Shown piece after piece: positions 1 to 64,000 of a stretch of 64,000 bases of DNA. Source of the stretch: Patescibacteria group bacterium (GTDB lineage: Bacteria > Patescibacteriota > Minisyncoccia > Phycocordibacterales > PALSA-1337). The position numbers and the translations under genes were made by a program. The number at the start of each line of letters is the position of its first letter. The stretch's first letter is position 1. The notes below the pieces were generated by a model. That model ran no database searches. It had not been told where the DNA came from and saw only the letters and a program-made list of their open reading frames with translations. The stretch covers positions 135,178-199,177 of the forward strand of contig JBBTRB010000004.1 of the NCBI GenBank assembly GCA_038065395.1. Reading direction: 5' to 3'.

Positions 1-1029
1 ATCACGAGTACCACGACCTGCGCATTCTATGACAGTGACGGAGACGGTTCGAGTGCCACAGCGATCGATACCGGAGACTATTTGAGCTCACTTGCAGTCG
101 GTGTCACAGTACAGCCAGAAGGTATGACCTGGGACAGTACCGGCGATACACTCTATGTGTTAGGAGAAGCAGACTTCTTGGCGAAATACCGTACGAACGC
201 GTACACGACTCGACATACATTCACCTCGGTTGCCAACGGCAGCTATGTCGTCAAAGCAACATCTCTCGATGCTAACAGTGTTACTGCCAACGCTTCCTCC
301 ACCGCCTTTACACTCAGTATCGACAGCTCTGGTCCCTCGGTATCAATGACTGCACCGACCAGTGGCTCCACGGTTTCCGGTTCTTCTGTGACCGTGTCCG
401 CAACGGCATCAGATGATGTTAGTGTTTCGGGTGTTACTTTCAAATACAATACCAATACGGTTATTGGTTCAGAAGATACTTCTAGTCCTTACTCGCTCAG
501 TTGGGACAGTACAGGAGTCAGTGATGGTTCATACTCGATCATTGCAGTTGCTCGTGATGGTGTAGGGAACTATGCCACCTCGTCGAGTGTTACGGTGACA
601 GTTGATAATGATCCAGAAGAGGAGGAAGAAGAGGAAGCCCCTCAACCGACTCGTAGTGGAAGTTCTACTGCGGCGATGAGGGCGGCATTCTTGGCACAGC
701 AGATGATCGCCCAGAATTCGAATACGACACCATCACAGAATACAGCATCCCAAACTATGAACAAGCCTCTCTTCTACGGACTTCGTGATGAGCAGGTCAG
801 GGTTGCTCAGAGGATCCTGAACATGGATCCGGATACTCGAGTTGCCGTCACTGGTCCTGGTTCGCCTGGCAATGAAACAGGTCTCTTCCTCGACAAGACT
901 CGTGCCGCACTCCAAAAGTTCCAGCTCAAGTACGGCATCGTCAGCTCTCCGAATACTCCCGGCTACGGCACTATCGGTCCTGCCACTCGTAAAAAGATGA
1001 ACGAGATCATCGTGATGCTCGGTCTCTAG
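1..1029 (+). CDS. Surface protein, 5'-partial (reading frame open from window start). It has Ser/Thr-rich Ig-like repeats, an acidic E-run and a C-terminal peptidoglycan-binding (PG_binding_1-like) domain
   Basis: ORF is continuous from nt 1 in frame with the M at 82. The C-terminus LRDEQVRVAQRILN...GLFLDKTRAALQKFQLKYGI resembles the PG-binding domain 1 helix pair. Confidence 0.6.
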   Translation: MTSTTTCAFYDSDGDGSSATAIDTGDYLSSLAVGVTVQPEGMTWDSTGDTLYVLGEADFLAKYRTNAYTTRHTFTSVANGSYVVKATSLDANSVTANASSTAFTLSIDSSGPSVSMTAPTSGSTVSGSSVTVSATASDDVSVSGVTFKYNTNTVIGSEDTSSPYSLSWDSTGVSDGSYSIIAVARDGVGNYATSSSVTVTVDNDPEEEEEEEAPQPTRSGSSTAAMRAAFLAQQMIAQNSNTTPSQNTASQTMNKPLFYGLRDEQVRVAQRILNMDPDTRVAVTGPGSPGNETGLFLDKTRAALQKFQLKYGIVSSPNTPGYGTIGPATRKKMNEIIVMLGL

Positions 1030-1100
1030 TCTCTAGAGCCAGCCCACAATCTCTTAGATCGATCAAGAATCCCCGGTATATCCTGGGATTTTTTACATAT

Positions 1101-1267
1101 ATAAATTCCCGGTAGCATATTTCTCCTTCATTGCCTGCGGAACTTGCTTCGTGCAATGGTAACGGAAATGTCTCGAGCCAGGCTGAGCGAGACATTTCCT
1201 AACCATTGCTACTCGCTTCGGACAGGTCCTCGGCCGCTTCAGGAGAAATATGCTACCGGGAATTTAT
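1101..1267. repeat. MITE-like element / long imperfect palindrome. 26-bp perfect terminal inverted repeats (1101..1126, 1242..1267) enclose an inner near-perfect hairpin (1153..1175 / 1188..1209)
   Basis: ataaattcccggtagcatatttctcc and its exact reverse complement ggagaaatatgctaccgggaatttat. Inner arms gcaatggtaacggaaatgtctcg / cgagacatttcctaaccattgc. Confidence 0.6.
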
Positions 1268-1382
1268 CACTTATCCACATACTTTTTGCTATTAAAAAAC
1301 CATAAAGTGGGGTAAAATATCCATCAAGTGGGAAGAAGTGGTATATAGAAAAAAGTAAGATATTACTTCATCTCACGAACAT

Positions 1383-1823
1383 ATGCTCATCGGAGAATAC
1401 AGACACACTATCGATGACAAGAACCGCCTTTCACTTCCTGCCAAGTTCAGACAGGAAATGGGCAAAAAGGTGGTAATCACTCCCGGACTTGATTCATGCC
1501 TCTTCGTTTTTACCACGAAAGAATGGAACAAGATCTCCGAGCACTTGTCAGTGACTGGATCTTCTCTCTTGCAGGCAGATAATCGAAGTCTCAACCGATA
1601 TCTCTTGGGAAGAGCGGTCGAGGTAGAGATAGATGCTTCGGGTCGTATGCTCATTCCAGAACACCTTCGTACGCGTGCACATCTCGAGACGAAAGTCGTC
1701 TTCATCGGTGTCAAAGACCGCGTCGAAATATGGGATGAGACTCGATGGGGTGCCTATGTTGTCGAAGTAGAGGCAAAGGCAGATGCGCTGGCAGAGAAGC
1801 TTGGGCAAGCAGGAATGATTTAA
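1383..1823 (+). CDS. mraZ: Transcriptional regulator MraZ
   Basis: Duplicated MraZ-type motif: DDKNRLSLPAKFR... and a second half, ~145 aa, first gene of the dcw cluster upstream of rsmH. Confidence 0.85.
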   Translation: MLIGEYRHTIDDKNRLSLPAKFRQEMGKKVVITPGLDSCLFVFTTKEWNKISEHLSVTGSSLLQADNRSLNRYLLGRAVEVEIDASGRMLIPEHLRTRAHLETKVVFIGVKDRVEIWDETRWGAYVVEVEAKADALAEKLGQAGMI

Positions 1824-1830
1824 GTAAGTT

Positions 1831-2754
1831 ATGTCACAACCTTCAAACTCAAGCGTCCACGTACCGGTTCTTTTACATGAAGTGATCGAAGGGTTGTCAC
1901 GAGCACATGTTGCTGGTCGCCCGTATGTCTATGTTGACGGGACACTCGGTGGGGCAGGGCATGCACGAGAGTTCGCTGCTTCACGAAAAGGCAATCTCGT
2001 CATCATCGGTTGCGATCGAGATCCTCAGGCTGTTGTACGGGCTCAGAGCACACTTGCAGGGCAGGCCACACAGCTTATCCTCGAACAGGCCAACAGTCGT
2101 GATATCGACAAAGTACTCGATACTCACGGGATACAGCAGGTAGACGGCATACTGCTCGATCTGGGGATCTCCTCTGATGAACTCGACATCTCTGGCAAGG
2201 GATTTTCTTTCCAGAGAGATGAGCCCCTCCTTATGACCATGGGTGATCCTGCAACGTACGCCTTCACCGCAAAGGACATCGTCAATACCTGGGAAGAAGA
2301 GACGATCGCCGATGTGATCTTTGGATATGGAGAAGAACGCTACGCACGTCGTATCGCACGCACGATCGTCAACTATAGGCAGAAGAAACCGATCGAGACT
2401 ACGGCCGAACTGAGCGAGATCATCCGCATGTCAGTCCCTCCTGTCTATCGACGAGGCAAGATCCATCCCGCTACCAGAACCTTTCAGGCATTGCGCATTG
2501 CGGTCAACGATGAGCTCGGTGCATTGAAAGACGTGTTGAAGAGAGGCTTCGAACGACTTGCTCCAGGAGGAATACTCGCGATCATTTCATTCCATAGTCT
2601 CGAAGACCGCATCGTCAAAGATTTTAATAAAGAAAAGTTCGCTGCAGGACAGGCCGCGATACTGACCAAGAAGCCAACAACCGCCACGCCAGAAGAAATA
2701 CAAAAGAACCCACGATCACGAAGCGCAAAATTACGAATATTACAAAAAATATAA
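1831..2754 (+). CDS. rsmH: 16S rRNA (cytosine1402-N4)-methyltransferase RsmH/MraW
   Basis: HVPVLLHEV...YVDGTLGGAGHA and ISFHSLEDRIVK motifs. Position after mraZ. Confidence 0.9.
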   Translation: MSQPSNSSVHVPVLLHEVIEGLSRAHVAGRPYVYVDGTLGGAGHAREFAASRKGNLVIIGCDRDPQAVVRAQSTLAGQATQLILEQANSRDIDKVLDTHGIQQVDGILLDLGISSDELDISGKGFSFQRDEPLLMTMGDPATYAFTAKDIVNTWEEETIADVIFGYGEERYARRIARTIVNYRQKKPIETTAELSEIIRMSVPPVYRRGKIHPATRTFQALRIAVNDELGALKDVLKRGFERLAPGGILAIISFHSLEDRIVKDFNKEKFAAGQAAILTKKPTTATPEEIQKNPRSRSAKLRILQKI

Positions 2755-2763
2755 CTACATAGC

Positions 2764-3087
2764 ATGACTCAGACCATTGCACGCACATATGAACAAAGTG
2801 AAGGATACAGAGTGTATATCACCTACGCCCTTGCCTCACTCTGCGCGTTCGCTATCGTCATGTATATGTTCAACATGTATCGAGTCATTTCATACTCGGT
2901 TGCACTCCAGGGAACAGAAGCAGACACCGTGACTGTCCAGAAATCCGTACAAGAACTCGATATGAAATATATTAGTCTCTCCAACCGTATCACTCCAGAC
3001 CTCGTACATGCTCGAGGTATGAGCGAAGGTACAGTTACGAGTTATATCTCTCGTACACCAACGCTTGGCATGGTATCTTTGAGATGA
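2764..3087 (+). CDS. Small bitopic membrane protein, FtsL-like cell-division protein (positional assignment)
   Basis: 107 aa with a single TM helix then a coiled region. Located between rsmH and ftsI as ftsL usually is. Confidence 0.5.
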   Translation: MTQTIARTYEQSEGYRVYITYALASLCAFAIVMYMFNMYRVISYSVALQGTEADTVTVQKSVQELDMKYISLSNRITPDLVHARGMSEGTVTSYISRTPTLGMVSLR

Positions 3088-3088
3088 T

Positions 3089-4804
3089 ATGGATCCTCAT
3101 CAACGACTCCGAGCGCGTGGCATACTCATAGGCATTATTCTGACCGCATGCATACTCGGTTTTTCGTTGTATTGGATACAGATCGTTCAGGGCGACACCT
3201 ATAGAGCCAAGGCCAACCTTCAATACGAGAAACCGTCAGCCTATGCACTCGATCGAGGCTCTATCTTCTTCAACTCCAAAGACGGCACTCGCGTCTCAGC
3301 AGCTACGGTCACTCAGGGTTTCGTAGTGCATATGGATCCGACCAAAGTGACTGATATCGAAAGTGAATATCAGGCACTCTCGCATTATATCTACGTTGAT
3401 AAGGATGATTTTGTGCGCAAAGCACAAAAGCCAGGAGATCGATATGAAGAGATCGTAGAACGAGCAGATGCTGACAAGGCGATCGCTATAGCAGAACTCG
3501 GACTTCCGGGAATCGGTATATCCAAGAAGAGTTGGCGGTCATATCCGGGCGGTCAGCTGTCCTCGCATGTGTTGGGATTGATCGGTGAGAACGGCGATGG
3601 TTCTATCGAAGGTCGCTACGGTCTCGAGCGTACCTACGAAGAGATACTCAAACGTACCTCACAGAGTGCCAGTACCAATGTGTTCACACAGATATTCACG
3701 GGTCTGCGTGATACGGTGTTCGGCAGTAGTGGTACCAAACAGGGTGACATCGTCACCACTATCGAGCCAACCGTCGAAGGGTATGTCGAAGGAATACTCA
3801 AAAACATCCAAGCAGAATGGAACTCCGACAGGGTAGGAGCTATCGTGATGGAACCTCGTACGGGTAAGATCGTTGCTATGTCTGCATTGCCGACATTCGA
3901 TGCGGGTAACCTCTCGGGTATCAGTGACGTATCGATACTCTCCAACCCACTGGTCGAGCATGTCTATGAGATGGGTTCGATCATGAAGCCATTGACCATG
4001 GCGATCGGTCTCGATACTGGAGCGATCAAGCCAACCTCTACCTACGAAGACACGGGTACGATGACGATCGGTGACAAGAAGATCTCCAACTATGACGGCA
4101 AGGCGCGCGGCACAACCGTGATGCAAGAAGTTTTGAGTCAGTCGCTCAACCTGGGTGCGGCGACGATCGCTCTCAAAGTGGGGAGTGAAGATTTCAAAAA
4201 ATATTTTGATATGTTCGGCTTTGGGACCAAAACCGGTATCGATCAACCTAACGAAGGTACTGGACTCCTTGATAACCTTGACTCGGCGCTCGATATCGAG
4301 ATCGCAACCGCGGCGTACGGCCAAGGCGTAGCAGTCTCTCCTATTGCGATGACACGTGCCTTGGCGGTTCTAGCCAATGGTGGCTACGCAGTCCGACCAC
4401 ATCTCGTCGAACGTATCGAGTATGCCGACGGCAGTACCACAGAAGTCCCTGTAGAAAAAAGTGATCGTATCCTCGGTCAAAAGGCTGTGGAGGATACGAC
4501 CAAGATGTTGGTCAGAGTCGTCGACACTGCTCTCAAGGGTGGAGATATCAAGATGGAACGTTATACGGTTGCCGCAAAGACGGGTACTGCCCAGATCGCT
4601 GATCCTGAAAATGGCGGATACTACACTGACCGATACTTACACTCATTCTTCGGATATTTCCCTGCATACGATCCACAGTTCATCATTTTCCTTTATCATG
4701 TGAACCCAAAGAACGCTCGTTTCGCTTCTGAGACCCTCACCAAACCTTTCCAAGAGATCAGTCGTTTCCTCATCACGTATTACGACATCCCGCCGGATCG
4801 ATGA
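3089..4804 (+). CDS. ftsI: Penicillin-binding protein transpeptidase (FtsI/PBP3-like)
   Basis: N-terminal TM and the transpeptidase triad SIMK (SxxK), SNY (SxN), KTGTA (KTG). dcw context. Confidence 0.85.
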   Translation: MDPHQRLRARGILIGIILTACILGFSLYWIQIVQGDTYRAKANLQYEKPSAYALDRGSIFFNSKDGTRVSAATVTQGFVVHMDPTKVTDIESEYQALSHYIYVDKDDFVRKAQKPGDRYEEIVERADADKAIAIAELGLPGIGISKKSWRSYPGGQLSSHVLGLIGENGDGSIEGRYGLERTYEEILKRTSQSASTNVFTQIFTGLRDTVFGSSGTKQGDIVTTIEPTVEGYVEGILKNIQAEWNSDRVGAIVMEPRTGKIVAMSALPTFDAGNLSGISDVSILSNPLVEHVYEMGSIMKPLTMAIGLDTGAIKPTSTYEDTGTMTIGDKKISNYDGKARGTTVMQEVLSQSLNLGAATIALKVGSEDFKKYFDMFGFGTKTGIDQPNEGTGLLDNLDSALDIEIATAAYGQGVAVSPIAMTRALAVLANGGYAVRPHLVERIEYADGSTTEVPVEKSDRILGQKAVEDTTKMLVRVVDTALKGGDIKMERYTVAAKTGTAQIADPENGGYYTDRYLHSFFGYFPAYDPQFIIFLYHVNPKNARFASETLTKPFQEISRFLITYYDIPPDR

Positions 4805-4828
4805 TTGTGTCATTCTGTTTCTTTTTTG

Positions 4829-4858
4829 TGTCATCCCCGCGAAGGCGGGGATCCAGGA
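4829..4858 (+). repeat. 30-bp GC hairpin repeat, copy 1 (tgtcatccccgcgaaggcggggatccagga), REP-like
   Basis: Exact copy also at 19848..19877. Exact inverted copy at 4988..5017. Variant at 62599..62625. Confidence 0.8.
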
Positions 4859-4987
4859 TCACTCCCAGTATATAGTCGACTTAGGTTATACGAACAATGA
4901 ACATGATAGGTTCGGCATTTACTTACAGGAGTAGTATCTAATGTTTTGTGGTTGTATAGACATTAAATAAGCAGCCACGCCCTTGCT

Positions 4988-5017
4988 CCTGGATCCCCGC
5001 CTTCGCGGGGATGACAA
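4988..5017 (-). repeat. 30-bp GC hairpin repeat, copy 2 (inverted orientation). Together with copy 1 it forms a perfect 30-bp inverted repeat around a 129-bp spacer
   Basis: tcctggatccccgccttcgcggggatgaca is the exact reverse complement of copy 1. Confidence 0.8.
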
Positions 5018-5048
5018 CCTGTGCTATCTTTATAGGTACTTCATTCCC

Positions 5049-6383
5049 ATGTCCCTGCTCAAGTCCATCATCGTCGCAATCCTCCTTCTGGAAGCCCGTC
5101 TTATTCTGAGGAAATACAAGCCTTTTGTCGTAGCGGTGACCGGTAGTGTCGGCAAGACGTCAACTAAGGACGCTATATTTACCGTACTAACCTCTTCGAA
5201 GATCTGTACTGACCAGAAGATGTGTTATGTCCGTAAGAGTGAGAAAAGCATGAACAGCGAGATCGGTCTGCCACTCTCTATCATCGGTGCGCCCAATGCG
5301 TGGCATAGTCTCTCTGGCTGGCTTGCAAATATCTTCAAGGGCCTGTCTCTCATCGTGACCCGTAAAGAGTATCCGGATTGTCTCGTCCTCGAAGTCGGTG
5401 CGGACCACCCTGGAGATATCAAGAAAGTCGCCCCCTGGTTGCGTCCCGATGTAGCCGTCATCACCAAAGTCAGTAGCACGCCTGTACACGTAGAGTTCTT
5501 CACGTCACCCGAGCAGGTCTTCGAAGAAAAGGCATCTCTCGCTCGTGAGGTCAAGGAGGGTGGGGTGGTGGTCTTGTATGGTGATGATGACAAGACGCTG
5601 TCGATACGAGACATGGTCGCAACTGGCAACCGTTCGGTGATCACTTTCGGCATGTCAGGATCCGCCGAGGTGCGAGGTATTGATGAGCAGGTTATCTATG
5701 AAGAAGTAGGCGGAATGAAAAGCCCAGTCGGTTCGCAGTTCACTCTCGATATAAAAGGTTCACAATCACCCATCACGATCGCAAGAGGTCTGGGCCAAGG
5801 ATATATACAGACGCTTCTCGCCGCCGCCGCAGTCGGTGTTGCTCGTGGTATGAGCAGTGCAGATATAGCAAAGGCTCTCAATGCGTATACCGTCACTCCA
5901 GGAAGGATGAATATCATCGCGGGTATTGCCGGTTCGACGATCATTGACGATACCTACAACTCTTCTCCTGATGCTGCACTCTCGGCACTACAGGCACTCG
6001 GACAGATCGAAACTTCCGGGACCAAGATCGCTATCTTAGGTGACATGATGGAACTGGGCAAATACGCTACTGACGAACATCGCAAGATCGGAGTCGCTGC
6101 TGCCGGTATTGTCGGACGACTCGTCACTGTCGGTCAACGCTCTCGCTGGACTACCGAAGAAGCTCTCAAGAACGGTCTCTCTGCTGACAAGGTGTCTTCG
6201 TTCGATACTGCCGAGCAAGCTCTAGAATATATCAAGCCTCTGATCCAGGCAGGAGATGTGATCCTCGTAAAAGGTTCTCAGTCTGTGCGTATGGAGAAAG
6301 TATCTCGGGCACTCTTGCGTGACGCTGACAAGGCAGGGGAACTTCTGGTGAGACAGGAGAAGGAGTGGCTGGAGAAGAGGTAG
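5049..6383 (+). CDS. murF: UDP-N-acetylmuramoyl-tripeptide--D-alanyl-D-alanine ligase MurF
   Basis: Mur ligase P-loop VTGSVGKTSTKD and C-terminal Mur ligase domain. The ORF-table start at 4983 merely translates the repeat (DPRLRGDD). The likely true start is the ATG at 5049 (MSLLKSI...). Confidence 0.85.
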   Translation: MSLLKSIIVAILLLEARLILRKYKPFVVAVTGSVGKTSTKDAIFTVLTSSKICTDQKMCYVRKSEKSMNSEIGLPLSIIGAPNAWHSLSGWLANIFKGLSLIVTRKEYPDCLVLEVGADHPGDIKKVAPWLRPDVAVITKVSSTPVHVEFFTSPEQVFEEKASLAREVKEGGVVVLYGDDDKTLSIRDMVATGNRSVITFGMSGSAEVRGIDEQVIYEEVGGMKSPVGSQFTLDIKGSQSPITIARGLGQGYIQTLLAAAAVGVARGMSSADIAKALNAYTVTPGRMNIIAGIAGSTIIDDTYNSSPDAALSALQALGQIETSGTKIAILGDMMELGKYATDEHRKIGVAAAGIVGRLVTVGQRSRWTTEEALKNGLSADKVSSFDTAEQALEYIKPLIQAGDVILVKGSQSVRMEKVSRALLRDADKAGELLVRQEKEWLEKR

Positions 6384-6441
6384 GTGACATTTCACGACTT
6401 CGAAATAGTGTGTTATATTGCCGAAGTCAAATAGGTTATTT

Positions 6442-6513
6442 GGCCCTATCGTCTAATGGCTAGGACGGAGCCTTCTCAAGGCTTAAATCGGGGTTCGACT
6501 CCCCGTAGGGTCA
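6442..6513 (+). tRNA. tRNA-Glu (anticodon CUC)
   Basis: Manual cloverleaf fold: acceptor GGCCCTA/TAGGGTC, D-arm GTCT..GGAC, anticodon stem GAGCC/GGCTT with loop TTCTCAA, T-arm CGGGG-TTCGACT-CCCCG, discriminator A. No encoded CCA. Confidence 0.8.
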
Positions 6514-6884
6514 CAGGTTTTGAGCGAGCACAGCGAGTGAAAAAGCTGTGACCCTAAGCAAAGCGTCTGCACGCTTTGCGTCGGGGAGTCGAAAAGGTTC
6601 TCCCTTATTTTCGACACTCTGAAGCGTAGCGGAAGAGGGGAGAAAATGGGAAACCTGTACTGAAGCTGTAAGCTTCGACTCCCCGTAGGGTCACAAACAG
6701 ATATGAAACGGTTTTCCAGTGCCTGGAATCCTCGTTTACACTTATATTCCAACGTATCTTCTATGATGGTGAGTTCGGAAAAGATTAACTTGATGATTGC
6801 TTCCTTTTCTGTTGGTTTGGCGAAATCATAATATAAACAAACGTTTTTCAAGAGTTCGGAAAGTTTTACTATATCCTTCGTCAT
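6483..6884 (-). CDS. Hypothetical small protein. Only the N-terminal ~60 codons (6700..6884) lie in unique sequence; the rest of the ORF reads through the att-like repeats and the tRNA
   Basis: ORF only. No recognisable motif. Its 3' part overlaps the tRNA and repeats, so the true extent is doubtful. Confidence 0.2.
   Translation of the reverse strand: MTKDIVKLSELLKNVCLYYDFAKPTEKEAIIKLIFSELTIIEDTLEYKCKRGFQALENRFISVCDPTGSRSLQLQYRFPIFSPLPLRFRVSKIRENLFDSPTQSVQTLCLGSQLFHSLCSLKTCDPTGSRTPI
6494..6700. repeat. Cluster of reiterated tRNA-Glu 3'-end fragments (att-like scars)
   Basis: A direct 22-bp exact copy of the tRNA T-arm/acceptor is at 6674..6695. Inverted partial copies are at 6540..6552 and 6579..6597. 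A further partial direct copy lies at 12954..12965. Confidence 0.65.
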
Positions 6885-7247
6885 GAGGTTTCTCCCCCTT
6901 CTACAATTTAAGTGGCATCCAGCAGATGGCTTGTAGATGCGCCCACCATTTCTGCTAGCAACAAAAAGTCCGCTATTGGACGGACAGGTGTACCACGAGA
7001 AATGGAGACCTATCAGTCCAGCAACGGACTTAAATTTCTTGTGGCACTTTCTCCGTTCAATGAAAGAAGCATGCTACGAGTTTTGGAATCAGAAATTTTA
7101 TAAAACAAAATTGAAAAAATGTACTTGACCCTTTGACAGAGTTACAGATGAGTAAAATACCCCTTAAAATAAGGATATTCTAAAAACTAGAGAAAGGGTC
7201 AAAAAACACAGAATTGGCTGAATCGTAAAAAAACTATTTGACAGTAT

Positions 7248-7628
7248 TTATTTTTGGTACAAACCGCGCACTTTATATGCCATATCTATAGCCGTAGCAC
7301 GCGTCGAGAAATCTGGCTCGGTAAAGGTAACTTTCACCCTGTTTTCACCCCTTTCAACCGTCAGTATTTGCCTTCCTCCTGATACAAAAATGGACTGAAG
7401 GTCTTCATCAGTAAGGAGGACTGGAAAATCCATTGTGGAGAGCTTCTGCGCCTCTAGAAGCTTCGTATGCACAGAAACTATCTTCTCATCAGAGATGAAC
7501 TCTTGGAGGTACTCCCGCCAGAATTTCGTATGCTTTATCTTCTGGGGGTTGCGGGCGTAGCTTTCGCTATATCCCGCCTCGCGCATTGCTTCAGCTAGAG
7601 AGCGCGGTTTGCCACCTTTTGCAACCAT
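7248..7628 (-). CDS. Small HTH protein resembling a phage terminase small subunit (Terminase_2-like). Probable mobile-element remnant
   Basis: N-terminal SLAEAMREAGYSESYARNPQKI resembles the AGYS...A HTH signature of terminase small subunits. ~126 aa. GC noticeably higher than neighbouring island genes. Confidence 0.35.
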   Translation of the reverse strand: MVAKGGKPRSLAEAMREAGYSESYARNPQKIKHTKFWREYLQEFISDEKIVSVHTKLLEAQKLSTMDFPVLLTDEDLQSIFVSGGRQILTVERGENRVKVTFTEPDFSTRATAIDMAYKVRGLYQK

Positions 7629-7745
7629 TTTTTCGATGGTTGCTTTTGCGCGTAGGTTTTCATGGCTTTTTTCATTCTTTCAATTATATCAATAAACCCT
7701 CAACAAAAAGGTATTTTTTTGGTATAATTTGAAAATCACATTTTT

Positions 7746-10700
7746 ATGAATTTTTCACTGAATTCCTATATAAAATACTGTTTAGGCTATCTTAGTCTCA
7801 CAAGACCTACAGGATTCAATAGAGGCACTTCAATAGACATAAAAATCCCTCAAGAATATTTCTCCTTAAGTAAACTTACGAACGGTGATACGGACGGGAG
7901 TTTGAGTGAGATTATCAACTTAGACTATTACTACAATACAGACCCGAAGGATGTTACTGAAGAAAACGAAGAAAAGTATAAAAAGGAAAAGGCACTTGCG
8001 CTACAGCTAGATGAAATATACAGCAAAGCGAAAAATGACACTTTCACAAAAGAAACCATATTGCGTTTCGGACGTTTTGATTTTGAAGTACTCGAAGAGC
8101 CTATAGTTGATACAGACGAAGAAGTTTTAGAAACCAAAAAAGACACACCAGTAGAAGAAGCAAAATTGGTATCAAAACAATTTTACCTTTTTTCATTGCC
8201 AGTAAGAATTGATAAGGAAAAAGACAAAAATAATATCGATAAATACACGATTATTCCAGTTGACTTTGAAGTTCGCCTAAACCTTCCTCCACTGTACGAA
8301 ATTTTTAGAACTTACAAAAAAGAAGATTTGGTGTACGAATTTTTAAACGAATATACCAAACTAGAAAGCGAAGGTGGTTTTTCTATTCCAATCCCTTCTG
8401 AAAAAATATTCTTAGACTTATGGCACATTCTTAAGGCAAAATTACGCCTGACTGAAGCAGTTTTTAATGAAAGTTCATTTACTCTTGATGACCTTCGATT
8501 AACTCTTGCCCCAAGAGCAAACTTCTTCTTGGTTGAAGATTTAACAAAGCTAGCGAAAGAAAAAGAGGAGCTTTTGGAAGGTACTTCGCTCTCGGGTTGG
8601 TTTTCTGAAGAAGGTCTAAACGTAAATTCGGATAGTTGTGAAGAAAAATCTCTATATTTTCCATTCCCATATGATAAGTTTCAAAGCGCAACCACTTCTC
8701 TTCTAGGTAATAAGGCTTCAATAATCCAAGGGCCACCAGGAACGGGAAAATCAGAGACTATTTCAAACATAATTTCTCATCTTGCTGTAAATAAAAACAA
8801 GGTTTTGTTCGTAAGTCAGAAACCCCAAGCTCTACGTGTTGTGAAGGATAAACTGAAAACCCTAGGCGTACCTCTTTTATTTGGATATATCCCGAGCGTT
8901 AAATTTGAGCAATCCCAGGATGAAGAGAGCGACACCATATCGTCGCAACTTGCAGCACTCGATACATATGGAGCTTATAAAGGTGTTGTAAAATCATCTT
9001 CTAATCTGAATAGCTTTACTCAAAATTCAGATGTTGTTTTCGATAAAAGAGATAAAATCATCTCCCTTGAAAGAGAGATATTTAGGCTTGAAGAACAGAA
9101 GCGTAACTACGATTTTCTTGACCAATTACCCTCAATAGATGAAGAGAGAATTATAACCGACCTCACGGAAGATTTATTTAGTGCTTATAAAAATATACTT
9201 CACAAAATATCGGCAAATAAAAATCTTATTGAGAATACCCACGACATATCAAAAAAATATAGTTTTGATAAAGAGCTATTTTGCGATAGTACTTTTTCAG
9301 ATTTACTCAAGACTGTATTGGCAGATGTTAAAAAGACTGGTTTCGATAGGTCATTTAAACTTGGAAGGTATATAAATAATCTTAGTAGAAAAATAAGACT
9401 CAAATCTCATCTAGGACAACTACCAAAAGAAATTTATGAAGAAATAGACAGCATATTAAAAAAGGACTCATCGCGGCATAGCGCAACAAAAGAATTGGAG
9501 CAGCTACTCGGTTTCTGTATTTATTGGGAAGCAATACAAGAAAATGAGAAGTTAGAAATATCTTTACAAGAAATCGAAAGTAACTTAAATCTGTCCAGAG
9601 ATGATTTTTCTACAATTTCTTCTTTTTTGAAAGAAAACTCTTTATCAGTATCGGAGCTTGTTGTTAAGCTTTCCGACCGCGCTCTCTTGAATCACAACCA
9701 GCAAAATTTTAGAGAAGATATTTCAACCCTTAAGAAAGAAGTTACGGGTAAAAATCAAATTACAAGGAAAGATATAGTGGCGCAATACCTATCTTCAATA
9801 ATCGAAGACAATATAAAAAATAATGTCTCACAGGTTAAAATATACAGAAAGCTTCAAGAGTTACAGAAAGCTTTTAAAAAATCAAAGAAAGCTTTCAAAA
9901 CTTTCGATAAGTTGAAAAATGACCCGACCAACTTTGAGACAATATTGAACATTGTTCCTGTCTGGATTATGGATTTAGACGATGCAAGTCGTCTTATTCC
10001 TTTAGTCTCAAACATGTTCGATTATGTCGTATTTGATGAAGCATCACAGTGCAATATTGCGTACACAATACCCTCAATGTATAGAGCGAAAAAGGCTGTA
10101 TTTGTTGGCGACCCAGAACAAATGAGAGACAGTACTGTAATGTTTAAATCGAACCAAGCATTTGACCAGCTCGCGAGCCGTTACAAAGTACCAGAGAGTC
10201 TACAAATAAAACCGACGGGTACAGCAGTGCAGTCTGTTTTGGATATTGCTAAAACAAGATTTGGAATACCCAAGATACTTCAATATCACTACCGTTCTCC
10301 GATGGAGTTGATTGGTTTTAGTAATAAGTATTTTTATGAACCGAAAGGCAAACGGCTTATTGCTTTGAATAACAAATATCTTACTTATAAGGATACAAAT
10401 CGGATAATGGTGCTTCATAATATCGAGTACAGCGGTATTGGAGAGATTGGCGATAATACAAACAATGCAGAGGCAGTGAAAGCACTGGAGCTTTATCTAG
10501 ATATGATTAAAGACCCAAAGTATGAAAATAAGAGTTTTGCCATACTCACGTTTTTTAATGACCAAGCAGAGCTAATCCGAAAGGTTTTTGAAGATAACAG
10601 GATTAAAGAAAGTGATAAATTAAAAATTGCTGTAATAGAAGGTATTCAGGGGGATGAAAAAGATATTGTTATATATTCTTTCGTTATTAGGGATGCCGCA

Positions 10701-11261
10701 CAAAAAAGACAGTATCGCCCTCTGACAGGAGAAACTGGAGATATGCAGGCCGATATTAACGCAGGTAGAGTAAACGTTGCTTTCTCAAGAGCAAAGCTTC
10801 AAGTTCACTGTATTATAAGTATGCCTATAGAAAAAATACCTTCAGGTATATGGATAAAGAAATACCTGGAATATGTGAGAGACAACGGTGAGGTATCTGC
10901 TTCCAGATTAACACTTCAAAAATTCGATAGTTACTTCGAGGAAGAATTCTATCATCTTCTTAAAAAGAAGCTTGGTAAGGGCTACACAATTCAAAACCAA
11001 GTCGAAAGTTGTGGCTTTAAAATTGATTTTGTTGCAACTAACACAAGTACTGGAAGACAGTTAGCAATTGAATGTGATGGGCCGACACACTTTAAAGACC
11101 ACATCGACGAGGCATATGGTATTTATGTTGATAGTGATATTCAGAGACAGAGGGTTTTGGAAAGTGCTGGTTGGACATTCTGTAGAATTGGATATTCCGA
11201 ATGGATTGAGAGCGAGGATAATAAAGAAACTATCGTTAAAAACATCAAACTACTGCTTTAA
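7746..11261 (+). CDS. SF1 (Upf1/DNA2-like) helicase fused to a C-terminal DUF559/Vsr-like (PD-(D/E)xK) endonuclease domain, with a ~330-aa N-terminal region. Hhe-like single-protein defence architecture
   Basis: Walker A IIQGPPGTGKSETI, Walker B/motif II YVVFDEASQC, motif VI RVNVAFSRAKLQVH. C-terminus GFKIDFVA...LAIECDGPTHF...QRQRVLESAGWTFCRIGYSEW matches the DUF559/Vsr-like fold signature. Confidence 0.75.
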   Translation: MNFSLNSYIKYCLGYLSLTRPTGFNRGTSIDIKIPQEYFSLSKLTNGDTDGSLSEIINLDYYYNTDPKDVTEENEEKYKKEKALALQLDEIYSKAKNDTFTKETILRFGRFDFEVLEEPIVDTDEEVLETKKDTPVEEAKLVSKQFYLFSLPVRIDKEKDKNNIDKYTIIPVDFEVRLNLPPLYEIFRTYKKEDLVYEFLNEYTKLESEGGFSIPIPSEKIFLDLWHILKAKLRLTEAVFNESSFTLDDLRLTLAPRANFFLVEDLTKLAKEKEELLEGTSLSGWFSEEGLNVNSDSCEEKSLYFPFPYDKFQSATTSLLGNKASIIQGPPGTGKSETISNIISHLAVNKNKVLFVSQKPQALRVVKDKLKTLGVPLLFGYIPSVKFEQSQDEESDTISSQLAALDTYGAYKGVVKSSSNLNSFTQNSDVVFDKRDKIISLEREIFRLEEQKRNYDFLDQLPSIDEERIITDLTEDLFSAYKNILHKISANKNLIENTHDISKKYSFDKELFCDSTFSDLLKTVLADVKKTGFDRSFKLGRYINNLSRKIRLKSHLGQLPKEIYEEIDSILKKDSSRHSATKELEQLLGFCIYWEAIQENEKLEISLQEIESNLNLSRDDFSTISSFLKENSLSVSELVVKLSDRALLNHNQQNFREDISTLKKEVTGKNQITRKDIVAQYLSSIIEDNIKNNVSQVKIYRKLQELQKAFKKSKKAFKTFDKLKNDPTNFETILNIVPVWIMDLDDASRLIPLVSNMFDYVVFDEASQCNIAYTIPSMYRAKKAVFVGDPEQMRDSTVMFKSNQAFDQLASRYKVPESLQIKPTGTAVQSVLDIAKTRFGIPKILQYHYRSPMELIGFSNKYFYEPKGKRLIALNNKYLTYKDTNRIMVLHNIEYSGIGEIGDNTNNAEAVKALELYLDMIKDPKYENKSFAILTFFNDQAELIRKVFEDNRIKESDKLKIAVIEGIQGDEKDIVIYSFVIRDAAQKRQYRPLTGETGDMQADINAGRVNVAFSRAKLQVHCIISMPIEKIPSGIWIKKYLEYVRDNGEVSASRLTLQKFDSYFEEEFYHLLKKKLGKGYTIQNQVESCGFKIDFVATNTSTGRQLAIECDGPTHFKDHIDEAYGIYVDSDIQRQRVLESAGWTFCRIGYSEWIESEDNKETIVKNIKLLL

Positions 11262-11275
11262 ATAATATCTTATTA

Positions 11276-12871
11276 TTGTATATGCCTCTCTTAACAAAAA
11301 CAGACTTTATTTTGTATCGTGAATGTCCAAATAATGTCTGGTTGAAAAGAAACAAACCAGAGGAGTACTGTAAGTTTGAGATTTCTGAATTTGAAAAATC
11401 ACTTGCTGTAATAGGTAATGATGTAGAAGAGTTGGCTCGAGGGATGTTTCCTTCGGGTTATCTTGTGGAGCGGCGAAGTGCTGGCGCACAAGAATTAACT
11501 CAAAAGTTAATTGCTGAAAAAACTCCTGTGATTTTCCAAGCAGTTTTTGCTACTGATAAATGTCTTGCGGCTACTGATGTTTTGCAATGGAATGATTCAG
11601 CCCAGAAATATGATATTTATGAAATAAAGATGTCATCTACGGAAGAGGATGACGAAGAAGAAGTGGAAGAAGGGAAGCCTAAGAAAGTTAATAAAAAGAA
11701 AGAACTCCAGTATGAATATGACCTCGCCTTTCAGGTAAATATTGCCGAGGCATGTGGTGTTCCACTACATAAAAAATACCTTGTTTGTTTGAACCGAGCA
11801 TATGTAAGGAATGGTGAGCTTGATTTTAGACCGAACCAGCTTTTCATTGTTGAGGATAAAACCGACGCAATCGAACTTATGAAAGACGTCGTTGGAGCGG
11901 AGATGTCTCAATCACAAAACTTCCTAGCGGCCACTGCGATGCCTCCCAGCCCTTGTCCTTGCTATTACAAAGGGCGCAACTCGCATTGTACGGCATTTAC
12001 ATACTTAAACCCGACCGTACCCGCATACAGTGTCCATGACTTGAATAGAATCGGAAATAGTAAGAAGTATCTAAAAGAATTACTCGATGAGGGCATTTTG
12101 GAGATTAGCGCTGTTCCTGTTGATGATAGACTTAAGCCAAAGCCCAAGAAAAGTACAGAGAAACCAAGTAAGCCGAAAAAGTTAAACCAAGTCTTAGTTC
12201 ACAAATCTCAAGAGCCTTTAATTGATATTGATTCGATAAAAAATGAACTTGGCGCACTCGTATTTCCACTTTATTTTCTCGATTATGAGACTTATCCGAC
12301 AGCAATTCCTCCTTATAATGGTTATCGACCATATCAGCAAATTGTCTTTCAGTATTCATTACACATCCTGAAAGATAAAGATTCCGAACCGATTTCTTTG
12401 GAATGTTTAATATTAGACGGTGAACCTTCTGAACGTATAGTTAAAAGCCTGCGTGAACATATTGGTGATACTGGAACTGTAATTTCTTGGTTTAAGACTT
12501 TCGAAAACTCTAGAAATCGTGAGCTGGCAACCCTAATACCGAGCCGTAGAGATTTTCTTCTCGGTCTTATTACTCGAACGTATGATTTGATGGATATAGT
12601 AGATGGTCAGCATTACGTACATCCTGGTTTTGAAGGCAGAGCATCAATTAAAAAAGTTTTGCCTGTTATTGCTCCACATCTATCTTATAAAAAACTATGT
12701 GTCCAGAGTGGTACAGATGCAATTGAAGCGTATAGGCAAATAACTAAAGGAGAGTTAACAGGTGAATTAGCCAAAGAAAAGGAGCTTCAAATGCTTGAAT
12801 ACTGCAAGTTGGATACCTACGCCATGTACGTTTTATGGAACTTCTTCAATAAGTTAGTGGATGAAAGTTAA
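11276..12871 (+). CDS. DUF2779-like protein with an N-terminal Cas4/RecB-like nuclease region and a Cys cluster
   Basis: N-terminus KTDFILYRECPNNVWL, central CPCYYKGRNSHC, C-terminal block YFLDYETYPTAIPPYNGYRPYQQIVFQYSLHIL typical of DUF2779. It starts 15 nt after the helicase stop, so is probably co-transcribed. Confidence 0.55.
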   Translation: MYMPLLTKTDFILYRECPNNVWLKRNKPEEYCKFEISEFEKSLAVIGNDVEELARGMFPSGYLVERRSAGAQELTQKLIAEKTPVIFQAVFATDKCLAATDVLQWNDSAQKYDIYEIKMSSTEEDDEEEVEEGKPKKVNKKKELQYEYDLAFQVNIAEACGVPLHKKYLVCLNRAYVRNGELDFRPNQLFIVEDKTDAIELMKDVVGAEMSQSQNFLAATAMPPSPCPCYYKGRNSHCTAFTYLNPTVPAYSVHDLNRIGNSKKYLKELLDEGILEISAVPVDDRLKPKPKKSTEKPSKPKKLNQVLVHKSQEPLIDIDSIKNELGALVFPLYFLDYETYPTAIPPYNGYRPYQQIVFQYSLHILKDKDSEPISLECLILDGEPSERIVKSLREHIGDTGTVISWFKTFENSRNRELATLIPSRRDFLLGLITRTYDLMDIVDGQHYVHPGFEGRASIKKVLPVIAPHLSYKKLCVQSGTDAIEAYRQITKGELTGELAKEKELQMLEYCKLDTYAMYVLWNFFNKLVDES

Positions 12872-13013
12872 TTTATTACAAGTATGGATTCTAGGCTTTT
12901 AATCGAGAAAGCGATAGAATCTCTATATTTAACAAGTTCGGAAAGCCACCCTATAGGGTCACAAAATTTGAATGAACTTATTTTTTTATAACTAATAAAA
13001 ATTTAAAATACAT

Positions 13014-13535
13014 ATGCTCAAAATAAATTTTTATCCTGAAAGTGATCTGAAAGACTTTGCTGAAGCTGTTACTATTTTTGAAAAAATGTGGCAAGAAGAA
13101 GGGGAACGAATCACTGATACGTGGGAACGGGTTACAGGATTGAAGTTCATTGAAACAGAAATAAATGCAGTTGTTGCTGATCTCAAGAGTTGCTCTCACC
13201 CACTTACGTTGAGGTATAGCAATGAATATGATTTCAAGAAATCTACATTGGTACATGAACTCGGTCATCGCATACTATACAGACGGGAAAGTAGTGCTGG
13301 GAACAAAACGACATTTGAGAGACATAAGTTTTTGTTTCTGGTTTTGTACGATGTTTTCTGTGAACTATATGGTCAAGAGTTTACTTATAAAGTTATAGCT
13401 TGGGATAGTAGTCTAGGAAAAGACAAAGGTAGGTCAATGTATGAAGATGCCTGGCAATGGGCATTACAATATAAGACAAAAGAAGAACGACAAAAAATCT
13501 ACAAGGAAATCTTGTCAGGAGAATATGTTTTCTAA
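13014..13535 (+). CDS. HExxH metallopeptidase-like protein, ImmA/IrrE (COG2856)-like
   Basis: Motif STLVHELGHRILY (HELGH) in a ~173-aa protein. AT-rich. Confidence 0.5.
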   Translation: MLKINFYPESDLKDFAEAVTIFEKMWQEEGERITDTWERVTGLKFIETEINAVVADLKSCSHPLTLRYSNEYDFKKSTLVHELGHRILYRRESSAGNKTTFERHKFLFLVLYDVFCELYGQEFTYKVIAWDSSLGKDKGRSMYEDAWQWALQYKTKEERQKIYKEILSGEYVF

Positions 13536-13594
13536 TTTTCGATCTAGTAACTATAAAGTTCCCAACTCTAACTTTAAGTAGTATACTAGTTGGA

Positions 13595-14215
13595 ATGGAT
13601 TCAAAACCTACTGTACGATATGCATTTATAGATGTTCAGAACACTGAAGGGACAGTCAGTCACCTTCTCGGTTTTGTTATTGATTGGCATAAGCTCTACC
13701 ATTACCTCAAAGAACAATGGAATTGCGAAAAGGTATTTTTCTATTCTGGTATTGACCAAGGTAATGAAGATAAAATCGACGAACATCTTGCTCTAAAGAA
13801 TCTCGGTTATGAGATGTCCATCAAACCGTATAAGATATATAAAAATTCCGACAAAATCATTAAAATCATGTGTTCAAAATGCGCGAATGAAATCGACTAT
13901 AAAATTGAAGGTGGTGTCCGATGGAAATCAAATTGTGATGCGGAGCTTTCTGTTGATGCAACAAATCTGGCAAAATCTGGTGCTGAATTTCTGATCTTTT
14001 CAGGAGACGGAGATTTTGAGTGTGTAATAAGGAATGCCGTAGAAAAGGGGGTGAAGGTATACGTGGTCTCCAGCGCACGGAAAGTAAAGACTGGCTTACG
14101 TTACTCTTCATCGAGATTCTCAACCAAACTACGCGAGCTCATTGCTGAGAAACGTGATCTGGTTATTTTCAAAGATATCAATGACTGGAAGATGAGGATC
14201 AAAAAAGATATTTAG
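13595..14215 (+). CDS. NYN/LabA-like (PIN-fold) nuclease-domain protein with an inserted Cys4 zinc-ribbon
   Basis: N-terminal YAFIDVQNT and FSGDGDF acidic motifs typical of NYN domains. Insert CSKCANEIDYKIEGGVRWKSNCD. Confidence 0.55.
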   Translation: MDSKPTVRYAFIDVQNTEGTVSHLLGFVIDWHKLYHYLKEQWNCEKVFFYSGIDQGNEDKIDEHLALKNLGYEMSIKPYKIYKNSDKIIKIMCSKCANEIDYKIEGGVRWKSNCDAELSVDATNLAKSGAEFLIFSGDGDFECVIRNAVEKGVKVYVVSSARKVKTGLRYSSSRFSTKLRELIAEKRDLVIFKDINDWKMRIKKDI

Positions 14216-14222
14216 ACAAAAG

Positions 14223-14253
14223 GAAAACGCCGTACAGGCCGGCGTTTTCTAAT
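14223..14253 (+). terminator. Rho-independent terminator (perfect 10-bp stem gaaaacgccg/cggcgttttc, 7-nt loop, T-run)
   Basis: Hairpin read directly. Lies 8 nt after the stop of the NYN gene. Confidence 0.8.
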
Positions 14254-14447
14254 GACACCTTTAGTATAGACTACATAAGAGTAAAGTCAATAGATTGTAG
14301 TGCTGCATAGATTGACCAACCCCTTGCCTTTTTCATAAAAATATGTCATTATCATTTTAGACCGCCGAGGCTCGGAAGGATCCGATGGCCAGTACGGCAA
14401 TACAAAAAACAAACAAAACACGCAGTGTTAGCTAGTGTATTCGTTCT

Positions 14448-15638
14448 ATGAAAAATCTATTACAGTCAGTCCTTGTTGGATTGATGTCTTTCGTCCCTTT
14501 GGCACACAGTGGTGACATCATCATAGAGTCACCCAACGGCGGCGAAGTCATCCGACGCAACCAGAACCTCGAAATCTTCTGGTTGAACCCTGTTCCTCTC
14601 GTCAATGCGATCTTTGTTGATCGATATGAAGACGGGGTGGTCGTCGAAACCTCTGAAATACCCCACTACGTCCATCCGAGACCCGAAGAAGGGCGCATGG
14701 GTATCAGTGTTCAGGCGAGTTACTATCTCCATCATCCGGGTACTTACAAAGTCCGGATCATCGGGACGCACAACAGTTTCAACGTCAGTGACGAAAGCGA
14801 TATGACATTCACTGTCATCGACGATGGGGTAGTCATCTGCAATCCGACCGACACAGGCTGGGCTCGTGGCGAAAGTCAGGAGTTCACCGTCAGTTGGAGC
14901 ATGATGCCTACGGGACGTCAGTATCGAGTCTATCTCTTCAACGTCTCAGAATGGGTCGGCGAAGGGTATGGCTTCGTACTCTATGAAGGCACGACGACTA
15001 CCGAGAGCGGGTCATTGACCTTCACCTCGCCGTATCCGTCGACCAACATGTCAGCCTATCCAGCATGGGAACTCAGCACGCCAGTCTCTGGTATGTATCG
15101 AGCATTCGTTCTGGATCTGGCGGACTATGGTCGGACATGGTCGGAGGACGAGATATTCCTCTCGGCCGAAGATGTCTTCATATCAGCAACACCGCGTCCG
15201 GCATTCACGATCAAGGAGGGCACAGACGACTGGTATCTCAAACTCAACGTCGATGCCAGCTTTTCTTCGGCAGATGTTCGCTCGCTCTCGATACCACTCA
15301 ATGTATGGATCGAAGATCCGGACACGGTGCTCGTAGTCACGCTCGAAGATGATAGTGGTCGGAGAGTCTCTCTGCCCAAGATCGTCCGGTTCGCCAGCCT
15401 GTATTCGGAGTTTACTCTGGCAACACTGCCACGAAGGTTCACCTTGGCTCAGGGACAATCCGAAAAACTCTTCGTGGTTGTCAAAGTCTTCCGAGGTGAA
15501 GGGAAGTTCGATATCGGACTCAACACTCTGGGCGAGGGTAGTGCCATCGGCTTCAAACGTCGGCCGCTCTCCTCCCACTATGTACACCAATGGGGGTACG
15601 GCGCTACGATCGTCAGTCGTCGCCCTGTCAGGAAGTAA
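14448..15638 (+). CDS. Secreted hypothetical protein (N-terminal signal peptide)
   Basis: MKNLLQSVLVGLMSFVPLAHS signal-like N-terminus. No recognised domain. Confidence 0.6.
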   Translation: MKNLLQSVLVGLMSFVPLAHSGDIIIESPNGGEVIRRNQNLEIFWLNPVPLVNAIFVDRYEDGVVVETSEIPHYVHPRPEEGRMGISVQASYYLHHPGTYKVRIIGTHNSFNVSDESDMTFTVIDDGVVICNPTDTGWARGESQEFTVSWSMMPTGRQYRVYLFNVSEWVGEGYGFVLYEGTTTTESGSLTFTSPYPSTNMSAYPAWELSTPVSGMYRAFVLDLADYGRTWSEDEIFLSAEDVFISATPRPAFTIKEGTDDWYLKLNVDASFSSADVRSLSIPLNVWIEDPDTVLVVTLEDDSGRRVSLPKIVRFASLYSEFTLATLPRRFTLAQGQSEKLFVVVKVFRGEGKFDIGLNTLGEGSAIGFKRRPLSSHYVHQWGYGATIVSRRPVRK

Positions 15639-15789
15639 CGCTTCGTCTAACACGCACCACATTCTCTTCGGAGGGTGTGGTGCTTTTTCTATACTGTACG
15701 TACATAGAGCTGAGATTGACTCACTGTATACTTTACTATATAAATCTGAGTGGACAGAGAAAACAACCATATTCATAGAAAGGTTTTGC

Positions 15790-16395
15790 ATGACTGTATG
15801 TATACAGCCGATAGTGATCGTAGGTCTCACCGCACTTCATGGAGCAGGCAAAGGTACGATGTCAGAACTTCTGATCTCTCAAGGATTCAGACATTTCTCG
15901 GCTCGCCATGATGTGCTGTGGCCTGAAGTTGATCGGCGCCAGTTACCTCGTGATCGAGATAGTTTGCATCTCATTGCCAATTCGTTTCGGCAAGAACGTG
16001 GCGCGGAGTACGTCACTCGTACGCTCGTCGAAAAAGCTCTGGATTCTGGCACGAATGCGGTAGTCGAGTCGTTCTATACCGTAAGAGAAATCGCTCATGC
16101 AAAAGCAGCAGCGGCGAGACTCAAAGTTACATTCCTCCTGGTGGCTGTCGAGGCTGATCGTGAGATTCGATATGCGCGTATCCAGGCTCGTGCATCTGAA
16201 ACAGATCGAGTTTCGTTCGAAGAATTCTGCGCAAAAGAACAGCGAGAAGTTGCTTCATCTGATCCGGCACAGCACAATCTACATGCATGTCGTGAACTGG
16301 CTGATCTGGTGGTACTGAATAACGGAACAGTTGATCAGTTTCATCGGCACACGAAGGCACGTTTGGAACCGTTCAATATTCATCTGCAGGTGTAA
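15790..16395 (+). CDS. P-loop NTPase, nucleoside/nucleotide-kinase-like
   Basis: Walker A GLTALHGAGKGT near the N-terminus, ~200 aa. The longer ORF from 15349 overlaps the upstream gene out of frame and is probably an artefact. Confidence 0.55.
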   Translation: MTVCIQPIVIVGLTALHGAGKGTMSELLISQGFRHFSARHDVLWPEVDRRQLPRDRDSLHLIANSFRQERGAEYVTRTLVEKALDSGTNAVVESFYTVREIAHAKAAAARLKVTFLLVAVEADREIRYARIQARASETDRVSFEEFCAKEQREVASSDPAQHNLHACRELADLVVLNNGTVDQFHRHTKARLEPFNIHLQV

Positions 16396-16502
16396 GTCGT
16401 ACTACATACACCATTCCGCCCTGGAAACATCCAGGGTGGTTTTTTTATATAAAAAAACACCTCGACATTATCGAGGTGCTGCTACTGGATCGAAGCCACT
16501 TT

Positions 16503-17057
16503 CTACTCTCGCGGAGTACGAAGGATTTTCTCGACCGCTGCGGCAAGATCGTTGACTTTGGATATGTCCGGGATCAGTTCACCTTTTCCGTTATATGGGG
16601 AACGAATGATGACGGGACGACAGCCGACAGTCTTTGCGACTTTATAGTCTCTCCAGTCATCGCTGATGATGAATGATCCAGGGAGATGAATCTTGAATCG
16701 TTGTTGGGCAATGAGTATGAGCCCGGGCAGAGGCTTCTTGCAGGAGCATTCATTGCTGGCGTCGTCCGGACAACAGAAGACTTCTGATAGTCCAAAGTAT
16801 GTTACGAGCACTTCATTCATCCGATCGAGATGTTCTTGTAACAGAGTCTTTTTGCTGATACCGGGTTGGTGGGTGGTAGCAATGAGAAGGAACCCTGCCT
16901 CGATAAGTCGTTCGAGATGAGGTTTGGCCTCCTTGATAACATGGAACTCCTCCATCTTTTTAGGAAGAACCTTACCCAGTCTTGTAGATGCAGGTATAGT
17001 ATTAAGAATACCATCCCGCTCAATGAATACCGCCCTGATGATTGATTGTTTGGCCAC
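16503..17057 (-). CDS. gmhB: D-glycero-D-manno-heptose 1,7-bisphosphate phosphatase / HAD-IIIA hydrolase (GmhB-like)
   Basis: AVFIERDGILN HAD motif I. ~184 aa. Confidence 0.7.
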   Translation of the reverse strand: MAKQSIIRAVFIERDGILNTIPASTRLGKVLPKKMEEFHVIKEAKPHLERLIEAGFLLIATTHQPGISKKTLLQEHLDRMNEVLVTYFGLSEVFCCPDDASNECSCKKPLPGLILIAQQRFKIHLPGSFIISDDWRDYKVAKTVGCRPVIIRSPYNGKGELIPDISKVNDLAAAVEKILRTPRE

Positions 17058-17124
17058 AAAGATCCTTATAGTTGATTGTTACAAAGAGCAAAATTGTCAT
17101 AGCAGAGGATAGCACCTTTGAAAC

Positions 17125-17198
17125 CCCTAGGGTAGGCCTAGGGACGAAAGTGAGCCATGCTAGAAGTATTTCGTACCTTCCTAGGCCTACCCTAGGGA
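17125..17198. promoter_or_regulatory. Perfect 18-bp inverted repeat (ccctagggtaggcctagg ... cctaggcctaccctaggg) with a 38-nt spacer in the divergent gmhB/csp intergenic region. Candidate operator or 5'-UTR structure
   Basis: Read directly. Located ~90 nt upstream of the cold-shock gene start. Confidence 0.5.
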
Positions 17199-17288
17199 AA
17201 TATCGACTGGACTTTGTGGTGGTCTCATGCTATGCTTATTGCACAAAGAAAACACGTCGAGTTTCTTCAAGTATTTTAAAACAACATC

Positions 17289-17486
17289 ATGACAGGCAAA
17301 ATCAAGACTTTGACAGAGAAGGGATTTGGTTTCATTTCTCGCGAAGGCGAGACAAAGGACCTCTTCTTTCATGCCAATGATCTCTCAGGCATCACATTCA
17401 ATGAGCTCCAGGTTGGAGACACAGTGAATTTCGAAGTCGTTCAGGGAGACAAGGGTCCAAGTGCAAAGAGTGTCGTTCGCGCATAA
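17289..17486 (+). CDS. Cold-shock protein (CspA family)
   Basis: MTGKIKTLTEKGFGFISREGETKDLFFH RNP1 motif. 65 aa. Confidence 0.9.
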   Translation: MTGKIKTLTEKGFGFISREGETKDLFFHANDLSGITFNELQVGDTVNFEVVQGDKGPSAKSVVRA

Positions 17487-17502
17487 GCGCTGACTTCAAC
17501 AA

Positions 17503-17535
17503 AACCCCCGTCGCATTCGTGCGGCGGGGGTTTTG
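17503..17535 (+). terminator. Rho-independent terminator after csp (aacccccg...cgggggtttt)
   Basis: GC stem plus T-run read directly. Confidence 0.7.
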
Positions 17536-17611
17536 CGTATAAGAGTGTGTAGTGATGTGTAGCTTCATTACTACAGTTACAAAACCTTATTTTTCTGTTA
17601 GTATTTTCCAC

Positions 17612-19822
17612 ATGAACGAGATCCCTGAGATTTTCCTCAAGCCCTACAACCCGGGCACAACTGAAGATCGCATCTACACACTCTGGGAGAAGAGTGGGTA
17701 TTTCAATCCGGACCTCCTTCCTGCGCGATATGCTGATGCCGAACCTTTCTCTATCGTACTTCCTCCACCCAACGTTACGGGCACACTCCATGCTGGTCAT
17801 GCACTGACGGTGACGATCGAAGACATCATGGTTCGTTATGCTCGTATGCAAGGCAAGAAGACTCTGTGGCTCCCCGGTACCGACCATGCGGCGATCGCTA
17901 CACAGTCCAAGGTTGAAAAAGACATTGAGAAGAAAGAAGGCAAACGTCGCCGGGATTTTACTCGTGAAGAATTCCTCCGTAGAGTAGAAGATTATGCTTC
18001 CGAAAGTCACACCGTGATCACAAAACAGCTCCGGAGTTTCGGCGCATCGGTCGACTGGTCACGCGAAGCATTCACGCTCGATGCTCCACGTACACTCGCC
18101 GTGCGAACCGTGTTCAAGAAAATGTATGACGAGGGACTCATCTATCGCGGCTACCGCGTGATCAACTGGGATCCAAAAGGGCAGACGACTATCTCCGATG
18201 ACGAGATCGTCTACGAAACTCGCAAAACCAAGCTCTACACCTTTGCATATTCCGCAGATATTCCGATCCTGATCTCTACCACGCGTCCCGAAACCAAGCT
18301 CGGTGACACCGCGATCGCCGTGCATCCAGATGACGCTCGTTATGCCGCGTATATTGGCCAGGAATTCACTGCGGTGTTCGCTGGAGAAGCCATCTCCCTG
18401 AAAGTCATCGCCGACCAGTCTGTTGATCCAGCATTTGGCACCGGTGCACTCGGTGTTACTCCGGCACACAGTAGTATCGACTGGGATATGTCACAGCGAC
18501 ATGGCTTGCCACTCAAGCAAGTGATCAATGAGTTCGGCAAGATGACTGTCGGTATGGAAGGTGTCAAAGACAAAAAAGTCGCCGAGGCTCGCGAGGCAGT
18601 AGTGGCATGGCTCAAAGAGCAAGGTCTCATGCACAAGGAGGAAGACATCGAACATAACATCAGTCTAGCCGAACGCACCGGTGGCGTGATCGAACCTCTA
18701 CCCAAGCTCCAGTGGTTCGTGGCAGTGAACAAAGAGTTCACTCGAGATGGTACAACTCACACACTCAAAGAGCTGATGCAGATAGCAGTGTCGTCTGGCG
18801 CGATCTCGATGATCCCGCCGCAGTTCGAGAAGGTGTATTTCCACTGGATCGAGAATCTCCGTGACTGGTGTATCTCTCGACAGATCTGGTATGGGCATAG
18901 AGTGCCGGTGTGGTATAGGAAAAATTTAAATCTTAAAAATGAAATCTCAAAAAAAGAGAATGAGATAGAAACGTATGTGGGAACTGAGGCTCCGACAGGG
19001 GAAGGGTGGACGCAGGACGAGGACACACTCGATACCTGGTTCTCCTCGGGTCTATGGACGTTCTCTACCTTGGGTTGGCCAGATGAAGCCGAGTTCGCCA
19101 AGCATCGCATCTACCATCCGACTGCAATCCTCGAGACTGGTCGCGATATCTTGTTCTTCTGGATCGCTCGCATGATCCTGATGTCGACGTATATTCTCGG
19201 AGAGGTACCTTTCCGACAGGTGTATCTCCACGGACTCGTCCTCGACAACCAAGGTCGCAAGATGAGCAAGTCCCTCGGCAACTTCATCGACCCACTCGAA
19301 GTCATCGCCAAATACGGCGCCGATGCCTATCGTATGGCACTGGTTGTGGGTGTGGGCCCGGGTAGCGACAGCAAGCTCGGTGAAGACAAGATCAAGGCTT
19401 ACAAGCTATTCAGTAACAAACTCTGGAATATCACACGCTTCGTCCTGGAGAATACCTCTGGTCAGTCACATGACGCGTCCTTCACTGCATACTCCGAATC
19501 CGACAAGAAGCTCATCACCGAACGTGACGCCTTGGTCACCGAGATCACTCGTGAGATGAATGAATACAAGTTCTATCTGGTGGCCGAGAAACTCTACCAC
19601 TATGTCTGGAGCAGGTTCGCCGCCGATATCGTCGAAGAGAGCAAGACTATATTCCGAGAGGGTACCGATGCCGACAAAGCCTCTCGTACCCAGTTCCTCA
19701 GAGGCACGCTCAACATCATCCTCAAGGTGCTTCATCCCTTCATGCCGTATATCACCGAAGAGATCTGGCAGGTGACTCATGCTGACGGGTCTGTGCTGAT
19801 GGTGGAGAAGTGGCCTGCGTAG
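17612..19822 (+). CDS. valS: Valyl-tRNA synthetase (compact form)
   Basis: HIGH-region PPPNVTGTLHAGHAL, KMSKS motif, WFSSGLWTFSTLGWP block. Start taken at MNEIPEIF (17612). Confidence 0.85.
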   Translation: MNEIPEIFLKPYNPGTTEDRIYTLWEKSGYFNPDLLPARYADAEPFSIVLPPPNVTGTLHAGHALTVTIEDIMVRYARMQGKKTLWLPGTDHAAIATQSKVEKDIEKKEGKRRRDFTREEFLRRVEDYASESHTVITKQLRSFGASVDWSREAFTLDAPRTLAVRTVFKKMYDEGLIYRGYRVINWDPKGQTTISDDEIVYETRKTKLYTFAYSADIPILISTTRPETKLGDTAIAVHPDDARYAAYIGQEFTAVFAGEAISLKVIADQSVDPAFGTGALGVTPAHSSIDWDMSQRHGLPLKQVINEFGKMTVGMEGVKDKKVAEAREAVVAWLKEQGLMHKEEDIEHNISLAERTGGVIEPLPKLQWFVAVNKEFTRDGTTHTLKELMQIAVSSGAISMIPPQFEKVYFHWIENLRDWCISRQIWYGHRVPVWYRKNLNLKNEISKKENEIETYVGTEAPTGEGWTQDEDTLDTWFSSGLWTFSTLGWPDEAEFAKHRIYHPTAILETGRDILFFWIARMILMSTYILGEVPFRQVYLHGLVLDNQGRKMSKSLGNFIDPLEVIAKYGADAYRMALVVGVGPGSDSKLGEDKIKAYKLFSNKLWNITRFVLENTSGQSHDASFTAYSESDKKLITERDALVTEITREMNEYKFYLVAEKLYHYVWSRFAADIVEESKTIFREGTDADKASRTQFLRGTLNIILKVLHPFMPYITEEIWQVTHADGSVLMVEKWPA

Positions 19823-19847
19823 CTTGTGTCGTTTCTGTATATTCTTG

Positions 19848-19877
19848 TGTCATCCCCGCGAAGGCGGGGATCCAGGA
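19848..19877 (+). repeat. 30-bp GC hairpin repeat, copy 3 (solo), immediately downstream of the valS stop
   Basis: Identical to 4829..4858. Confidence 0.8.
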
Positions 19878-20042
19878 TTATGTCACTGAAGTAGTAAATT
19901 CCTCCAGGTGGCGATAGTAACTTTCTCAGTTTCTACTCATACAGGCTAAAGTGACAAGAAAAGTTGTCACTTTAAGGTATTTGGCTCAAAAATGAAAACT
20001 ATATGGGAATCGACTATTAAATTCCATGCTACTATGTAAGCC

Positions 20043-20906
20043 ATGTCCTGGTTTGCATTCAGCTTGTTTTCGGTGATTTCTCTTGCAATAGCTGAGCTCT
20101 CTCTGCAGAAAATCCTGAATACCTCAAAAGCGCTCACCCCGAGAACTATTGCTTTTCTGGGGTACTTTCTCCAATCTCTATGCATCCTTCCTTTTGTATT
20201 GATATTCTTCAAAGCAGAATTCCTAAGTATTTTCACTGCCGAAACTTTCCCGAGAATCGTAGCTGTTTGCATCTTTAGTTCAATTGCTACGATCTTCTAT
20301 GCAAAAGGGTTTCAGGTTAAAAACATAAGCATATCGAGCATCTTCGGATCTTTCTCGATTGTGGTTTCCACTTGTCTTGGTATCTATTTCTACAGCGAAG
20401 GAACTTCTCTTGTGAAGTTCGCAGGTATCATTGCTATCCTTCTTTCAATTGTTATCTTGAATATCAAAAATGTCTCTCTTGAGAAAAATCATTTCTATGG
20501 TCTTGCCGCTGGATTCTTCTACGGTATCTGTTTTGTCATAGATAAAGGCACCGTGGCAACCATAACTCCTGCCGTATACGTGTTTTGGCTCTTCCTCCTC
20601 AGTGCATTTCTTTGTTTCATGTCGAATCCAAAAGAGGTAGTCGTATCTATACGGAACGAATCATTTCCGACATTTAAGATTATTATTCTTACGAACATTT
20701 GTTTTCTCCTCTATAACCTCCTTACATATACCGCATATACTGCAGGTGGGGAAGTTGGTAAAGTCGACGCCATCAACAGCTCTCAGATCTTTCTGATCAT
20801 ACTTTTTGAGTATTTCATCTTGAAGCATAAGGGTTCGATAGGGAGAAAGTTGCTCGCTGCTACTATCGCTTTCGCAGGAGTGCTTATAATAGGGGTGTAT
20901 CAATAA
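20043..20906 (+). CDS. DMT/EamA-family-like 10-TM transporter
   Basis: 287 aa, two repeated 5-TM halves. AT-rich. Confidence 0.55.
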   Translation: MSWFAFSLFSVISLAIAELSLQKILNTSKALTPRTIAFLGYFLQSLCILPFVLIFFKAEFLSIFTAETFPRIVAVCIFSSIATIFYAKGFQVKNISISSIFGSFSIVVSTCLGIYFYSEGTSLVKFAGIIAILLSIVILNIKNVSLEKNHFYGLAAGFFYGICFVIDKGTVATITPAVYVFWLFLLSAFLCFMSNPKEVVVSIRNESFPTFKIIILTNICFLLYNLLTYTAYTAGGEVGKVDAINSSQIFLIILFEYFILKHKGSIGRKLLAATIAFAGVLIIGVYQ

Positions 20907-20972
20907 TTCGTCACCCCTGCTATCCCCAGTAACGAATGAGAGTCTAGGAAATAAATGAGGTAAAATGAACTC

Positions 20973-22247
20973 ATGAAAAAAATATCTATAGACGCACCTT
21001 TAGTAGCACTCGGTGGACTTATCATCTTGGCAGGAGGCATGCTCATCACGTCTTCGGTCACACAGATCGGTAGCATATATCGCACGATTGCCCAGGAGGC
21101 TCCGGCAGAGAGTCAGCTCGCACAAGTCGGTGGTGGTGGAGGCTTCGGCAATGAAGTCAAGGGTTGGGCATGGTCGTCGAACGTCGGCTGGATCAGTTTC
21201 AACTCTACTGACGCTGGTGCAGGTGGCGGTCCGTACAAAGTCTCGATCTCTACTACAACCGCAAATCCAACTCTCGGTAAGTTCGGTGGATATGCCTGGT
21301 CTCCGAACGTCGGCTGGATCAGTTTCAACTCCGCTGATGTCTCAGGTTGCCCAGAAGTCGGCACTCTCGATGGTTGCAACCCGGCAGTCAGTCTGACCAG
21401 TGGCGCAGTCACTGGCTATGCTCGTGTCCTGTCCATGAAGAATGAGTCTGGCGATGGTTGGGTACAACTTTCAGGTACCAACCACCCAAGTGCTTCGGGA
21501 GACTCGAGTGGTGTTACTTTCAACACAAGTACCAAAGACTTCACTGGCTATGCTTGGGAGCCTACTGCTTTGGGCTGGATACTCGTCGATGCGAAACTAG
21601 ATAGTGTGGCAAGTGTTCAGTCTGGTCTGCAGGTGACCTGTTCGAGTTCTGCTGCTCCTTCGAACACTGTCGCTGCAGGTGCATCCGTCACATTCACTGC
21701 TAATGTCACCGGAGGAACATCACCATATTCATATACCTGGGGTTCATGTGGTACGAATTCGAACACCTGTGCGGTGACATACGGTGCATCTGGTACTGGC
21801 CCATCACTCACGGTGACCGATAGTACTTCACCTACCGCACTTTCAAAATCTCCAAGTCCTTCTTGCCCAGTCATCACCGTCAACACGACCTCATCCGGCA
21901 CCAACCTCTTCATCGGCTCCAACATCTCAACTACCAAGACTTCTCATTCTCTGAGACAAGGCAACATCTTTGCTCTGAGTTGGACTGATGCCCCGACAGA
22001 CTATGATTCTTGTGAACTCACTATCAGTAACGGTGGAAATGGATATTGGACCAATGCGATAGATGCAGTATCTGGTAGTGGGGCACAAGCAGGGAACATT
22101 GCAGGGCTTCTGACGGCCGTGTCTTCAGGCGTGCAACGTGGTAACTACACATTCACTCGTACGTGTCATGATGCCGAAGCACTTCTTCCACCGCAGCCTT
22201 CCACAGCCACCCTCCGTATTGTGGGCGCCTCCGGCGAAGAATTCTAG
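20973..22247 (+). CDS. Secreted/membrane-anchored repeat protein with three GW...ISFNS units
   Basis: N-terminal hydrophobic segment. Repeated KGWAWSSNVGWISFNSTD / GGYAWSPNVGWISFNSAD. 28-bp identical DNA repeats at 21178..21205 and 21304..21331. Confidence 0.6.
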   Translation: MKKISIDAPLVALGGLIILAGGMLITSSVTQIGSIYRTIAQEAPAESQLAQVGGGGGFGNEVKGWAWSSNVGWISFNSTDAGAGGGPYKVSISTTTANPTLGKFGGYAWSPNVGWISFNSADVSGCPEVGTLDGCNPAVSLTSGAVTGYARVLSMKNESGDGWVQLSGTNHPSASGDSSGVTFNTSTKDFTGYAWEPTALGWILVDAKLDSVASVQSGLQVTCSSSAAPSNTVAAGASVTFTANVTGGTSPYSYTWGSCGTNSNTCAVTYGASGTGPSLTVTDSTSPTALSKSPSPSCPVITVNTTSSGTNLFIGSNISTTKTSHSLRQGNIFALSWTDAPTDYDSCELTISNGGNGYWTNAIDAVSGSGAQAGNIAGLLTAVSSGVQRGNYTFTRTCHDAEALLPPQPSTATLRIVGASGEEF

Positions 22248-22367
22248 GGGCTAGTCCAGGATCTTCACCTGCTTCGTTATTTTCTGCGCTCAAACTCTCA
22301 CCATATACGCGATATGGCTCGAGCTTTCGCTTGAAAATGCCTCGCATCTGAAAGATCCTGGATACGC
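22242..22367 (+). repeat. ~120-bp dispersed repeat, copy A
   Basis: Roughly 85% identical by manual alignment to the reverse complement of 53722..53838. Confidence 0.7.
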
Positions 22368-22440
22368 CCTTATGAGATGCTAGCCATTTTCACTAAAAAT
22401 GCTAGAATGAAGGCACGTTCGGATAGACAGAGTAGTTTCT

Positions 22441-23139
22441 ATGAGACTTTTCTATATCACGCCATTCATCTTGCAGGGATTGATCTGGTTGCCCACCCGT
22501 ATGGCTTTGTCTGTCTTCGGGAGACTTGAGATCCGTGGCCTCCACAATCTCAAAAAAGTTCACGAGAATGTCATCTTTGCATCCAACCACACCAGTGAGT
22601 TGGATGTCTTTGTAATCGCTTCGTCTGTGCCATTCTGGTCACATTTCTCTCCACTGTACTTCGCATCGCGTGAGAACAAGTTCTACGACTCTTCCGGCTG
22701 GCGTCGACATCTCTATGGGGGCACGATCTTCAAGCTCTGGGGCGCCCAACCTGTTCATGCTGGTATGCATAACTACGAGAAGTCTCTCTCCAACCATACC
22801 TATCTGCTCAAAGACGGCAAGAGTGTGCTCCTGTTTCCCGAAGGACACATCACGACCGATGGCTCTGTCCAAGACGCACGCGGCGGGGTCGCGTACCTGG
22901 CGACCCATGTTGGCTGTACGGTCATCCCAGTAGGGATCTCGGGTGCGTACAGCATATCTCTATCTGACTTCTTCCTGCGTCGTCGCAAGATCATCGTGCG
23001 GTTCGGTGACCCGATATACCCCGAAGAACTCGACATCGCAGTTCGCCAAGATCACGACACCGAAGGTGCCGAGAACGTCTACAAACGCGAAGCCACCTAC
23101 ATCATGGAGAAGGTCAAGGAGATGTTAGGAATGGGGTAG
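22441..23139 (+). CDS. plsC: 1-acyl-sn-glycerol-3-phosphate acyltransferase (PlsC-like)
   Basis: HxxxxD motif NHTSELD and PEGHIT block. Confidence 0.75.
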   Translation: MRLFYITPFILQGLIWLPTRMALSVFGRLEIRGLHNLKKVHENVIFASNHTSELDVFVIASSVPFWSHFSPLYFASRENKFYDSSGWRRHLYGGTIFKLWGAQPVHAGMHNYEKSLSNHTYLLKDGKSVLLFPEGHITTDGSVQDARGGVAYLATHVGCTVIPVGISGAYSISLSDFFLRRRKIIVRFGDPIYPEELDIAVRQDHDTEGAENVYKREATYIMEKVKEMLGMG

Positions 23140-23151
23140 GGAAAGACAGAT

Positions 23152-24138
23152 CTAATGCCCAACTATCTTTAGCGTAGAACCTTCAGGAGAAACAGTTAGC
23201 CGGACCTTTCCTCCGATAGGGAAGGTGATCATTGGTTCTGTGTGTCCAAAGTCTATATTTGCAAGTACAGGAATGCGATCGAGCTCTTTCTTCGACTTGA
23301 TAACTTTTATGAGATGCTCCATCTCAATTTCACTGGCATTTTCGAATCTTCCAATGACAATACCTCGCACTTTGTTGAAGTTGGGAAGGTGAATGATCGA
23401 CTGTAGATCGCGGTTGAAATTCACAAGCTTGGAATCGCGATCGTCCTCTATGAATAAAATAGAGCCCGAGATATCCGGAAGATATTCTGTTCCCTGGAGA
23501 AGGTTGAAGGTACAGATATTGCCACCGAGGAGAATTCCTTCTGCAGAACCTTCGTTAATAACCAGCCATCCTTCATTTTTGAGCAGTTTCCGTTTTTCCT
23601 GATCGGCAAGCCATCCATCGTTGCTCCATGATTCACTCGGTAGTACGTCGAATTCTCCCTCAGCACATACGCATTTTTTGAAATATTCTAGGGTGTAGTC
23701 AAAATAAAGTTTCTGACCAAAGGTTGAATACAATGGCCCAGAATAGGTAACAAGGCCAGTTTTCGTATAGATGGCATTTTGCAATGCGGTGATGTCGGAA
23801 TAACCTATAAATACCTTGGGATTATTCCGTATGATGTCCCAGTCTATATATCGTAGAAGCTCATTGGAATTAAAACCACCAAAAGCGGCGATGATCCCTT
23901 TTACACTTTTGTCTGAAAATGCCTGATGGAGATCGCTGACTCGAGATTGGATGCTTGAAGAGTCGAATTCGTTCAATTCTCTGGCATGTTGAGTATAGGA
24001 TACCTCAAGACCTATTTCCGTGAATCTTTCATGGGCGATGCGCTCTACTTCTGGTGAAATATTTCCTAGAGAGTCAGAAGGTGCTATCACCATGATCTTA
24101 TCACCTCGTTTTAGTTTTTCTGGAAAAATTGGTTTCAT
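23152..24138 (-). CDS. ldcA: LD-carboxypeptidase (peptidase S66, LdcA/MccF-like)
   Basis: KLKRGDKIMVIAPS N-terminus and overall S66 layout. Confidence 0.7.
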   Translation of the reverse strand: MKPIFPEKLKRGDKIMVIAPSDSLGNISPEVERIAHERFTEIGLEVSYTQHARELNEFDSSSIQSRVSDLHQAFSDKSVKGIIAAFGGFNSNELLRYIDWDIIRNNPKVFIGYSDITALQNAIYTKTGLVTYSGPLYSTFGQKLYFDYTLEYFKKCVCAEGEFDVLPSESWSNDGWLADQEKRKLLKNEGWLVINEGSAEGILLGGNICTFNLLQGTEYLPDISGSILFIEDDRDSKLVNFNRDLQSIIHLPNFNKVRGIVIGRFENASEIEMEHLIKVIKSKKELDRIPVLANIDFGHTEPMITFPIGGKVRLTVSPEGSTLKIVGH

Positions 24139-24162
24139 GTGCGTATAACTATAGCTTTTTTT

Positions 24163-24192
24163 AAATAAAATGCCACCAGGAAAAATCCAGGT
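24163..24192 (-). terminator. Hairpin terminator (tgccaccagg/ccaggtggca) downstream of the 24226..24804 gene
   Basis: 10-bp stem with one mismatch, A/T runs on both sides. Confidence 0.5.
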
Positions 24193-24225
24193 GGCATCAT
24201 GTTGTTTTGAAAGTCTCCTGTGAGG

Positions 24226-24804
24226 CTAGAGGAGAACATGGCATGCGTCGATCAATACCAGATCCTTCGTGAGCCTTTTGACGAGGAGCATGCCGTATTT
24301 GCCGGTGTTCGTCATCATAACAATGACGGATCCTGGCTCGATATTGACCTGTCCCTGACGCTTTGCACATGCGGTGGTGCACATCTCCACCATGTCTTGC
24401 AACCTATCGAGCGAGTGGAATACGTGAAACTCCGCGGCGTTGATCGGAGCAGGGGCGATCCAGGTTTCGCAGAACTGATCTTTTGTGACTGAACCTTCGA
24501 GCAATCCGAGGTTACGTGCTCTTGTCATCGAACAGACCTGCTTGTAATCCGCCGTACCGAGACGGAACAGCAGGTTTGCTTCCTGACCAAGGTCCGCGAT
24601 ATTCGCGACCGCCCGTGCTTTGTTCGATTTGCACTTGGCGAATACGAAGACTGGACGCTCAAGGGTAAACTTCGCGGAATACCCGTAGTACTCTCCGTGA
24701 ACTGCCGGGATGAGTTGTTCGCCAGGAGTTACTCGTGCTTCTTTCGTCCAACCACCACAGAGCGTATAGCCCTGCAGAGCAGTCGCTGCTTCTAATGTTT
24801 TCAT
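24226..24804 (-). CDS. Hypothetical protein
   Basis: ORF with plausible start MKTLEAATALQGY. No recognised motif. Confidence 0.5.
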   Translation of the reverse strand: MKTLEAATALQGYTLCGGWTKEARVTPGEQLIPAVHGEYYGYSAKFTLERPVFVFAKCKSNKARAVANIADLGQEANLLFRLGTADYKQVCSMTRARNLGLLEGSVTKDQFCETWIAPAPINAAEFHVFHSLDRLQDMVEMCTTACAKRQGQVNIEPGSVIVMMTNTGKYGMLLVKRLTKDLVLIDACHVLL

Positions 24805-24960
24805 GTAATGATTCTGTCTAATGTACTGATCAAATCGCCTTATTTTGGAAATAAGTAACAACGATATGATGCTATCTTTAGTATATATCGAATGGATTGC
24901 TTGTCAACCATGTTCCTAGCTATCAAAAGATACAAGTCTTTCATCTGCGACATATAATAA

Positions 24961-25644
24961 TTGGTGGTATCATACGATGACAGGGAATCTTTATATACCA
25001 ATCTACATATGAAAACAGAAAACAACATCTACATGGTCGGTACACCTCAGGAATATTCTGAGGCTCTTTTGAAGCGTGTGTCTGAGGGTCTGAAGGTGGC
25101 TTCGACGACTTTGAAGTATGAAAAGCCGATAGATGTTGCGATCATCGATGCTGAATCATGGGATATCCCTGCGAAGATGTCTATTTTAGCCCATGCTCGC
25201 ATCAACCACATAGAAGCCAAGATCTGTTTTTATCGAGAAGACATACAGATAGATACGGTGATCAATGTCGAACTGCCACTCACTATTCAACATGAATTTT
25301 CACACGTAGTCCGTGCTAATACAGTCGGATACCCCGAGACTCTACTGGACGCATGTATAGACGAAGGGATTGCCTGTTTCGTGGAGTATGGTGCCATGCC
25401 CGAACGATCCATTCCTTATATTCAAGAGATACCAGGGGAGATGGAACTTTTACAAAAAGCTCGTACGCAATTCTCTCAGAGACTCACTTCGAAACTCCAT
25501 AGTGACTGGTTTTATGGTACAGGTGAGATGCCAAACTGGACTGGCTATCGACTCGGTTTTCTAATCGTTCAAAAGTATATGTCTGCAAACAAAATATCCC
25601 TCGACCACCTCGTGAGACTAGACTCAAAGACCGTACTGGCCTAA
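24961..25644 (+). CDS. HExxH-motif protein, putative Zn-dependent peptidase (DUF2268-like)
   Basis: HEFSHVVR motif and C-terminal WTGYRLGFLIVQKYM. The start could instead be the M at 25009. Confidence 0.5.
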   Translation: MVVSYDDRESLYTNLHMKTENNIYMVGTPQEYSEALLKRVSEGLKVASTTLKYEKPIDVAIIDAESWDIPAKMSILAHARINHIEAKICFYREDIQIDTVINVELPLTIQHEFSHVVRANTVGYPETLLDACIDEGIACFVEYGAMPERSIPYIQEIPGEMELLQKARTQFSQRLTSKLHSDWFYGTGEMPNWTGYRLGFLIVQKYMSANKISLDHLVRLDSKTVLA

Positions 25645-26856
25645 CTACACCCCTCTCTCGGTGATCTTGATAAAGTTCTCGATGATGTCTCCCAAGTTCT
25701 TGGCGGATTCGTCAGCGCTGTCGAGGATGGATTTGAGTTCGGGGCCAACAGGGCCGGCAGTGCCTTTGCGGATGGATTCGAGCTCCCATTTGAGTGAAGT
25801 CAGGGGAGTACGGAGGTTGTGTTGAGTCGAGGTGATGAATTCATCCTTGGTCTTGTTGAGCTGTTCAAGCTCGGCTCGAGCACGCTTCTCGACTTCATAC
25901 GCCCTGCGCACATCACGCGTCTGATCGGCGATCCGCTCTTCGAGATGCTCGTTGATCTCTCGTACCCGTCCATAGGCGGTCTTGATCTCCCGTGCCAACT
26001 TCTCGATCTGCTCTCGCTGTCGTATCTCGCTCAACACACTCCGGATCAATACAATGCCGAGTACCACACTGACGACGAAGAGGCTCCCCTGGATCACGAT
26101 ATCCTCTCGTGTCTCTGACAATACCGTGCGGATCAGGATCACGATCCATAACGTGAAGGTGACCAACTCTACCGCGATGACCTTGATGTTAAAGAGATGG
26201 TGGCGGAGGATGGCGAGGGAGATGGCGGATATGAATATGATTGATCCGATAGAGTCTAGGGGTATTAAAGATGTAATTCCTAGTATCGGTAATATAAAAT
26301 TGACAATTCCAACAATAAAACCAAAACCATATAATCCGGAGGCGACATAGCCATATTGCCTTTTTTCAATTCCGCTAGCATCGATAAACGCCTTCGTGAT
26401 TAGGTAGAGTATATAGATACTTATTAATATGAATTGTAACCCAAAAATCGGAAATAAGATTCCGAACGTGCCATCAAATCCTCCTGTAAAACTTCGCTCA
26501 ACGTTGGCAATGATTAAATTTGTAGAGATTGATAAAAAATAAAGTAAAATTGTACTCGACCAGAGGATAGATTTTAATAAACCCCTCATTCCTTTCTTGT
26601 GAATAAAATAATAAACCCAAGTTAGGATGGTAGGAGTTAATATGATCCCTGTGGCATATGCATGTTTGACCCAGAAATTGACAGGTTCAAGCGTGATCAA
26701 CGTATTTGTAATAATCCAGTATGCTGTGACAGCTGAGACTACTGCAAACAACTGATTAATCTTATTTTTCTTGTCATTAAGTAACACGACAACGCCGAGT
26801 GATACCACCAGAATAGACAAGATGTAAATTATCAACGATGTGAAATCCAAATTCAT
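25645..26856 (-). CDS. Membrane sensor with an HisKA (DHp) domain but no HATPase domain. Truncated paralogue of the 28225..29838 histidine kinase
   Basis: Multi-TM N-terminus. H-box FITSTQHNLRTPLTSLK. Ends ~65 aa after the H-box. Junction motif LIRSVLSEIRQREQIEKLA matches LIRSVIKEIAQREKIQKLA of the paralogue. Confidence 0.7.
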   Translation of the reverse strand: MNLDFTSLIIYILSILVVSLGVVVLLNDKKNKINQLFAVVSAVTAYWIITNTLITLEPVNFWVKHAYATGIILTPTILTWVYYFIHKKGMRGLLKSILWSSTILLYFLSISTNLIIANVERSFTGGFDGTFGILFPIFGLQFILISIYILYLITKAFIDASGIEKRQYGYVASGLYGFGFIVGIVNFILPILGITSLIPLDSIGSIIFISAISLAILRHHLFNIKVIAVELVTFTLWIVILIRTVLSETREDIVIQGSLFVVSVVLGIVLIRSVLSEIRQREQIEKLAREIKTAYGRVREINEHLEERIADQTRDVRRAYEVEKRARAELEQLNKTKDEFITSTQHNLRTPLTSLKWELESIRKGTAGPVGPELKSILDSADESAKNLGDIIENFIKITERGV

Positions 26857-26916
26857 CCCAGTACTATACTATTTTTGGTTATACTTGGTAAGTCTTATTT
26901 GTGTTAATATAGTGGG

Positions 26917-27291
26917 ATGACTTTCGGGGAACATTTAATGTTGGATGGATACGAGGGTGACTCGGCATTACTAAATGATAAAGATCTTGTGCTCAAGTGC
27001 CTTAATGAGTTACCTGAGCTTTTAGGTATGAAGAAGCTTTCGAATCCTGAAATCTACTGGGCTGCAGGTAATGGTCAAAAAGACCCTGGGGGATGGAGCG
27101 GCTTTGTTGTAATTGAGGAGAGTCATATAAGTATTCATACTTTCCCTGGAAAAAGGTTTGTCAGTGCTGATGTCTATACTTGTCAGAATGGTTTAAATAC
27201 CACATACATCACGGATTATTTTAAGAAAAACTTCTTATTGAGCGACATTGAATCCAATTTTGTTAAGAGGGGAACTAGATATCCTGACTGA
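26917..27291 (+). CDS. speH: S-adenosylmethionine decarboxylase proenzyme (class 1b, SpeH/SpeD-like)
   Basis: Self-cleavage site context EESHISIHTFPG (ES|HISIHTWPE-type). Confidence 0.8.
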   Translation: MTFGEHLMLDGYEGDSALLNDKDLVLKCLNELPELLGMKKLSNPEIYWAAGNGQKDPGGWSGFVVIEESHISIHTFPGKRFVSADVYTCQNGLNTTYITDYFKKNFLLSDIESNFVKRGTRYPD

Positions 27292-27302
27292 ATCTAAGTT
27301 AT

Positions 27303-28235
27303 ATGGAAAATGTACTTATAAAACTCACTGAATTTAGTAATCAGATCGCTGGAAATTATAATCTCGATTTAGAGGTATTTTTTGTAATATATTTAACCTC
27401 ATTTATTCCTTTCTACCTTGGTTATTTTCTGATGATTTTTGGTAGTACAAGGAAACTGAGATTAAAAGATATATTTTCTTTGAACATAAGAAATAAGTTA
27501 AGGTGGAATGATCAATCAAGTTTAGGCTTACTAATCCATCTCTTTGGCAGGATTATGCCTTATGCCTATATAGTATGGTTTGGAAGAAACTTACCTATAT
27601 TGATGCAAGTCCTGGTTTGGGGATCTATAGTATTAAGTATATTTTTTGCAGTCAGAAAATTTTTTGTTGGAAAGTCTAGACCTCCTCTGGATATCGAGAT
27701 TGTCAAAAAAGAGATTATTGATGATCCGAAAGATAAAGAAAAGTTGTGGGAAATATATAATTCAAATTTTGAACACGTAAATAAGATTAGTCCGTGTAAA
27801 CAGAGTTTTGATCACGAGCATTTTATTGAGACGCTCACAAATCACTCAGTTAAGAAGTATCTAATCCTAAAGAAAGGAGGGGGCTTTTTGGGTATAGGCT
27901 TTATAACTTCTGATTTTAAGAATACGCCCTGGATAAGTGAAGATTATTTCAAAACAAATTTTCAATTTGAATACCAGAATAATCTAATGTTTTATTTCAT
28001 GGGTTTGGCGATTAGTTCAGAATTCCAAGGAAGAAAGTATTCAATACCACTACTTGAGTACATAATAGATGATCTTCCACATGGGGCAGTAATGGGATTT
28101 GATCACTCACGAAATATTAATCCACTCCTACACCACTTTACTAGAGTTGTTCGGCAGGCGAAAATAATGAAACGTATGTATCTAGACAGACAACATTACC
28201 ACGTTGTTACAAGAAAAAACTCTCATGATCTTTAA
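27303..28235 (+). CDS. Membrane protein with a C-terminal GNAT-like acyltransferase domain (tentative)
   Basis: 3-4 N-terminal TM helices. C-terminal GLAISSEFQGRKYSIPLLEY resembles GNAT motif A. AT-rich. Confidence 0.45.
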   Translation: MENVLIKLTEFSNQIAGNYNLDLEVFFVIYLTSFIPFYLGYFLMIFGSTRKLRLKDIFSLNIRNKLRWNDQSSLGLLIHLFGRIMPYAYIVWFGRNLPILMQVLVWGSIVLSIFFAVRKFFVGKSRPPLDIEIVKKEIIDDPKDKEKLWEIYNSNFEHVNKISPCKQSFDHEHFIETLTNHSVKKYLILKKGGGFLGIGFITSDFKNTPWISEDYFKTNFQFEYQNNLMFYFMGLAISSEFQGRKYSIPLLEYIIDDLPHGAVMGFDHSRNINPLLHHFTRVVRQAKIMKRMYLDRQHYHVVTRKNSHDL

Positions 28236-29838
28236 TATATTATCAATAATAACTCTGACTCTAACCCTCCTATTAGGCTTGTATGTCTATTCGAATGACA
28301 GGAAAAATAAAATAAATATAGTATTTAGTTTACTTATATTAAGTGCAACCGCTTGGATATTTACGAATCTGATGACGGATCTTTCCAGAGATCTTTATTA
28401 TATTAAGTTGTGGAGTAAGTTGGTTTTAGTGGGACCAGTTTTTATCGGGTATTTCTTTTATCGACTTTCCCTTATCTTGCCGAAAGAAAAGAAACAGGGG
28501 AAAAAAATAAAGTGGACAATACATTTAGCTGTTTTGGTTCTACTGGTCTTAATACCGACTGATCTGAATGTTAGTAGTGTATATTTTTTGGCAAATGATA
28601 TACCTGCAATTACACCAGGACCACTGTATGTATTTTATCTACTGTATCTCATTGGAATTATCGCTCTTGCGTTTAGGAATTTCTTCGAGAATTACCAAAA
28701 GCTAGATAGCCTTTCAAGATTACAAGTTCAGTATATTTCCCTAGGTTTAGGCATATCAGCATGTTTGGGTAGTGTTACAAATATAGTATTTCCAATACTG
28801 GGAAGTTCCGAATTTGTTAATTTTGGTCCATATTTTATATTGATTTTTATATTTTTCACAACATTCGCTATCATTAAATACAAACTCTTCAACGTCCGTG
28901 TCATCGCCACTGAACTCATCATATTCAGCTTGTGGATATTCATCTTCATTCGCGCACTATTGGAAACAGATCTCAAGGAAAAGGTCATCGAGTATGTATT
29001 ACTCCTTATCACCGTGGTGGTCGGCATATTCCTGATCCGCAGTGTGATCAAGGAGATCGCTCAGCGTGAGAAGATCCAGAAGCTTGCCAATGATCTCCAG
29101 GGTGCCAACGACAAGCTCAAAGAGATGGACCGTCAGAAGTCCGAGTTCGTGTCATTCGCCACACATCAGCTTCGTGCGCCACTGACTGCCATGAAAGGGT
29201 ATGCGTCATTGCTCCTGGAAGGCGAGATGGGTGTCATACCTCCCGAGGGCAAGACGGCGATCGGGCGTATCTTCGAGTCGACCAATACGTTGGCGGCGAT
29301 CGTTGATGACTATCTCAATGTCACGCGTATCGAGCTCGGTAGTATCCGCTATACCTTCGACACGATCGACCTCAAGGATCTCATAGAGAACGTGATCGCC
29401 GAACTCAAGCCGAACATCGACAAGGCCACGCAGGTCAAGTTCAGCGTAGCGATCGACAAGCCGACTTCGCACTATCGTGTCACTGCTGACAAAGACAAAC
29501 TCAAACAGGTGATCGCCAACCTGGTCGACAACTCGGTCAAGTACACTCCTCAGGGAACCGTCAAGGTGTCACTGAGCCAAGATCTGACCACCCGTAACTT
29601 TGTATTCAAGATCCAAGATACTGGTATCGGTATATCTGCCGAGATCCTTCCGAAACTCTTCCAGAAATGGTCTCGTGCCAATAACGCCAACAAGACCAAC
29701 ATCAAAGGTACGGGACTGGGCCTCTATGTCGCCAAAGAGATCATCACTGCTCATCATGGCACTATCCGTGTAGAGTCTCCAGGCGAAGGCAAGGGAAGTA
29801 CGTTCACGGTGGAACTTGTACCGGTTGAGAAGGTATAA
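28225..29838 (+). CDS. Sensor histidine kinase (multi-TM sensor, HisKA, HATPase_c)
   Basis: H-box FVSFATHQLRAPLTAMKGY. N/G-boxes DNSVKYT, GTGLGLYVAKEIITAHHGTIRV. The ORF table begins at 28204; 28225 (MIFNIL) is an alternative start. Confidence 0.85.
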   Translation: MIFNILSIITLTLTLLLGLYVYSNDRKNKINIVFSLLILSATAWIFTNLMTDLSRDLYYIKLWSKLVLVGPVFIGYFFYRLSLILPKEKKQGKKIKWTIHLAVLVLLVLIPTDLNVSSVYFLANDIPAITPGPLYVFYLLYLIGIIALAFRNFFENYQKLDSLSRLQVQYISLGLGISACLGSVTNIVFPILGSSEFVNFGPYFILIFIFFTTFAIIKYKLFNVRVIATELIIFSLWIFIFIRALLETDLKEKVIEYVLLLITVVVGIFLIRSVIKEIAQREKIQKLANDLQGANDKLKEMDRQKSEFVSFATHQLRAPLTAMKGYASLLLEGEMGVIPPEGKTAIGRIFESTNTLAAIVDDYLNVTRIELGSIRYTFDTIDLKDLIENVIAELKPNIDKATQVKFSVAIDKPTSHYRVTADKDKLKQVIANLVDNSVKYTPQGTVKVSLSQDLTTRNFVFKIQDTGIGISAEILPKLFQKWSRANNANKTNIKGTGLGLYVAKEIITAHHGTIRVESPGEGKGSTFTVELVPVEKV

Positions 29839-29842
29839 AAAC

Positions 29843-29871
29843 AACCCCATCACGTCAAGCGCGATGGGGTT
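29843..29871 (+). terminator. Hairpin terminator after the histidine kinase (aaccccatc...gatggggtt)
   Basis: Read directly. Confidence 0.6.
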
Positions 29872-29886
29872 GGGAGTTCATCTCCT

Positions 29887-30204
29887 TTAGGGGGAGTGAG
29901 ACTCAGAAGGGACTGCTTTCAGGGTAAAATCCGTATTTCCATCATCCATAACCCTGACAGGAATCTGACGTCCCGAGAGGAGGCCGGGGAACAGTACCGT
30001 AGTGCCCCCGAGAGACATCTCGAGTTGGGTGTCGGTAGTACATCGGCACCCAATGAGTCTCCCTTGGTCGAAGCTCTTCATGAGAAGGGCTATTCCATCT
30101 TGGATGGAGAGGTCTTCATCCACGACTTGGTGTGCAACTCGGGAGAACATGAGTGCGTGGAGTGATGTTTTGACCACTCGACCGTGCGAGGTATTCATTT
30201 TCAT
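29887..30204 (-). CDS. Hypothetical protein (~105 aa)
   Basis: ORF with start MKMNTSHGRVV. No recognised motif. It does not look like a receiver domain. Confidence 0.4.
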   Translation of the reverse strand: MKMNTSHGRVVKTSLHALMFSRVAHQVVDEDLSIQDGIALLMKSFDQGRLIGCRCTTDTQLEMSLGGTTVLFPGLLSGRQIPVRVMDDGNTDFTLKAVPSESHSP

Positions 30205-31142
30205 AATTCTAGGGCTATAAGGTTGGTTTTGGTTACCTGAAAGTGACAAAGATCATTCAGCTCACATTATATCACGTATAACAGTATAGTCAACCCCTCC
30301 GTAATACAGCGCCCACATAGCCCTATCCGTAGGGCCATTGACACAAAAGAACATACCTGTATACTACTCATAGTTAGCGCTAATCAAGATATGCGCTAGA
30401 CCACAGCCACGGTGATGTACATGGTGGGTATCTGTGGGAATTAGTTCATTATAACGTGAAAGGATAGGTATGAATAAGAGTATTAAAAGTGCAACGAGAT
30501 CCTATTGGTGGCTCTCAGCCCTTCTGGGTATGGATAGTGATGATAACGGTTCCCGCAGTTACGAGGATCAACAAAGGGACAAGGAAGACCAGGAGACGCA
30601 GAATGAGAAAGATGATCGTTCTTGGAACTGTAACGGAGATGATTGACTGCATAAGGATGACCTAACACGTCATCCTTTATTTTGTCATAATTCCTCACCC
30701 CATTTTTCCCAAGAAGCATAAAACTGATTGACAACAAAGAGGCAGGGAAGCAAGATTGCGCCTATAGTAGCCCATAGTATAAGACTGAGAATATGAAGTA
30801 TTTTCATATAAAAAGTATTTTGATAAACCCGAACATTTGTAAGATATAAAGATCTATGATTTGTATCGCCAATAACATCGGTATTGCCACAAGAAACTGT
30901 AACAAAGCATGATTCTGTTTTTCTTTAAGATCTTTATCCATATTATTGACCCTCTGCCTTCTTTGCGATACCCATCACAAAATCTCTTATAGCACCAATC
31001 ACCTTATCGACAAGGGTTGATCTTGACCTCTTTTGTTCTTGTGATTTTGTAGCTTCTTTGTTCATAAAAATTGTATATCTATAGTTACCATGATAACATA
31101 ATAAATAGGAAATCATAGTATGCATCAATATACTTAACAATT

Positions 31143-31669
31143 ATGAAAAATGGCAAATACATCCAAAGACTCAAAGTCCTCAATTTGCTCACAGGCAAGG
31201 GCCGTATGCTCGATCTGGGTTGTGGAGATGGCTACGACTCTCTTATTTTCAAAGAGATGGGCTATATCGTCGATGGGGTAGATCGACGCGACTATACGAT
31301 ACCTGAGATCAATTTCACCCGATCAGATATCCGTGATTTTGTGATTGCAAAAGACGCATATTCACTCATTTTCTGTATCATACTCTTCCATTTATACAAG
31401 AAAAAACAGAGGTCAAAGACATGCTCATAAGGATGGCTAACGGATTGGTCTCTGGTGGCGTCATGTACTACACACTCTTTGGTCACAAGGACGCATGGGC
31501 GAACGATCCTACCATGTCGTTTTATGACTTCGCTGAGGCAGACGAGATGGCGCAGGCTCTACCAGGTATCAAGATCATCGAGAATCTCAACGTAGAAGGA
31601 GATGGTCTAACTATGAAAGGTACACCCAAACACTTCGAGATACATCATTTCATAGGGATCAAGGAGTAA
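31143..31669 (+). pseudogene. Class I SAM-dependent methyltransferase interrupted by a -1 frameshift in an A6 run near 31401..31406
   Basis: Motif I LDLGCGDGYDS in frame 1 ends at ...ILFHLYKKK. The downstream frame continues ...TEVKDMLIRMANGLVSGGVMYYTLFG (LkpGG-like post-motif). Adding one A restores a single ~175-aa ORF. Confidence 0.65.
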
Positions 31670-31672
31670 CCA

Positions 31673-32146
31673 CTACCCCTTCAACACCTCATCCACCACC
31701 GCCTTTATATCAGCACCATCGGCTTTGCCGGCGAGTTCCTTGATCAGCATGCCGACGATCTTGCCTGAGCCTTTTGCGTCTACTGTGGTGCCTTGGGCCT
31801 TGAGAGTGTCGATACGGGTACGGACGATAGTGTGGATCTCGGCACGGGACATGAGGGTAGGGAGGAATGACTCGAGGATGCCGAGCTCGGCCTTCTCCTT
31901 TGAGGCAAGGTCGGGACGATTGCCTTTTTCGAATTGTTCGATCGAGTCTTTGCGTTGTTTGGCACTACGTTTGATCAGGGAGAGCACCACTGCGTCAGGG
32001 AGGTATTCGCCGACGGGGGTAGCCTTGCCACTCAAGATCTCATTGGAAAAGAGAGAGGTCAGTCCACGGAGCACTTCGAGTCTGAGGGTGTCTTTGGCAC
32101 GGAGAGACTCTTTGATCTGTTCTTTGATGGTTTGGTGAAGGTTCAT
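31673..32146 (-). CDS. GatB/YqeY-domain protein
   Basis: IKRSAKQRKDSIEQFEKGNRPDLASKEKAELGILESFLP matches the YqeY signature. Confidence 0.8.
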   Translation of the reverse strand: MNLHQTIKEQIKESLRAKDTLRLEVLRGLTSLFSNEILSGKATPVGEYLPDAVVLSLIKRSAKQRKDSIEQFEKGNRPDLASKEKAELGILESFLPTLMSRAEIHTIVRTRIDTLKAQGTTVDAKGSGKIVGMLIKELAGKADGADIKAVVDEVLKG

Positions 32147-32287
32147 AACACTAGTCTACAAGGAAAGAGGGCGATAGGGAAGTTCCCTAATCGCTAACTA
32201 TGGTATACACTGTGCGCTGAAACTTAGTACAACGATACTTCATTCCGAGGTGTCGTTTTTGACAACAACATACTGAAAGATAAGAAA

Positions 32288-35002
32288 ATGAAACATAAGT
32301 TCGTAATGAATGCGGTGTTGGCGGTTGTAATGGCTATGAGTGTTGGTTTGGTCGGTACATTCGGTCAGTTGGTCGAAGGTGGGGAATTAACGGCAGGAGA
32401 AACCCTTGAAAAGATCGTCTCGAATGCACATAAGATCCCTCTGGAATTGTTCCCACCGGGGTATTTGGAGATGTTGCACAACTCAGGTGGCAAATCTCCT
32501 TATCATGACACATCTTTGTCCAAACGAGGTTCGTCTGTCCGTGCTTCGCAGAGCATGCTGTCGAGTTCGCCTTCATTGGACGGTGTCAAATACGTACTCA
32601 CTGATCTGGGTACACTGGGAAGTACTATGGTCGATGTGAAAGCTATTAACAATAAGGGGCAGATTGTGGGCATATCGCAACTATCTGATGGTATAAGTCA
32701 TCGTGCCTTCTTATATGAAGATGGCTACATGAGAGACTTGGGCACATTGGGTGGGAGTTACAGTGCAGCATTCGGTATTAATAATCAGGGAAAGGTCGTG
32801 GGTCATACAGTTACGTCACTGAATCAAGGTGTACCATTCATCTATCACAATAACGTTATGTCTGCTCTCGAAGGATTTGCGAGTCCAGAGAGACATGATG
32901 CTACCGCAATGGATATAAACAATAATGGCGATATTGTCGGATATTATTTCGACCAGGTCGAAAACCACCACATGTTCATCTATAACGATGGACAGATTAC
33001 AGAAACATACGAGTTCATGCAACCTTATGCTATTAACAATAGCAGATACGTTGTAGGGACAAGTGATGGGTATCCTTGTATATACAGAGATGGGGAACTG
33101 GAGATTATCAGCTCTGAGAGCGGATACGCATACGATGTTAATGATGCTGGGATCACTGTAGGTTTCTTGAGGATCAATCCCATCTTACACGAGGCGTTTG
33201 TGTATGAAAATGGATCAATGCTCTATATACCAGCGATCGGCAGTTTTACCCGCACAAAAGCATATGCGATCAATAATCATTCCCATGTAGTAGGTTCGTC
33301 TGGATCCAAGGCGTTCATCTATGCACAAGGACAAACGATAGACCTCAATACTCGTATTATCGGTGCGGGTACCAACTGGATTCTTGCCGAGGCCTACAGC
33401 ATCAACGATCTAGGACAGATCGTAGGTGAAGGAGTAAATCCTTCAGGTGAGAGTCGTGCGTTTCTGTTGAACCCTATCGACCCTCAATTCATCCCCACGA
33501 TGACAAACATGCCCCCTAGTATCGACTATGGTGCACCGTTCGTTCGGGAAACAGGTAAGAGTAATCTTATCTTCGTCACTCATGGAGCGATTCCTGCATG
33601 GGAGGATCCGGAAGATACGGAAGCGTGGCTAGATACCATGACAAGTGCAGTTACTCAATATCTCACAACCAATCATCTAACAAATTGGCAGGTTGTTGGA
33701 TATAAGTGGGTGGAGAAGGCGACATTCCAAGTCATTCCTGGAAGGAGGTTTGGACCTGGATACTCATTGCAAAACGCATATGATGAAGGAGAAATTCTCG
33801 GTAGAATGGTCTCAACTCAAGGCTGGTCTCACATTCACCTGATCGCGTACAGCGCAGGTGCAGGAATAAGTCAGTCAATGACAGAGCAGATCAGGCTGAC
33901 CAGTTCTGTACCGATCCACTCCACATTTCTCGACCCATTTTTAGGGTCTGACTATGAGGGCAAGAAAAGATATGGTAAAGGTGCTGATTGGTCTGATCAC
34001 TACTTTACTTATGACAAGGGAACGGGAGGCAACTTCTATGAAGTGACACAGGGTATATTACCTCACGCATACAACATCGACGTAACACACCTCGACACCA
34101 ACAAAAAGCCTAGTGGCTGGGTCATCTCAACGCCAGATGGTTCGGTTGTTGAATGTATGAAAGTCAAATCATCACATCGCTGGCCAGTTAACTTCTACGT
34201 CAACTCACTATCACCGAGTACTCATACTAACTACAATGGTTTTGGGTTTTCGTTGAGTAAAGAGGGAGGGAATTGGAACTACGCTCTGGCCAACTACGTG
34301 ACTAACAACAACCCGGCACATCAATTGGGTGGAAATAACCCGATATGTCAGGCAGAGTTAACTGCTCTAGGTGAACCAACATATGTGAATCCCGCGATGA
34401 ATGTCTCAGGAACTATCGCATATGTCAGTCCAACAGGGACAATCCAGAAGAGTAATAACTGGTTTGTAGCAACACCCGGTTCACCGGCATGGTTTGCACC
34501 ACTTCTGAACCTTACGAATGAAGTCAATTTTGTATCCTTCGATGCCAGGTATTCTGGTGTCCAAGGGTCACGAAATATCCTCACGGTCTATTGGGATACG
34601 AACATCATCGGTCAGATCGACGAGAAAGTCGTTAGTTCAGAATCTCGTCAATATACATTCGTCTTTCCAAGAACAGAAGGAAGCATACTTCATATGCTAG
34701 GTTTTCGAGTTGATCCATACACCAATGTTCACTCGAGCATTACGGTGAGCAACATTGTCACCGGTCTCTACGGTCCCAGTCAGCCATTTACACTGAGTTC
34801 TACAACCAACACAAGTGGAGGACTCAAAGTATGGCAATTGACTGGACAAGCAGGTTTCGAGTATGAGGTAGAGGTATCTACCAATCTTCTGGATTGGGAA
34901 CATCTCTCCACTCTCATCAACACCAACGGCTCAGTTAGTTTCATCGATCGTGGTTCAACAAACCATGCTTATCGATTCTACAGAGCATTTGTTCCTTATT
35001 GA
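32288..35002 (+). CDS. Large secreted protein: signal peptide, HAF-family extracellular repeats, a lipase/esterase-like alpha/beta-hydrolase segment, and a beta-rich C-terminal domain shared with the next large gene
   Basis: Repeats DLGTLGGSYSAAFGINNQGKVVG-type. LIFVTHGAIPAW and IAYSAGAG (GxSxG-like). C-terminal NFVSFDARYSG...LTVYWDTNIIGQIDEKVV. Confidence 0.6.
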   Translation: MKHKFVMNAVLAVVMAMSVGLVGTFGQLVEGGELTAGETLEKIVSNAHKIPLELFPPGYLEMLHNSGGKSPYHDTSLSKRGSSVRASQSMLSSSPSLDGVKYVLTDLGTLGSTMVDVKAINNKGQIVGISQLSDGISHRAFLYEDGYMRDLGTLGGSYSAAFGINNQGKVVGHTVTSLNQGVPFIYHNNVMSALEGFASPERHDATAMDINNNGDIVGYYFDQVENHHMFIYNDGQITETYEFMQPYAINNSRYVVGTSDGYPCIYRDGELEIISSESGYAYDVNDAGITVGFLRINPILHEAFVYENGSMLYIPAIGSFTRTKAYAINNHSHVVGSSGSKAFIYAQGQTIDLNTRIIGAGTNWILAEAYSINDLGQIVGEGVNPSGESRAFLLNPIDPQFIPTMTNMPPSIDYGAPFVRETGKSNLIFVTHGAIPAWEDPEDTEAWLDTMTSAVTQYLTTNHLTNWQVVGYKWVEKATFQVIPGRRFGPGYSLQNAYDEGEILGRMVSTQGWSHIHLIAYSAGAGISQSMTEQIRLTSSVPIHSTFLDPFLGSDYEGKKRYGKGADWSDHYFTYDKGTGGNFYEVTQGILPHAYNIDVTHLDTNKKPSGWVISTPDGSVVECMKVKSSHRWPVNFYVNSLSPSTHTNYNGFGFSLSKEGGNWNYALANYVTNNNPAHQLGGNNPICQAELTALGEPTYVNPAMNVSGTIAYVSPTGTIQKSNNWFVATPGSPAWFAPLLNLTNEVNFVSFDARYSGVQGSRNILTVYWDTNIIGQIDEKVVSSESRQYTFVFPRTEGSILHMLGFRVDPYTNVHSSITVSNIVTGLYGPSQPFTLSSTTNTSGGLKVWQLTGQAGFEYEVEVSTNLLDWEHLSTLINTNGSVSFIDRGSTNHAYRFYRAFVPY

Positions 35003-35059
35003 GATAGTTCTTTAGGCACAGGGTCTCATCAGTTACATGGTGAGGCTCTTTTTAATACT

Positions 35060-35476
35060 TTAGTAATCTCCCAAAATCATAACCATATACAAAAACCAAG
35101 AATACCAACCTATTCCAGCGGTTCCGATTATCCCTAGAATAATTCCCGCGGGTAGATTTTCTCTAATACTTTTTTTGAGTGAAATAAATACGCCTAAAAT
35201 TAAAAGTACAAATAATACCAGAATTGTGATTATGGTAAAGATGATATGCAGATCGGGATAAGTTTTCAATAGACAAGATTCCGGAATCTTAAAAATGCAG
35301 TATGATTCGAGTTGTCCTATTAGGAATGACCAGAGTCCTGCTGCTGTGTATAGATAAATTGACCAAAGAGTATTTTTATATTTTTTCATCTTCGTATTAT
35401 AACGTGCGAAGATATTAAGCACCAAAACCACGTGTGGATAATCATAGTATCCAGTATCTGATATAATAATCAGCAT
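35060..35476 (-). CDS. Small polytopic membrane protein
   Basis: 138 aa, 3-4 hydrophobic helices. Confidence 0.45.
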   Translation of the reverse strand: MLIIISDTGYYDYPHVVLVLNIFARYNTKMKKYKNTLWSIYLYTAAGLWSFLIGQLESYCIFKIPESCLLKTYPDLHIIFTIITILVLFVLLILGVFISLKKSIRENLPAGIILGIIGTAGIGWYSWFLYMVMILGDY

Positions 35477-37112
35477 GAATGATCTATCTGGAGAGAATAT
35501 ACAGGCATATACGGAAGTAGAGAATGTTCAAAGTTCTCAACATACGATGAGGCGTCAATTCATCACATATACTGGATTGTTAGCGATACTTCTCGGGGCT
35601 TTTAAAATATATTTCGATTCAAACGTATTAATAACAGGTCTACTATATGTATATCGCGGTATCCCAAATCCTCCTCAGCCAGGGTTCGCAGTCACCATAA
35701 TTGTGTATGTTGTATGTTTGGTATATATCATATTAGGTAAACGAATCATCGATCAAAAAGATAAAAATGTTCGAACTTTTATTCGTATACTGACGTTTAT
35801 TTCGATCATTCTGACCATATATGAAACTCTTAGACCAAATTTATTCGCAGCATTTATTGCTGCACTTGTTCCGTTTCTGGTCTGTGCGGACATACTTATA
35901 GGAAAGATATTGAAATCCGAGGAATTCAAAAAGAGTCTATATACACCCAATTATTATTTTAATATACCTACTACACTCATATATACAGGCATCACCATCT
36001 TACTGGTTATAGGTGCTTCGTTCCTGGAAAGAAAGATCTATCCTCCGGTAATCTGGGTGACATATCAGGATATGGATCATGGATTTCAAATTTCGTATCC
36101 TTCATGGTTGCGGTCTGTCAATTCGGCTGAACATAGGAATGGAACAAGAGAATATCTTATGCCTGAGGCATTCAACAGAATTATTGAGATCGCTGATGTT
36201 ATATCAACCACTACGAAACCTTATTTTAGAGGGTATATGAATATTACATCATCACTTTGGAGTCCTGAGAGTTCAGAGGATATGGTTGAAAAGTTGAAAA
36301 TGTCTATTGCCCAAAGGAGTTCATCGCCCCAAGCATCTACAACACCTGCCGTATATGAAGAGATTACTTTGGGAAATCAGAAATTTTATTCATTATTATA
36401 TTTGCCAACTGCCAAAAGAGAAAATTATACACGACAGATATACGTTTTTGTTCCGGCATATGACCTTTTCGGGATACATCAACCATCTAGAGTGCTTCTC
36501 TTGGAGTATACTCCAGCCAATTATCCAATCTTCCAGGAAATCTCCTCAACATTAAAAATGATCCCGATAGTTCCTACTGATGAAGGGTTATGGAATAGTA
36601 TCAGTGAACATACAGATATCTCATGGTGTGATCATATGGACAATGAAGAAATGAGATATGCTTGTCGTGTGCAAATACGCGGATATCCTATTGTAGAAAA
36701 ATATCCTTTAAATTTGGACATGATTCTTGGTCAAGATGGAACGGTTGAAATTATAGGCACATCCACTCTCAAGATTTCAACTTCAAAGCTTGACTCTAAT
36801 GCAACACAATTGGGATCTTGGATAATGTTTGCAACCACCACTGGCGAAGGGTTGTGGGCAATTAATTTTGACGCTACATTTGAAAATAGTGAGAAAGCGG
36901 AGAGTTTACTTTCTATGTATTGGGGTGACGAGAAGATCGGAAGTATCGACGGAAGAATGGTGTCCATGTCAGGCGATCTAGGTCCTTGGTTCTTCGCCTC
37001 GACTACTAAAAATAATAGTCTATATCCATTCGGTTTTCGTCTGGATTCATTTGTATCTGCGGGTACCACCTCCGTAATCATAAAGAACATCAGAGCAGAA
37101 TCTTTCCGATAG
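35475..37112 (+). CDS. Membrane protein (multi-TM N-terminus) with an extracytoplasmic C-terminal domain paralogous to the C-terminus of the 32288..35002 protein
   Basis: WAINFDATFENSEKAESLLSMYWGDEKIGSIDGRMVSMS aligns with VNFVSFDARYSGVQGSRNILTVYWDTNIIGQIDEKVVSS. FGFRLDSF aligns with LGFRVDPY. Confidence 0.6.
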   Translation: MNDLSGENIQAYTEVENVQSSQHTMRRQFITYTGLLAILLGAFKIYFDSNVLITGLLYVYRGIPNPPQPGFAVTIIVYVVCLVYIILGKRIIDQKDKNVRTFIRILTFISIILTIYETLRPNLFAAFIAALVPFLVCADILIGKILKSEEFKKSLYTPNYYFNIPTTLIYTGITILLVIGASFLERKIYPPVIWVTYQDMDHGFQISYPSWLRSVNSAEHRNGTREYLMPEAFNRIIEIADVISTTTKPYFRGYMNITSSLWSPESSEDMVEKLKMSIAQRSSSPQASTTPAVYEEITLGNQKFYSLLYLPTAKRENYTRQIYVFVPAYDLFGIHQPSRVLLLEYTPANYPIFQEISSTLKMIPIVPTDEGLWNSISEHTDISWCDHMDNEEMRYACRVQIRGYPIVEKYPLNLDMILGQDGTVEIIGTSTLKISTSKLDSNATQLGSWIMFATTTGEGLWAINFDATFENSEKAESLLSMYWGDEKIGSIDGRMVSMSGDLGPWFFASTTKNNSLYPFGFRLDSFVSAGTTSVIIKNIRAESFR

Positions 37113-37134
37113 TAAGACGTCTTGTAGGAGTACA

Positions 37135-37326
37135 CTAAAATCTCCACCCTAGGCACTTAATTTCCAGTGCAACGGGTTAGTTACCATTAAGGTACGAATT
37201 GCCAGGACGATCCCACAGCTGGACCAGGTGACCATCTCAAACCATCTTGGCTTTATTGAATGATCCCTGCGACTTACGCTCTGAGACCCTTTAATATATC
37301 TCTGGATTTCTAAGGTGGAGATTTTA
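37135..37326. ncRNA. Candidate structured noncoding element (~190 nt) closed by a 13-14 bp inverted repeat (ctaaaatctccacc / ggtggagattttaa). Identity unknown
   Basis: Intergenic between convergently ending and starting + strand genes. No ORF. The long closing stem was read directly. Confidence 0.35.
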
Positions 37327-37396
37327 ATGAACTCCGTTTAATTATACAGGCGGTCACATGTTTTACAAGTCGAGTCTAAACAAGTAGACTTATCAT

Positions 37397-38515
37397 ATGC
37401 AAAACCCTCTGATCATAGGCCTCATCATCGCACTTCTGATAGTCGTCGTACTGGTCATACTTCTCCTACGACGCAAGGATGGCTCTACGGTTGCGGGAGA
37501 GGGCACAGACGCTATGAAGCTGGTTCTGGAACAGATGAATGCCAATATGCACGAATTGTCACGGACGCTCGATCGCAAGGTGGGGGATCTGACCAAGACC
37601 GTTGATGCCAAGATCGGAGATTCGTCACGTTCGATGCAGGAGTCCGTACGAGTACAGCTCTCCGAGTCCTCCAAGCTGATCAAAGAAGTCACAGCAGGAC
37701 TGACCAAGCTCGATGAGACCAACAAGCAAGTGGTGTCTTTCGCCGATCAGCTACAAAATCTCCAGGATATCCTCAAGAATCCCAAACAGCGTGGAGTGCT
37801 GGGAGAATACTATCTCGAAACACTTCTGAAAAACGTCTTACCTCCAGGGGGGTACCAGATGCAATATCAGCTCGGCAAAGACGAGAGTGGCAAAGACTTG
37901 ATCCCCGACGCAGTCGTCTTTGTGAAAGAAAAGATCATTCCAGTGGACTCCAAGTTCTCTCTGGAGAATTACAACAAATACATCGAGGCACGAGAACCTG
38001 CTGACAAAGAACGCTTCGAGAAACTCTTTGTCTCGGATCTCAAGAACCGCATCGTCGAAACATCCAAATACATCCAGCCATCCAAGAACACCATGGACTT
38101 TGCTTTCATGTTCATCCCGCATGAGGCTATCTACTACGACCTTCTGATCGGCAAAGTCGGTGGAGCAGGCGAAGACAGTGACAACCTCATCCAGCGTGCC
38201 GCTGGCAAGTACAAAGTGATCATCGTGTCACCGACATCATTCCTGGCATATCTACAGACAGTACTCCAAGGTCTCAAGGCTCTGCAGATCGAAGAAACTG
38301 CCAAAGACATCGTCAAACGTGTCGACGAGCTCGGTACGCATCTCAAGAAATACGAGGAGTATCACAGCAAGCTCGGTGTGTCACTCTCGACGGTGGTCAA
38401 CCATTACAATAGTTCTGGCAAAGAACTCAAGAAAGTAGACAAAGACGTCCTGCGTATCACCGGCTCTGCACCGGGTATCGAGATACCGATGATCGAACGA
38501 CCGGAAGGGGAGTAA
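37397..38515 (+). CDS. rmuC: DNA recombination protein RmuC
   Basis: N-terminal TM, coiled coil, then NPKQRGVLGEYYLETLLKNVLP and PDAVVFVKEKIIPVDSKF blocks typical of RmuC. Confidence 0.8.
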   Translation: MQNPLIIGLIIALLIVVVLVILLLRRKDGSTVAGEGTDAMKLVLEQMNANMHELSRTLDRKVGDLTKTVDAKIGDSSRSMQESVRVQLSESSKLIKEVTAGLTKLDETNKQVVSFADQLQNLQDILKNPKQRGVLGEYYLETLLKNVLPPGGYQMQYQLGKDESGKDLIPDAVVFVKEKIIPVDSKFSLENYNKYIEAREPADKERFEKLFVSDLKNRIVETSKYIQPSKNTMDFAFMFIPHEAIYYDLLIGKVGGAGEDSDNLIQRAAGKYKVIIVSPTSFLAYLQTVLQGLKALQIEETAKDIVKRVDELGTHLKKYEEYHSKLGVSLSTVVNHYNSSGKELKKVDKDVLRITGSAPGIEIPMIERPEGE

Positions 38516-38594
38516 ATAATGGACTAGCTCCAAGAAAAATCCCGTCCGGAGCATAGGCTCGGGACGGGGTGTTGGGAGTGGGGTCAGTTCAAGA

Positions 38595-38954
38595 TTAATT
38601 CCTCCGGAGCTCTTCGACATGAAGATCGGGAAGGAACGGGCACCAGCAATTGATGATATGCAAGGCGTCGTCGTGGCTCATCTCAAGAAGTTCTTCTTGG
38701 AGGATGAGAATGAATGTCACTGCTTCGCCCTCAAGAGTACCTCGGAAGGTGAATTGGAATGAATCCATCTCCCGGTAAATGACCGCAACTTTGTTGATAT
38801 GTCCACGAAGATCGATCCGAGGACTGAAGACTTCTCCTGTCAGGCGACCTTCCATTTCTCGATGGCAGGTGTAGAGGAGTCTCAAGATTTCACGACCGAC
38901 CGGAGTTTTCAATGCGTGTACAGAAACAGTTCGAAACAAGGCTTCAGTTTTCAT
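38595..38954 (-). CDS. Hypothetical protein (~120 aa)
   Basis: ORF from MKTEALFRTV. No recognised motif. The longer ORF start at 39155 overlaps rplU. Confidence 0.4.
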   Translation of the reverse strand: MKTEALFRTVSVHALKTPVGREILRLLYTCHREMEGRLTGEVFSPRIDLRGHINKVAVIYREMDSFQFTFRGTLEGEAVTFILILQEELLEMSHDDALHIINCWCPFLPDLHVEELRRN

Positions 38955-39119
38955 TGATCCTTTTGGTTGACTGTGAGAGGAACTTCTGGTCTTGTATAAT
39001 ACCACCTTATCATTATTTTGTAAAGCCCTTTGTTGAAAAAGGGGGATAATGAGCCAAAAACAGCTCGGAAGCCTGCAAAGTATTGCAAAATATAACAAAC
39101 CGTGTAGAATATGAGATCT

Positions 39120-39437
39120 ATGGAATTTGCAGTTATCCAAACAGGCGGCAAGCAATACAATGTCTCAAAAGGTGACGTTATCACCATTGAGAAGCTTATT
39201 GGCGAATACAAAGAGGGTGACAAGATCACCTTCGACCAGGTCCTCCTCGTAGATAACGGCACAGACACTACTATCGGCACTCCTCATATCGCAAAGGCAC
39301 AGGTTACGGGTACCATCACACAGATCGGCCGTTCTCCGAAGGTTGAGGTAGTCAAATACAAACAAAAGAGTCGCTATCACAAGCGCAACACTCATCGTCA
39401 GCCATTCTTCAAGGTCAAAATAGACGCGATCAAGTAG
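39120..39437 (+). CDS. rplU: 50S ribosomal protein L21
   Basis: MEFAVIQTGGKQYNVSKGDVITIEKL. Confidence 0.9.
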   Translation: MEFAVIQTGGKQYNVSKGDVITIEKLIGEYKEGDKITFDQVLLVDNGTDTTIGTPHIAKAQVTGTITQIGRSPKVEVVKYKQKSRYHKRNTHRQPFFKVKIDAIK

Positions 39438-39438
39438 C

Positions 39439-39467
39439 AAAATCCCTCAGATATCTGAGGGATTTTT
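39439..39467 (+). terminator. Rho-independent terminator (aaaatccctcaga tatc tgagggatttt)
   Basis: Perfect 13-bp stem plus T-run directly after rplU. Confidence 0.85.
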
Positions 39468-39478
39468 CGTGCTATTTT

Positions 39479-40090
39479 CTACTGTCGATTCCTCAAAGCG
39501 TTCTTGATCGTTTCTCGGTCGACGTATTCGAGTTCGGCACCAGTTGAGAGACCTCGGCCGAGGACGGTGATGCGTACCGAGCCACCTGCAACGATCTTGA
39601 GTAGGGCGTCTTTGACGATAGTGGCAGTATGCTCACCATCGGGGGTGGTGTTGAGCGAAAGGATGATCTCTTGGATACCCGGAGATGACGAGACTCTTTC
39701 GAGTAGAGATTTGAGGCGGATCCTCTTGTCAGGTTCCTTGTCCATGAGGGGCACTGCACCGCCAAGGATAAAATAGAGACCTTGATAGGCACCACTCTTC
39801 TCTATAGTCTCAAAGTCCGAATCTCGGGCCACGATCATCAAGATAGTGTGGTCACGGTTACGATCGGAACAGAGAGAACAGATGCCTCCTCCCGCCTTCT
39901 TCTCGAAGAACAGCCGATGACAGGAGGGGCACTCGGAGGTTGCTTTGCGGACTTCATCTACAAGCGTCGTGAACTCCTTGATGAAAGAAGGGGACTTGTT
40001 GAGCAGATAGTATACGAACCGTCGAGCTTGGCGGGGACCAATGCCGGGGAAGTGTGAGAATATCTCTTCGAGTCTATGCAGGGAGTCCAT
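39479..40090 (-). CDS. recR: Recombination protein RecR
   Basis: FPGIGPRQARRF HhH, CxxC...CxxC zinc finger, Toprim. Confidence 0.9.
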   Translation of the reverse strand: MDSLHRLEEIFSHFPGIGPRQARRFVYYLLNKSPSFIKEFTTLVDEVRKATSECPSCHRLFFEKKAGGGICSLCSDRNRDHTILMIVARDSDFETIEKSGAYQGLYFILGGAVPLMDKEPDKRIRLKSLLERVSSSPGIQEIILSLNTTPDGEHTATIVKDALLKIVAGGSVRITVLGRGLSTGAELEYVDRETIKNALRNRQ

Positions 40091-40092
40091 GG

Positions 40093-41475
40093 CTACATCT
40101 TATCAAAATCTCCAAAATCCGCCTTATCGATACTGAGGAAGGTGGTTTTCTTGGTGTCGAAGTGGAGTTTGGCGATACCGGTCGGGCCGTTGCGGTGCTT
40201 TTCGATAAGGATCTCGGCTTCTTCTTTGCGGCCACCTTGGTCGGCATCGGACTCACGATGGATGAACATCACCACGTCGGCGTCTTGCTCGATCGAACCT
40301 GAGTCGCGGAGGTCAGAGAGGCGAGGTTTGCCGCCACGTTGCTCGACGGCACGAGAGAGCTGTGACAGTGCAAGGACGGGCACGTCGAGCTCGCGAGCCA
40401 GGTTCTTGAGCGAGCGGGAGATCTCAGTGACTTGTTGGACGATGTTGTCGTTGTTACGGTTGGCGTTGGTCGGGAGCATGAGCTGGAGATAGTCGACTAC
40501 GATGAGGCCGAGACCCTTCTCGTTTTTGAGACGACGAGCGACTGCACGCATCTTGAGGATATTGTTACCTGGCTGGTCATCGATGAAGATCGGCGCTTCG
40601 GACAGGCGGCCGATGGCTTCACCGATTGCCTTGAAGTCATCTTGTGCCGAGAGGTTGTGACCAGTTCGGATCTTCCAGGCATCCACCTGAGACTCTGCAG
40701 AGAGCATACGGTCTACCAGCTGTTGTGAGCTCATTTCGAGTGAAAAGATAGCGACAGGGACTTTGTGGTTGATGGCGGATTTGCGGGCAATATCGAGGGC
40801 AAGAGAGGTCTTTCCCATCGAAGGTCGGGCGGCCAGGATGATCAGGTCGGACTTTTGGAAGCCGGCGAGCTTGTTATCGATCTCGGGGAAGCCACTCGGT
40901 ACACCACGGAGCTCGTCGCGCGTCTTGTGGAGATGATCGAGTCTCTCCCAGGCTTCGGACAGGGTGTCTTTGAGGGCGATGAACTTGTGGGAGCCAGACT
41001 TGTTGGTGACGCGATAGAGAGCTTTCTCGGCACGTTCGAGGATGTCGTGGAGCTCGAGCTCTTCCTCGTAGCCGAGGCTGTTGATCTGCTCTGCCGAGCG
41101 TAGGAGTTCGCGGAGGACATGCTTCTTCTCGACAATATCTGCGTAGTGTTCGGCGTTGGTCGAAGAAGGGACGATGTTGATGAGCTCGGAGAGATAGGCC
41201 ATGCCGCCAGCTTGGTCGAGGAGATTCTTCTCTTTGAGGCGAGACGAGAGGGAGAGTATGTCGATCGGGGAGCTCTTGCTATGGAGTTCGAACAACGCCG
41301 CCCAAATGATGCGGTGCTGGTTCGAATAGAACGACTGTTCGCCGATAATGTCGGTGATATCATGCATGACCTCGCTGCGGATCATAATAGAACCGAGAAG
41401 GGCCTTTTCGGCCTCGGCATTTTGTGGAGGGATTTTGAGATCCTTAGCTTTGATATAAGGGGATACCTGGCTCAT
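40093..41475 (-). CDS. dnaB: Replicative DNA helicase DnaB
   Basis: IPPQNAEAEKALLGSIM N-terminus. Walker A ILAARPSMGKTSLAL. RecA-fold motifs. Confidence 0.9.
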   Translation of the reverse strand: MSQVSPYIKAKDLKIPPQNAEAEKALLGSIMIRSEVMHDITDIIGEQSFYSNQHRIIWAALFELHSKSSPIDILSLSSRLKEKNLLDQAGGMAYLSELINIVPSSTNAEHYADIVEKKHVLRELLRSAEQINSLGYEEELELHDILERAEKALYRVTNKSGSHKFIALKDTLSEAWERLDHLHKTRDELRGVPSGFPEIDNKLAGFQKSDLIILAARPSMGKTSLALDIARKSAINHKVPVAIFSLEMSSQQLVDRMLSAESQVDAWKIRTGHNLSAQDDFKAIGEAIGRLSEAPIFIDDQPGNNILKMRAVARRLKNEKGLGLIVVDYLQLMLPTNANRNNDNIVQQVTEISRSLKNLARELDVPVLALSQLSRAVEQRGGKPRLSDLRDSGSIEQDADVVMFIHRESDADQGGRKEEAEILIEKHRNGPTGIAKLHFDTKKTTFLSIDKADFGDFDKM

Positions 41476-41642
41476 GGCGACATTGTATCACGCTGGGCTA
41501 TTCGAACCGCAAGCAGTTCAGGGGAATCCTTGGGGGACAAGATGGGGACATGAAATCCTGGAGGAACTTTTAAAATTCATACGGACTTTAACCTGTTTTC
41601 ATACCTTTTTGAGACTAAATTCATACAGATTTTATCTCTCCC

Positions 41643-41942
41643 TTGTACAGTAGGTTTATTATCCATAACACATACACATATATGTCACTTGAACACACAG
41701 ATATAGAGGTGATCGAAAAGCTTATTTACAAAAATGGCGACGATATCGCCGTGTCGATCTCGCGGAGCTTCGAACGGCTGGAGGAACGCATCGATGCTGC
41801 AGAGTCACGGATATATTCCAGGGTTTCTGATGTCGAAGACAAGATAGAGTCATTGCGACAGGATGTCTCTGACGAGTTGATCGAAGTCAAGAACGAGGTG
41901 CGAGATTTTGTTCGTTTGCGCGAGAGGGTGGAATATAATTGA
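41643..41942 (+). CDS. Hypothetical coiled-coil protein
   Basis: ORF only. Charged heptad-like sequence. Confidence 0.4.
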   Translation: MYSRFIIHNTYTYMSLEHTDIEVIEKLIYKNGDDIAVSISRSFERLEERIDAAESRIYSRVSDVEDKIESLRQDVSDELIEVKNEVRDFVRLRERVEYN

Positions 41943-41944
41943 TG

Positions 41945-43297
41945 TTACGCCACGATCTTGAACCCAGTTTCGGTATCGAGGAGTGTATAACCTCGAGCTT
42001 CAATCTCAGAGCGCAGAGCGTCGGCTTTGACCCAGTCTTTGTTGGCACGGGCTTCTTGGCGGGCATCAGCGAGAGCCTGGATCTCAGGGGGGATAGGGGA
42101 GGTGTCATCTTCGACGGTAGGGATGGTGGCGAGACTGAACCCGAACACGCGGTCAAAGTCGAGTAACGTCGCGCGTTTGTCTGCATCAGAGACCGAAGCG
42201 TCCTTGATCAGTTCCCACATCAATGCAACCGCCTGGGCAGTGTCGATGTCGTCGTTGATATATGCGAGGAATCGCTCACGATATGAGGTATTGATCGCTC
42301 CACCTTGAGGATAGTTGCCTGCAGTATGGAGAAGTCTCAAAAGGGCATTTTGTGCGCCACGGATGGCTTCAAAAGAGAAGTTGACCGGTGAGCGATAGTG
42401 CGCAGTCAGGAGCCAGTATCGATAGGTCAGAGGTGAGATCATCTCTCGTTGCAGATCTTCGAGCTTGGTGGTGTTGCCTTTGGACTTGGCCATCTTTTCG
42501 TCGTGGATCGTCATGAAGCCACCGTGTACCCAATATCGGACAAACTGCTTGCCCGTTGCCGACTCGGACTGAGCGATCTCGTTGGTATGGTGAGGGAATA
42601 CGAGGTCAGAACCGCCAGTATGGATGTCGATCGTTGCTCCGAGTGCCTCCATGGCCATGGCCGAACATTCGATATGCCAACCAGGGCGGCCTGCACCGAA
42701 CGGAGCATCCCAAGAAACATCTCCATCAGCTGGTGTGTGGAACTTCCAAAGGGCGAAGTCACGTGGACTGTCCTTGTCGTATTCATCGTTGGTGATGCGT
42801 TCCTTGGATATGGCAGAAGGGTCGATATGCGCGAGCGCGCCGTAGTCTTTGACCTTGGCAACACTCATATAGACACCGTCGTCGGCTTTGTATGCTACAC
42901 CTTTCTCCAGGAGCGTAGTGATGAGTGCGATCATCGAACCGATATGCTCGGTCGCTCGTACGACAGAGTGAGGAGTCAATATATTGAGAGACTCGAGTCC
43001 GTCGAGGAAGAGTTTCTCGTATTTCCGAGTAAGCTCAGTGAGTGGGAGGTGTTCTTCGCTGCTCTTGCGGATGGTTTTGTCGTCGACATCGGTGATATTC
43101 ATCACGTGGTTGACCTGGTAATCATTGTACTCGAAGACTCGACGGAGCAGGTCGTTGAGCACAAAAGAGCGATAGTTGCCGATATGAGGAGTGTCATAGA
43201 CTGTCGGACCGCAACTATACATGGTGACTGTGCCAGGGGTGAGCGGGGTGAATGTTTCCGTGGAGCGGGAAAGGGTATTGTGGAGCCGAATATCCAT
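41945..43297 (-). CDS. cysS: Cysteinyl-tRNA synthetase
   Basis: HIGH region CGPTVYDTPHIGNYRSFV. KMAKSKGN. Confidence 0.9.
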   Translation of the reverse strand: MDIRLHNTLSRSTETFTPLTPGTVTMYSCGPTVYDTPHIGNYRSFVLNDLLRRVFEYNDYQVNHVMNITDVDDKTIRKSSEEHLPLTELTRKYEKLFLDGLESLNILTPHSVVRATEHIGSMIALITTLLEKGVAYKADDGVYMSVAKVKDYGALAHIDPSAISKERITNDEYDKDSPRDFALWKFHTPADGDVSWDAPFGAGRPGWHIECSAMAMEALGATIDIHTGGSDLVFPHHTNEIAQSESATGKQFVRYWVHGGFMTIHDEKMAKSKGNTTKLEDLQREMISPLTYRYWLLTAHYRSPVNFSFEAIRGAQNALLRLLHTAGNYPQGGAINTSYRERFLAYINDDIDTAQAVALMWELIKDASVSDADKRATLLDFDRVFGFSLATIPTVEDDTSPIPPEIQALADARQEARANKDWVKADALRSEIEARGYTLLDTETGFKIVA

Positions 43298-43358
43298 ATG
43301 GAGACATTATATGGATATTTCTTGGATTTCACAATGATGTATGAGATAATATTATTCT

Positions 43359-44567
43359 ATGAAATTTTCGTCTCAGAAGTATGCCATCACCCATGTAAGT
43401 GTGATCGTGGTCATCTTCACTTTCTTCCTCGGAGCATATGTGGGCAAACATGCCACACCCCAAGGGTCCACCGACTCGAGTTTCACCAATACCGAAGTCG
43501 TAGATCGTGCACAGTTCGACCCATTCTGGAAAGCCTGGAACATTCTCGAGGAGAGATACGTCGAGGCGGCCAGTACCACTGCCGAAGCTCGAGTCTGGGG
43601 ATCGATCAAGGGTCTGGCTTCTTCATACAACGATCCGTATACCGTATTCTTCCCACCGGTTGAGTCCAAGTCCTTCCAAGAAGAAATCTCCGGCAATTTC
43701 GAAGGAGTCGGCATGGAGATCGGCATCAAAGATGGCCAGCTCCGTGTCGTTGCACCACTCAAGAACAGTCCCGCCGAGAAGGCTGGCGTGAGAACGGGTG
43801 ACATCATCGTCAAGATTGGCGAGACCTTCACCACAGACATGAGTGTCGATGCCGCCGTCAAACTCATCCGCGGTACCCAGGGCACACAGGTTACCATCAC
43901 CTTCCTCCCTCAGGGTGGTACCAAGACCGTCGACCGCACTATCACTCGATCGGTCATCAATATCCCCACCATCGAGACCAGCACCAAACCAGGCGGCATA
44001 TTCGTCATCAAGCTCTTTAGTTTCTCGGCTCAGTCAGCGTCTCTCTTCCGTGGAGCACTGCGCGAGTTCGCAGAGTCAGGTAACCACAAGCTCATTCTCG
44101 ATCTTCGTGGCAACCCCGGTGGATATCTCGACGCGGCCTGGGACATGGCGTCCTGGTTCCTCCCAGCAGGCAAGGTAGTGATCATCGAGGATTTTGGCAA
44201 GAATGCCGACCAAAAGCTCTATCGCAGTAAGGGCTACAATGTCTTTACAGACAAGCTAAAGATGGTTATCCTGGTTGACGGTGGTTCTGCATCAGCGTCA
44301 GAGATCCTGTCAGGGGCTCTCCAGGAACATGGAGTCGCCAAGCTCGTCGGTACAGAGACATTCGGCAAGGGTTCGGTACAGGAGCTCGTGAATATCACCT
44401 CCAACACGTCGCTCAAGGTCACGATCGCTCGCTGGATGACTCCGAACGGCCACAACCTCTCCAAAGAAGGCCTCAAGCCTGACTATGAGGTCAAAGTAAC
44501 CGAAAAAGACATCGCAGCTCTCAGGGATGCGCAGATGGAGAAGGCAATAGAGGTGTTGAATAATTAA
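43359..44567 (+). CDS. ctpA: Carboxyl-terminal processing protease (S41) with PDZ domain
   Basis: PDZ GDIIVKIGE. S41 core GNPGGYL...SASASEILSGAL. Confidence 0.8.
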   Translation: MKFSSQKYAITHVSVIVVIFTFFLGAYVGKHATPQGSTDSSFTNTEVVDRAQFDPFWKAWNILEERYVEAASTTAEARVWGSIKGLASSYNDPYTVFFPPVESKSFQEEISGNFEGVGMEIGIKDGQLRVVAPLKNSPAEKAGVRTGDIIVKIGETFTTDMSVDAAVKLIRGTQGTQVTITFLPQGGTKTVDRTITRSVINIPTIETSTKPGGIFVIKLFSFSAQSASLFRGALREFAESGNHKLILDLRGNPGGYLDAAWDMASWFLPAGKVVIIEDFGKNADQKLYRSKGYNVFTDKLKMVILVDGGSASASEILSGALQEHGVAKLVGTETFGKGSVQELVNITSNTSLKVTIARWMTPNGHNLSKEGLKPDYEVKVTEKDIAALRDAQMEKAIEVLNN

Positions 44568-44590
44568 TCCTTAATACTCAGAATACACAT

Positions 44591-45037
44591 ATGAAAGTCA
44601 TCCTTTTGAAAGACGTTCCGAAACTCGGCAGACGCTTCGATATCAAAGAAGTCAGTAGTGGTCATGCGCTCAACTTCCTCATCCCACGCGGGCTTGTGGC
44701 TGCGGGCACACCCGATGCTCTCAAGAAATACGAGATAGAAAAGCACAAGATGTCAGCAGAGAAGAAGATCCACGAAGACCTCCTCCTCAAGAACCTCAAG
44801 GAGATCGAACAGGTTACTCTACGAGTTTCTGGTAAGGCCAATGACAAAGGACACCTATTCGCTGGTCTCCATCGCGAAGAGATCGCCGCAGAGCTCGCCA
44901 GTCAGTCTCGTGTCCAAGTCGACCCTTCATTCATCATGCTCGATCATCCGATCAAAGAGGTTGGTGAACATAAGATCACTGTCAGTGGAGGAGGGAAGAC
45001 CGCTGTCTTTACTCTGATAGTTGAGGCGAAGAAATAA
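44591..45037 (+). CDS. rplI: 50S ribosomal protein L9
   Basis: MKVILLKDVPKLGRRFDIKEV. Confidence 0.9.
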   Translation: MKVILLKDVPKLGRRFDIKEVSSGHALNFLIPRGLVAAGTPDALKKYEIEKHKMSAEKKIHEDLLLKNLKEIEQVTLRVSGKANDKGHLFAGLHREEIAAELASQSRVQVDPSFIMLDHPIKEVGEHKITVSGGGKTAVFTLIVEAKK

Positions 45038-45077
45038 GAAGGCAGGGTAACTAGAGAAAAGTAACTGGTAACAAGAA

Positions 45078-45108
45078 AAAGCCCCTGGTTTTTGCCAAGG
45101 GTTTTTCT
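45078..45108. terminator. Bidirectional terminator between convergent rplI and rpmA (A-run, GC hairpin, T-run), nested in a larger 20-bp inverted repeat (45055..45130)
   Basis: aaaaagcccctggtttttgccaagggttttt read directly. Confidence 0.6.
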
Positions 45109-45152
45109 ACTTTCTAGTTACGAGTTACTTTTCTCCTATTACACTCCTTCAC

Positions 45153-45425
45153 TTACACAACATGCACGATGTTTTTTCTGAGGATGCGGTCGTTGAAACC
45201 AGTCTTGCGCTTTGTGGTGAAGCTGATAACGCCATCCTTGAGAGCAAAGAGGGTATAGTCCTTACCAACACCGACGTTCTTGCCTGGGAGGCAGGTTGTG
45301 CCACGCTGACGGAGGATGATCTGTCCGGTAAGGGCCTTTTGACCGTGGTTGAGCTTGACCCCAAGGTATTTGGGATTGGAATCTCTACCGTTTTTTGTTG
45401 TACCCGCGGCTTTCTTTGTTGCCAT
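45153..45425 (-). CDS. rpmA: 50S ribosomal protein L27
   Basis: [24 protein letters not shown]. Confidence 0.9.
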
Positions 45426-45672
45426 AGTAGTGGGGAATAGTATAGCACAGGCTTATAAATATGCAATTCTTTTGTTTAAGTCATATCTCTAGACCACTAA
45501 AAGTTGCATAAGTAAAAAATGGCTTAGAATAAGGGCATTTTACACTATAAATATGGCTCAACAGAGCCATTTTACGGCACATACCCCTTGACTTCCTGGA
45601 CGATAAATGCTAGACTTATGTGTACAAGTGAGCTCGAGTGACTTCATGGTCATAAGAGCTCGCTTTTAAATT

Positions 45673-46140
45673 ATGATTGAACTTACAACAGGTATCGCAT
45701 TCTTGATGTCGTCTTTGTATGGAGCAGGAAATATAAACGCTCAGGCATACATTGTTCCGGCAGATGTTACACCAGAAGATGAGATAGTCACGGAAGTAAC
45801 GGATGGTTCATTTATAGATCCTAAAGAAGTTGAAGCATATCTTCGTAAGGAGTATGCCGATAACCCGATCCTCGTTGACATTGCTCGATGTGAATCCACT
45901 CTCCGTCAGTTCCATAAAGATGGTACGGTTGTCCGTGGACGTGTCGATAATGCCGATGTCGGTGTTATGCAGATCAACCTCAGATATCATGGCGAGACTG
46001 CAGAGAAGATGAATATCGACCTTATGACCCTCCAGGGTAATACAGAGTTCGGTCAGTATCTCTTTGACAAGTTCGGTACCAAGCCTTGGTCAGCATCAGA
46101 GAAGTGTTGGTCAATGTCTTCAGAACTTGCTCGCAAGTAA
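45673..46140 (+). CDS. Secreted protein with a transglycosylase-like (Rpf/SLT-like) domain
   Basis: ARCESTLRQF...ADVGVMQIN resembles the CES...G(L/V)MQIN transglycosylase-like signature. Confidence 0.5.
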   Translation: MIELTTGIAFLMSSLYGAGNINAQAYIVPADVTPEDEIVTEVTDGSFIDPKEVEAYLRKEYADNPILVDIARCESTLRQFHKDGTVVRGRVDNADVGVMQINLRYHGETAEKMNIDLMTLQGNTEFGQYLFDKFGTKPWSASEKCWSMSSELARK

Positions 46141-46559
46141 CATCTCCTTTTCTCGAACCAAAAAGCCTCTCGTATATCGGGAGACTTTTTGCGTATATAA
46201 AAAAGACCCACCTCCCCGAAAAAACTCAAAAATCGGGGGAGGGGCTGAAATCTAAGATTTTGAAAATTTTCCAGTATGTAAGACCAGTAGGGCAAGAATA
46301 TATTTTCCAGATCTTATCTGTTCAGATCCGTGCCTGACAGGGAGGAGGTGGAAAAATCTAGATTAGTCGATGCGATGGCTGTATTCGTTGAAAACAGATG
46401 ATGTCGCACAATATATCTTTTCGGTAGGTAGTCTATAAGTATAAGCATTGAACAATTAAACCATTTAACTATTCCGTTACGTAGGCTTAATTTCTAGTCC
46501 AGAAAATACGATAGTTGAGATCTGATGGTTAAATAGTTCAATGGTTGAATCGAGGATCT

Positions 46560-46844
46560 CTAGTTCCCTCCATTCACCGTTTTGTTCTTGAGAGCCTCTA
46601 TGGCAGGATTCCAGATAAGGTCGAGGAAGATCTCCTTCCAGACATACATGAAAGGCTTCTCTAGGTAGTTGTTCCAGATATCACTGACGAGTTGGAGTGC
46701 ATAGTGGAAGTTGTCCTGAGTGGTCGGTTCATCTGCAAGATCACGCAAGTTGAGTCCGAAGTAGCTGATGATCAGTAATGCAATCACGATAAGAATAATC
46801 GTACGGATAAAACCTCCCTGGGTGTGTTTTTTGAGAATAGTCAT
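46560..46844 (-). CDS. Small membrane protein (hypothetical)
   Basis: Single TM helix. 94 aa. Confidence 0.4.
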   Translation of the reverse strand: MTILKKHTQGGFIRTIILIVIALLIISYFGLNLRDLADEPTTQDNFHYALQLVSDIWNNYLEKPFMYVWKEIFLDLIWNPAIEALKNKTVNGGN

Positions 46845-46918
46845 ACTCTTATTTTACTCTAGAGTGGACGATAAGGTATCCCCAGAATCCTGAAATGTGC
46901 AGCAGGGGGGTCTCTCCC

Positions 46919-48217
46919 CTATTTTGAAAGATATGACAGGGGATTGAGGTAGGCTTTGAAGTCTGCCAGTGGTATGGGAACTCCTTTGCAATTGATGCTG
47001 GAATCGAATGCTTTGATCTGAACTCCTTCGGTTGCATATACTCCAAAGTGAAGATGCGGACCTGTCGAATATCCGGTGTTGCCACTGTATCCGATGATCT
47101 GACCGGTAACGACCTCTTCCCCTTTTTGTACGCTGTGAAGGGAAAGGTGGGCATAGAGAGTCGAGAGGCCGTTGGGGTGTTTTATCATGATCCATTTGCC
47201 ATATGACTGACAGGTGGCAACTGCATCGGTATTCCCTACGCCGACCACGGTGCCGGACAAAGAGGCTCGGATAGGTGTACCGATGGATGCGCGTAGGTCG
47301 ATGCCGGTATGTCCGAAGCCTTTGTATATCTGGGCATTGGCAGTGGCAAAGTCGGTATTACCGAAGTACTGAGTGACGTATACGTTATCGACTGGCCAGA
47401 GCAATACACCAGAGCCTGTGCCGGGCAGCTTGGCGGCATCGACCGCAAGACGTAGTTGGGATTCATAATTGAGAATCTCTTTTTCGAACGCATCTTTCAA
47501 GGCCTTCCTCTGAGCAAGGAGTCGTTGATATTCGGTTTCGGACTGTTTGGTGGTCTTGAGAAGTGTGCTCTTCTCGGCAGAAGTCGCAAGGACAACTTTG
47601 CGTTGATCTTTGAGTTGGTCATTGAGTTCGATAAGCTCAGCCTTGGCCTTCTCGGTAGACTTTTTGCTCACCTCGAGATCGACTTTGACTTGTTCCAGTT
47701 CACGGATACGATCTACGAGGTTCTTCTGGAGCAAGGCGAGTTGCTCGGTCGTCTCCCACATCTTGGAGAGTGAGGCGGTTGCAAGCAGGAGCTCGGGCAG
47801 AGAATTATCACCGAACTTATTCATAGTTACCAGAGAGCTGCTGATAATGCGTCTGTCGTCCACGATCGTGTTCTCTTTGCTCCTGATTTCGGTCGAGAGA
47901 CCTTGTATCTCGGAGTTCTTGGCGGCGATCTTCTTTTCGGTAAGTGAGATGTCGGCGGCGAGTTTCTTTTGCGTTAGGTCGAGAGATTTGATCGTTGCAG
48001 ATAGCGTACTGGCCTGCCCGGCGAAGATATCGATCTGTTTTTGGAATTCAGCGATTTCCTTCTCCAGGTTTTTGATATCTTGGGTGCGCTGGTCAATTTT
48101 GCCCTGCAATTCATCGGCTGACTGAGCATTGACGACCATTGATACGGCAAAACATGACACTAGAGTCATGCAGAGTACGAGACCGATATGTGTACGTTGC
48201 CGTGATGAGAACATCAT
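46919..48217 (-). CDS. M23 family peptidoglycan DD-metalloendopeptidase with N-terminal coiled coil (EnvC-like)
   Basis: GIDLRASIGTPIRASLSGTVV and HLHFGVY (HxH) M23 motifs. Long coiled-coil N-terminal half. Confidence 0.8.
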   Translation of the reverse strand: MMFSSRQRTHIGLVLCMTLVSCFAVSMVVNAQSADELQGKIDQRTQDIKNLEKEIAEFQKQIDIFAGQASTLSATIKSLDLTQKKLAADISLTEKKIAAKNSEIQGLSTEIRSKENTIVDDRRIISSSLVTMNKFGDNSLPELLLATASLSKMWETTEQLALLQKNLVDRIRELEQVKVDLEVSKKSTEKAKAELIELNDQLKDQRKVVLATSAEKSTLLKTTKQSETEYQRLLAQRKALKDAFEKEILNYESQLRLAVDAAKLPGTGSGVLLWPVDNVYVTQYFGNTDFATANAQIYKGFGHTGIDLRASIGTPIRASLSGTVVGVGNTDAVATCQSYGKWIMIKHPNGLSTLYAHLSLHSVQKGEEVVTGQIIGYSGNTGYSTGPHLHFGVYATEGVQIKAFDSSINCKGVPIPLADFKAYLNPLSYLSK

Positions 48218-48225
48218 CGTAAGGG

Positions 48226-49608
48226 TTAGGAGAGCTTGGCGATGGCTTGTTCGATGCGGGAGAGAGTCTCTGTCTTGCCGATAGCGGAAGCTGATACGAA
48301 TGGGTCAGGGGACTTTTCTTTGCCGGTAACTGCTACGCGCAGTGGCCAGAGAACGTCCCCCTTCCCTTTTTCTTCGGCATACGACCAGAGTGCCGTCTTG
48401 ATACTATCTGGAGTGAACGTTTCGTCGGACAAAGCTGCAAGCAATCCTCGTACCTGGGCCAAGTGTGTCTGCGATGCGACCGGATCAGGATTTTTCTTCC
48501 AAAGCAGAAGGTCTCTCGGATAGTCAGGCAGAGATCGGACGAAGCTGAGCTCGTCTGCAATAGTACCGCCCGAATCCGCACCGAACAATAGTGGAATATC
48601 AGAAAAAGTAGTTATCTTGTCTCGAAGAAGAGGTATGAGTCTTTTGAATACCGTCGTTTCCGGTTTTATCCAATCTGGGAGGAACGACTTTGCATGCGTA
48701 GCAAAATCCTCATCAGAGAGTTTCTTGATGTATTCTTTGTTGAACCAGTTGAGCTTCTCAATATTGAACACGGCGCCGCTTTTGTTGATCTTGGAAATAT
48801 CGAATGCAGGGATGAGATCTTGTAGAGAAAATATCTCTTGCTCGGTGCCTGGATTCCAGCCCAGAAGCGCCAAGAAGTTGAGGACTGCTTCGGGAAGGTA
48901 TCCTTTGTCACGGTATTCGGTCACTGCCACGGCACCATGTCTGCCAGAGAGTTTGGACTTGTCAGGTGCGAGGATCAGTGGTACATGAGCATAGAGAGGA
49001 CGTGTAGCCCCTATCCCCTCTTGGATCAGGATCTGACGTGGCGTGTTGGATATACCATCTTCGCCACGGATGATATGGGTAACCTTCATCTCATGGTCAT
49101 CGACGACGACAGTGAGGTGATAGAGAGGTTCGTCGACAGATCGGGCGATGACGAAGTCTCCAAGGTCAGTAGTATCGAAAGTGATGTCTCCGCGGATAAG
49201 GTCAATGAAGGTGATCTTTTTGTTGGGATTTTTGAAGCGGATCACTTCGGCACGTCTCGATATTTCTTTTGAATCTTGCTTGTTGTTCCCGGTCTCCTCC
49301 CTCTCATCCTCCTTGGAAACGTATGCAAAACCCCCGTCGAGCAACTTCTGAATATACGTCTTGTAGAGTTCTGTTCTCTCTGACTGTCGGAACGGGCCAC
49401 TGTCATATGTTATGCCAAGCCACGCCAAAGACTCGATGATGTTGGCTTCGTACTCGGGTTTGGAGCGCTCTTTGTCGGTATCTTCTATGCGGAATACCAT
49501 AGTACCACCAGCCTTCTTGGCAAAGAGATAGTTGAAAAGGGCCGTACGTGCACGACCGACATGGAGATATCCAGTAGGACTTGGGGGAAATCGGGTAATT
49601 ACAGACAT
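48226..49608 (-). CDS. gltX: Glutamyl-tRNA synthetase
   Basis: VITRFPPSPTGYLHVGRARTALFNYLFAKK. Class I core. Confidence 0.85.
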   Translation of the reverse strand: MSVITRFPPSPTGYLHVGRARTALFNYLFAKKAGGTMVFRIEDTDKERSKPEYEANIIESLAWLGITYDSGPFRQSERTELYKTYIQKLLDGGFAYVSKEDEREETGNNKQDSKEISRRAEVIRFKNPNKKITFIDLIRGDITFDTTDLGDFVIARSVDEPLYHLTVVVDDHEMKVTHIIRGEDGISNTPRQILIQEGIGATRPLYAHVPLILAPDKSKLSGRHGAVAVTEYRDKGYLPEAVLNFLALLGWNPGTEQEIFSLQDLIPAFDISKINKSGAVFNIEKLNWFNKEYIKKLSDEDFATHAKSFLPDWIKPETTVFKRLIPLLRDKITTFSDIPLLFGADSGGTIADELSFVRSLPDYPRDLLLWKKNPDPVASQTHLAQVRGLLAALSDETFTPDSIKTALWSYAEEKGKGDVLWPLRVAVTGKEKSPDPFVSASAIGKTETLSRIEQAIAKLS

Positions 49609-49765
49609 GGAGGCTATTATAGCAGAAAATGCGAACAGCATTTATTTTATTGTAAGTCATTGACAATTACTCATAAGTATGCGATACTTAAATTAGTTAA
49701 AACTAACCTTTACAACGTCCATTACACCCTTCGGGTAGGTTGGGACATGCACAATTGAAACAGGT

Positions 49766-50134
49766 ATGAAGCTTAAACAAATACTGATTACAGTTGCCGT
49801 TATAATATTTTCAATGGCCATAACTGCTGGGGTAATGCTTGGGGTGAAGGTTTATTCCAGATCTCCACAAGAAAAGGCACTGGCGATGGTCGAAAGTATC
49901 GTAAAAGAACTTCAGGCCACCCAAAAGGGTGACTTGATTGAGCTCAAGAGTGGCAATGTTTATGCAATCATTAGCTGCGGGTCGACCATCGGGACTTTCC
50001 ATACAGGCAAAGAGTCTTATGTTTCCTTTGAACTCAGGGAATTCACTCGATGGGTTAAACGAGTTGTGCCAAGCACCTGTACGGCCGAGTACTCCGCACT
50101 ATCGAAAAAGTTTATTACCCAAGTCGTCAAGTAA
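49766..50134 (+). CDS. Hypothetical membrane-anchored protein
   Basis: N-terminal TM helix. No motif. Confidence 0.45.
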   Translation: MKLKQILITVAVIIFSMAITAGVMLGVKVYSRSPQEKALAMVESIVKELQATQKGDLIELKSGNVYAIISCGSTIGTFHTGKESYVSFELREFTRWVKRVVPSTCTAEYSALSKKFITQVVK

Positions 50135-50155
50135 CTTGAGGCACCAGCCTCTCAA

Positions 50156-50186
50156 GTCACAACCTAACCAGTTGTGACTTTTTTAT
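50156..50186 (+). terminator. Rho-independent terminator (gtcacaac...gttgtgac + T6)
   Basis: Read directly, 22 nt after the 49766..50134 stop. Confidence 0.75.
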
Positions 50187-50188
50187 AC

Positions 50189-50219
50189 AGAAAAACGCAC
50201 CGTAGCGATGCGTTTTTCT
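50189..50219 (-). terminator. Rho-independent terminator for the convergent minus-strand gene (aaaaacgca...tgcgttttt)
   Basis: Read directly. Confidence 0.7.
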
Positions 50220-50263
50220 AGTTACTTTTTACCAGTCACTATTTTCTCGTTCTCTTGCGATTC

Positions 50264-50764
50264 TTATCCCTTGATCTCGTTGCCTACAGAAGCGAGTGCG
50301 CGGAAGATCTTCATGATGATGTTGCCGTTGGCGTCCTTGAGAGGAACGTCCTTGGTGGCACTGAAGACTTTGTCGCCATCGTCTGAGTGGAGCATAGCGT
50401 AGTATGTTCCGCCTTCGACAGTGGCAGTTGTCAGAGTGACACGGCCTGGGTTGATACCCTTGTCAAAATAGGTCTGACCGATAATAGCTCCTGGTTGACC
50501 AGCATTGTCTGCATGTATAACAACCCATCCACCCTTCTCGAACTGAACAGAAGAGAGATATACGAGGTTGCCTGGATACTGATCTGACATAACAACACGA
50601 TTGACACCAGCAGTAGCTGTTGTGGTGGTAGGAGTTGTAGTCGTATCTGTGGTATCCGTACCTTTGTCTTTGCTAAAAACCATGATCCCGATGACGATAA
50701 GTACGATGATCACGATGACTGTGACCACCCATTGCCATGCTTTTACACCAGTTGAAGGTTCCAT
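50264..50764 (-). CDS. Hypothetical membrane-anchored protein with a Thr/Asp-rich linker
   Basis: N-terminal TM, TDTTDTTTTPTTTT linker, globular C-terminus. Confidence 0.5.
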   Translation of the reverse strand: MEPSTGVKAWQWVVTVIVIIVLIVIGIMVFSKDKGTDTTDTTTTPTTTTATAGVNRVVMSDQYPGNLVYLSSVQFEKGGWVVIHADNAGQPGAIIGQTYFDKGINPGRVTLTTATVEGGTYYAMLHSDDGDKVFSATKDVPLKDANGNIIMKIFRALASVGNEIKG

Positions 50765-50831
50765 ATAGGTAAATATGTTACTTAAATACTACTAAATTCG
50801 ACTTTTTATATTAGACCTCTATTATATCATA

Positions 50832-51968
50832 CTATTTCTCATGTTCCAGTGCTGTGTCCAGGAGTGCGTCCGCTATCAAGGCACTGCTGTCGATACGGGC
50901 AAAGGCCTTGGCTTGCTCGCGCATGGTCTTTTGGAGGACTTCATTGTCATGGATACGGTCGATCTCTCCTATGATGATATGAGCACTGAGGTTGTTTTCC
51001 TGGACAATACTGGCTGCACCGGTACGAGCATAGGAGAAGGCGTTGTCGGTCTGGTCATGACTGACTGAATGTGGCAAAGGAATGATGATGGACGGTACTC
51101 CCCAGGCGGCGATCTCGAATAGTGTCGAGCCTGCACGAGAGACGATCACGAGCGCTACACCGGCTGCCATGCGAAGGTTGAGGTCATTGAGATAATCCAT
51201 CGGATGATAGCGATATGAGTACGGATGATCTTTGAGGAGTACAGCGCTGGTCGCTTGGATCTCTTCGAGATTGGCTCGGCCAGTCTGGTGGATGACCTGG
51301 TAGCGGTTGAGAAGCTCAGGCAATGCCTGGAGGATCACATCGTTGATGGTCTGTGAGCCTTGTGATCCACCGAGGATGACTACAACAGGTGTATGTTGTT
51401 CGAGCTTGAGGATCTCGAGTGCCCCATTGGACAATGCGGGGATGATGTCAGATCTTACTGGGTTGCCTGTATGGGCGATCTTGTCAGGAGAGGTCTTGGT
51501 AAAGTATTTTGCCGCATCTGGGTACGAGATGGCGATCTTACGAGCAAACTTCGAGGCCCAGAGGTTGACTCTGCCAGGTCGGGAGTCTGACTCATGGATG
51601 ATCACTGGTATACGGAGGATGCGAGCAGCCAAGAGTGGAGGGAAACTAGCATAGCCACCTTTGCCAAAGACAATATCAGGATACAAAGAGTACATCTTGA
51701 TCACTGCCATGATACAGCCCACAAAAGTCTTGAAAAGGTCGGTGACATTGAGCAGTGAGAAATATCGACGGATCTTGCCTGCCGGGACCGCGATAAACTC
51801 GATGTCGTTCTCGAAAAGTGCTCGAGGGTTGTACTTGCTCGGCGCCATATAGTGGAGCGTAGGAGCGAGGATCCTGCGTTCTTTGGCGCGGGTATGGACA
51901 GCCTGAGCGACTGCGATGATCGGGTAAAAGTGTCCCCCCGAACCGCCACCCGTAAAGAGGATTTTCAT
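50832..51968 (-). CDS. murG: Undecaprenyldiphospho-muramoylpentapeptide beta-N-acetylglucosaminyltransferase MurG
   Basis: MKILFTGGGSGGHFYP N-terminus. GT28 layout. Confidence 0.9.
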   Translation of the reverse strand: MKILFTGGGSGGHFYPIIAVAQAVHTRAKERRILAPTLHYMAPSKYNPRALFENDIEFIAVPAGKIRRYFSLLNVTDLFKTFVGCIMAVIKMYSLYPDIVFGKGGYASFPPLLAARILRIPVIIHESDSRPGRVNLWASKFARKIAISYPDAAKYFTKTSPDKIAHTGNPVRSDIIPALSNGALEILKLEQHTPVVVILGGSQGSQTINDVILQALPELLNRYQVIHQTGRANLEEIQATSAVLLKDHPYSYRYHPMDYLNDLNLRMAAGVALVIVSRAGSTLFEIAAWGVPSIIIPLPHSVSHDQTDNAFSYARTGAASIVQENNLSAHIIIGEIDRIHDNEVLQKTMREQAKAFARIDSSALIADALLDTALEHEK

Positions 51969-52019
51969 AGTGAGTCCATTTTACACTGATAAAGACAAAT
52001 AAAAAAGCCCTGATACGGA

Positions 52020-53123
52020 TCAACTCTTCTTCCCATACTTCGAAATATTCGCAACGATACCGGTGGCCATAAGGGCGATGATGAGAGCGGTTCCCCCGTG
52101 ACTGACAAAAAGGAGTGGCACGCCAAAGAGCGGTACGAGACCGAGCATGGCAGCCATGTTGAGGAAGGATTCGGTGGTGATGAGTACGGCGATACCGATA
52201 GCCACCAATGATCCGAAAATATCTGGCGCATGGATACCGATACGGAAGATGCTGGCCGCAAGCAGTACATAGAGAGAGAGGAGCAATATACTGCCGATAA
52301 AACCGAATTCTTCGGCCGCGACCGCAAAGATAGAGTCACCGATCGGCTCGGGCAGATAGCCGAACTTCTGAACACTCTGACCGAAGCCCTTCCCTGCGAA
52401 GCCTCCCGAACCAATAGCGATCAGTGACTGGTTGATCTGGTATCCGGCACCTTGTACATCTGCTCCTCGGTTGAAGAATACTTGAACACGCTTGTAGGCG
52501 TAAGGTCTGACATAGATGACTCCGACGACGAGTACAGCCATGAGTCCTAGTGCGATCGCGATGTGTCGGAGTGGTAGCCCTGCAATGATCAGCATGACAA
52601 TACCCGTGAACCCGATGATCACGAGAGTGTCAGTGTCAGACTGGACCAAGAGGAGGGTGCTCAATACTGCCATGATCGCAAGGTATGGTACAAGTCCGTG
52701 TTTGAATGTCTTGATCTTGTCTTTGGCAAAGCGTACCCAAGCCGCAAGATAGATGATAAAAGCGATCTTGAGGAATTCTGATGGTTGGAAAGAGATGAAC
52801 CCAAGGTCGATCCATCGAGATGCACCACCGTGATGGAGCGCCAAACTCGGGATGAATATCAGTAAGTTTATGGCGATAGCACCGAGTAGGATAAAGAAGG
52901 CTGTGGTATGGAAATACTGGTACTTGATGCGTGAGAGGCAGAAAAATGCCACGATGCCGATACATAGACTCACCGATTGTTTGAGAGCGATCGCAGTGAA
53001 GTTGGATTCGGTATCGATCAGGAGTCCCAATGATGCAGAAAGGAATATTACAAATCCAGACAGTGTCAATGTGGCGAGCGTGATCAGGAAAAAGCGATCT
53101 ATGTGGAGACGGTGAGCATGCAT
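52020..53123 (-). CDS. ftsW: SEDS-family peptidoglycan glycosyltransferase (FtsW/RodA). FtsW by context with murG
   Basis: 10-TM SEDS protein immediately upstream of murG. Confidence 0.75.
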   Translation of the reverse strand: MHAHRLHIDRFFLITLATLTLSGFVIFLSASLGLLIDTESNFTAIALKQSVSLCIGIVAFFCLSRIKYQYFHTTAFFILLGAIAINLLIFIPSLALHHGGASRWIDLGFISFQPSEFLKIAFIIYLAAWVRFAKDKIKTFKHGLVPYLAIMAVLSTLLLVQSDTDTLVIIGFTGIVMLIIAGLPLRHIAIALGLMAVLVVGVIYVRPYAYKRVQVFFNRGADVQGAGYQINQSLIAIGSGGFAGKGFGQSVQKFGYLPEPIGDSIFAVAAEEFGFIGSILLLSLYVLLAASIFRIGIHAPDIFGSLVAIGIAVLITTESFLNMAAMLGLVPLFGVPLLFVSHGGTALIIALMATGIVANISKYGKKS

Positions 53124-53710
53124 CAGTCTATTGTAGCATCTGGAGACTGACTTGGAGGGAGGGGTGTTGCTGTGGATTGTTTGAAAGCTTCTATATCCTT
53201 CCTGACAGTGTCGTATTCGGGAAGTTCGGCAATAGAAGAAAGGCCGAGATGCGACAGAAGCTCGATGCTCGACCGGTACATGTAGCTACGTGCATCGGTA
53301 GGATTTTCGATACGTTCGACCAGTCCTCGAACAAGGAGGTTACGGATGATGAACTGCGAGTTGACCCCACGGATATAGTCGATATCAGCACGAGAGATCG
53401 GACCTTGGTATAGGATAATTGAGAGAGTTTCTAGTCCTGCTTTACCGAGGTCTCGGACGAGTTCCTCTTTTGTAAGTTGTTCGATCAGAGAACTGAATTC
53501 CTTTGCAGTACCAAGAGTTACTTCTGTGTCGGTTTGTACCAGTGTAATACCTCTATTTTGAAGGCTACTGACAAGAGTTTCTATACCCTTCCGGATCGAA
53601 GGTTCATCTGTAGAAAGGAGAGCCGAGAGCTTCTTGATCGTGACTGGTTCGGCTTTCCAAAAAAGGATGGCCTCGATCTGTTGAGGGAGATTCATGTCTA
53701 CAGTATACAC
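53123..53710 (-). CDS. scpB: Segregation and condensation protein B
   Basis: QQIEAILFWKAEPVTIKKLSALL and winged-helix pair. Adjacent to scpA. Confidence 0.8.
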   Translation of the reverse strand: MYTVDMNLPQQIEAILFWKAEPVTIKKLSALLSTDEPSIRKGIETLVSSLQNRGITLVQTDTEVTLGTAKEFSSLIEQLTKEELVRDLGKAGLETLSIILYQGPISRADIDYIRGVNSQFIIRNLLVRGLVERIENPTDARSYMYRSSIELLSHLGLSSIAELPEYDTVRKDIEAFKQSTATPLPPSQSPDATID

Positions 53711-53721
53711 AATCCTTTAGA

Positions 53722-53838
53722 GCGTATCCACGATCTCCATATGGCAGGCTTATTCAAGCGAAAACTCGAGGCATATCGAGTATATGGTGAGAGTTTGAGC
53801 GCAGAGAATAACGAAGCGGATGGAGATTGTGGACTAGC
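53722..53838 (-). repeat. ~120-bp dispersed repeat, copy B (inverted relative to copy A at 22242..22367)
   Basis: Manual alignment, ~85% identity. Both copies contain a conserved 33-codon ORF (MAGLFKRKLEAYRVYGESLSAENNEADGDCGLA versus MRGIFKRKLEPYRVYGESLSAENNEAGEDPGLA). Confidence 0.7.
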
Positions 53839-53840
53839 TT

Positions 53841-54059
53841 TTATGCAATCTGAAGCTGATTTTCGGTGCGTGATATCCTATGTTCGTGGTCTGGGAGTTC
53901 GACGTCATGGTGCTTGAGGAGCAAGTCGATTTTCTTGAATTCTAGACGAGTTTCTGCTCTGAATTCAGCAAGGTCTCGTGCGGATTCTTTGAAGCCCTTG
54001 TTAACCATAAGTGCAAGGTCATCTAATGTAATAGGATTTTGATTGGATGAAGTATTCAT
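53841..54059 (-). CDS. Hypothetical small protein (72 aa)
   Basis: ORF only. Confidence 0.35.
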   Translation of the reverse strand: MNTSSNQNPITLDDLALMVNKGFKESARDLAEFRAETRLEFKKIDLLLKHHDVELPDHEHRISRTENQLQIA

Positions 54060-54162
54060 GAGTATATATTGTTAGAGAATAAAATGGCAGGTGTTAGATA
54101 ATTATAATTGACACATATTCCTCGTCCAGATCACAGTTAATCAAAAGTATAGTGTAATAATG

Positions 54163-54885
54163 CTAGTAGCGAGGCACTCCCACCTCTTTGGTCTCCATAT
54201 GGATATCGTCGAAATGTTTTTCCTGGCTGACGTGGACGATCCCCTCTTTGACGAGTTCGAGCATAGCGAGAAAGGAGACGATGATGTTGACTCTCTCGTG
54301 GCGATGTTCCTTGGTGAATTCTTTGAAGCTCATACGCAAGTGACTGGTGATGCGGCTGGTCAGGGTGTCGACCATCTCTTCGAGACTGATCACTTTGCTC
54401 ACCAAGACCTTGGGTAGCATCTCTTTTTTTGGGAGTTTGTTGATCAGGTCTTTGATCAGGAAAAGTGCTTTTTCGAGAGTAAAGTCCGGTTCTGGGGCAA
54501 ATACGGGTGTTACCGGACGAGTGTTTGACTGTGGGAAAATCACTTGAGAGCCGAACAGTGTTGATACATGGACACTCGCCTCTTTGATCCTTTTGTACAT
54601 CTTGAGGCGAGTTTCGAGATTGACGATGTCACCCTTTTCTTCTTCGGTGAGACTCAGTGTCGGCAGGAGAGACTTGGACTTGATCAGGAGGAGAGTGGAT
54701 GCGATCAGGATAAAATGTGCCGACTCCCCCATCGGCATATGTTCGAACTGTCGAATATGCTCGATGAAATCATCGGTGACTTTGGCCAATGAAACGTCAT
54801 TGATAAAAAGTTTGCGCTTCTCAATGAGATCGAGTAGAAGGTCGAGCGGCCCTTCGAATGAAGTGGTTTTTATGGTGAAGGTCAT
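54163..54885 (-). CDS. scpA: Segregation and condensation protein A
   Basis: TSFEGPLDLLLDLIEKRKL N-terminus. Confidence 0.85.
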   Translation of the reverse strand: MTFTIKTTSFEGPLDLLLDLIEKRKLFINDVSLAKVTDDFIEHIRQFEHMPMGESAHFILIASTLLLIKSKSLLPTLSLTEEEKGDIVNLETRLKMYKRIKEASVHVSTLFGSQVIFPQSNTRPVTPVFAPEPDFTLEKALFLIKDLINKLPKKEMLPKVLVSKVISLEEMVDTLTSRITSHLRMSFKEFTKEHRHERVNIIVSFLAMLELVKEGIVHVSQEKHFDDIHMETKEVGVPRY

Positions 54886-55835
54886 AGTACCCCGATCGCC
54901 TTCTTAACTTGTATGAGTTTGGCTTGAGCGCGTTCGTTGGCTTTGACAGCACCTTGTGCGAGGACACGTTCGACCAGACCACTCTCTTTGGCAAGCTCGG
55001 CACGTTTTTCCCGGAGAGGCGCGACAAATGCATCGATGTCTTCGATCAAAGTTTCTTTGAGGATTTTGTACTTGCCCTTGTTGGTCTCGTAGAGAGGTTT
55101 GAGATCGGCTTCAGACTTGAAGAGTTTGTGGATCGAATAGACATTGGTCGGGATATCAGAACCTGAGTCGGTGACAATGCCCATCACGGCTTTCTCGATC
55201 TCTTCTCGCGAAGCAAAAAGCGGAATGGTGTTATTGTAACTCTTGGACATCTTGCGGCCGTCTGTGCCAGGGACAGTGGCAAGTGTTTCTAAAATGACTG
55301 GTTCAGGTAACTTGAAGACTTCTCCAAAAGTGTTGTTGAATTTCTGTGCGATATCACGAGCGTATTCGATGTGCTGCTTCTGGTCTTGTCCAACAGGAAC
55401 AGTGTCAGTGTTGTACAGGAGAATATCTGCAGCCATCAAAACAGGATAATTGAACGTGCCAACATTGATCTCTTTGCTCTTTGCCTCGGCGTCTTTGAAA
55501 GCGTGGGCGCGCTCGAGATACGGAACGGTTACAAGTGTGTCGAAAATCCAAGTCAGCTCCGTGTGTGCAGAGATGTCGGATTGTTTGAAAATGGTGACTT
55601 TCTGAGGATCGAGACCAAGTGCCAAATAATCAAGTGCGAGTTCGTAGGTTACTTCTCTCATCGTTTTTGCATCTTGAATGAGGTTGAGAGCATGATAGTC
55701 AGCAATCATAATAAAACATTCGAAAGAATCGACGAGTGCTGAATGATCTACGAACTGTTTCATCGCCCCAAAATAGTTGCCGATATGTGCGCGGCCAGTA
55801 GGTTTGACCCCTGAGAGAAGTATCTTTTTGGACAT
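54882..55835 (-). CDS. trpS: Tryptophanyl-tRNA synthetase
   Basis: LSGVKPTGRAHIGNYFGA (HIGH-like) and KMSKS. Confidence 0.9.
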   Translation of the reverse strand: MSKKILLSGVKPTGRAHIGNYFGAMKQFVDHSALVDSFECFIMIADYHALNLIQDAKTMREVTYELALDYLALGLDPQKVTIFKQSDISAHTELTWIFDTLVTVPYLERAHAFKDAEAKSKEINVGTFNYPVLMAADILLYNTDTVPVGQDQKQHIEYARDIAQKFNNTFGEVFKLPEPVILETLATVPGTDGRKMSKSYNNTIPLFASREEIEKAVMGIVTDSGSDIPTNVYSIHKLFKSEADLKPLYETNKGKYKILKETLIEDIDAFVAPLREKRAELAKESGLVERVLAQGAVKANERAQAKLIQVKKAIGVL

Positions 55836-55921
55836 AATGGATCAATAGTATCAAAAAAAGAGATAAAAAACACCCCGACCAGGAATGGCGGGGTGAGTAG
55901 GAGGAGTCAAAATGTGCCAAC

Positions 55922-56428
55922 TCAAGATTCCTTGAAAAGGAAGACCGCAAGTTCTTGAGACGAGAATTCTCTCCCATTCCATCTTATACCGATAGGATCC
56001 CGTCGTCCTTTGCGATCAAGTTCCACGATCCCATGTTGGGCAAGTTTGAGCACGTGATGTGCCCAAGGCAGCATGACGTGTAAATTCGGTCTTTTGAATG
56101 GACATTGCCGGACTGATGTTCCATCCACGCACGTACGACTAGGGTGACCGTTTGCATCGTCGTGTGTGATCCAATGAAAATCAAGGTAATGAAGCGGAGA
56201 GATGAAATGAGATAGGTCAAACGTCTCGTATCGCGGAATAAAATTGAGAGGAATTCCTGAGAGTCCATTTTCCGCGAGAAGCCTGCCGACTGCCTGATCG
56301 AGCTCTTTCATTGAAACCCAGTCAAGCCTTCTGAGTTTCTGCCGGTTTACTTTTCCGGGTATGGGGAATCTCTTGCATGCGGGCATTGTCAGAGCAGGAG
56401 TCAGACCGTCATATACTATAGTTCTCAT
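55922..56428 (-). CDS. Hypothetical protein with Cys/His-rich segments
   Basis: ORF from MRTIVYDGL. No secure motif. Confidence 0.4.
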   Translation of the reverse strand: MRTIVYDGLTPALTMPACKRFPIPGKVNRQKLRRLDWVSMKELDQAVGRLLAENGLSGIPLNFIPRYETFDLSHFISPLHYLDFHWITHDDANGHPSRTCVDGTSVRQCPFKRPNLHVMLPWAHHVLKLAQHGIVELDRKGRRDPIGIRWNGREFSSQELAVFLFKES

Positions 56429-56551
56429 ATCGACCTTTTGATTGTTGAGGATTACGATAGATGCACACAGCACGCGCTGCTACCAAGCATCTATTTCCAA
56501 CAAAAAGACTACTCCTGTATCTGGCTGAATGCAAGTGGCCCCTGTGTCAGT

Positions 56552-57451
56552 CTATACCCCCTCTTTCTTGAGCTCCTCGATAACCTCTCTGGCCTTCTTG
56601 GAAAGTTTCTTGGGCATAGTTACATGGGTCACGATCAGGATATCACCGCGTTTGCCACCAGTGCCGAATATACTCCCTGTCTGTTCGTAGGGTACGCCTT
56701 TGCCTTTGACACGAAGGATCTCGCCATGGGTTGTACCTGCTGGGATCTTGAGTTCGATGGTGCCGTCGAGCGTCTCGAGCGAGATGGTGTCACCGGTGAG
56801 TGCCGAGGTGAGCTTGACGGGAAGCTCCATCACCAGGTTGATGCCTTCTTTGCGGAATACTGCATGCTCCTTGACCCAGACACGGACGACGAGGTCGCCT
56901 TTGCCGCCTTCGCCGGCCTCACCACGCCCAGGTACACGTAGACCCTGACCACTCTCTATGCCCGCAGGGATTTTTATGGAAAGCTTATCTTTTTCTATGG
57001 AAATGTCCTTCTCTACACCGAAGATGGACTCCTTGAATGAGATCTCGACGTCGACAGTGATGTTCCTGCCTTTGCGCGGGCGACGTCCCCCACCGAAGAA
57101 TTCCCCGAAGATGTCACCGAGGTCGAACTCGACCCCACCTTGGTTGAACTGAAATCCACCATTCTGGAATTGTGAAAAGTCAAAACCGCCGAAGCCCTGG
57201 CCACCGTTGAAGCCGCCTTGACCTGGGTTGAATCCAGTGCCAGATGAGCCGAATGTATCATATTGTTTGCGTTTGTTGTCGTCTGACAATGTCGAATACG
57301 CTTCACTGGCTTCTTTGAACTTCTTCTCGGCCTCGACATTGCCTTTGTTCTTGTCGGGATGATGTTCGTGCGCGAGCTTACGGAACGCTTTCTTGATGTC
57401 ATCTTTGGAAGCGGTCTTGTCTACGCCGAGGATTTTGTAGTAATCTTTCAT
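56552..57451 (-). CDS. DnaJ-family co-chaperone lacking the CxxCxGxG zinc-finger region (type II, CbpA-like)
   Basis: J-domain [37 protein letters not shown]-rich linker, C-terminal substrate-binding domains. No Cys repeats. Confidence 0.8.
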
Positions 57452-57526
57452 TTGACGATTTGTATTTAGTATGCTACTTTATATATAGTATTTTTGCAAC
57501 AATTCAATAACAAGAAAGGTACGATT

Positions 57527-58000
57527 ATGGAACGAGTAAAGTTTATCGAGATGGTGAGAAATAAAGTGGTCGGGCTGACGAATGAATTGATGCCTCTTGC
57601 TGAAGGAGCGCTACATTCGAACGAACAGCTCGTTGTTACCGTCTCGGTAGTCATGGTTCCTAATTTGGTCGTGGTTGCTCAAGATTCAATTGGATCAGAA
57701 CATGACAGGATCTTGAACATGACGTTTCGAGCATTTGTTAATCAGAAACTGAAAGGCGATAGACGAATCGGGGGCATCCCATTCTTTCACGGTCATTTGA
57801 ATGGTAATCCGAGTGACCCACATTACGGAGGAGCTCCTGCTGATTTCAAAAACTATTCAACTTTTGGAGACATTCCCATGAGAGTCCTGATTAATCGTGA
57901 TGAGTTCGACTTACTTCGTATTCGAGGTGTCTCTACAAAAGCTTTAAAAGCGTTGAAAGAGATTCTTGGGGGGTACGGTCTTTCAATTAAGAAACAGTGA
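57527..58000 (+). CDS. Small protein with an RNA-polymerase alpha-CTD-like helix-hairpin-helix C-terminus
   Basis: DEFDLLRIRGVSTKALKALKEILGGYGLSI resembles the alpha-CTD [27 protein letters not shown]. Confidence 0.45.
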   Translation: MERVKFIEMVRNKVVGLTNELMPLAEGALHSNEQLVVTVSVVMVPNLVVVAQDSIGSEHDRILNMTFRAFVNQKLKGDRRIGGIPFFHGHLNGNPSDPHYGGAPADFKNYSTFGDIPMRVLINRDEFDLLRIRGVSTKALKALKEILGGYGLSIKKQ

Positions 58001-58104
58001 CTCCCTCAGACCCCCGCTTGTTCCCCCGATCCGCTATTGCGATCAGAGGAACTACGGAGGTCTTTTTCTTTGCCTCACTGAAGCTTTTGGCGAAGGCGGG
58101 TTAA

Positions 58105-60027
58105 CTACTTCTTCTCCTTAAACTCTGCATCCTTCACATCTCCCTCTGCCTCCTTACTTTCACCACCTGGCTGTGCGCCTGGAGGAGGAGTTTGCTGAGC
58201 ATTTTTTGCTAGATGCTCGCCGATCTTCGAAATCTCCGATGAGAGAGCTTCGGTGGCAGCTTTGATAGCCGCGATATCTGAACCATCTTTGGTGGTTTTC
58301 AACGTTGCAATCTTCCCTTCGATCGAAGTGGCAAGCTCTGCAGGGATCTTTTCTTTGTTTTCCTTGAGAGCCTTTTCGGACATATAGAGCACTTGCTCGG
58401 CGGTGTTCTTGACCTCGATTGCGTCGCGCTTGGCCTTGTCTTCTGTTTCGTGAGCAGCGGCTTCTTGCTTCATCTTCTCAACTTCATCTTTGGAAAGTCC
58501 AGAAGAAGCAGTGATCTTGATCGAGTTGGCCTTGCCGGTTGCTTTGTCTTTTGCAGTTACATTGAGGATACCGTTGGCATCGACGTCGAACGAGACTTCG
58601 ATCTGTGGCATGCCACGAGGAGAAGGTGGGATACCATCGAGGATGAATCTTCCGAGGGACTTGTTGTCACCTGCCATGGCACGCTCACCTTGAGTGATAT
58701 GGATCTCTACCGACGGCTGGTTGTCAGCGGCAGTTGAGAATACTTGAGACTTCTGAGTAGGGACGGTTGTGTTCTTCTCGATGAGCTTGGTAGCTACTCC
58801 GCCCATGGTTTCGATACCGAGTGACAGTGGGATCACGTCGAGCAAGAGAACGTCTTTGACTTCCCCGCCCAAGATACCTCCCTGGATCGCCGCGCCCACC
58901 GCAACCACCTCGTCGGGATTCACACCCATGTGAGGATCTTTTCCGAAGAATGTCTTGACTGCATTTTGGAGTGCCGGCATGCGTGTCTGACCACCGACCA
59001 AGATGACTTCGTTAATCTCTCCTACTTTGAATGGTGACGCTTCGACTGCACGCTTGGTAATAGCCATCGCACGGTCGACGAACTCCTGGGTCATAACTTC
59101 CAGTTGTGCGCGTGTGAGGGTGACGAGGAGGTGCTTCGGCCCATCGGTACCTGAGGTGATGAATGGGATGTTGATCTCTGTCTGAGCGGCGGTTGAGAGT
59201 TCGATCTTGGCTTTTTCTGCAGCTTCATCCAGACGTTGGAGAGCGAGCGCGTCTCTCTTGAGGTCGATGCCATTTTCTTTTGCGAAGGTATCTGCAAGCC
59301 AGTTGACGATCTTGGCATCGATATCACGGCCACCAAGATGTGAGTCACCGTCGGTAGACTTTACTTCGATAACATCATCACCGACTTCGAGGACTGAGAT
59401 ATCGAATGTTCCTCCACCGAAGTCGAAGACTGCGATTTTCTCGTCCTTCTTTTTGTTAAATCCGTATGCAAGTGCCGCAGCTGTTGGTTCGTTGATGATG
59501 CGCTTTACATCGAGACCAGCGATCTGACCTGCGTCTTTGGTTGCTTGGCGTTGTGAGTCGTTGAAGTAAGCAGGAACAGTGATCACTGCTTCGGTGACCT
59601 TTTCCCCGAGGCGAGCTTCGGCGTCGGCTTTGATCTTCTGAAGGATCATGGCTGAGATTTCTTCTGGACGGAGCCACTTGTCACCTTGCCCTGAGCCTGT
59701 CGAAGGGGCTGCCATCTTTACTTCGATGCCACCGTTGGCGGCTTTGCGAACTTCGAATGGAACGTTCTTGATATCTTTCTGAACATCAGCTTCGTCGAAT
59801 GTGTGACCGATGAAGCGTTTGATCTGAGAGATGGTGTTCTTTGGGTTGGTAACAGCCTGACGTTTTGCCAGGAGTCCGACGAGTCGTTCGCCTGTCTTGG
59901 ACTGTGCGACGATCGAAGGAGTGGTGCGTTGACCTTCTGCGTTTTCGAGAACTCTCGGAGAGCCGGCTTCCATAACGGCGACGGCTGAGAAGGTTGTTCC
60001 GAGGTCTATTCCGATGATTTTGGACAT
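58105..60027 (-). CDS. dnaK: Chaperone DnaK (Hsp70)
   Basis: [29 protein letters not shown], full length 640 aa. Confidence 0.95.
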
Positions 60028-60179
60028 AGTGTTTAGGTGTAATTAGTAAGTGGTAACTAGCAATGAATATTTGACAGTAGCTACTATAAGTGATATACTG
60101 CTATTTAGTTTCGAACCTTACAACATGCTCATTTGACCAAGCAAACGCTTGGAGGTTAGAGCAAGGAGAAAATTTACAA

Positions 60180-60556
60180 TGAAGGACGGAGAGAAAGCAA
60201 ATATCGCAGTTAATGGTGAAGAATTGACCGTCTGGTTTGATTCCTATTTGGGTCAGCCAGTTCGTCCAGGAGCTAAATGCTTCCATTGCGGAAAACCAGC
60301 CACTCAATTGGATATTATCGAGGTCGAACGAATTGATTGGAATGGCGTCGACCTTCCATTGAAGAAACCTTTTGCCAAAACGGTCATCAGGAAATTGAAT
60401 CCACTCCTCATGCATCGAGTTGCGTATTGCGATTCCTCGCATTGCGAAGAGACGTTAGCAAAACGTTCGTACGAGCTGCAACGAGTAGAGAAAATATTCA
60501 CTACTCGATCATTCAAAAGCCCTTACGATCCGGAACAAGAAGAACTGAGGAGTTAA
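60180..60556 (+). CDS. Hypothetical protein with a CxxC...C..C zinc-ribbon-like pattern
   Basis: RBS aggaga 9 nt upstream of the ATG at 60180. KCFHCGK ... YCDSSHCEE. Confidence 0.45.
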
Positions 60557-60731
60557 ATCCTCCCACGAGTGACCGTCCAGAAATGGCCGGTCACTTTCTT
60601 TTTACTCAATTTTTTAATGAACAAAGTGTAATGGTTCACGATTTTCTCAATATTCCCCAAAGTGACAACTTCTTCGTCACTTTACTCTATTTGGTAATAT
60701 CCTGGATTCCCATTTTCATGGGAATGACATG

Positions 60732-61085
60732 CTAAAAAGACGGAGCGCGGGTAGGTTGACTATGTATAATAAATTCTATAGTTGAAAATGGAGAGACTAT
60801 CGGAGTGACGGAAGAGATGTATTCGGTGACGGTGTCATTTTTTGGACATGAGAAAGGCAGGAGGAACTGGTCGGATACGTGTCCTGAACTTGTTGAATGA
60901 TTGCGTGTAGCGAGTGGTTGTGCAGAAACAAGCTGACCTTTGAGTTTTCCTTCAACGAGAGACACCAAGAACACCAGACGGAACTGTCGGCCGGTCTGGT
61001 CGGTGAAGATTTGCTCTATGAATTGTGGTTTATAAGGAGTAAGCATTGAGAGTTTTATATTAAGGCAAAAAAGGCCGGGGGTCAA
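60732..61085 (-). CDS. Hypothetical protein
   Basis: ORF only. Confidence 0.35.
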   Translation of the reverse strand: MTPGLFCLNIKLSMLTPYKPQFIEQIFTDQTGRQFRLVFLVSLVEGKLKGQLVSAQPLATRNHSTSSGHVSDQFLLPFSCPKNDTVTEYISSVTPIVSPFSTIEFIIHSQPTRAPSF

Positions 61086-61180
61086 GAGGCGTAGATTTTA
61101 TCGTTTCTTGAGACTAAATTCATCAGGAATTTATCTCGGGTTGCTAAAGTTTCTGGGCGGAAGATCATATCTTCCGCCGT

Positions 61181-61251
61181 GGACCAGTTCGCTGGTGCGA
61201 AAATCTTGGCTCGTCACCTAAGATTCGGGGGTTCGATTCCCCTCTGGTCCA
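61181..61251 (+). tRNA. tRNA-like element with a non-canonical fold (possible tRNA pseudogene or degenerate tRNA)
   Basis: 7-9 bp acceptor (g)tGGACCAG/CTGGTCCa(c). T-arm GGGGG-TTCGATT-CCCCT. 4-bp D-stem with a 4-nt loop. Anticodon stem is over-long and bulged with loop CTCGTCA, so anticodon assignment is unsafe. Preceded by the palindromic minihelix ggcggaagatcatatcttccgcc (61157..61179). Confidence 0.35.
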
Positions 61252-61465
61252 CAAACTTGACTTTTTATAATTAAGTAAACTATAATTATCAAGTCGATAT
61301 ATTCGACTGGTGGAACCGGTATGGGAAATCACCCTGACTGGCCCGTAAATTCTTACCTCGTGTAAGGATTTACATGACGACACAAAGTCCCTTCGGGGGC
61401 TTTTGTGTTTGTGTGTTGACAGGCTCGGTTAATGGGGGTAGTTTTGGGATAGACAACCAACAACG

Positions 61466-61921
61466 GTGGGTTATATACCTGCCACAACCAAAGGAATCGG
61501 CATGTTCACGGTCATTCATACTACGTACGGTCCGTCATTTCAAGAGAATCTGATCCTCGATAGCGTCAGATCTAACATCAACTGCATTTTCAGAGAGATC
61601 AACAATATCACCTTCGAACTGAGTCGAGCGTCTCTGGGTATAGCTGTTCGCCCGACAGAAGGTTCAGGTCGTTCCGCGTCTCTCGATGAATTGACGAGTT
61701 ATGGCGAATTGGCACAAGGGTTGGTCTCCGTATGCAAAAATGCCACGGAGCTGAATATTGAAATTCATTACAGTCAAGACGATCGACAGGTGACTCTTCA
61801 TGCATGCACCTTTCGTGACAGGGATATTCTCTTTGAACTGAACTGCTTTGGCAAAAAGGACGACCCTCGTATTCCTTACCAGTTCTACTACCTAGATCAC
61901 AAGTATCATTCTTCGCGATAA
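61466..61921 (+). CDS. Hypothetical protein
   Basis: ORF only. Confidence 0.4.
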   Translation: MGYIPATTKGIGMFTVIHTTYGPSFQENLILDSVRSNINCIFREINNITFELSRASLGIAVRPTEGSGRSASLDELTSYGELAQGLVSVCKNATELNIEIHYSQDDRQVTLHACTFRDRDILFELNCFGKKDDPRIPYQFYYLDHKYHSSR

Positions 61922-61927
61922 ACCCGT

Positions 61928-61962
61928 CCCCTCCACGCACATCTTGCCTGGAGGGGATTTTT
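61928..61962. terminator. Rho-independent terminator between the convergent 61466..61921 gene and grpE (cccctcca...tggagggg + T5)
   Basis: Read directly. Confidence 0.75.
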
Positions 61963-61969
61963 ATATAAA

Positions 61970-62545
61970 CTATTTCTTCCACTCCCCTACCTTCACCTTC
62001 GGCACCTTAATCTCTTTGCCATTGAGTGAATAGCCTTTTTGTAGGACTGCAACGACGGTGTGATCTTGCTTCTCATCCGTCACGGGTTCGTATGAGACAG
62101 CTTCATGTTTTGCATGGTCGAATGGTTGGCCGATCGGGTTGAGTTCTTGGAGACCATTCTCAGTCAATGCTTTTTGCAGTTGAGAATAGATATACTCTAC
62201 TCCTGTGCGCCAGTTCTTGTCTACTTTCTCCCAAGCATCCTTGTTCCCCATCGCCATATCGAAACTCTCCAAAACCGGCAACAGATCTTCGATCAGACGT
62301 TCGTTGGCGAACTTCATAAAGTTCCTGTTCTCCTCCTCGTCACGCTTGCGAGCGTTGACCATGTCGGCCTTGGCGCGTTGCCAGCCTGTCAGGTACTCGG
62401 TCTTCTCTGCTTCGGCTTTCTTGAGCTTTTCGCGGAGTTTCTTGATGGTTTCGGTCATGTTCTCTTCGGCCACGACCGAGTCATCCAATGTGTCGTCGGA
62501 TTCGATAGTAATGTCGTCTTGAGTTTTGAGTTCGTCTTCTTGCAT
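61970..62545 (-). CDS. grpE: Nucleotide exchange factor GrpE
   Basis: Coiled-coil N-terminus. C-terminal GrpE fold block EAVSYEPV...VVAVLQKGYSLNGKEIKVPKVKV. Confidence 0.85.
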   Translation of the reverse strand: MQEDELKTQDDITIESDDTLDDSVVAEENMTETIKKLREKLKKAEAEKTEYLTGWQRAKADMVNARKRDEEENRNFMKFANERLIEDLLPVLESFDMAMGNKDAWEKVDKNWRTGVEYIYSQLQKALTENGLQELNPIGQPFDHAKHEAVSYEPVTDEKQDHTVVAVLQKGYSLNGKEIKVPKVKVGEWKK

Positions 62546-62598
62546 GTGGTTTATTCTAATCTAAAAAGTAAAGATAGCAAATCATACATCTACAACGC

Positions 62599-62625
62599 AG
62601 ATCCCCGCCTGCGCGGGGATGACGT
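62599..62625 (-). repeat. GC hairpin repeat, copy 4 (variant: atccccgcctgcgcggggatgac)
   Basis: One-mismatch relative to the reverse-complement consensus. Intergenic between grpE and rpsI. Confidence 0.7.
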
Positions 62626-62666
62626 GAAATGTGATTTTCCAATTACTAATCTCCAATCTCCTGCGA

Positions 62667-63074
62667 TTAACGCTTACTCCACTGTGGACTCTTGCGAGCT
62701 TTCTTGAAACCGAACTTGCGGCGTTCTTTGGCACGAGGGTCGCGTTTGAGGAAGCCGAGCTTCTTGAGACCGCCACGGAGCTGTACATCGTAGACGAGGA
62801 GGGCGCGGGCGATGCCGAGACGCATGGCTTCGGCCTGACCAGAGACACCACCACCACTGACCTTGACGGTAACATGGAACTTCTCAGCGGCTTTGCCTTG
62901 AGTCATCGAAGCGATCGCGGTAGCCTGCATTTCTGGAACTGGGAAATAGGTTTCGAGCTTCTTGCCATTGACCTCATAGCCTGCCTTGGCATTCGGGAAA
63001 AGACGAACACGAGCGATCGCGGTCTTGCGGCGTCCGACAGCTTCAAAGTATTTGGTTGGGGATTTCGTAGTCAT
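62667..63074 (-). CDS. rpsI: 30S ribosomal protein S9
   Basis: C-terminus RKFGFKKARKSPQWSKR. Confidence 0.9.
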   Translation of the reverse strand: MTTKSPTKYFEAVGRRKTAIARVRLFPNAKAGYEVNGKKLETYFPVPEMQATAIASMTQGKAAEKFHVTVKVSGGGVSGQAEAMRLGIARALLVYDVQLRGGLKKLGFLKRDPRAKERRKFGFKKARKSPQWSKR

Positions 63075-63080
63075 GTGTTT

Positions 63081-63437
63081 TTATTCCTTGATAACGAGGT
63101 TCTGGATACGAATATCACGCAGCTTGTTCTTGGGGAGCATGCGATAGACGGCGCGGCGGAAGACCTCGGTCATACCACGGCGTTCCATGAGCTCGCCGAG
63201 TGTCTCACTCTTGAGACCACCGCGAAAACCGGTGTAGGTAACATAGACATCACCTGTCTTCTTGCGAGCAGTGATGTCTGCACGAGAAGCGTTGGTGATC
63301 TCGACGATACCCGGGAGAACCTTGTTCTTGGCGAATGCGACAGAGTTCTTGCCCATCAGAGCCGCTGCTGCCTGACTTGCAATGCGACCGATCTTTTTGC
63401 CTTGTGCGTCAATGGTGTGTTTCATATATTTATACAA
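63081..63437 (-). CDS. rplM: 50S ribosomal protein L13 (short form)
   Basis: Overall L13 pattern ...KIGRIASQAAAALMGK...TGDVYVTYTGFRGGLK...AVYRMLPKNKL. Immediately upstream of rpsI. Confidence 0.8.
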   Translation of the reverse strand: MYKYMKHTIDAQGKKIGRIASQAAAALMGKNSVAFAKNKVLPGIVEITNASRADITARKKTGDVYVTYTGFRGGLKSETLGELMERRGMTEVFRRAVYRMLPKNKLRDIRIQNLVIKE

Positions 63438-63780
63438 ATTCGATCAAAGCCATCGGACTGCCGTCGAGGTCGCGGTTGCCGAGACGGATAATACGGATAT
63501 AACCTCCCTTGCGTTCGGTGTATTTCGGAGCAACGACATCGAAGAGCTTCTTGGTTTCGGTGACACCCTGGAGACGAGAGTTGATAGTGCGTCGTGAAGC
63601 GACGGTGTTAATCTTGGCCTTGGTGACAAGCTTCTCTACGTATGGACGGAGCTCTTTGGCCTTGGCGACAGTCGTGCGGATGCGTGAATCACGGATGAGG
63701 TTGCGTGCCAAAGAACGCATCAGAGCATGTCTCTGTGTCTTTTCTCTTCCGAATTTGCGTGTGGAGTTGCCGTGTCTCAT
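63430..63780 (-). CDS. rplQ: 50S ribosomal protein L17
   Basis: MRHGNSTRKFGREKTQRHALMRSLARNLI...AKAKELRPYVEKLVTKAK. Confidence 0.9.
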   Translation of the reverse strand: MRHGNSTRKFGREKTQRHALMRSLARNLIRDSRIRTTVAKAKELRPYVEKLVTKAKINTVASRRTINSRLQGVTETKKLFDVVAPKYTERKGGYIRIIRLGNRDLDGSPMALIEFV

Positions 63781-63784
63781 GGGA

Positions 63785-64000
63785 TTATTGTTTCAAGGTG
63801 ATACCGTGCTGAGCAAGGAGCTTCTTGATCTCTTGTACGCCCTTGGCGCCAAGACCGTCGATGTCCATGATGTCAGACTCTTTCTTACGAGCGAGACCTC
63901 CCATGGTTCGGACGTTGGCATTGGCGAGAGCCTTTGCAGTACGTGACGAGATGCCGAGAGTATCGATACGAGTCTTGAGGAGCTCGGTGTCGATGTCCTT
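63785..64000 (-). CDS. rpoA: DNA-directed RNA polymerase alpha subunit, C-terminal domain (3' end of gene; gene continues beyond the window)
   Basis: The minus strand reads ...DIDTELLKTRIDTLGISSRTAKALANANVRTMGGLARKKESDIMDIDGLGAKGVQEIKKLLAQHGITLKQ*. Typical rpoA-rplQ order. Confidence 0.8.
   Translation of the reverse strand, partial: KDIDTELLKTRIDTLGISSRTAKALANANVRTMGGLARKKESDIMDIDGLGAKGVQEIKKLLAQHGITLKQ

What the first reader, a model, noticed from the sequence alone, without database searches (positions are those of the whole stretch)
6494..6700. Reiterated tRNA-Glu 3'-end fragments in both orientations (att-site scars) immediately after the tRNA
The last 22 nt of the tRNA (ttcgactccccgtagggtcaca) recur exactly at 6674..6695. 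Partial copies in inverted orientation occur at 6540..6552 (ctgtgaccctaag) and 6579..6597 (cgtcggggagtcgaaaagg). A further direct partial copy, tagggtcacaaa, lies at 12954..12965 just before the HExxH/NYN module.

Multiple att-like copies suggest repeated or tandem integrations at this tRNA hotspot. An alternative is a small structured RNA built from tRNA-derived arms. The 12954 copy would split the island into two cassettes: helicase + DUF2779, and HExxH + NYN.
Basis: seen in the sequence. Interest (0 to 1): 0.6.

Follow-up and report, generated by a model that had tools for sequence, protein, structure and literature searches.

The report
Structured mini-element inserted in tRNA-Glu
The repeated tRNA pieces are one copy of a widespread, apparently undescribed family of about 150-base non-coding, tightly folded insertion elements that sit in the T-loop side of tRNA genes of Patescibacteria, followed here by the ends of a separate decayed recombinase-borne defence island.

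Summary
The 22-nt tRNA-Glu(CTC) 3' part (6494-6515) recurs exactly at 6674-6695, and split inverted copies lie between the two. One reader coordinate is off by 6 nt.

It is not a random scar. The 180-nt unit belongs to a family found next to at least 29 tRNA isoacceptors in more than 117 metagenome contigs and in several Paceibacteria MAGs. The layout is constant:
- the tRNA
- a hairpin
- an inverted copy of that tRNA's own T-arm/acceptor 3' strand
- a conserved three-way-junction core
- a second copy of the tRNA 3' part

A covariance model built without the window finds it at 76.7 bits (E = 1.6e-20). Covariation supports all three helices. Rfam and my literature searches returned nothing.

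Relatives without the element show that homology breaks exactly 5' of T54, so copy 2 is the displaced original tRNA end.

Copy 2 also serves as attL of a decayed large-serine-recombinase island (6696-12953). The 12954 copy is that island's conserved attR.

The most likely reading is a non-autonomous mobile element acting through a folded single strand. The moving enzyme, and whether the folded strand is RNA or DNA, remain unknown.

The parts
6442..6514 (+). tRNA-Glu(CTC), intact. A promoter-like site lies at 6391-6419.
   Evidence: ARAGORN; Rfam tRNA model 59.7 bits; promoter scan.
6494..6515 (+). Copy 1 (T): T54 to discriminator +2. This is the 3' part of the functional tRNA.
   Evidence: Exact 22-nt repeat.
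6516..6540 (+). H: trailer and loop of the long hairpin. It carries the purine-rich GAGCGAGCACAGCGAGTGA loop. No terminator is present here.
   Evidence: A homologous loop occurs in L003, L026, L030, L129 and L147.
6541..6558 (+). T' part 1: the complement of the acceptor 3' strand plus trailer (AAAAGCTGTGACCCTAAG).
   Evidence: Inverted repeat I19 at 94%. It covaries with the tRNA in relatives, for example GTGACTCTAAG in L016 and L036.
6558..6579 (+). Internal hairpin GCAAAGCG-tctgca-CGCTTTGC that splits the inverted copy.
   Evidence: The stem covaries in L026, L030, L036, L037 and L147.
6580..6595 (+). T' part 2 (anti-T): the complement of the T-loop and the T-stem 3' strand, followed by the GAAA joiner.
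   Evidence: 12-nt exact complement. Family-wide covariation at T-loop positions 57 and 59.
6581..6690 (+). Match to covariance model R1: a three-way-junction core with helix I formed by T' and copy 2.
   Evidence: 76.7 bits, E = 1.6e-20, from a model built without this sequence.
6596..6655 (+). Helix II, a long variable hairpin (GGTTCTCCC...GGGAAACC).
   Evidence: Base pairs covary (UA/CG).
6656..6676 (+). Joiner TGTACT, then helix III GAAGC-TGTAA-GCTTC. The 3' strand of helix III supplies T54-C56 of copy 2.
   Evidence: Conserved motif. 104 of 105 instances are complementary at the two degenerate pairs.
6674..6695 (+). Copy 2: the displaced original tRNA 3' part. It is also the attL side of the recombinase island.
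   Evidence: Exact repeat. It is collinear with the tRNA 3' part plus downstream DNA of element-free relatives L033, L080 and L005.
6674..6884 (-). C-terminal remnant (about 69 aa) of a large serine recombinase gene that reads into the tRNA 3' part.
   Evidence: 62% identity, E = 1e-28, to residues 494-562 of the 574-aa L033 protein. That protein has Resolvase and Recombinase domains.
6696..12953 (.). Low-GC island carrying the recombinase remnant, a 126-aa ORF, an SF1 helicase-REase and a DUF2779 protein.
   Evidence: GC 0.32-0.39 against 0.48-0.52; Pfam; PADLOC PDC-S37 at 1e-67.
12934..12965 (+). attR-like end of the island: AAGTTCGGAAAGCCACCCTATAGGGTCACAAA.
   Evidence: The motif AGTTCNGAAAGCCAC-N6-8-GGGTCAC is also present in L129, L131, L138, L159 (three times), L015, L022, L039 and L078, always downstream of tRNA-Glu.

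Best explanation
The 180-nt unit (6494/6516 to 6673/6695) is one copy of a non-autonomous, non-coding mobile element that inserts into the T-loop side of tRNA genes.

Shown:
- The element consists of a replacement tRNA 3' part (X, from about position 59 to a few nt past the discriminator), a hairpin H, an inverted copy T' of that same tRNA segment, and a conserved core of about 75-100 nt. The core folds as a three-way junction and ends in ...GYTTCGA, which mimics T54-A58.
- The original tRNA 3' part is pushed downstream and remains as the second direct repeat.
- The element has two modules. The left module (X-H-T') is specific for one tRNA species. The core is generic and is exchanged between left modules.

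Inferred:
- Insertion happens by recombination at or just 3' of T-loop position 58, between the element's own TTCGA-X and the tRNA gene. An enzyme encoded elsewhere would catalyse it.
- The substrate or cofactor is the folded sense strand (ssDNA or transcript). In that fold X:T' rebuilds a duplex copy of the target, and the core is the recognised handle.

In this window the element landed between the tRNA body and an older large-serine-recombinase island. Copy 2 now carries that island's attL, and its attR is at 12934-12965.
For: Insertion status:
- Relatives L033, L080 and L005 have the tRNA directly joined to DNA homologous to what follows copy 2 here. Homology breaks exactly 5' of T54.
- Only 12 of about 60 orthologous murF-tRNA-Glu loci carry such a unit.

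Family:
It is always downstream of and co-oriented with a tRNA, covering 29 isoacceptors and 17 amino acids, with a median period of 157 nt.
- Model R1 finds the window at E = 1.6e-20 and gives 128 hits in 100 loci, often several per contig.

Mobile-element signatures:
- Tandem arrays occur, some with different cores (L133, L134, L189, L089, L104, L125).
- Copy 2 is exact in 36 of 68 instances and truncated or decayed in the rest, while T' still matches the functional tRNA.
- A 3.7-kb cargo-carrying version in L075 ends in the same core plus copy.
- In L129, L131 and L159 the recombinase island sits inside copy 1; in the window it sits at copy 2.

Modularity:
- L095 has identical cores at tRNA-Lys and tRNA-Leu with different T'.
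- L099 and L134 have the same T-H-T' with different cores.

Junction position:
- Position 54 of copy 2 covaries with the helix III partner rather than with the tRNA.
- Linkers (AT, G, AAATGTAYTCATGK) sit after TTCGAR.

Single-strand fold:
- 97.2% of cells are paired. 116 cells show changes on both sides, against 38.7 in shuffles (0 of 500 shuffles reach it).
- The sense strand folds better than the antisense in 70 of 92 elements (p = 2e-8).
- Transition mismatches in T':X are G.U-type 37 times and A.C-type 14 times.
Against: - No recombinase, transposase or reverse transcriptase recurs within 5 kb of 117 loci. There are no hits in viral contigs, phage records or plasmid records. No free or circular form was seen.
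- It is unclear how a tRNA-specific left module arose for 29 isoacceptors.
- The orthologous elements of the window and L003 are 86% identical although MurF is only 61% identical and flanking DNA does not align. This fits purifying selection on a useful RNA as well as it fits recent spread.
- A three-way junction with conserved joiners and a sense-strand bias looks more like a functional RNA than like a typical transposon end. The bias is stronger where no terminator separates the core from the tRNA (38 vs 4, against 14 vs 6).
- All instances were found with a core-derived pattern or model, so conservation of the core is partly ascertainment.
Confidence: 0.5

Rival explanations
1. The unit is a cis-acting structured RNA that belongs to the tRNA transcription unit. 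It would act as a 3'-trailer domain whose T' segment pairs alternately with the tRNA 3' part or with copy 2, for example to control or assist tRNA maturation, stability or termination. On this view it is maintained by host-level selection and has spread among tRNA genes only on an evolutionary time scale.
For: - It is always co-oriented with the tRNA.
- In the window there is a promoter-like site upstream and no terminator between tRNA and core.
- There is strong covariation in three helices.
- The sense strand folds better than the antisense, most clearly where H has no terminator.
- Mismatches are biased toward G.U.
- UUCG and GNRA tetraloops cap helix II in several members.
- The window and L003 elements are 86% identical despite 61% MurF identity.
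- There are two deep alternative folds, at -124.7 and about -113.4 kcal/mol.
Against: - The unit is absent from about 48 of 60 orthologous loci, and 128 of 238 tRNA genes show no trace of it. It is therefore dispensable.
- 20 of 68 members have an intrinsic-terminator-like hairpin between the tRNA and T'.
- Copy 2 decays in about half of the instances.
- Tandem arrays with unrelated cores, and an unrelated core family (type C) in the same layout, are hard to explain by a single function.
Confidence: 0.25
2. The unit is an RNA-guided or self-catalytic mobile element. T' would be an internal guide complementary to the ligated junction TTCGA|X, as in a group I IGS or group II EBS. The three-way-junction core would be either a small ribozyme or the scaffold of a guide RNA for a trans-acting nuclease or recombinase. 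Copy 1 and copy 2 would be the two alternative partners of the guide.
For: - T' covers both sides of the 58/59 junction in the orientation of an IGS.
- The joiners GAAA and UGUAC and the UGUAA loop are conserved.
- No protein gene is associated with the element.
- The core followed by flank-derived X resembles a scaffold-plus-guide layout. This last comparison rests on my own knowledge of TnpB reRNA and is not tested.
Against: - The tRNA is complete without any splicing, and copy 2 is often decayed.
- No Rfam ribozyme, intron or omega-RNA model matches at E up to 10.
- Fixing an RNA-level insertion in DNA needs a reverse transcriptase. None is nearby, and group II introns are reported absent from the phylum (PMC13011429).
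- Terminators lie upstream of the core in 29% of members.
Confidence: 0.13
3. The fragments are passive att scars. On this view they are leftovers of successive integrations and deletions of ordinary integrase-bearing islands at this tRNA, with no identity of their own.
For: - Direct repeats that start in the T-loop are the classic footprint of tRNA-targeting integrases (established knowledge).
- A decayed recombinase island really is present.
Against: - Independent decay would not give the same 110-190-nt architecture, conserved core sequence and compensatory changes at 29 isoacceptors in more than 100 contigs.
- The serine-recombinase island uses a different core site (TAGGGTCAC) and different end motifs.
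Confidence: 0.07
4. The repeats are an assembly artefact, produced by collapsed or duplicated reads.
For: None.
Against: - The locus is identical in 5 contigs of independent assemblies.
- Homologous units occur in many unrelated assemblies.
Confidence: 0.01

Closest known systems
tRNA-targeting integrative islands that leave partial tRNA repeats, for example tycheposons of Prochlorococcus (10.1101/2020.12.28.424599) and classical T-loop-class integrase islands
   Same: - The tRNA 3' part is replaced and the original copy is displaced as a direct repeat.
- New arrivals push older ones outward.
- Tandem arrays and decayed partial tRNAs occur (for tycheposons; here).
   Different: - The element here is only 110-190 nt, with no integrase and no cargo.
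- It has an obligatory inverted copy of the target and a covarying three-way-junction core.
- One core family serves 29 isoacceptors.
Folded single-strand recombination sites: integron attC and CTX-phage attP(+)
   Same: An imperfect palindrome folds so that one strand rebuilds a duplex recombination site. Structure is conserved rather than sequence. Cassette-like arrays form and strand bias is present. The comparison rests on my own knowledge; the structural features here come.
   Different: - The stem here copies the target tRNA segment rather than a recombinase core site.
- No IntI or Xer link was tested or seen.
- attC has no separate conserved junction core.
MITEs and palindrome-associated elements (PATEs/REPs) mobilised in trans
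   Same: Small, non-coding, multi-copy per genome, hairpin-rich, with no transposase of their own.
   Different: - The inverted 'ends' are copies of the target and therefore differ at every tRNA.
- The 'duplication' is 20-35 nt.
- Insertion is strictly into tRNA genes and in one orientation.
Group I introns in Patescibacteria tRNA genes (PMC13011429)
   Same: Protein-free structured insertions in tRNA genes of the same phylum. A guide-like segment is complementary to both exon sides.
   Different: - Those introns sit in the anticodon loop (35/36 and other sites), interrupt the tRNA and must splice.
- This unit leaves the tRNA intact.
- It is half the size and matches no intron model.
Large-serine-recombinase prophages and islands at tRNA 3' ends
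   Same: This applies to the neighbouring 6.3-kb island. The recombinase gene abuts and reads into the tRNA 3' end, and conserved attR-like ends are present.
   Different: The recombinase is reduced to 69 codons here. This island is a separate entity from the mini-element.

Membership tests
Integrase-borne tRNA island (T-loop class) | Direct repeat of the tRNA 3' part starting in the T-loop and flanking the element | tested here: met
   The repeat 6494-6515 / 6674-6695 starts at T54.
Integrase-borne tRNA island (T-loop class) | Integrase or recombinase gene inside the element | tested here: not met
   The 158 nt between the repeats hold no ORF of their own. No recurrent protein lies within 5 kb of 117 loci.
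MITE | Terminal inverted repeats that are constant within the family | tested here: not met
   The inverted arms (T' and T) equal the local tRNA and differ between tRNAs. Only TCGAA...TTCGA is shared.
MITE | Short target-site duplication (2-14 bp) | tested here: not met
   The repeat is 19-35 nt, fixed at its left end at the T-loop and variable at its right end.
MITE | Small, non-coding, many copies per genome | tested here: met
   111-292 nt long, with up to 4 model hits per 6-15-kb locus.
Any Rfam 15 family (including group I/II introns, small ribozymes, IS605 omega-RNA motifs, drum) | Match to the covariance model at the gathering score | tested here: not met
   Only tRNA passes. The best other hit in the window is drum at 18.9 bits against a gathering score of 43, and it is not repeated in 24 other loci.
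Group I intron in tRNA | Interrupts the tRNA so that splicing is required | tested here: not met
   An intact cloverleaf is formed with copy 1.
Integron attC / CTX attP-type folded site | Imperfect palindrome whose structure, not sequence, is conserved, with strand bias | tested here: met
   T-H-T' covaries with each tRNA. The sense strand is favoured (46 vs 22 for T-H-T').
Integron attC / CTX attP-type folded site | Recombination by IntI or XerCD at conserved core sites (R'/R'' or dif-like) | not tested
   No core-site motif search or recombinase co-occurrence analysis was done. Complete genomes are needed.
IS200/IS605-type PATE | Similar subterminal hairpins at both ends, insertion 3' of a fixed 4-5-nt target without duplication | tested here: inconclusive
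   Insertion 3' of TTCGA and an end that also finishes in TTCGA fit this family. The left hairpin, however, is target-specific and a long repeat is present.
Large-serine-recombinase island (neighbouring 6696-12953) | Resolvase plus Recombinase domain protein at one end | tested here: inconclusive
   Only the last 69 codons survive (62% identity to the L033 LSR, E = 1e-28). The catalytic domains are gone. The full protein is present in L033.
Large-serine-recombinase island (neighbouring 6696-12953) | Conserved att ends shared with related islands | tested here: met
   The motif at 12934-12965 is shared with about 10 loci. TAGGGTCACAAA is present at both ends.

The most novel reading that the evidence does not exclude
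The T-H-T'-core-T units (type A here, type C elsewhere) are a new class of protein-free or RNA/ssDNA-guided mobile elements. They would use an inverted copy of the target as a long guide to home into the universally conserved T-loop of any tRNA gene. The three-way-junction core would act as a ribozyme or as the scaffold for an unknown recombinase. That would amount to a programmable, tRNA-directed insertion system.
Probability: 0.2. Interest if true: 0.9.

Novelty: new variant of a known kind. Interest (0 to 1): 0.72.

Why it matters
If the unit is mobile, this is a very small insertion element that colonises essential genes without harming them, because it carries a replacement 3' part. Its target recognition appears to be written as an inverted copy of the target. 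That is directly testable and could be reprogrammed.

The family is abundant in Patescibacteria, a phylum with few recognised mobile elements. It also creates extra att-like tRNA ends that other islands use, as in this window, where a defence island sits at the displaced copy.

If it is instead a functional RNA, it would be a large new class of tRNA-linked structured RNAs missing from Rfam.

Either way, tRNA annotation and island-boundary callers will misread these loci.

Tried and rejected
- **Rfam.** Four scans of the window and 24 other loci found no family besides tRNA. The weak drum hit in the window (18.9 bits) did not recur.
- **Known ribozymes.** By eye, the hammerhead, twister-sister and K-turn readings of the core do not fit. 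There is no CUGANGA, and the internal loops of helix II are not conserved.
- **Protein gene across the repeats.** The 133-aa minus-strand ORF 6483-6884 has no Pfam or PHROG hit. Only its first 71 codons are real, as the recombinase remnant.
- **Associated enzyme.** All-against-all clustering of 1293 neighbouring ORFs gave only housekeeping families.
- **Free or viral forms.** Three viral-contig scans and phage and plasmid BLAST found nothing.
- **Literature.** Six searches found no description.
- **In-situ templating of T'.** I considered T' being made at each insertion by fold-back synthesis, P-nucleotide-like hairpin opening, or an RT stop at m1A58. I set this aside because the tRNA-Glu left module, including its loop, is homologous across species while the cores differ.
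- **Genome-wide homogenisation of cores.** This is rejected as a general rule because single contigs and single arrays hold different subtypes.

Full report
**Observation**

ARAGORN and the Rfam tRNA model place an intact tRNA-Glu(CTC) at 6442-6514. Its last 22 nt, TTCGACTCCCCGTAGGGTCACA (6494-6515), recur exactly at 6674-6695. This stretch starts at T54, the first base of the T-loop. No other match with up to 3 mismatches exists in the 64-kb window, and none is expected by chance.

Between the two copies lies an inverted copy of the same segment, split in two:
- AAAAGCTGTGACCCTAAG (6541-6558) is complementary to the acceptor 3' strand plus trailer.
- GTCGGGGAGTCGAA (6580-6593) is complementary to the T-loop and the T-stem 3' strand.
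- A perfect 8-bp hairpin (6558-6579) separates the two halves.

Everything else is as stated.

The 12-mer TAGGGTCACAAA is also exact at 12954-12965.

The locus is identical in contigs from five independent Hainich groundwater assemblies. An assembly artefact is therefore excluded.

**Context**

Upstream lies the dcw cluster (mraZ, rsmH, PBP, murF). MurF relatives (40-61% identity) all come from Paceibacteria/Parcubacteria MAGs. About 60 of 79 such loci keep the murF-tRNA-Glu(CTC) synteny.

**The unit is conserved, not a chance scar**

In 12 of those loci the tRNA is followed 110-210 nt later by a second copy of its own, species-specific 3' part, with an inverted copy in between. The trailer hairpin, the internal hairpin and a hairpin with a UGUAA loop just before copy 2 all change by compensatory substitutions.

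I scanned the JGI metagenome collection with the core motif CCTGTACNGARKCTGTAAGMYTC.
- In nearly all loci the motif lies 95-140 nt downstream of, and co-oriented with, a tRNA gene.
- The tRNAs cover 29 isoacceptors and 17 amino acids.
- The motif is followed by a copy of that particular tRNA's 3' part.
- The median period is 157 nt.

The architecture is constant: tRNA | H (a hairpin whose stem often includes the acceptor 3' strand) | T' (inverted copy of the tRNA from T54 onward) | GAAA | helix II | UGUAC | helix III (GARKC-UGUAA-GMYUC) | copy 2.

**Structure**

RNAalifold on 45 members gives a three-way junction. Helix I is T' paired with positions 57-65 of copy 2, and helix III uses T54-C56 of copy 2.
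- 97.2% of cells are paired.
- 116 cells have changes on both sides, against 38.7 +/- 4.4 in shuffles (0 of 500 shuffles reach this value).
- Slid controls collapse to 26-53% paired.
- At the two degenerate pairs allowed by my search pattern, 104 of 105 distinct instances are complementary.
- T' covaries with the variable T-loop positions: position 59 shows AU 17, UA 13, CG 11, GC 3; position 57 shows CG 28, UA 14.

A covariance model built without the window finds 6581-6690 at 76.7 bits, E = 1.6e-20. It is the only hit in the window. The same model finds L003, L026, L030, L017, L022, L075 and L054 among the MAG loci, and 128 hits in 100 metagenome loci.

No Rfam 15 family other than tRNA matches this or 24 other loci. 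Six literature searches found no description.

A second, unrelated GC-rich core (type C: L016, L036, L078, L096, L156, L127, L082) sits in the same T-H-T'-core-T layout.

**It is an insertion**

Element-free relatives L033, L080 and L005 align with the window from copy 2's T54 onward for about 200 nt. Upstream of T54 they continue into the tRNA body, whereas the window continues into helix III. Copy 2 is therefore the original tRNA 3' end. Copy 1, H, T' and the core are the added 180 nt.

Further signs of insertion and turnover:
- Only 110 of 238 distinct tRNA genes in the held loci show any of the features, and every inverted copy I inspected was followed by a core of one type or another.
- Copy 2 is exact for at least 19 nt in 36 of 68 cases and truncated or diverged in the rest, while T' still matches the functional tRNA at 12-13 of 13 positions.
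- Tandem arrays exist, some with different cores.
- L075 carries a 3.7-kb version with KilA-N and HTH genes that ends in the same helix II, helix III and copy.

The right junction lies after T-loop position 58, for two reasons:
- Position 54 of copy 2 follows its helix III partner (C when the partner is G) rather than the tRNA.
- Some members carry linkers (AT, G, AAATGTAYTCATGK) between TTCGAR and the target-derived sequence.

**Modularity**

The tRNA-Glu(CTC) left module, including its GAGCGA-rich loop, is homologous in the window, L003, L026, L030, L092, L129 and L147, although these carry three core subtypes. L095 has identical cores behind tRNA-Lys and tRNA-Leu with different T'. L099 and L134 have the same T-H-T' with different cores. 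The left module is therefore tRNA-specific, and the core is generic and exchangeable.

**The neighbouring island**

In L033 the gene abutting the tRNA is a 574-aa large serine recombinase with Resolvase and Recombinase domains. It reads into the tRNA 3' end. The window's minus-strand ORF from 6884 is its last 69 codons (62% identity, E = 1e-28).

The 30 nt at 12934-12965 match the motif AGTTCNGAAAGCCAC-N6-8-GGGTCAC. This motif occurs downstream of tRNA-Glu in L129, L131, L138, L159 (three times), L015, L022, L039 and L078.

So 6696-12953 is a decayed recombinase island. Its GC is 0.32-0.39. It carries a PDC-S37-like helicase-REase and a DUF2779 protein.

In L129, L131 and L159 the same kind of island sits inside copy 1, to the left of H-T'-core-copy 2. 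In the window it sits at copy 2. This nesting shows two independent mobile entities using the same tRNA.

**RNA or DNA?**

Points toward a folded sense strand:
- The sense strand folds better than the antisense in 70 of 92 cores (p = 2e-8) and in 46 of 68 T-H-T' hairpins.
- Transition mismatches in T':X are G.U-type 37 times and A.C-type 14 times.
- Loop motifs are strand-specific: AGCGA 41 against TCGCT 2, and GCGNAGC 12 against 1.

Points that remain ambiguous:
- 20 of 68 members have an intrinsic-terminator-like hairpin between the tRNA and T'. The window has none, and it has a promoter-like site upstream of the tRNA.
- The strand bias is stronger without a terminator (38 vs 4) than with one (14 vs 6).
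- The window transcript has two deep folds. The global minimum (-124.7 kcal/mol, z = -7.85) pairs the tRNA 5' half with copy 2. The alternative, tRNA plus a separate T'-core-copy 2 domain, sums to about -113.4 kcal/mol.

**Mechanism**

No recombinase, transposase or RT recurs within 5 kb of 117 loci. No copy was found in viral contigs, phage records or plasmid records.

My best reading, at about 0.5 confidence, is a non-autonomous element that:
- recombines at or just 3' of T-loop position 58 with the tRNA gene;
- brings a replacement 3' part;
- is handled as a folded sense strand in which X:T' rebuilds a duplex copy of the target, with the three-way junction as the recognised handle.

The steps shown are the insertion status, architecture, covariation, modularity and junction position. 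The steps inferred are the recombination chemistry, the trans-acting enzyme and the nature of the folded strand.

The rivals are:
- a cis-acting functional RNA of the tRNA transcript (0.25);
- a guide-bearing or self-catalytic mobile RNA (0.13);
- passive integrase scars (0.07).

**Comparison and novelty**

- The unit behaves like tRNA-targeting islands such as tycheposons: partial tRNA repeats, with newcomers pushing older elements outward. It lacks an integrase and cargo.
- It resembles folded attC or CTX attP sites in logic, but membership was not tested.
- It fails the MITE definition on constant TIRs and short duplications.
- It is not a group I intron.

I rate it a new variant of a known kind. 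I give about a 0.2 chance that it represents a new guided or protein-free insertion mechanism.

Noticed in passing
window 7746-12871: The cargo of the recombinase island looks defence-related. It holds a 1171-aa SF1 helicase fused to an MTES_1575/DUF559 endonuclease (PADLOC candidate PDC-S37, 1e-67; also Hhe and MkoA/C) followed by a 531-aa DUF2779 protein.
   Followed up: partly
The stretch is still low-GC (0.35) and ends at a terminator-like hairpin near 14225. No boundary repeat was found.
   Followed up: no
L016 6799-6985; L036 5383-5570; L078 11390-11566; L096 527-740; L156; L127; L082: A second, unrelated GC-rich core family (type C, about 110-130 nt, motifs GGAGCGAAGCGA and GAGTCGGTGCC) sits in the same tRNA-hairpin-inverted copy-core-copy layout. 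It has no Rfam match.
   Followed up: partly
L075 11541-15240: A 3.7-kb cargo-carrying relative of the mini-element holds an XRE-type HTH, small secreted or membrane proteins and a KilA-N protein. It ends in helix II, helix III and a third tRNA 3' copy, in tandem with a 153-nt mini-element.
   Followed up: partly
L159 (three sites) and L015, L022, L039, L078: The attR-like motif AGTTCTGAAAGCCAC...GGGTCAC recurs up to three times in one locus, which suggests tandem serine-recombinase islands at tRNA-Glu. A TATAAT-like box lies about 20 nt upstream of the motif in several loci.
   Followed up: no
Loops of H and helix II in 68 elements, e.g. window 6522-6540 and 6620-6634: There are strand-specific purine-rich loop motifs: AGCGA 41 against TCGCT 2; GAGCGA 17 against 0; GCGNAGC 12 against 1 (1.9 expected). 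GCGNAGC is the sequence of the unusually stable DNA GNA minihairpin; that identification is from memory.
   Followed up: partly
L121, L158, L180 (copy 2): A conserved 13-14-nt linker, AAATGTAYTCATGK, is inserted between the element's terminal TTCGAR and the target-derived T-stem sequence. Shorter linkers (AT, G) occur in L089, L096, L135 and L126.
   Followed up: no
L099 about 7680-8770 (minus strand): Two units about 1 kb apart share the same T-H-T' but have unrelated cores. The associated tRNA-like 3' end (GGTTCGAATCCTGCCCGAGGAGC) was not called by ARAGORN in tRNA mode and might be a tmRNA or an unusual tRNA.
   Followed up: no
window 7248-7628 (minus strand): A 126-aa ORF with no Pfam, PHROG or PADLOC match sits next to the recombinase remnant. 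Its N-terminus looks like an HTH of the terminase-small-subunit or excisionase type. That is only an impression.
   Followed up: no

What the first reader, a model, noticed from the sequence alone, without database searches (positions are those of the whole stretch)
7746..12871. Hhe-like helicase-Vsr-endonuclease fusion tightly coupled to a DUF2779 nuclease-like gene: possible two-gene variant of a single-gene defence system
The 1171-aa protein has:
- SF1/Upf1-like helicase motifs (GPPGTGKS, VVFDEASQC, VNVAFSRAK);
- a ~330-aa N-terminal region of unknown function;
- a C-terminal DUF559/Vsr-like PD-(D/E)xK domain (LAIECDGPTHF...RVLESAGWTFCRI).
This matches the architecture reported for the single-gene Hhe system (DUF4011-helicase-Vsr endonuclease).

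Here it is followed after only 15 nt by a 531-aa protein with a Cas4/RecB-like N-terminus (KTDFILYRECPNNVWL), a Cys cluster and the characteristic DUF2779 block (YFLDYETYPTAIPPYNGYRPYQQIVFQYSLH). This suggests an operon of two nucleic-acid-processing proteins. As far as I know, this pairing has not been described as a defence system.
Basis: partly seen in the sequence, partly recalled or inferred. Interest (0 to 1): 0.8.

Follow-up and report, generated by a model that had tools for sequence, protein, structure and literature searches.

The report
Helicase-nuclease gene beside DUF2779 dual nuclease
A small island next to a tRNA gene in a groundwater Patescibacteria genome carries a compact relative of the Hhe-type anti-phage helicase-nuclease, followed directly by a two-headed nuclease (DUF2779); this pairing recurs across related bacteria as a loose, exchangeable partnership, not a fixed two-gene system.

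Summary
Both ORFs and all quoted motifs are real.

**Protein 1 (1171 aa).** It has a Upf1-like SF1 helicase core (AAA_11/AAA_12) and a C-terminal Vsr-like MTES_1575/DUF559 nuclease. It belongs to a large Patescibacteria-specific family. The family sits in the Hhe/ProA/PDC-S37 superfamily but scores far below their curated cut-offs. The Pfam DUF4011 model does not hit; only a weak 43-residue profile match exists.

**Protein 2.** It is a DUF2779 protein: a Cas4-like four-cysteine PD-(D/E)xK nuclease plus a DEDDy exonuclease, with every catalytic residue conserved.

**Context.** The pair lies in a low-GC island at tRNA-Glu, bracketed by copies of the tRNA 3' end.

**Recurrence.**
- DUF2779 is the immediate same-strand downstream gene in 7 of 43 non-redundant helicase loci. 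A different Cas4-like nuclease holds that position in 3 more.
- Of 9 DUF2779-centred loci, 3 have another Hhe-superfamily helicase just upstream, one of them a true DUF4011 protein. Three more have other nuclease or defence-candidate genes.

**Independence.** The two genes are not co-inherited. Identities are discordant and homology between loci stops at ORF boundaries.

**Verdict.** The helicase is probably an autonomous mobile defence-type cassette, and DUF2779 a facultative accessory nuclease. Function is untested.

The parts
6442..6514 (+). tRNA-Glu(CUC); its 3' end acts as the island's attachment-site sequence
   Evidence: ARAGORN
6494..6515 (+). 22-nt tRNA 3'-end sequence TTCGACTCCCCGTAGGGTCACA, the reference copy of the repeat
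   Evidence: the repeat finder family D1; the DNA search
6674..6695 (+). Exact direct repeat of the tRNA 3' end; left edge of the segment that holds the two genes
   Evidence: 2 exact copies, 0 expected by chance
12942..12963 (+). Degenerate third copy (15/22, last 10 nt exact), 71 nt after the DUF2779 stop; probable right edge of the helicase+DUF2779 segment
   Evidence: The 10-mer TAGGGTCACA occurs 4 times in the window against 0.09 expected, and all four lie at these island edges
7248..7628 (-). 126-aa ORF of unknown function inside the island, divergent from the helicase
   Evidence: No hit in Pfam, PHROGs, PADLOC or NCBIfam. Found only in the same genome
7700..7728 (+). Best sigma-70-like promoter match on the + strand (TCAACA-17-TATAAT with TG), 18 nt upstream of the helicase ATG
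   Evidence: Weak evidence: the number of promoter-like sites in the region is not above shuffles
7746..11261 (+). 1171-aa helicase-nuclease, a Patescibacteria-specific family in the Hhe/ProA/PDC-S37 superfamily
7746..8708 (+). Family-specific N-terminal domain (aa 1-321). No Pfam hit and no solved-structure match. Residues 141-186 weakly resemble the DUF4011 core motif
8691..10811 (+). Upf1-like SF1 helicase core (aa 316-1022) with a ~350-aa insertion between motifs Ia and II
   Evidence: Pfam AAA_11/AAA_12; PDB sequence matches to IGHMBP2, Sen1, Upf1 and DNA2; invariant motif residues
10917..11246 (+). C-terminal Vsr-like PD-(D/E)xK nuclease (MTES_1575/DUF559, aa 1058-1167); D1094, E1109, D1111, H1115, R1134 and Q1135 are invariant
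11282..12871 (+). 529-aa DUF2779 dual nuclease, 20 nt after the helicase stop, with no terminator-like site between
11282..12061 (+). Cas4-like PD-(D/E)xK domain: C15, D99, E114-x-K116, Q151 and C225-x-C227...C236
   Evidence: Alignments A3 and A5; AF2 model pLDDT 85; Foldseek hits to Cas4 4r5q (E 1.5e-4), MGME1 and RecE; PMC13621843 and PMC3985635
12254..12868 (+). DEDDy 3'-5' exonuclease (RNase H-like) domain: D334-x-E336, D435, Y507-x3-D511, all invariant
   Evidence: Pfam PF11074; alignments; PMC3985635 (RNase H-like family F.17); PMC13621843 (match to MrfB 8UN9)
13014..14215 (+). Two further low-GC island genes: a 173-aa protein of unknown function and a 206-aa NYN-domain protein. They lie outside the repeat-bounded segment and are not conserved partners
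   Evidence: No homologues next to any other helicase or DUF2779 locus

Best explanation
The window holds a degenerate integrative island at tRNA-Glu in a groundwater Patescibacteria genome. Its main cargo is a compact, Patescibacteria-specific member of the Hhe/ProA/PDC-S37 superfamily. This protein has an N-terminal domain that may be a sensor or regulator, a Upf1-like (SF1B-type) helicase motor and a Vsr-type PD-(D/E)xK endonuclease. I infer that it works as an autonomous single-gene cassette against invading DNA: it loads on foreign DNA, translocates using ATP, and nicks or cuts with the Vsr-like domain. The next gene, probably co-transcribed, encodes a DUF2779 protein that fuses a Cas4-like Fe-S 5' nuclease to a DEDDy 3'-5' exonuclease. 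I infer that DUF2779 is a facultative, exchangeable accessory. It would enter at the nicks or ends made by the upstream enzyme and degrade or resect both strands. That could finish off the target DNA or process damage to the host's own DNA. What is shown: the domain architecture; conservation of the catalytic residues; the island context; non-random recurrence of the adjacency with several Hhe-type helicase subfamilies and with other DNA-cutting defence-type genes; and independent inheritance of the two genes. What is inferred: anti-phage function, helicase polarity, the order of action, co-transcription, and any physical or functional coupling.
For: Architecture and superfamily: Pfam AAA_11/AAA_12/MTES_1575; PADLOC PDC-S37 1e-67 and Hhe 8e-36; NCBIfam ProA 2.8e-70 and Hhe 9.6e-44; PDB sequence matches to Upf1, IGHMBP2, Sen1 and DNA2. 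DUF2779 as a dual nuclease: plus PMC13621843 and PMC3985635. Island: GC 0.32-0.40 against 0.49-0.53 in the flanks; tRNA-Glu; 3'-end repeats bracketing the two genes, with the 10-mer found 4 times against 0.09 expected. The helicase is mobile cargo: serine recombinases, tyrosine integrases, excisionase-like and XRE HTH genes sit next to family members, with no conserved synteny. Recurrence from the helicase side: DUF2779 is the immediate same-strand downstream gene in 7 of 43 non-redundant helicase clusters, and a different Cas4-like PDDEXK_1 nuclease in 3 more. Spacers between helicase and DUF2779 are short, 20 nt here and comparably few in the other loci. Recurrence from the DUF2779 side, 9 look-ups: a 1517-aa helicase with a Vsr-like domain and Zn ribbon; a 1645-aa DUF4011 helicase with PDC-S37 at 5.7e-272; a 1513-aa helicase-DUF559 followed by DUF2130 then DUF2779; a FokI-like gene after type I RM; PDC-S46 at 1e-225; HNH. 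In IMG/VR contigs DUF2779 directly follows GmrSD (twice), PIF1, UvrD, a GIY-YIG protein, a TnsA-like protein and a STAND-like NTPase. Autonomy of the helicase: 89%-identical helicases occur with and without DUF2779, and homology stops at ORF ends.
Against: No experiment exists for any member of this helicase family or for any DUF2779 protein. Scores against the curated Hhe and ProA models are 7-16% of the cut-offs, so transferring a defence function is an extrapolation. DUF2779 behaves like a vertically inherited core gene in at least one lineage: the arrangement rpoC-dnaG-rpoD-[variable gene]-DUF2779-dsbA-rplU is syntenic, and DUF2779 has diverged about as much as its flanks. It is reported as quasi-essential in JCVI-syn3.0 (PMC13621843). 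This fits a housekeeping nuclease with an insertion hot spot upstream as well as it fits an accessory role. Short intergenic spacers are normal in compact Patescibacteria genomes. Promoter and terminator scans are not above background. The samples are modest (43 and 9+16 loci), and IMG/VR contigs may include non-viral islands.
Confidence: 0.5

Rival explanations
1. Hot-spot neighbours with no functional link. DUF2779 is a housekeeping repair or replication nuclease of genome-reduced bacteria. The site just upstream of it is a landing pad where single-gene defence cassettes, including this helicase, are repeatedly swapped in by recombination. The adjacency reflects insertion-site preference and not cooperation.
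For: L141 and L143 keep rpoD-[PDC-S46 or HNH]-DUF2779-dsbA-rplU. DUF2779 there has diverged like its flanks (72-75% nucleotide identity), and the inserted gene has deviant GC (0.25 against 0.34-0.38). Homology between loci ends exactly at ORF boundaries. Partner identities are discordant: for example L101 helicase is 85-89% identical to L096/L099 but its DUF2779 only 37-39%. DUF2779 is quasi-essential in JCVI-syn3.0 (PMC13621843) and turned up in a Mycoplasma bovis transposon-mutant screen.
Against: In this window DUF2779 itself has island-like GC (~0.38 against ~0.50) and lies inside the tRNA-repeat-bounded segment. In L140 and L169 it lies between defence genes and a recombinase. The genes found upstream are overwhelmingly DNA-cutting or DNA-unwinding enzymes, not a random sample of defence types. 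The same helicase family also pairs with an unrelated Cas4-like nuclease. Shuffling of modules is typical of true defence operons, so discordant trees do not exclude cooperation.
Confidence: 0.3
2. Obligate two-gene defence system. The helicase-Vsr protein and DUF2779 form a dedicated pair that functions only together, a two-component variant of Hhe.
For: The genes are tightly spaced on the same strand here and in 6 other non-redundant helicase clusters. DUF2779 also follows two other Hhe-type helicase subfamilies. Both genes lie within one repeat-bounded island segment here.
Against: 36 of 43 non-redundant helicase clusters with enough flank lack DUF2779 downstream. This includes the closest relatives at 77-81% identity (L003, L004, L054) and 89%-identical helicases (L100/L102 against L096). 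There is no co-inheritance. DUF2779 has many other partners, or none.
Confidence: 0.1
3. Housekeeping DNA end-resection or repair machinery. Together the two proteins act like a split Dna2, AddAB or MrfAB (an SF1 helicase plus an Fe-S PD-(D/E)xK nuclease and a DEDD exonuclease), serving recombinational repair in a genome that lacks the classical enzymes.
For: The domain logic matches Dna2 (Fe-S RecB-like nuclease plus Upf1-like helicase; the helicase hits DNA2 chains). The DUF2779 C-terminus resembles MrfB according to PMC13621843. Both families are widespread and well conserved in Patescibacteria.
Against: The helicase shows no conserved synteny, is flanked by recombinases and integrases, sits in a low-GC island here and is absent from the same position in near relatives. 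Its best profile matches are anti-phage families. A Vsr-type endonuclease is not part of known resection machines.
Confidence: 0.07

Closest known systems
Hhe (single-gene anti-phage system; DUF4011-helicase-Vsr; NCBIfam NF042953, PADLOC PDLC02194)
   Same: The module order is the same: an N-terminal domain, then a Upf1-like SF1 helicase (AAA_11/AAA_12), then a C-terminal MTES_1575/Vsr-like nuclease. There are significant partial profile matches. Residues 141-186 weakly match the DUF4011 core motif.
   Different: It is 1171 aa against ~1700-2300 aa for the verified DUF4011 proteins sampled here. The Pfam DUF4011 model does not hit and there is no DUF3320 tail. It scores 149 bits against a cut-off of 2000, and only the C-terminal half aligns. 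Here it is followed by DUF2779.
PDC-S37 (PADLOC single-gene defence candidate) and NCBIfam 'anti-phage protein ProA' (NF058533)
   Same: These are the best-scoring profiles for the helicase (1e-67 and 2.8e-70). The alignment covers the second half of the helicase core and the nuclease. A closer relative of these families (L167: 904 and 862 bits) also sits directly upstream of a DUF2779 gene.
   Different: The score is 237 bits against a cut-off of 1500. The N-terminal ~470 residues are unmatched. I could not find the primary description of ProA in the searchable literature.
DUF2779 / PF11074 family (for example MMSYN1_0389 of JCVI-syn3.0; RNase H-like family F.17)
   Same: It is a full member, with 120 bits against a cut-off of 23.3. 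It has the Cas4-like N-terminus and the DEDDy C-terminus described in PMC13621843 and PMC3985635.
   Different: The Patescibacteria proteins keep all four Cas4-type cysteines, whereas MMSYN1_0389 keeps two (PMC13621843). Their recurrent position behind defence-type genes is not described in the papers I could search, and PADLOC has no model that matches them.
Dna2 / AddAB / MrfAB (helicase plus Fe-S PD-(D/E)xK nuclease or DEDDh exonuclease repair machines)
   Same: The same combination of activities is spread over two genes: an SF1 helicase, a Cas4/AddB-type Fe-S nuclease and a DEDD exonuclease.
   Different: There is no detectable orthology beyond the generic domains. The extra Vsr-type endonuclease, the mobile-island context, and facultative rather than fixed pairing all differ.
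Defence hot spots flanked by conserved core genes (as described for Pseudomonas genomic islands, PMC12629846)
   Same: Variable defence genes sit next to a conserved anchor gene, and the cargo is exchanged between lineages.
   Different: Here the 'anchor' is itself a nuclease. It also travels inside islands and occurs in contigs classed as viral, and its partners are almost all enzymes that cut or unwind DNA.

Membership tests
Hhe | N-terminal DUF4011 domain detectable with the Pfam model PF13195 | tested here: not met
   No hit on the whole protein or on residues 1-321 at E<=1. The same model hits control helicases from L021, L035, L036, L041 and L047 at 1e-25 to 1e-49.
Hhe | Remote homology of the N-terminal region to DUF4011 | tested here: inconclusive
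   hhalign gives 92% probability over 155 columns when the pre-P-loop motif is included. Without that motif, and against verified DUF4011 proteins only, it gives 53% probability and E 1.4e-4 over 43 columns; a reversed control gives E 0.38. The AF2 model has no PDB match. AFDB was unavailable.
Hhe | Upf1-like SF1 helicase core (AAA_11 + AAA_12) | tested here: met
   Pfam 7.5e-17 and 2.6e-19; motifs invariant across 17 homologues.
Hhe | C-terminal Vsr-like / MTES_1575 nuclease | tested here: met
   PF18741 at 2.6e-17 and PF04480 at 3e-05; D1094, E1109, D1111 and H1115 invariant.
Hhe | Whole-protein score above the curated NCBIfam equivalog cut-off | tested here: not met
   149 bits against a cut-off of 2000.
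Hhe | Single gene sufficient for anti-phage protection | not testable with these tools
   This needs cloning and plaque assays. Indirect evidence only: the helicase moves as a single-ORF unit.
ProA / PDC-S37 | Full-length match above the curated cut-off | tested here: not met
   ProA scores 237 bits against 1500 and covers residues 470-1161 only. PDC-S37 scores 227 bits and covers residues 543-1161.
DUF2779 (PF11074) | Pfam domain above the gathering score | tested here: met
   120.2 bits against 23.3, covering the full model 1-126.
DUF2779 (PF11074) | Cas4-like PD-(D/E)xK N-terminal domain with catalytic D, E-x-K and a Cys cluster | tested here: met
   C15, D99, E114, K116, C225, C227 and C236 are conserved. 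Foldseek hits Cas4 4r5q at E 1.5e-4, probability 1.00.
DUF2779 (PF11074) | DEDD(y) exonuclease motifs in the C-terminal domain | tested here: met
   D334, E336, D435, Y507 and D511 are invariant in 16 and in 53 sequences. The fold-level match to solved DEDD nucleases was only weak.
Dedicated two-gene defence system (helicase + DUF2779) | Adjacency conserved across family members | tested here: inconclusive
   7 of 43 non-redundant helicase clusters show it. This is far above chance but a minority. It is absent in the closest relatives.
Dedicated two-gene defence system (helicase + DUF2779) | Co-inheritance or co-evolution of the two genes | tested here: not met
   Identity matrices are discordant. 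Homology breaks at ORF boundaries.

The most novel reading that the evidence does not exclude
DUF2779 is a portable, partner-agnostic 'clean-up' dual exonuclease that DNA-cutting immune genes of Patescibacteria and their mobile elements recruit in cis. The partners seen are Hhe-type helicase-nucleases of at least three subfamilies, GmrSD, type I RM with a FokI-like gene, HNH, and PDC-S46. In the Hhe-type pairs DUF2779 would be needed for full immunity or for tolerating self-damage. That would define a new class of shared accessory module. It would also give a first functional handle on a protein family of unknown function that is quasi-essential in the minimal cell JCVI-syn3.0.
Probability: 0.3. 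Interest if true: 0.75.

Novelty: new variant of a known kind. Interest (0 to 1): 0.58.

Why it matters
Patescibacteria mostly lack CRISPR-Cas and are thought to rely on simple nucleic-acid-cutting defences (PMC12455944). A large, lineage-specific, compact branch of the Hhe/ProA/PDC-S37 superfamily that moves as a single-ORF cassette would add to their known immune repertoire. The more interesting point concerns DUF2779. This family has no known function, yet it is quasi-essential in the minimal cell JCVI-syn3.0 (PMC13621843). In these loci it sits directly behind enzymes that cut or unwind DNA again and again. That gives a concrete and cheaply testable hypothesis: DUF2779 processes the DNA ends made by its upstream partner.

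Tried and rejected
1. By eye, the ORF at 6700-6880 (- strand) looked like the C-terminal remnant of a serine recombinase. tblastn with the recombinases found next to other family members gave nothing significant, so I dropped the idea.

2. I first read L134-L137 as one HTH-helicase-DUF2779 cassette sitting in different genomic contexts, which would have proved mobility. blastn showed near-identical strains that diverge only 160-280 nt downstream of DUF2779, so this is not evidence for cassette mobility.

3. L057, L149 and L150 turned out to be the same locus and were counted once.

5. The helicase N-terminal domain was not found in IMG/VR contigs.

6. An HMM search found no DUF2779 next to the distant (~28% identity) helicases outside Patescibacteria in loci L016-L053.

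7. Literature searches for PDC-S37, ProA and Prometheus gave no description of those proteins.

8. The 126-aa ORF (7248..7628, - strand) resembles a small-terminase-like HTH by eye, but no library supports this.

9. The promoter and terminator scan was not above background.

Full report
**Observation.** Every quoted motif is present. Homologue alignment and public gene calls put the start of the second gene at ATG 11282 (529 aa). That leaves a 20-nt spacer with no terminator-like site. Proteins identical to both are on record from Patescibacteria MAGs, on contigs of up to 761 kb, including a Hainich groundwater assembly.

**The helicase.** Pfam finds AAA_11 (316-793), AAA_12 (842-1022) and MTES_1575/DUF559 (1058-1167).
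- A profile of 17 homologues matches solved Upf1-like SF1 helicases: IGHMBP2, Sen1, Upf1/Nam7 and DNA2.
- The Walker A, motif II and Vsr-like residues are invariant.
- The best defence-library matches are PADLOC PDC-S37 (1e-67), NCBIfam ProA (2.8e-70, 237 bits against a cut-off of 1500) and Hhe (149 bits against a cut-off of 2000). All of them cover only the C-terminal half.
- The N-terminal 321 residues have no Pfam hit at E<=1. An AF2 model of this region (pLDDT 73) has no match among solved structures.
- Profile-profile comparison with the corresponding region of Pfam-verified DUF4011 helicases gives only a 43-residue motif match at residues 141-186. Probability is 53% and E is 1.4e-4, against 0.38 for a reversed control. 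A longer 155-column match depends on the generic motif just before the P-loop.
- The protein is therefore a compact, distinct branch of the Hhe/ProA/PDC-S37 superfamily and not Hhe itself.
- The family is large and essentially confined to Patescibacteria. There are 853 clusters at E<=0.001, and the listed top 120 are nearly all full-length at 45-85% identity, with source names from many candidate phyla.

**The DUF2779 protein.** PF11074 scores 120 bits. Alignments of 16 and of 53 homologues show two sets of conserved residues:
- a Cas4-type set: C15, D99, E114-x-K116, Q151 and C225-x-C227...C236;
- a DEDDy set: D334-x-E336, D435 and Y507-x3-D511.

The AF2 model (pLDDT 85) matches Cas4, MGME1 and RecE. 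This agrees with published in-silico analyses of the family (PMC3985635; PMC13621843), which also report that the Mycoplasma homologue is quasi-essential in JCVI-syn3.0. No PADLOC or NCBIfam anti-phage model matches it.

**Context in the window.** The genes follow the dcw cluster (mraZ-rsmH-ftsL-ftsI-murE) and tRNA-Glu. They lie in a patch of 0.32-0.40 GC, against 0.49-0.53 on both sides.
- The 22-nt 3' end of the tRNA is repeated exactly at 6674-6695.
- It is repeated again in degenerate form (last 10 nt exact) at 12942-12963, 71 nt after the DUF2779 stop.
- The 10-mer occurs four times in 64 kb against 0.09 expected, and always at these edges.
- The helicase, DUF2779 and a divergent 126-aa ORF therefore sit together in an att-like bounded 6.3-kb segment without an integrase.
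- A 173-aa ORF and a NYN-domain gene lie beyond the segment in the same low-GC patch. They are not found at any other locus I examined.

**Neighbourhoods seen from the helicase.** I collected 73 full-length family loci from genome and metagenome contigs. They form 58 clusters at 95% identity, of which 43 have at least 1.6 kb of downstream sequence.
- DUF2779 is the immediate same-strand downstream gene in 7 of the 43, with short spacers. It is divergent in one more locus (L015), and a distant DUF2779-like ORF follows in L077.
- An unrelated 379-aa Cas4-like PDDEXK_1 protein takes the same position in 3 clusters.
- Other frequent neighbours are an XRE-type HTH gene just upstream (13 loci), large serine recombinases (8 loci), a tyrosine integrase directly upstream in the closest relatives, excisionase-like HTH genes, and Fic.
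- There is no conserved housekeeping synteny. The helicase is cargo of integrative elements.

**Neighbourhoods seen from DUF2779.** I made nine look-ups of close DUF2779 relatives (66-78% identity).
- Three have an Hhe-superfamily helicase just upstream.
  - One is a 1517-aa AAA_11/12 protein with a weak MTES_1575 match and a Zn ribbon, preceded by an XRE HTH gene.
  - One is a 1645-aa protein with a genuine DUF4011 domain, scoring 904 bits on PDC-S37 and 862 bits on ProA.
  - One is a 1513-aa helicase-DUF559, with a DUF2130 gene between it and DUF2779.
- Three have other nuclease or defence-candidate genes upstream:
  - a FokI-like gene behind a type I RM system;
  - PDC-S46 at 1e-225;
  - an HNH protein.
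- One lies in an island with Fic, Bro-N, RadC and an RM methylase.
- Two have no such partner.

In 16 IMG/VR contigs DUF2779 directly follows GmrSD (twice), PIF1, UvrD, a GIY-YIG/DUF4357 protein, a TnsA-like protein, a STAND-like NTPase and DUF2130.

**Are the two genes one unit?** No.
- Pairwise identities are discordant. The window against L057 gives helicase 72% and DUF2779 39%. The window against L101 gives 46% and 77%. L101 against L096/L099 gives helicase 85-89% and DUF2779 37-39%.
- tblastx shows that homology between loci starts and stops at the ORF boundaries of each gene separately. 89%-identical helicases occur with (L096) and without (L100) DUF2779.
- In one lineage DUF2779 is syntenic (rpoD-[variable gene]-DUF2779-dsbA-rplU) and has diverged like its flanks, while the upstream gene is swapped and has deviant GC.
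- In the window, and in L140 and L169, DUF2779 instead lies inside islands.

**Interpretation.** The adjacency is far too frequent to be chance in genomes of roughly a thousand genes (a genome size I take from general knowledge of Patescibacteria, not from a measurement here). It is also specific: it involves at least three helicase-Vsr-type subfamilies plus a parallel pairing with another Cas4-like nuclease. Yet it is facultative and modular.
- My preferred reading (about 0.5) is that the helicase-nuclease is an autonomous single-gene defence-type cassette, and that DUF2779 is an exchangeable accessory exonuclease processing the nicks or ends its upstream partner makes.
- The main rival (about 0.3) is that DUF2779 is a housekeeping nuclease whose upstream site is merely a hot spot for cassette insertion.
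- An obligate two-gene system (about 0.1) and a pure repair machine (about 0.07) fit the data poorly.
- All enzymatic and anti-phage activities are inferred. Nothing has been tested experimentally for this helicase family or for DUF2779.

**Novelty.** The helicase is a new, lineage-specific variant within a known superfamily. I did not find the recurrent placement of DUF2779 behind DNA-targeting defence-type genes in the searchable literature (7 papers mention DUF2779) or in PADLOC or NCBIfam. I therefore rate the finding as a new variant of a known kind. It has moderate interest, and the DUF2779 association is the part most worth following up.

Noticed in passing
window 6516-6695: Directly after tRNA-Glu there is an inverted copy of the tRNA 3'-end sequence (TGTGACCCTA ... 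CGGGGAGTCGAA). It is split by a 26-nt insert containing a short palindrome (GCAAAGCG-TCTGCA-CGCTTTGC). An exact 22-nt direct copy follows. This looks like the scar of repeated integration and excision at this tRNA.
   Followed up: partly
window 13014-14215: A 173-aa ORF with no hit in any library and a 206-aa NYN-domain (LabA-like) protein continue the low-GC patch beyond the repeat-bounded segment. They may be a second small cargo unit, such as a toxin or RNase module. I found them only in this genome.
   Followed up: partly
L112:5658-6797, L124:4138-5274, L130:4285-5418: A 377-379-aa Cas4-like PDDEXK_1 nuclease, with a weak match to a Mu Gam/Gp157-like (TOTE) domain in its C-terminal part, sits immediately downstream of members of the same helicase family. 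It is a second, independent helicase + Cas4-like pairing.
   Followed up: partly
L141:3785-5998 and L143:5348-6004: In two syntenic Patescibacteria genomes the slot between rpoD and DUF2779 holds either a full-length PDC-S46 candidate defence gene (GC 0.25) or an HNH endonuclease. This looks like a single-gene variable slot in a conserved housekeeping neighbourhood.
   Followed up: partly
L169:3774-4997 and L151:6791-7987: A DUF2130 protein lies directly upstream of DUF2779 in two unrelated contexts, once sandwiched between an Hhe-type helicase and DUF2779. It may be a third recurrent component.
   Followed up: no
L131-L133 (e.g. L131:5134-8525): An SbcD-like phosphoesterase (355 aa) and a 775-aa SMC/JetC/LmuB-like ATPase follow the helicase in one subclade. 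This may be a separate neighbouring defence system.
   Followed up: no
helicase family loci, e.g. L099:1035-1292, L070:3345-3605: A small XRE-family HTH gene lies immediately upstream of the helicase on the same strand in 13 loci, and also upstream of the 1517-aa helicase in L134. It is absent from the window, where a divergent 126-aa ORF of unknown function takes that place.
   Followed up: partly
window 15349-16395: A 348-aa ORF just outside the island has a P-loop kinase-like domain (AAA_18/AAA_33). It also has a weak NCBIfam hit to an anti-phage dCTP deaminase model, far below the cut-off and probably not meaningful.
   Followed up: no

What the first reader, a model, noticed from the sequence alone, without database searches (positions are those of the whole stretch)
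22242..22367. ~120-bp dispersed repeat (copy A) with a conserved 33-codon ORF; its inverted partner lies 31 kb away
Manual alignment shows roughly 85% identity between 22242..22367 and the reverse complement of 53722..53838. Both copies are intergenic: after the GW-repeat protein gene, and between scpB and a small ORF.

Both contain an ATG-initiated 33-codon frame (MRGIFKRKLEPYRVYGESLSAENNEAGEDPGLA versus MAGLFKRKLEAYRVYGESLSAENNEADGDCGLA). The differences are a mix of synonymous and non-synonymous changes. This is compatible with either a small peptide gene or an sRNA/MITE family.
Basis: seen in the sequence. Interest (0 to 1): 0.6.

Follow-up and report, generated by a model that had tools for sequence, protein, structure and literature searches.

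The report
Widespread hairpin repeat, not peptide gene
The two similar 120-base stretches are copies of an uncatalogued hairpin-forming repeat scattered through the genomes of groundwater Patescibacteria and Nitrospira, and the small 'gene' read inside it is only a by-product of the sequence.

Summary
The repeat is real: 22250-22350 and 53738-53838 are 86% complementary, and the flanks are unrelated.

The "33-codon ORF" is not real. Neither copy has a stop after codon 33. The ATG occurs in only 13 of 40 family members, and one relative lost it through a stem-preserving double change. The apical loop varies from 5 to 9 nt, so the frame breaks.

Each copy is a ~120-nt imperfect hairpin (z -6 to -7). 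I found two more copies in the same genome, copies in relatives, and about 45 more in Patescibacteria, Saccharibacteria and many Nitrospira. They occur roughly once per 30 kb and always lie between genes.

Covariation is very strong: 35 of 43 pairs show double changes, and 91% of cells are paired against 29-39% in slid controls. An apical core is conserved across phyla, while the basal stem is lineage-specific. One strand folds better in 40 of 40 copies, whatever the gene orientation.

At two loci, close relatives carry a full copy, an inverted copy, an 8-14 nt remnant, or nothing.

There is no Rfam match, no linked gene, and no transposase in the window.

Best reading: a new ERIC/REP/MITE-like mobile hairpin repeat recognised in single-stranded form. 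The mobilising enzyme is unknown.

The parts
22248..22369 (-). Copy A of the hairpin repeat. The better-folding strand is the minus strand. On the plus strand it runs from GGGC (22248) to GCCC (22369). It starts 1 nt after the TAG stop of the 424-aa gene and ends 71 nt before the acyltransferase start.
   Evidence: Fold -58.7 kcal/mol, z -7.2 on the minus strand, against -51.1 on the plus strand. CM R1 gives 148 bits and R2 115.7 bits on the minus strand.
53721..53839 (+). Copy B of the hairpin repeat. The better-folding strand is the plus strand. It lies between the stop of the 72-aa ORF (53841-53843) and the scpB start (ATG 53695, alternative GTG 53710).
   Evidence: Fold -49.4 kcal/mol, z -5.9 on the plus strand, against -41.4 on the minus strand. 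CM R1 gives 141.3 bits and R2 108.6 bits on the plus strand. L001 from Hainich well H41 is 100% identical.
22271..22342 (-). Apical core of copy A. This is the part conserved between Patescibacteria and Nitrospira: A-GGC, AGCGAA, CGAG-C(C/G)(A/G)UA, loop, UA(U/C)GGUGAG, U-GAGCG, AAC-GAAGC.
   Evidence: Consensus of 40 copies. The G.U pair is invariant and the inner helices covary.
53746..53817 (+). Apical core of copy B.
   Evidence: Same alignments.
53702..53730 (-). Promoter-like site in front of scpB. Its -35-like hexamer TGGATA (53730-53725) is supplied by the terminal arm of copy B. The -10-like TATACT is at 53707-53702, 6 nt before the ATG at 53695.
   Evidence: Consensus scan only. The same -10 and a TGGACT hexamer occur at the equivalent place in L006. 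The 14-nt remnant in L004 keeps exactly that hexamer. Function is inferred, not shown.

Best explanation
The two stretches are copies of a dispersed, non-coding, ~120-125-nt imperfect-palindrome repeat. It behaves like a non-autonomous mobile element of the ERIC / Correia / REPIN kind.

Each copy folds end to end into one long hairpin. The top third carries a sequence module conserved from Patescibacteria to Nitrospira: an invariant G.U pair, two GAGCGA/GAGCGA tandem G.A steps, and a CGUAC/GUACG helix. The bottom ~25 bp is specific to each lineage and is kept paired by compensatory changes.

The fold is optimised on one strand only, and equally so whichever way the copy faces its neighbouring genes. 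I therefore infer that the structure serves the element's own propagation. A trans-encoded enzyme, not linked to the copies and not identified here, would recognise the folded single strand (ssDNA or RNA), with the apical module as its recognition site. It would then copy or move the element to new sites at gene ends, often at TA-containing sequences such as stop codons.

Once inserted, a copy has side effects on the host. It abuts or supplies the stop codon of the upstream gene. It places a strong hairpin in 3'-UTRs or between cistrons. Its end can provide a -35 box, as at scpB.

Shown: repeat family, hairpin, covariation, strand asymmetry, intergenic dispersal, presence/absence/inversion/remnant polymorphism, absence of coding constraint.

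Inferred: mobility mechanism, single-stranded recognition, trans enzyme, effects on the host.
For: Family and structure:
- Two copies lie in the window. Copy C is on L003 and copy E on L007, both from the same population or genome. Copy D is in a relative (L006) and copy F in a more distant one (L009).
- A degenerate core pattern found 67 loci in GTDB species genomes. About 43 of them score 37-83 bits with R1 and 72-120 bits with R2 over the full length. The rest are chance matches.
- 35 of 43 pairs show double changes. 90.9% of cells are paired against 29-39% when partners are slid, and 0 of 500 shuffles reach any observed measure.
- An independent MAFFT + RNAalifold run recovers the inner helices, with 15 of 25 pairs compensatory.

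Strand specificity:
- G.U/U.G cells number 87 against 21 A.C/C.A.
- The model strand is more stable in 40 of 40 copies, -58.3 against -47.1 kcal/mol.
- The asymmetry is about -11 kcal/mol in both sense and antisense copies.

Mobility:
- Two copies in MAG nzgw440 are 98.4% identical over exactly 123 nt at unrelated loci.
- scpA-scpB locus: the window has the copy in one orientation, L006 in the other, L004 keeps a 14-nt remnant, and L005 has none.
- aspS-aroC locus in Nitrospira: L047 is filled, L077 and L078 keep an 8-nt remnant, and L080 and L079 are empty.
- Truncated and internally deleted copies exist.
- Flanking direct repeats are in excess (p about 0.002).

No coding constraint.

No conserved neighbouring gene.
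Against: - No autonomous partner or mobilising enzyme was found. None of the window ORFs of 100 aa or more has a transposase, integrase, RT or HUH domain. No recurrent gene sits next to the copies.
- The flanking repeats are inconsistent. They are TTA/TAA/CTTAG in the window genome, 6 bp in nzgw440, and absent in most Nitrospira copies. A classical fixed-length target duplication is therefore not established.
- The conservation pattern, with a conserved centre and variable ends, is the opposite of TIR-driven MITEs.
- Orthologous copies persist across Nitrospira species and are more conserved than the flanking genes (91.9% against about 82%). That also fits a host function, or gene conversion among copies.
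- Copies A and B face opposite ways relative to a uniformly positive GC skew. This argues against a strict lagging-strand ssDNA mechanism of the IS200/IS605 type.
Confidence: 0.55

Rival explanations
1. A host-beneficial structured RNA element. It would act in cis within mRNAs as a 3'-UTR or intercistronic hairpin that stabilises, terminates or directs processing, and it would bind a conserved host protein through the apical core. Copies would be maintained by selection at each locus rather than by mobility.
For: - Covariation is strong, and the conserved internal-loop motifs (invariant G.U, tandem G.A) are typical of RNA-protein recognition.
- Position is tight against stop codons. In about 21 of 46 copies one end lies within -4 to +2 nt of a stop.
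- Copies sit inside operons, for example histidine kinase | element | response regulator | element in L064.
- Orthologous copies are better conserved than their flanks.
Against: - The fold is optimised on the same element strand in 40 of 40 copies, yet about half of the copies are antisense to the surrounding genes. The host mRNA then carries the weaker complement.
- Some antisense copies leave no room for their own promoter (10 nt in L064; 10-25 nt at scpB).
- There is no U-tract.
- Copies come and go between close relatives, flip orientation at one site, and decay to remnants.
Confidence: 0.25
2. A single-stranded DNA site, comparable to an integron attC, an IS200/IS605 or REP hairpin, or a priming signal. 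A chromosomal recombinase or a replication protein would use it, and its folded bottom strand would be the substrate.
For: - Folding is strand-specific even with DNA energy parameters (39 of 40 copies).
- Many copies have the folding strand antisense to the gene whose stop codon they abut, as attC bottom strands do.
- There is no need for, and often no room for, a promoter.
Against: - There are no attC core sites (RYYYAAC / GTTRRRY). This comes from my reading of the alignments.
- No integrase or Y1/HUH gene lies in the window or near the copies.
- The flanking genes are housekeeping genes, not cassettes.
- Orientation relative to genes is about 1:1, and copies A and B are opposite relative to GC skew.
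Confidence: 0.1
3. A small protein gene of about 33 aa. The hairpin would be incidental or regulatory.
For: An ATG-initiated open frame occurs in the five copies from the window lineage and in copy F. Gene callers called it three times: P0001, P0002 and P0123. Between copies A and B, five codons differ synonymously.
Against: - There is no conserved stop; lengths are 64, 58, 44, 103 and 39 aa, with unrelated tails.
- The ATG is absent in 27 of 40 copies, and copy D lost it by a compensatory pair change.
- An RBS occurs in copy A only.
- Loop-length changes break the frame, so the conserved blocks are in frame in only 17 of 40 copies.
- A against B has 6 non-synonymous and 5 synonymous codons. 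Reading the alignment, A against C has about 6 against 1.
- No homologous proteins exist beyond translated copies of the element among 5.8 and 1.8 billion sequences.
Confidence: 0.02
4. A chance similarity, or a recent segmental duplication within this genome.
For: Only two copies are visible in the 64-kb window.
Against: The flanks are unrelated. The central 23-mer has 0 chance expectation. Dozens of homologous copies occur in other genomes and phyla.
Confidence: 0.01

Closest known systems
ERIC / IRU elements of Enterobacteriaceae and Vibrio (about 127-bp imperfect palindromes)
   Same: Same size. Both form a single long imperfect hairpin with a better-conserved central part. Both are extragenic, lie within or next to transcription units, and occur in both orientations. 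Copy number and presence vary between relatives, and TA often lies at the ends. The ERIC features are from established knowledge; those of this family are.
   Different: There is no sequence similarity to anything in 5,426 E. coli genomes. The hosts are Patescibacteria and Nitrospirota. The apical core is conserved across phyla. The strand asymmetry of folding and the depth of covariation are documented here.
Correia (CREE/NEMIS), RUP and other bacterial MITEs
   Same: Short, non-coding and dispersed. The inverted ends can pair into a hairpin. They insert at gene ends, their ends can supply promoter boxes, and no transposase lies inside.
   Different: In MITEs the terminal inverted repeats are the conserved part, and a fixed target duplication is present. 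Here the ends are lineage-specific and covary, the centre is conserved, and the flanking repeats are inconsistent. No parent IS was found.
REP / BIME / REPIN elements mobilised by RAYT (TnpA-REP) Y1 transposases
   Same: Extragenic palindromes close to stop codons. Recognition is thought to act on a folded single strand by an enzyme encoded elsewhere in the genome. Many Nitrospira copies are preceded on the complementary strand by (C/G)TAG, which recalls the GTAG head of REPs.
   Different: REPs are 20-40 nt, and REPINs are two REPs with a poorly conserved spacer. Here there is one continuous 120-nt hairpin with a conserved tip. No RAYT gene was seen in the window or near the copies. The folding strand is the one on which CTA(G) lies 3' of the hairpin, not 5'.
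Integron attC sites
   Same: Imperfect hairpins of 60-140 nt directly after the stop codon of the upstream gene. They are conserved in structure more than in sequence at the base. One strand, often antisense to the gene, is the folded and active one.
   Different: No R''/R' core sites, no integrase, no co-oriented cassette arrays, and the neighbours are housekeeping genes.
Rfam RNA families
   Same: This is a long hairpin RNA-like motif with covariation of the quality usually required for a new Rfam family.
   Different: No family reaches its gathering score. With permissive settings the best E-values are 0.34, 0.092 and 6, for unrelated eukaryotic or sRNA models. A resemblance I recalled to group II intron domain 5 is not supported by any Intron_gpII hit.

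Membership tests
Small protein-coding gene | Start codon conserved among homologues | tested here: not met
   ATG is at that column in 13 of 40 copies; the others have CAG, GTT, CGG or CTG. Copy D has CTG after a compensatory change.
Small protein-coding gene | Conserved stop codon and length | tested here: not met
   There is no stop after codon 33. Lengths are 64, 58, 44, 103 and 39 aa, with unrelated tails.
Small protein-coding gene | Reading frame kept across conserved blocks | tested here: not met
   The apical loop is 5-9 nt. The GGTGAG block is in frame with the 'start' column in only 17 of 40 copies.
Small protein-coding gene | Excess of synonymous over non-synonymous change | tested here: not met
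   A against B has 5 synonymous and 6 non-synonymous codons. The changes track base pairs.
MITE (non-autonomous DDE transposon) | Many dispersed copies with unrelated flanks | tested here: met
   At least 4 copies in the source genome or population and about 50 copies in held loci.
MITE (non-autonomous DDE transposon) | Insertion polymorphism between related genomes | tested here: met
   Shown at the scpA-scpB locus and the aspS-aroC locus.
MITE (non-autonomous DDE transposon) | Target-site duplication of fixed length | tested here: inconclusive
   Direct repeats are in excess (p about 0.002). However, they are 3-6 bp of varying sequence and are absent in most Nitrospira copies.
MITE (non-autonomous DDE transposon) | Terminal inverted repeats shared with an autonomous IS that encodes the transposase | not testable with these tools
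   No transposase lies in the window or next to the copies. Whole genomes could not be scanned for split copies.
REP / REPIN-RAYT | 20-40-nt palindrome units with a conserved GTAG head, and a RAYT gene flanked by REPs | tested here: not met
   The unit is one 120-nt hairpin. No Y1 transposase domain occurs in window ORFs. A (C/G)TAG is adjacent in only some of the Nitrospira copies.
ERIC / IRU | Sequence homology to the enterobacterial ERIC consensus | tested here: not met
   blastn with word size 11 finds no match in any complete E. coli genome.
Integron attC | R''/R' core sites, integrase nearby, co-oriented cassette arrays | tested here: not met
   The ends are GCAGGATG...CATCCTGC or GAGCGTATCC...GGACTAGCTC, with no GTTRRRY. 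There is no integrase. Orientations are mixed.
Intrinsic (Rho-independent) terminator | GC-rich stem followed by a U-tract | tested here: not met
   No terminator-like site lies at the element ends. The single hit is the apical stem of copy B, inside the element.
Any Rfam 15 family | Score at or above the family's gathering threshold | tested here: not met

The most novel reading that the evidence does not exclude
The family is a new class of non-autonomous mobile element. Its conserved apical module, not its ends, would be the recognition site for an unidentified trans-acting enzyme that propagates it through a strand-specific single-stranded (RNA or ssDNA) intermediate. Its sharing by Nitrospira and several Patescibacteria lineages, which dominate the same groundwater and wastewater habitats, would then record genetic exchange between a host and its episymbionts.
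Probability: 0.15. Interest if true: 0.8.

Novelty: new variant of a known kind. Interest (0 to 1): 0.58.

Why it matters
Patescibacteria have very small, streamlined genomes. Even so, this one carries a 120-nt repeat about every 30 kb, placed hard against stop codons and inside operons of housekeeping genes.

The same element core occurs in Nitrospira, the main nitrite oxidisers of groundwater and wastewater, which have cultured and genetically characterised representatives. The covariation is as strong as for accepted structured RNA families, yet the element is in no catalogue.

If it is mobile, it is a marker for strain typing and for horizontal exchange between two phyla that co-occur, and it points to an unknown mobilising activity. 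If it is a host RNA motif, it is a widespread post-transcriptional signal in organisms whose regulation is almost unknown.

For annotation, it explains spurious small ORFs that gene callers place on these elements, such as the 64, 44, 103 and 39-aa 'proteins'.

Tried and rejected
- **Exact 20-mer scans.** The 20-mer from the centre gave nothing in genome contigs or viral contigs. In metagenome contigs it found only the source population (L001) and a chance eukaryote-like hit (L002). It was too strict: copy C differs at 2 of the 20 positions.
- **Peptide route.** Searching protein databases with the translated frame worked as a way to find copies that gene callers had translated. It returned no real protein family.
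- **Rfam.** Gathering thresholds and permissive E-values on copy A, copy E and a Nitrospira copy gave nothing relevant.
- **Group II intron domain 5.** The resemblance of GAGCCGUAU...UACGGU was recalled from memory and is not supported by cmscan, so I dropped it.
- **Linked gene.** All-against-all clustering of 237 neighbouring ORFs shows no recurrent family.
- **Transposase, integrase, RT or HUH in the window.** None found.
- **Phage or plasmid carriage.** No match in viral contigs, INPHARED phages or PLSDB plasmids.
- **Homology to ERIC or REP of E. coli.** None.
- **Hairpin boundaries by MFE folding with flanks.** Spurious outer pairs made this uninformative.
- **Fixed target duplication.** Not supported uniformly.
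- **Orientation bias.** Relative to genes it is about 17:17 in tandem gene pairs (my tally). Relative to replication, copies A and B are opposite under a uniformly positive GC skew.
- **Literature.** Searches on REP or MITE with Nitrospira or Patescibacteria, and on core sequence strings, found no description of this family.
- **More copies in the window.** The 41-sequence model with filters off finds only A and B.
Full report
**1. The observation**

The two stretches are reverse-complement copies of one another. The repeat finder reports arms 22250-22350 and 53738-53838, 101 nt long and 86% complementary. The pairwise alignment carries the similarity over about 120 nt and shows that it ends abruptly on both sides. 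A 23-mer from the centre occurs exactly twice in the window, against zero expected.

Copy A begins one base after the TAG stop (22245-22247) of a 424-aa Ig-like protein and ends 71 nt before an acyltransferase gene. Copy B lies between the TAA stop of a 72-aa ORF (53841-54059, minus strand) and the start of scpB. That 72-aa ORF and copy B together separate scpA from scpB.

A metagenome contig from Hainich groundwater well H41 is 100% identical to the copy B region. The ScpB protein is identical to one annotated in an NCBI 'Patescibacteria group bacterium' MAG whose longest contig is 761,713 bp. A contig of that length in GCA_964357315.1 carries another copy of the element.

**2. The ORF**

The quoted peptides are correct for 33 codons, but neither frame stops there. 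The CTAG that looks like a stop is out of frame. The frames run on to 64 aa (A) and 58 aa (B, inside a 146-aa open frame), and their tails are unrelated.

- Only copy A has an AGGA upstream of the ATG, and the ATG itself is paired within the stem.
- A against B shows 5 synonymous and 6 non-synonymous codon differences.
- Across the family the ATG is present in 13 of 40 copies.
- In the relative L006 it became CTG through a CAU/AUG to CCU/AGG double change that keeps the helix.
- The apical loop is 5-9 nt long, so the conserved blocks on its two sides are in frame in only 17 of 40 copies.
- Searches of 5.8 billion and 1.8 billion proteins returned only translations of other copies of the element.

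The peptide gene is refuted.

**3. What each copy is**

Each copy folds from end to end into one long imperfect hairpin. The energies are -58.7 kcal/mol (A, minus strand) and -49.4 kcal/mol (B, plus strand), with z-scores of -7.2 and -5.9 against shuffles. The differences between A and B in the lower stem are compensatory, for example GG/CC against CG/UG.

**4. More copies**

- The translated frame found a third copy, C, on L003. It comes from the same well, has different flanks and is 90% identical to A.
- It also found a fourth copy, E, on L007, inside the 761-kb contig, between an unknown gene and an M50 peptidase.
- It found a divergent copy, F, on L009, between tmk and the SHMT gene in another metagenome.
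- ScpB orthologues gave copy D on L006.
- A covariance model built from A-D (R1) scores these copies at 91-154 bits on one strand and 33-46 bits on the other.

**5. The family is large and crosses phyla**

I scanned 185,579 species genomes with a degenerate pattern that all six copies satisfy: AGCGAA-N5-GAG-N15-19-GGTGAG-N5-RAGYG. It matched 67 loci. R1 and a second model built from 41 sequences (R2) give full-length hits in about 43 of them, at 37-83 bits with R1 and 72-120 bits with R2.

By record title, the matching loci come from:
- Patescibacteria group MAGs, including two from well H41;
- Kaiserbacteria, Parcubacteria and Saccharibacteria;
- more than 20 Nitrospira / Nitrospiraceae / Nitrospirota species;
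- one Ilumatobacteraceae MAG.

The remaining loci belong to unrelated taxa and have no model hit. Their number is about what chance predicts for the pattern (my estimate).

At least five 8-kb loci hold two or three full-length copies (L014, L025, L031, L041, L064). With two copies in this 64-kb window, that suggests about one copy per 30-35 kb (inference).

**6. Structure is under selection**

On the model-based alignment of 41 copies:
- 35 of 43 pairs show changes on both sides;
- 90.9% of cells are standard pairs, against 29-39% when the 3' partners are slid by 1-3 columns;
- none of 500 shuffles reaches any observed measure.

That alignment is fitted to the model. An independent MAFFT + RNAalifold run on 26 copies nevertheless recovers the inner helices, with 15 of 25 pairs compensatory.

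Conservation is inverted relative to ordinary MITEs. The apical third is nearly invariant from Patescibacteria to Nitrospira. It reads A-GGC, AGCGAA, CGAG-CGUA, loop, UACGGUGAG, U-AGCG, AAC. It contains a G.U pair present in 41 of 41 copies and two GAGCGA/GAGCGA steps that can form tandem G.A pairs. The basal ~25 bp is lineage-specific: GCAGGATGNTCAAAAAG... in Nitrospira, GAGCGTATCCAGGATC... in the window genome, and other sequences elsewhere.

**7. One strand is the folded one**

G.U/U.G cells outnumber A.C/C.A cells 87 to 21, not counting the invariant G.U. The model strand is more stable than its complement in 40 of 40 copies with RNA parameters (mean -58.3 against -47.1 kcal/mol) and in 39 of 40 with DNA parameters.

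The asymmetry is about -11 kcal/mol in both classes of copy, sense and antisense to the flanking genes (my tally). The fold is therefore a property of the element itself and not of the host mRNA that happens to run through it.

**8. Context**

- Almost all copies are intergenic.
- In about 21 of 46 copies the 3' end of the folding strand lies within -4 to +2 nt of the stop codon of a gene on the other strand. The complement of the element then directly follows that stop codon, as at copies A and B.
- In Nitrospira this stop can be TAG, TAA or TGA, and its last base is the first base of the hairpin.
- In about 10 copies the 5' end follows the stop of a gene on the same strand.
- In tandem gene pairs the two orientations are about equally common (17:17 by my tally).
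- Neighbouring genes are housekeeping genes such as DnaB, AspRS, ValRS, Lnt, scpAB and tmk/glyA.
- In L064 one copy follows the histidine kinase gene and another follows the response regulator gene of the same operon.
- No gene family recurs next to the copies.
- No window ORF of 100 aa or more has a transposase, integrase, RT or HUH domain.
- The family has no Rfam match and no match in viral contigs, phages, plasmids or E. coli genomes.

**9. Evidence that copies move and decay**

- Two copies in MAG nzgw440 are 98.4% identical over exactly 123 nt (GAGC...GCTC) at unrelated loci. They are flanked by ACTTTT/ACTTTT and by CAGTCG/CAATCG.
- At scpA-scpB, the window has the element in one orientation. 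L006 (ScpB 81% identical) has it at the same place in the opposite orientation. L004 (83%) keeps only the last 14 nt. L005 (78%) has overlapping scpA and scpB and no element.
- At aspS-aroC in Nitrospira, L047 has the element. L077 and L078 (AspRS 93%) keep only CATCCTGC. L080 (90%) has a 6-nt spacer. N. japonica has no element.
- Truncated and internally deleted copies exist.
- Flanking direct repeats are more frequent than in permuted controls (p about 0.002) but are not uniform. They are TTA/TAA or CTTAG in the window lineage, 6 bp in nzgw440, TAG...TAG in a few Nitrospira copies, and absent in most.
- Conversely, orthologous copies persist between Nitrospira species and are better conserved than the flanking genes (91.9% against about 82%).

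**10. How it most likely works**

*Shown.* This is a non-coding, strand-specifically structured, dispersed repeat that is gained, lost, inverted and eroded between close relatives.

*Inferred.* The structure serves the element's own propagation. A trans-encoded enzyme recognises the folded single strand through the conserved apical module, and the element is copied or moved to gene ends. TA-containing stop codons are tolerated or preferred targets, because the element's first purine restores the stop. I put this at about 0.55.

The main rival, at 0.25, is a host-selected cis-acting RNA hairpin. It fits the stop-codon proximity, the operon positions and the orthologous conservation. It does not explain why half of the copies present the weaker complement to the host mRNA. 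A single-stranded DNA site for a recombinase or replication protein is possible (0.1). It lacks any associated gene, and copies A and B face opposite ways under a uniformly positive GC skew.

*Possible side effects, from consensus matches only.* The arm of copy B supplies a -35-like TGGATA 17 nt upstream of a TATACT that sits 6 nt before the scpB ATG. The remnant in L004 retains exactly that piece.

**11. Comparison with known elements**

The closest analogues are the ERIC/IRU elements. They match in size, in having a single hairpin with a conserved centre, in extragenic position and in occurring in both orientations. Next come Correia-type MITEs and then REP/REPIN-RAYT systems.

Membership in any of these is not established:
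- there is no sequence homology to ERIC;
- there is no fixed target duplication and no parent IS, as a MITE would require;
- the unit is not a 20-40-nt REP, and no RAYT gene was seen;
- there are no attC core sites and no integrase.

It works like these elements but is a separate family with an unusual conservation architecture and host range.

**12. Novelty and limits**

I found no description of this family in Rfam 15 or in the searchable literature. That does not prove that none exists.

I could not scan whole genomes, so copy numbers are extrapolations. The mobilising activity, the true boundaries and target duplication, and the nature of the folded strand (RNA or DNA) remain open. The covariation counts rest partly on model-fitted alignments. 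Taxonomic labels are those of the MAG records, and the single Actinomycetota copy may be a mis-binned contig.

Noticed in passing
window 4831-4854 (+), 4991-5014 (-), 19850-19873 (+), 62599-62622 (-): A second repeat family, TGTGTCATCCCCGCGAAGGCGGGGATCCAGGAT. It has a GC-rich hairpin CCCCGC-GAAG-GCGGGG. Three copies are exact over the 24-mer searched and one differs at 2 positions. Two copies sit right after the stop codons of the PBP gene (4804) and a class I tRNA synthetase gene (19822). It looks REP-like or terminator-like.
   Followed up: partly
window 53841-54059 (-): A 72-aa ORF with no Pfam match is wedged between scpA and scpB. The relatives L004 and L006 keep only its last ~9 codons (DRENQLQIT*) directly after scpA, and L005 has overlapping scpA and scpB. 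This small gene is therefore gained or lost at the same spot as the repeat.
   Followed up: partly
window 53702-53730 (-): The end of copy B supplies a -35-like TGGATA for a promoter-like site whose -10 TATACT lies 6 nt before the scpB ATG, so the scpB mRNA would be nearly leaderless. The 14-nt remnant of the element in L004 retains the equivalent TGGACT.
   Followed up: partly
window 7746-14215: A low-GC stretch (0.36 at 8-12 kb). It encodes a 1171-aa AAA_11/AAA_12 helicase fused to an MTES_1575/DUF559 nuclease, a DUF2779 protein and a NYN-domain protein. It may be a foreign or defence island inside an otherwise housekeeping region.
   Followed up: no
window 1101-1267, 45044-45145, 6963-7033, 17115-17210: Other long inverted repeats or hairpins in intergenic DNA, for example upstream of mraZ and after the L9 gene. 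They are unrelated in sequence to the family studied. The family model scores them only 13-19 bits.
   Followed up: no
L064 6101-6233 and 6636-6769: In a Patescibacteria MAG, one copy follows the histidine kinase gene, with the response regulator starting 10 nt later, and a second copy follows the response regulator gene. Both are antisense to the operon.
   Followed up: partly
L059 1416-1549: An Ilumatobacteraceae (Actinomycetota) MAG carries a copy of the Nitrospira subtype. This is either cross-phylum transfer or a mis-binned Nitrospira contig.
   Followed up: no
L063 603-689; L060 1497-1560: Decayed family members. One keeps the outer stem but lacks the apical core, and one lacks the 5' arm.
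   Followed up: partly
window 22271-22342 (-) and all copies: The core GAG(C/G)CGUA(U/C)...(A/G)UACGGU, with its invariant G.U, resembles from memory the lower helix of group II intron domain 5. Rfam gives no Intron_gpII hit at E up to 10, so this is probably coincidence.
   Followed up: yes
P0001, P0002, P0123, P0124 (public protein collections): Gene callers have annotated 64, 44, 103 and 39-aa 'proteins' that are merely the open frame of this repeat running into the flanking DNA. These are spurious entries in protein databases.
   Followed up: yes
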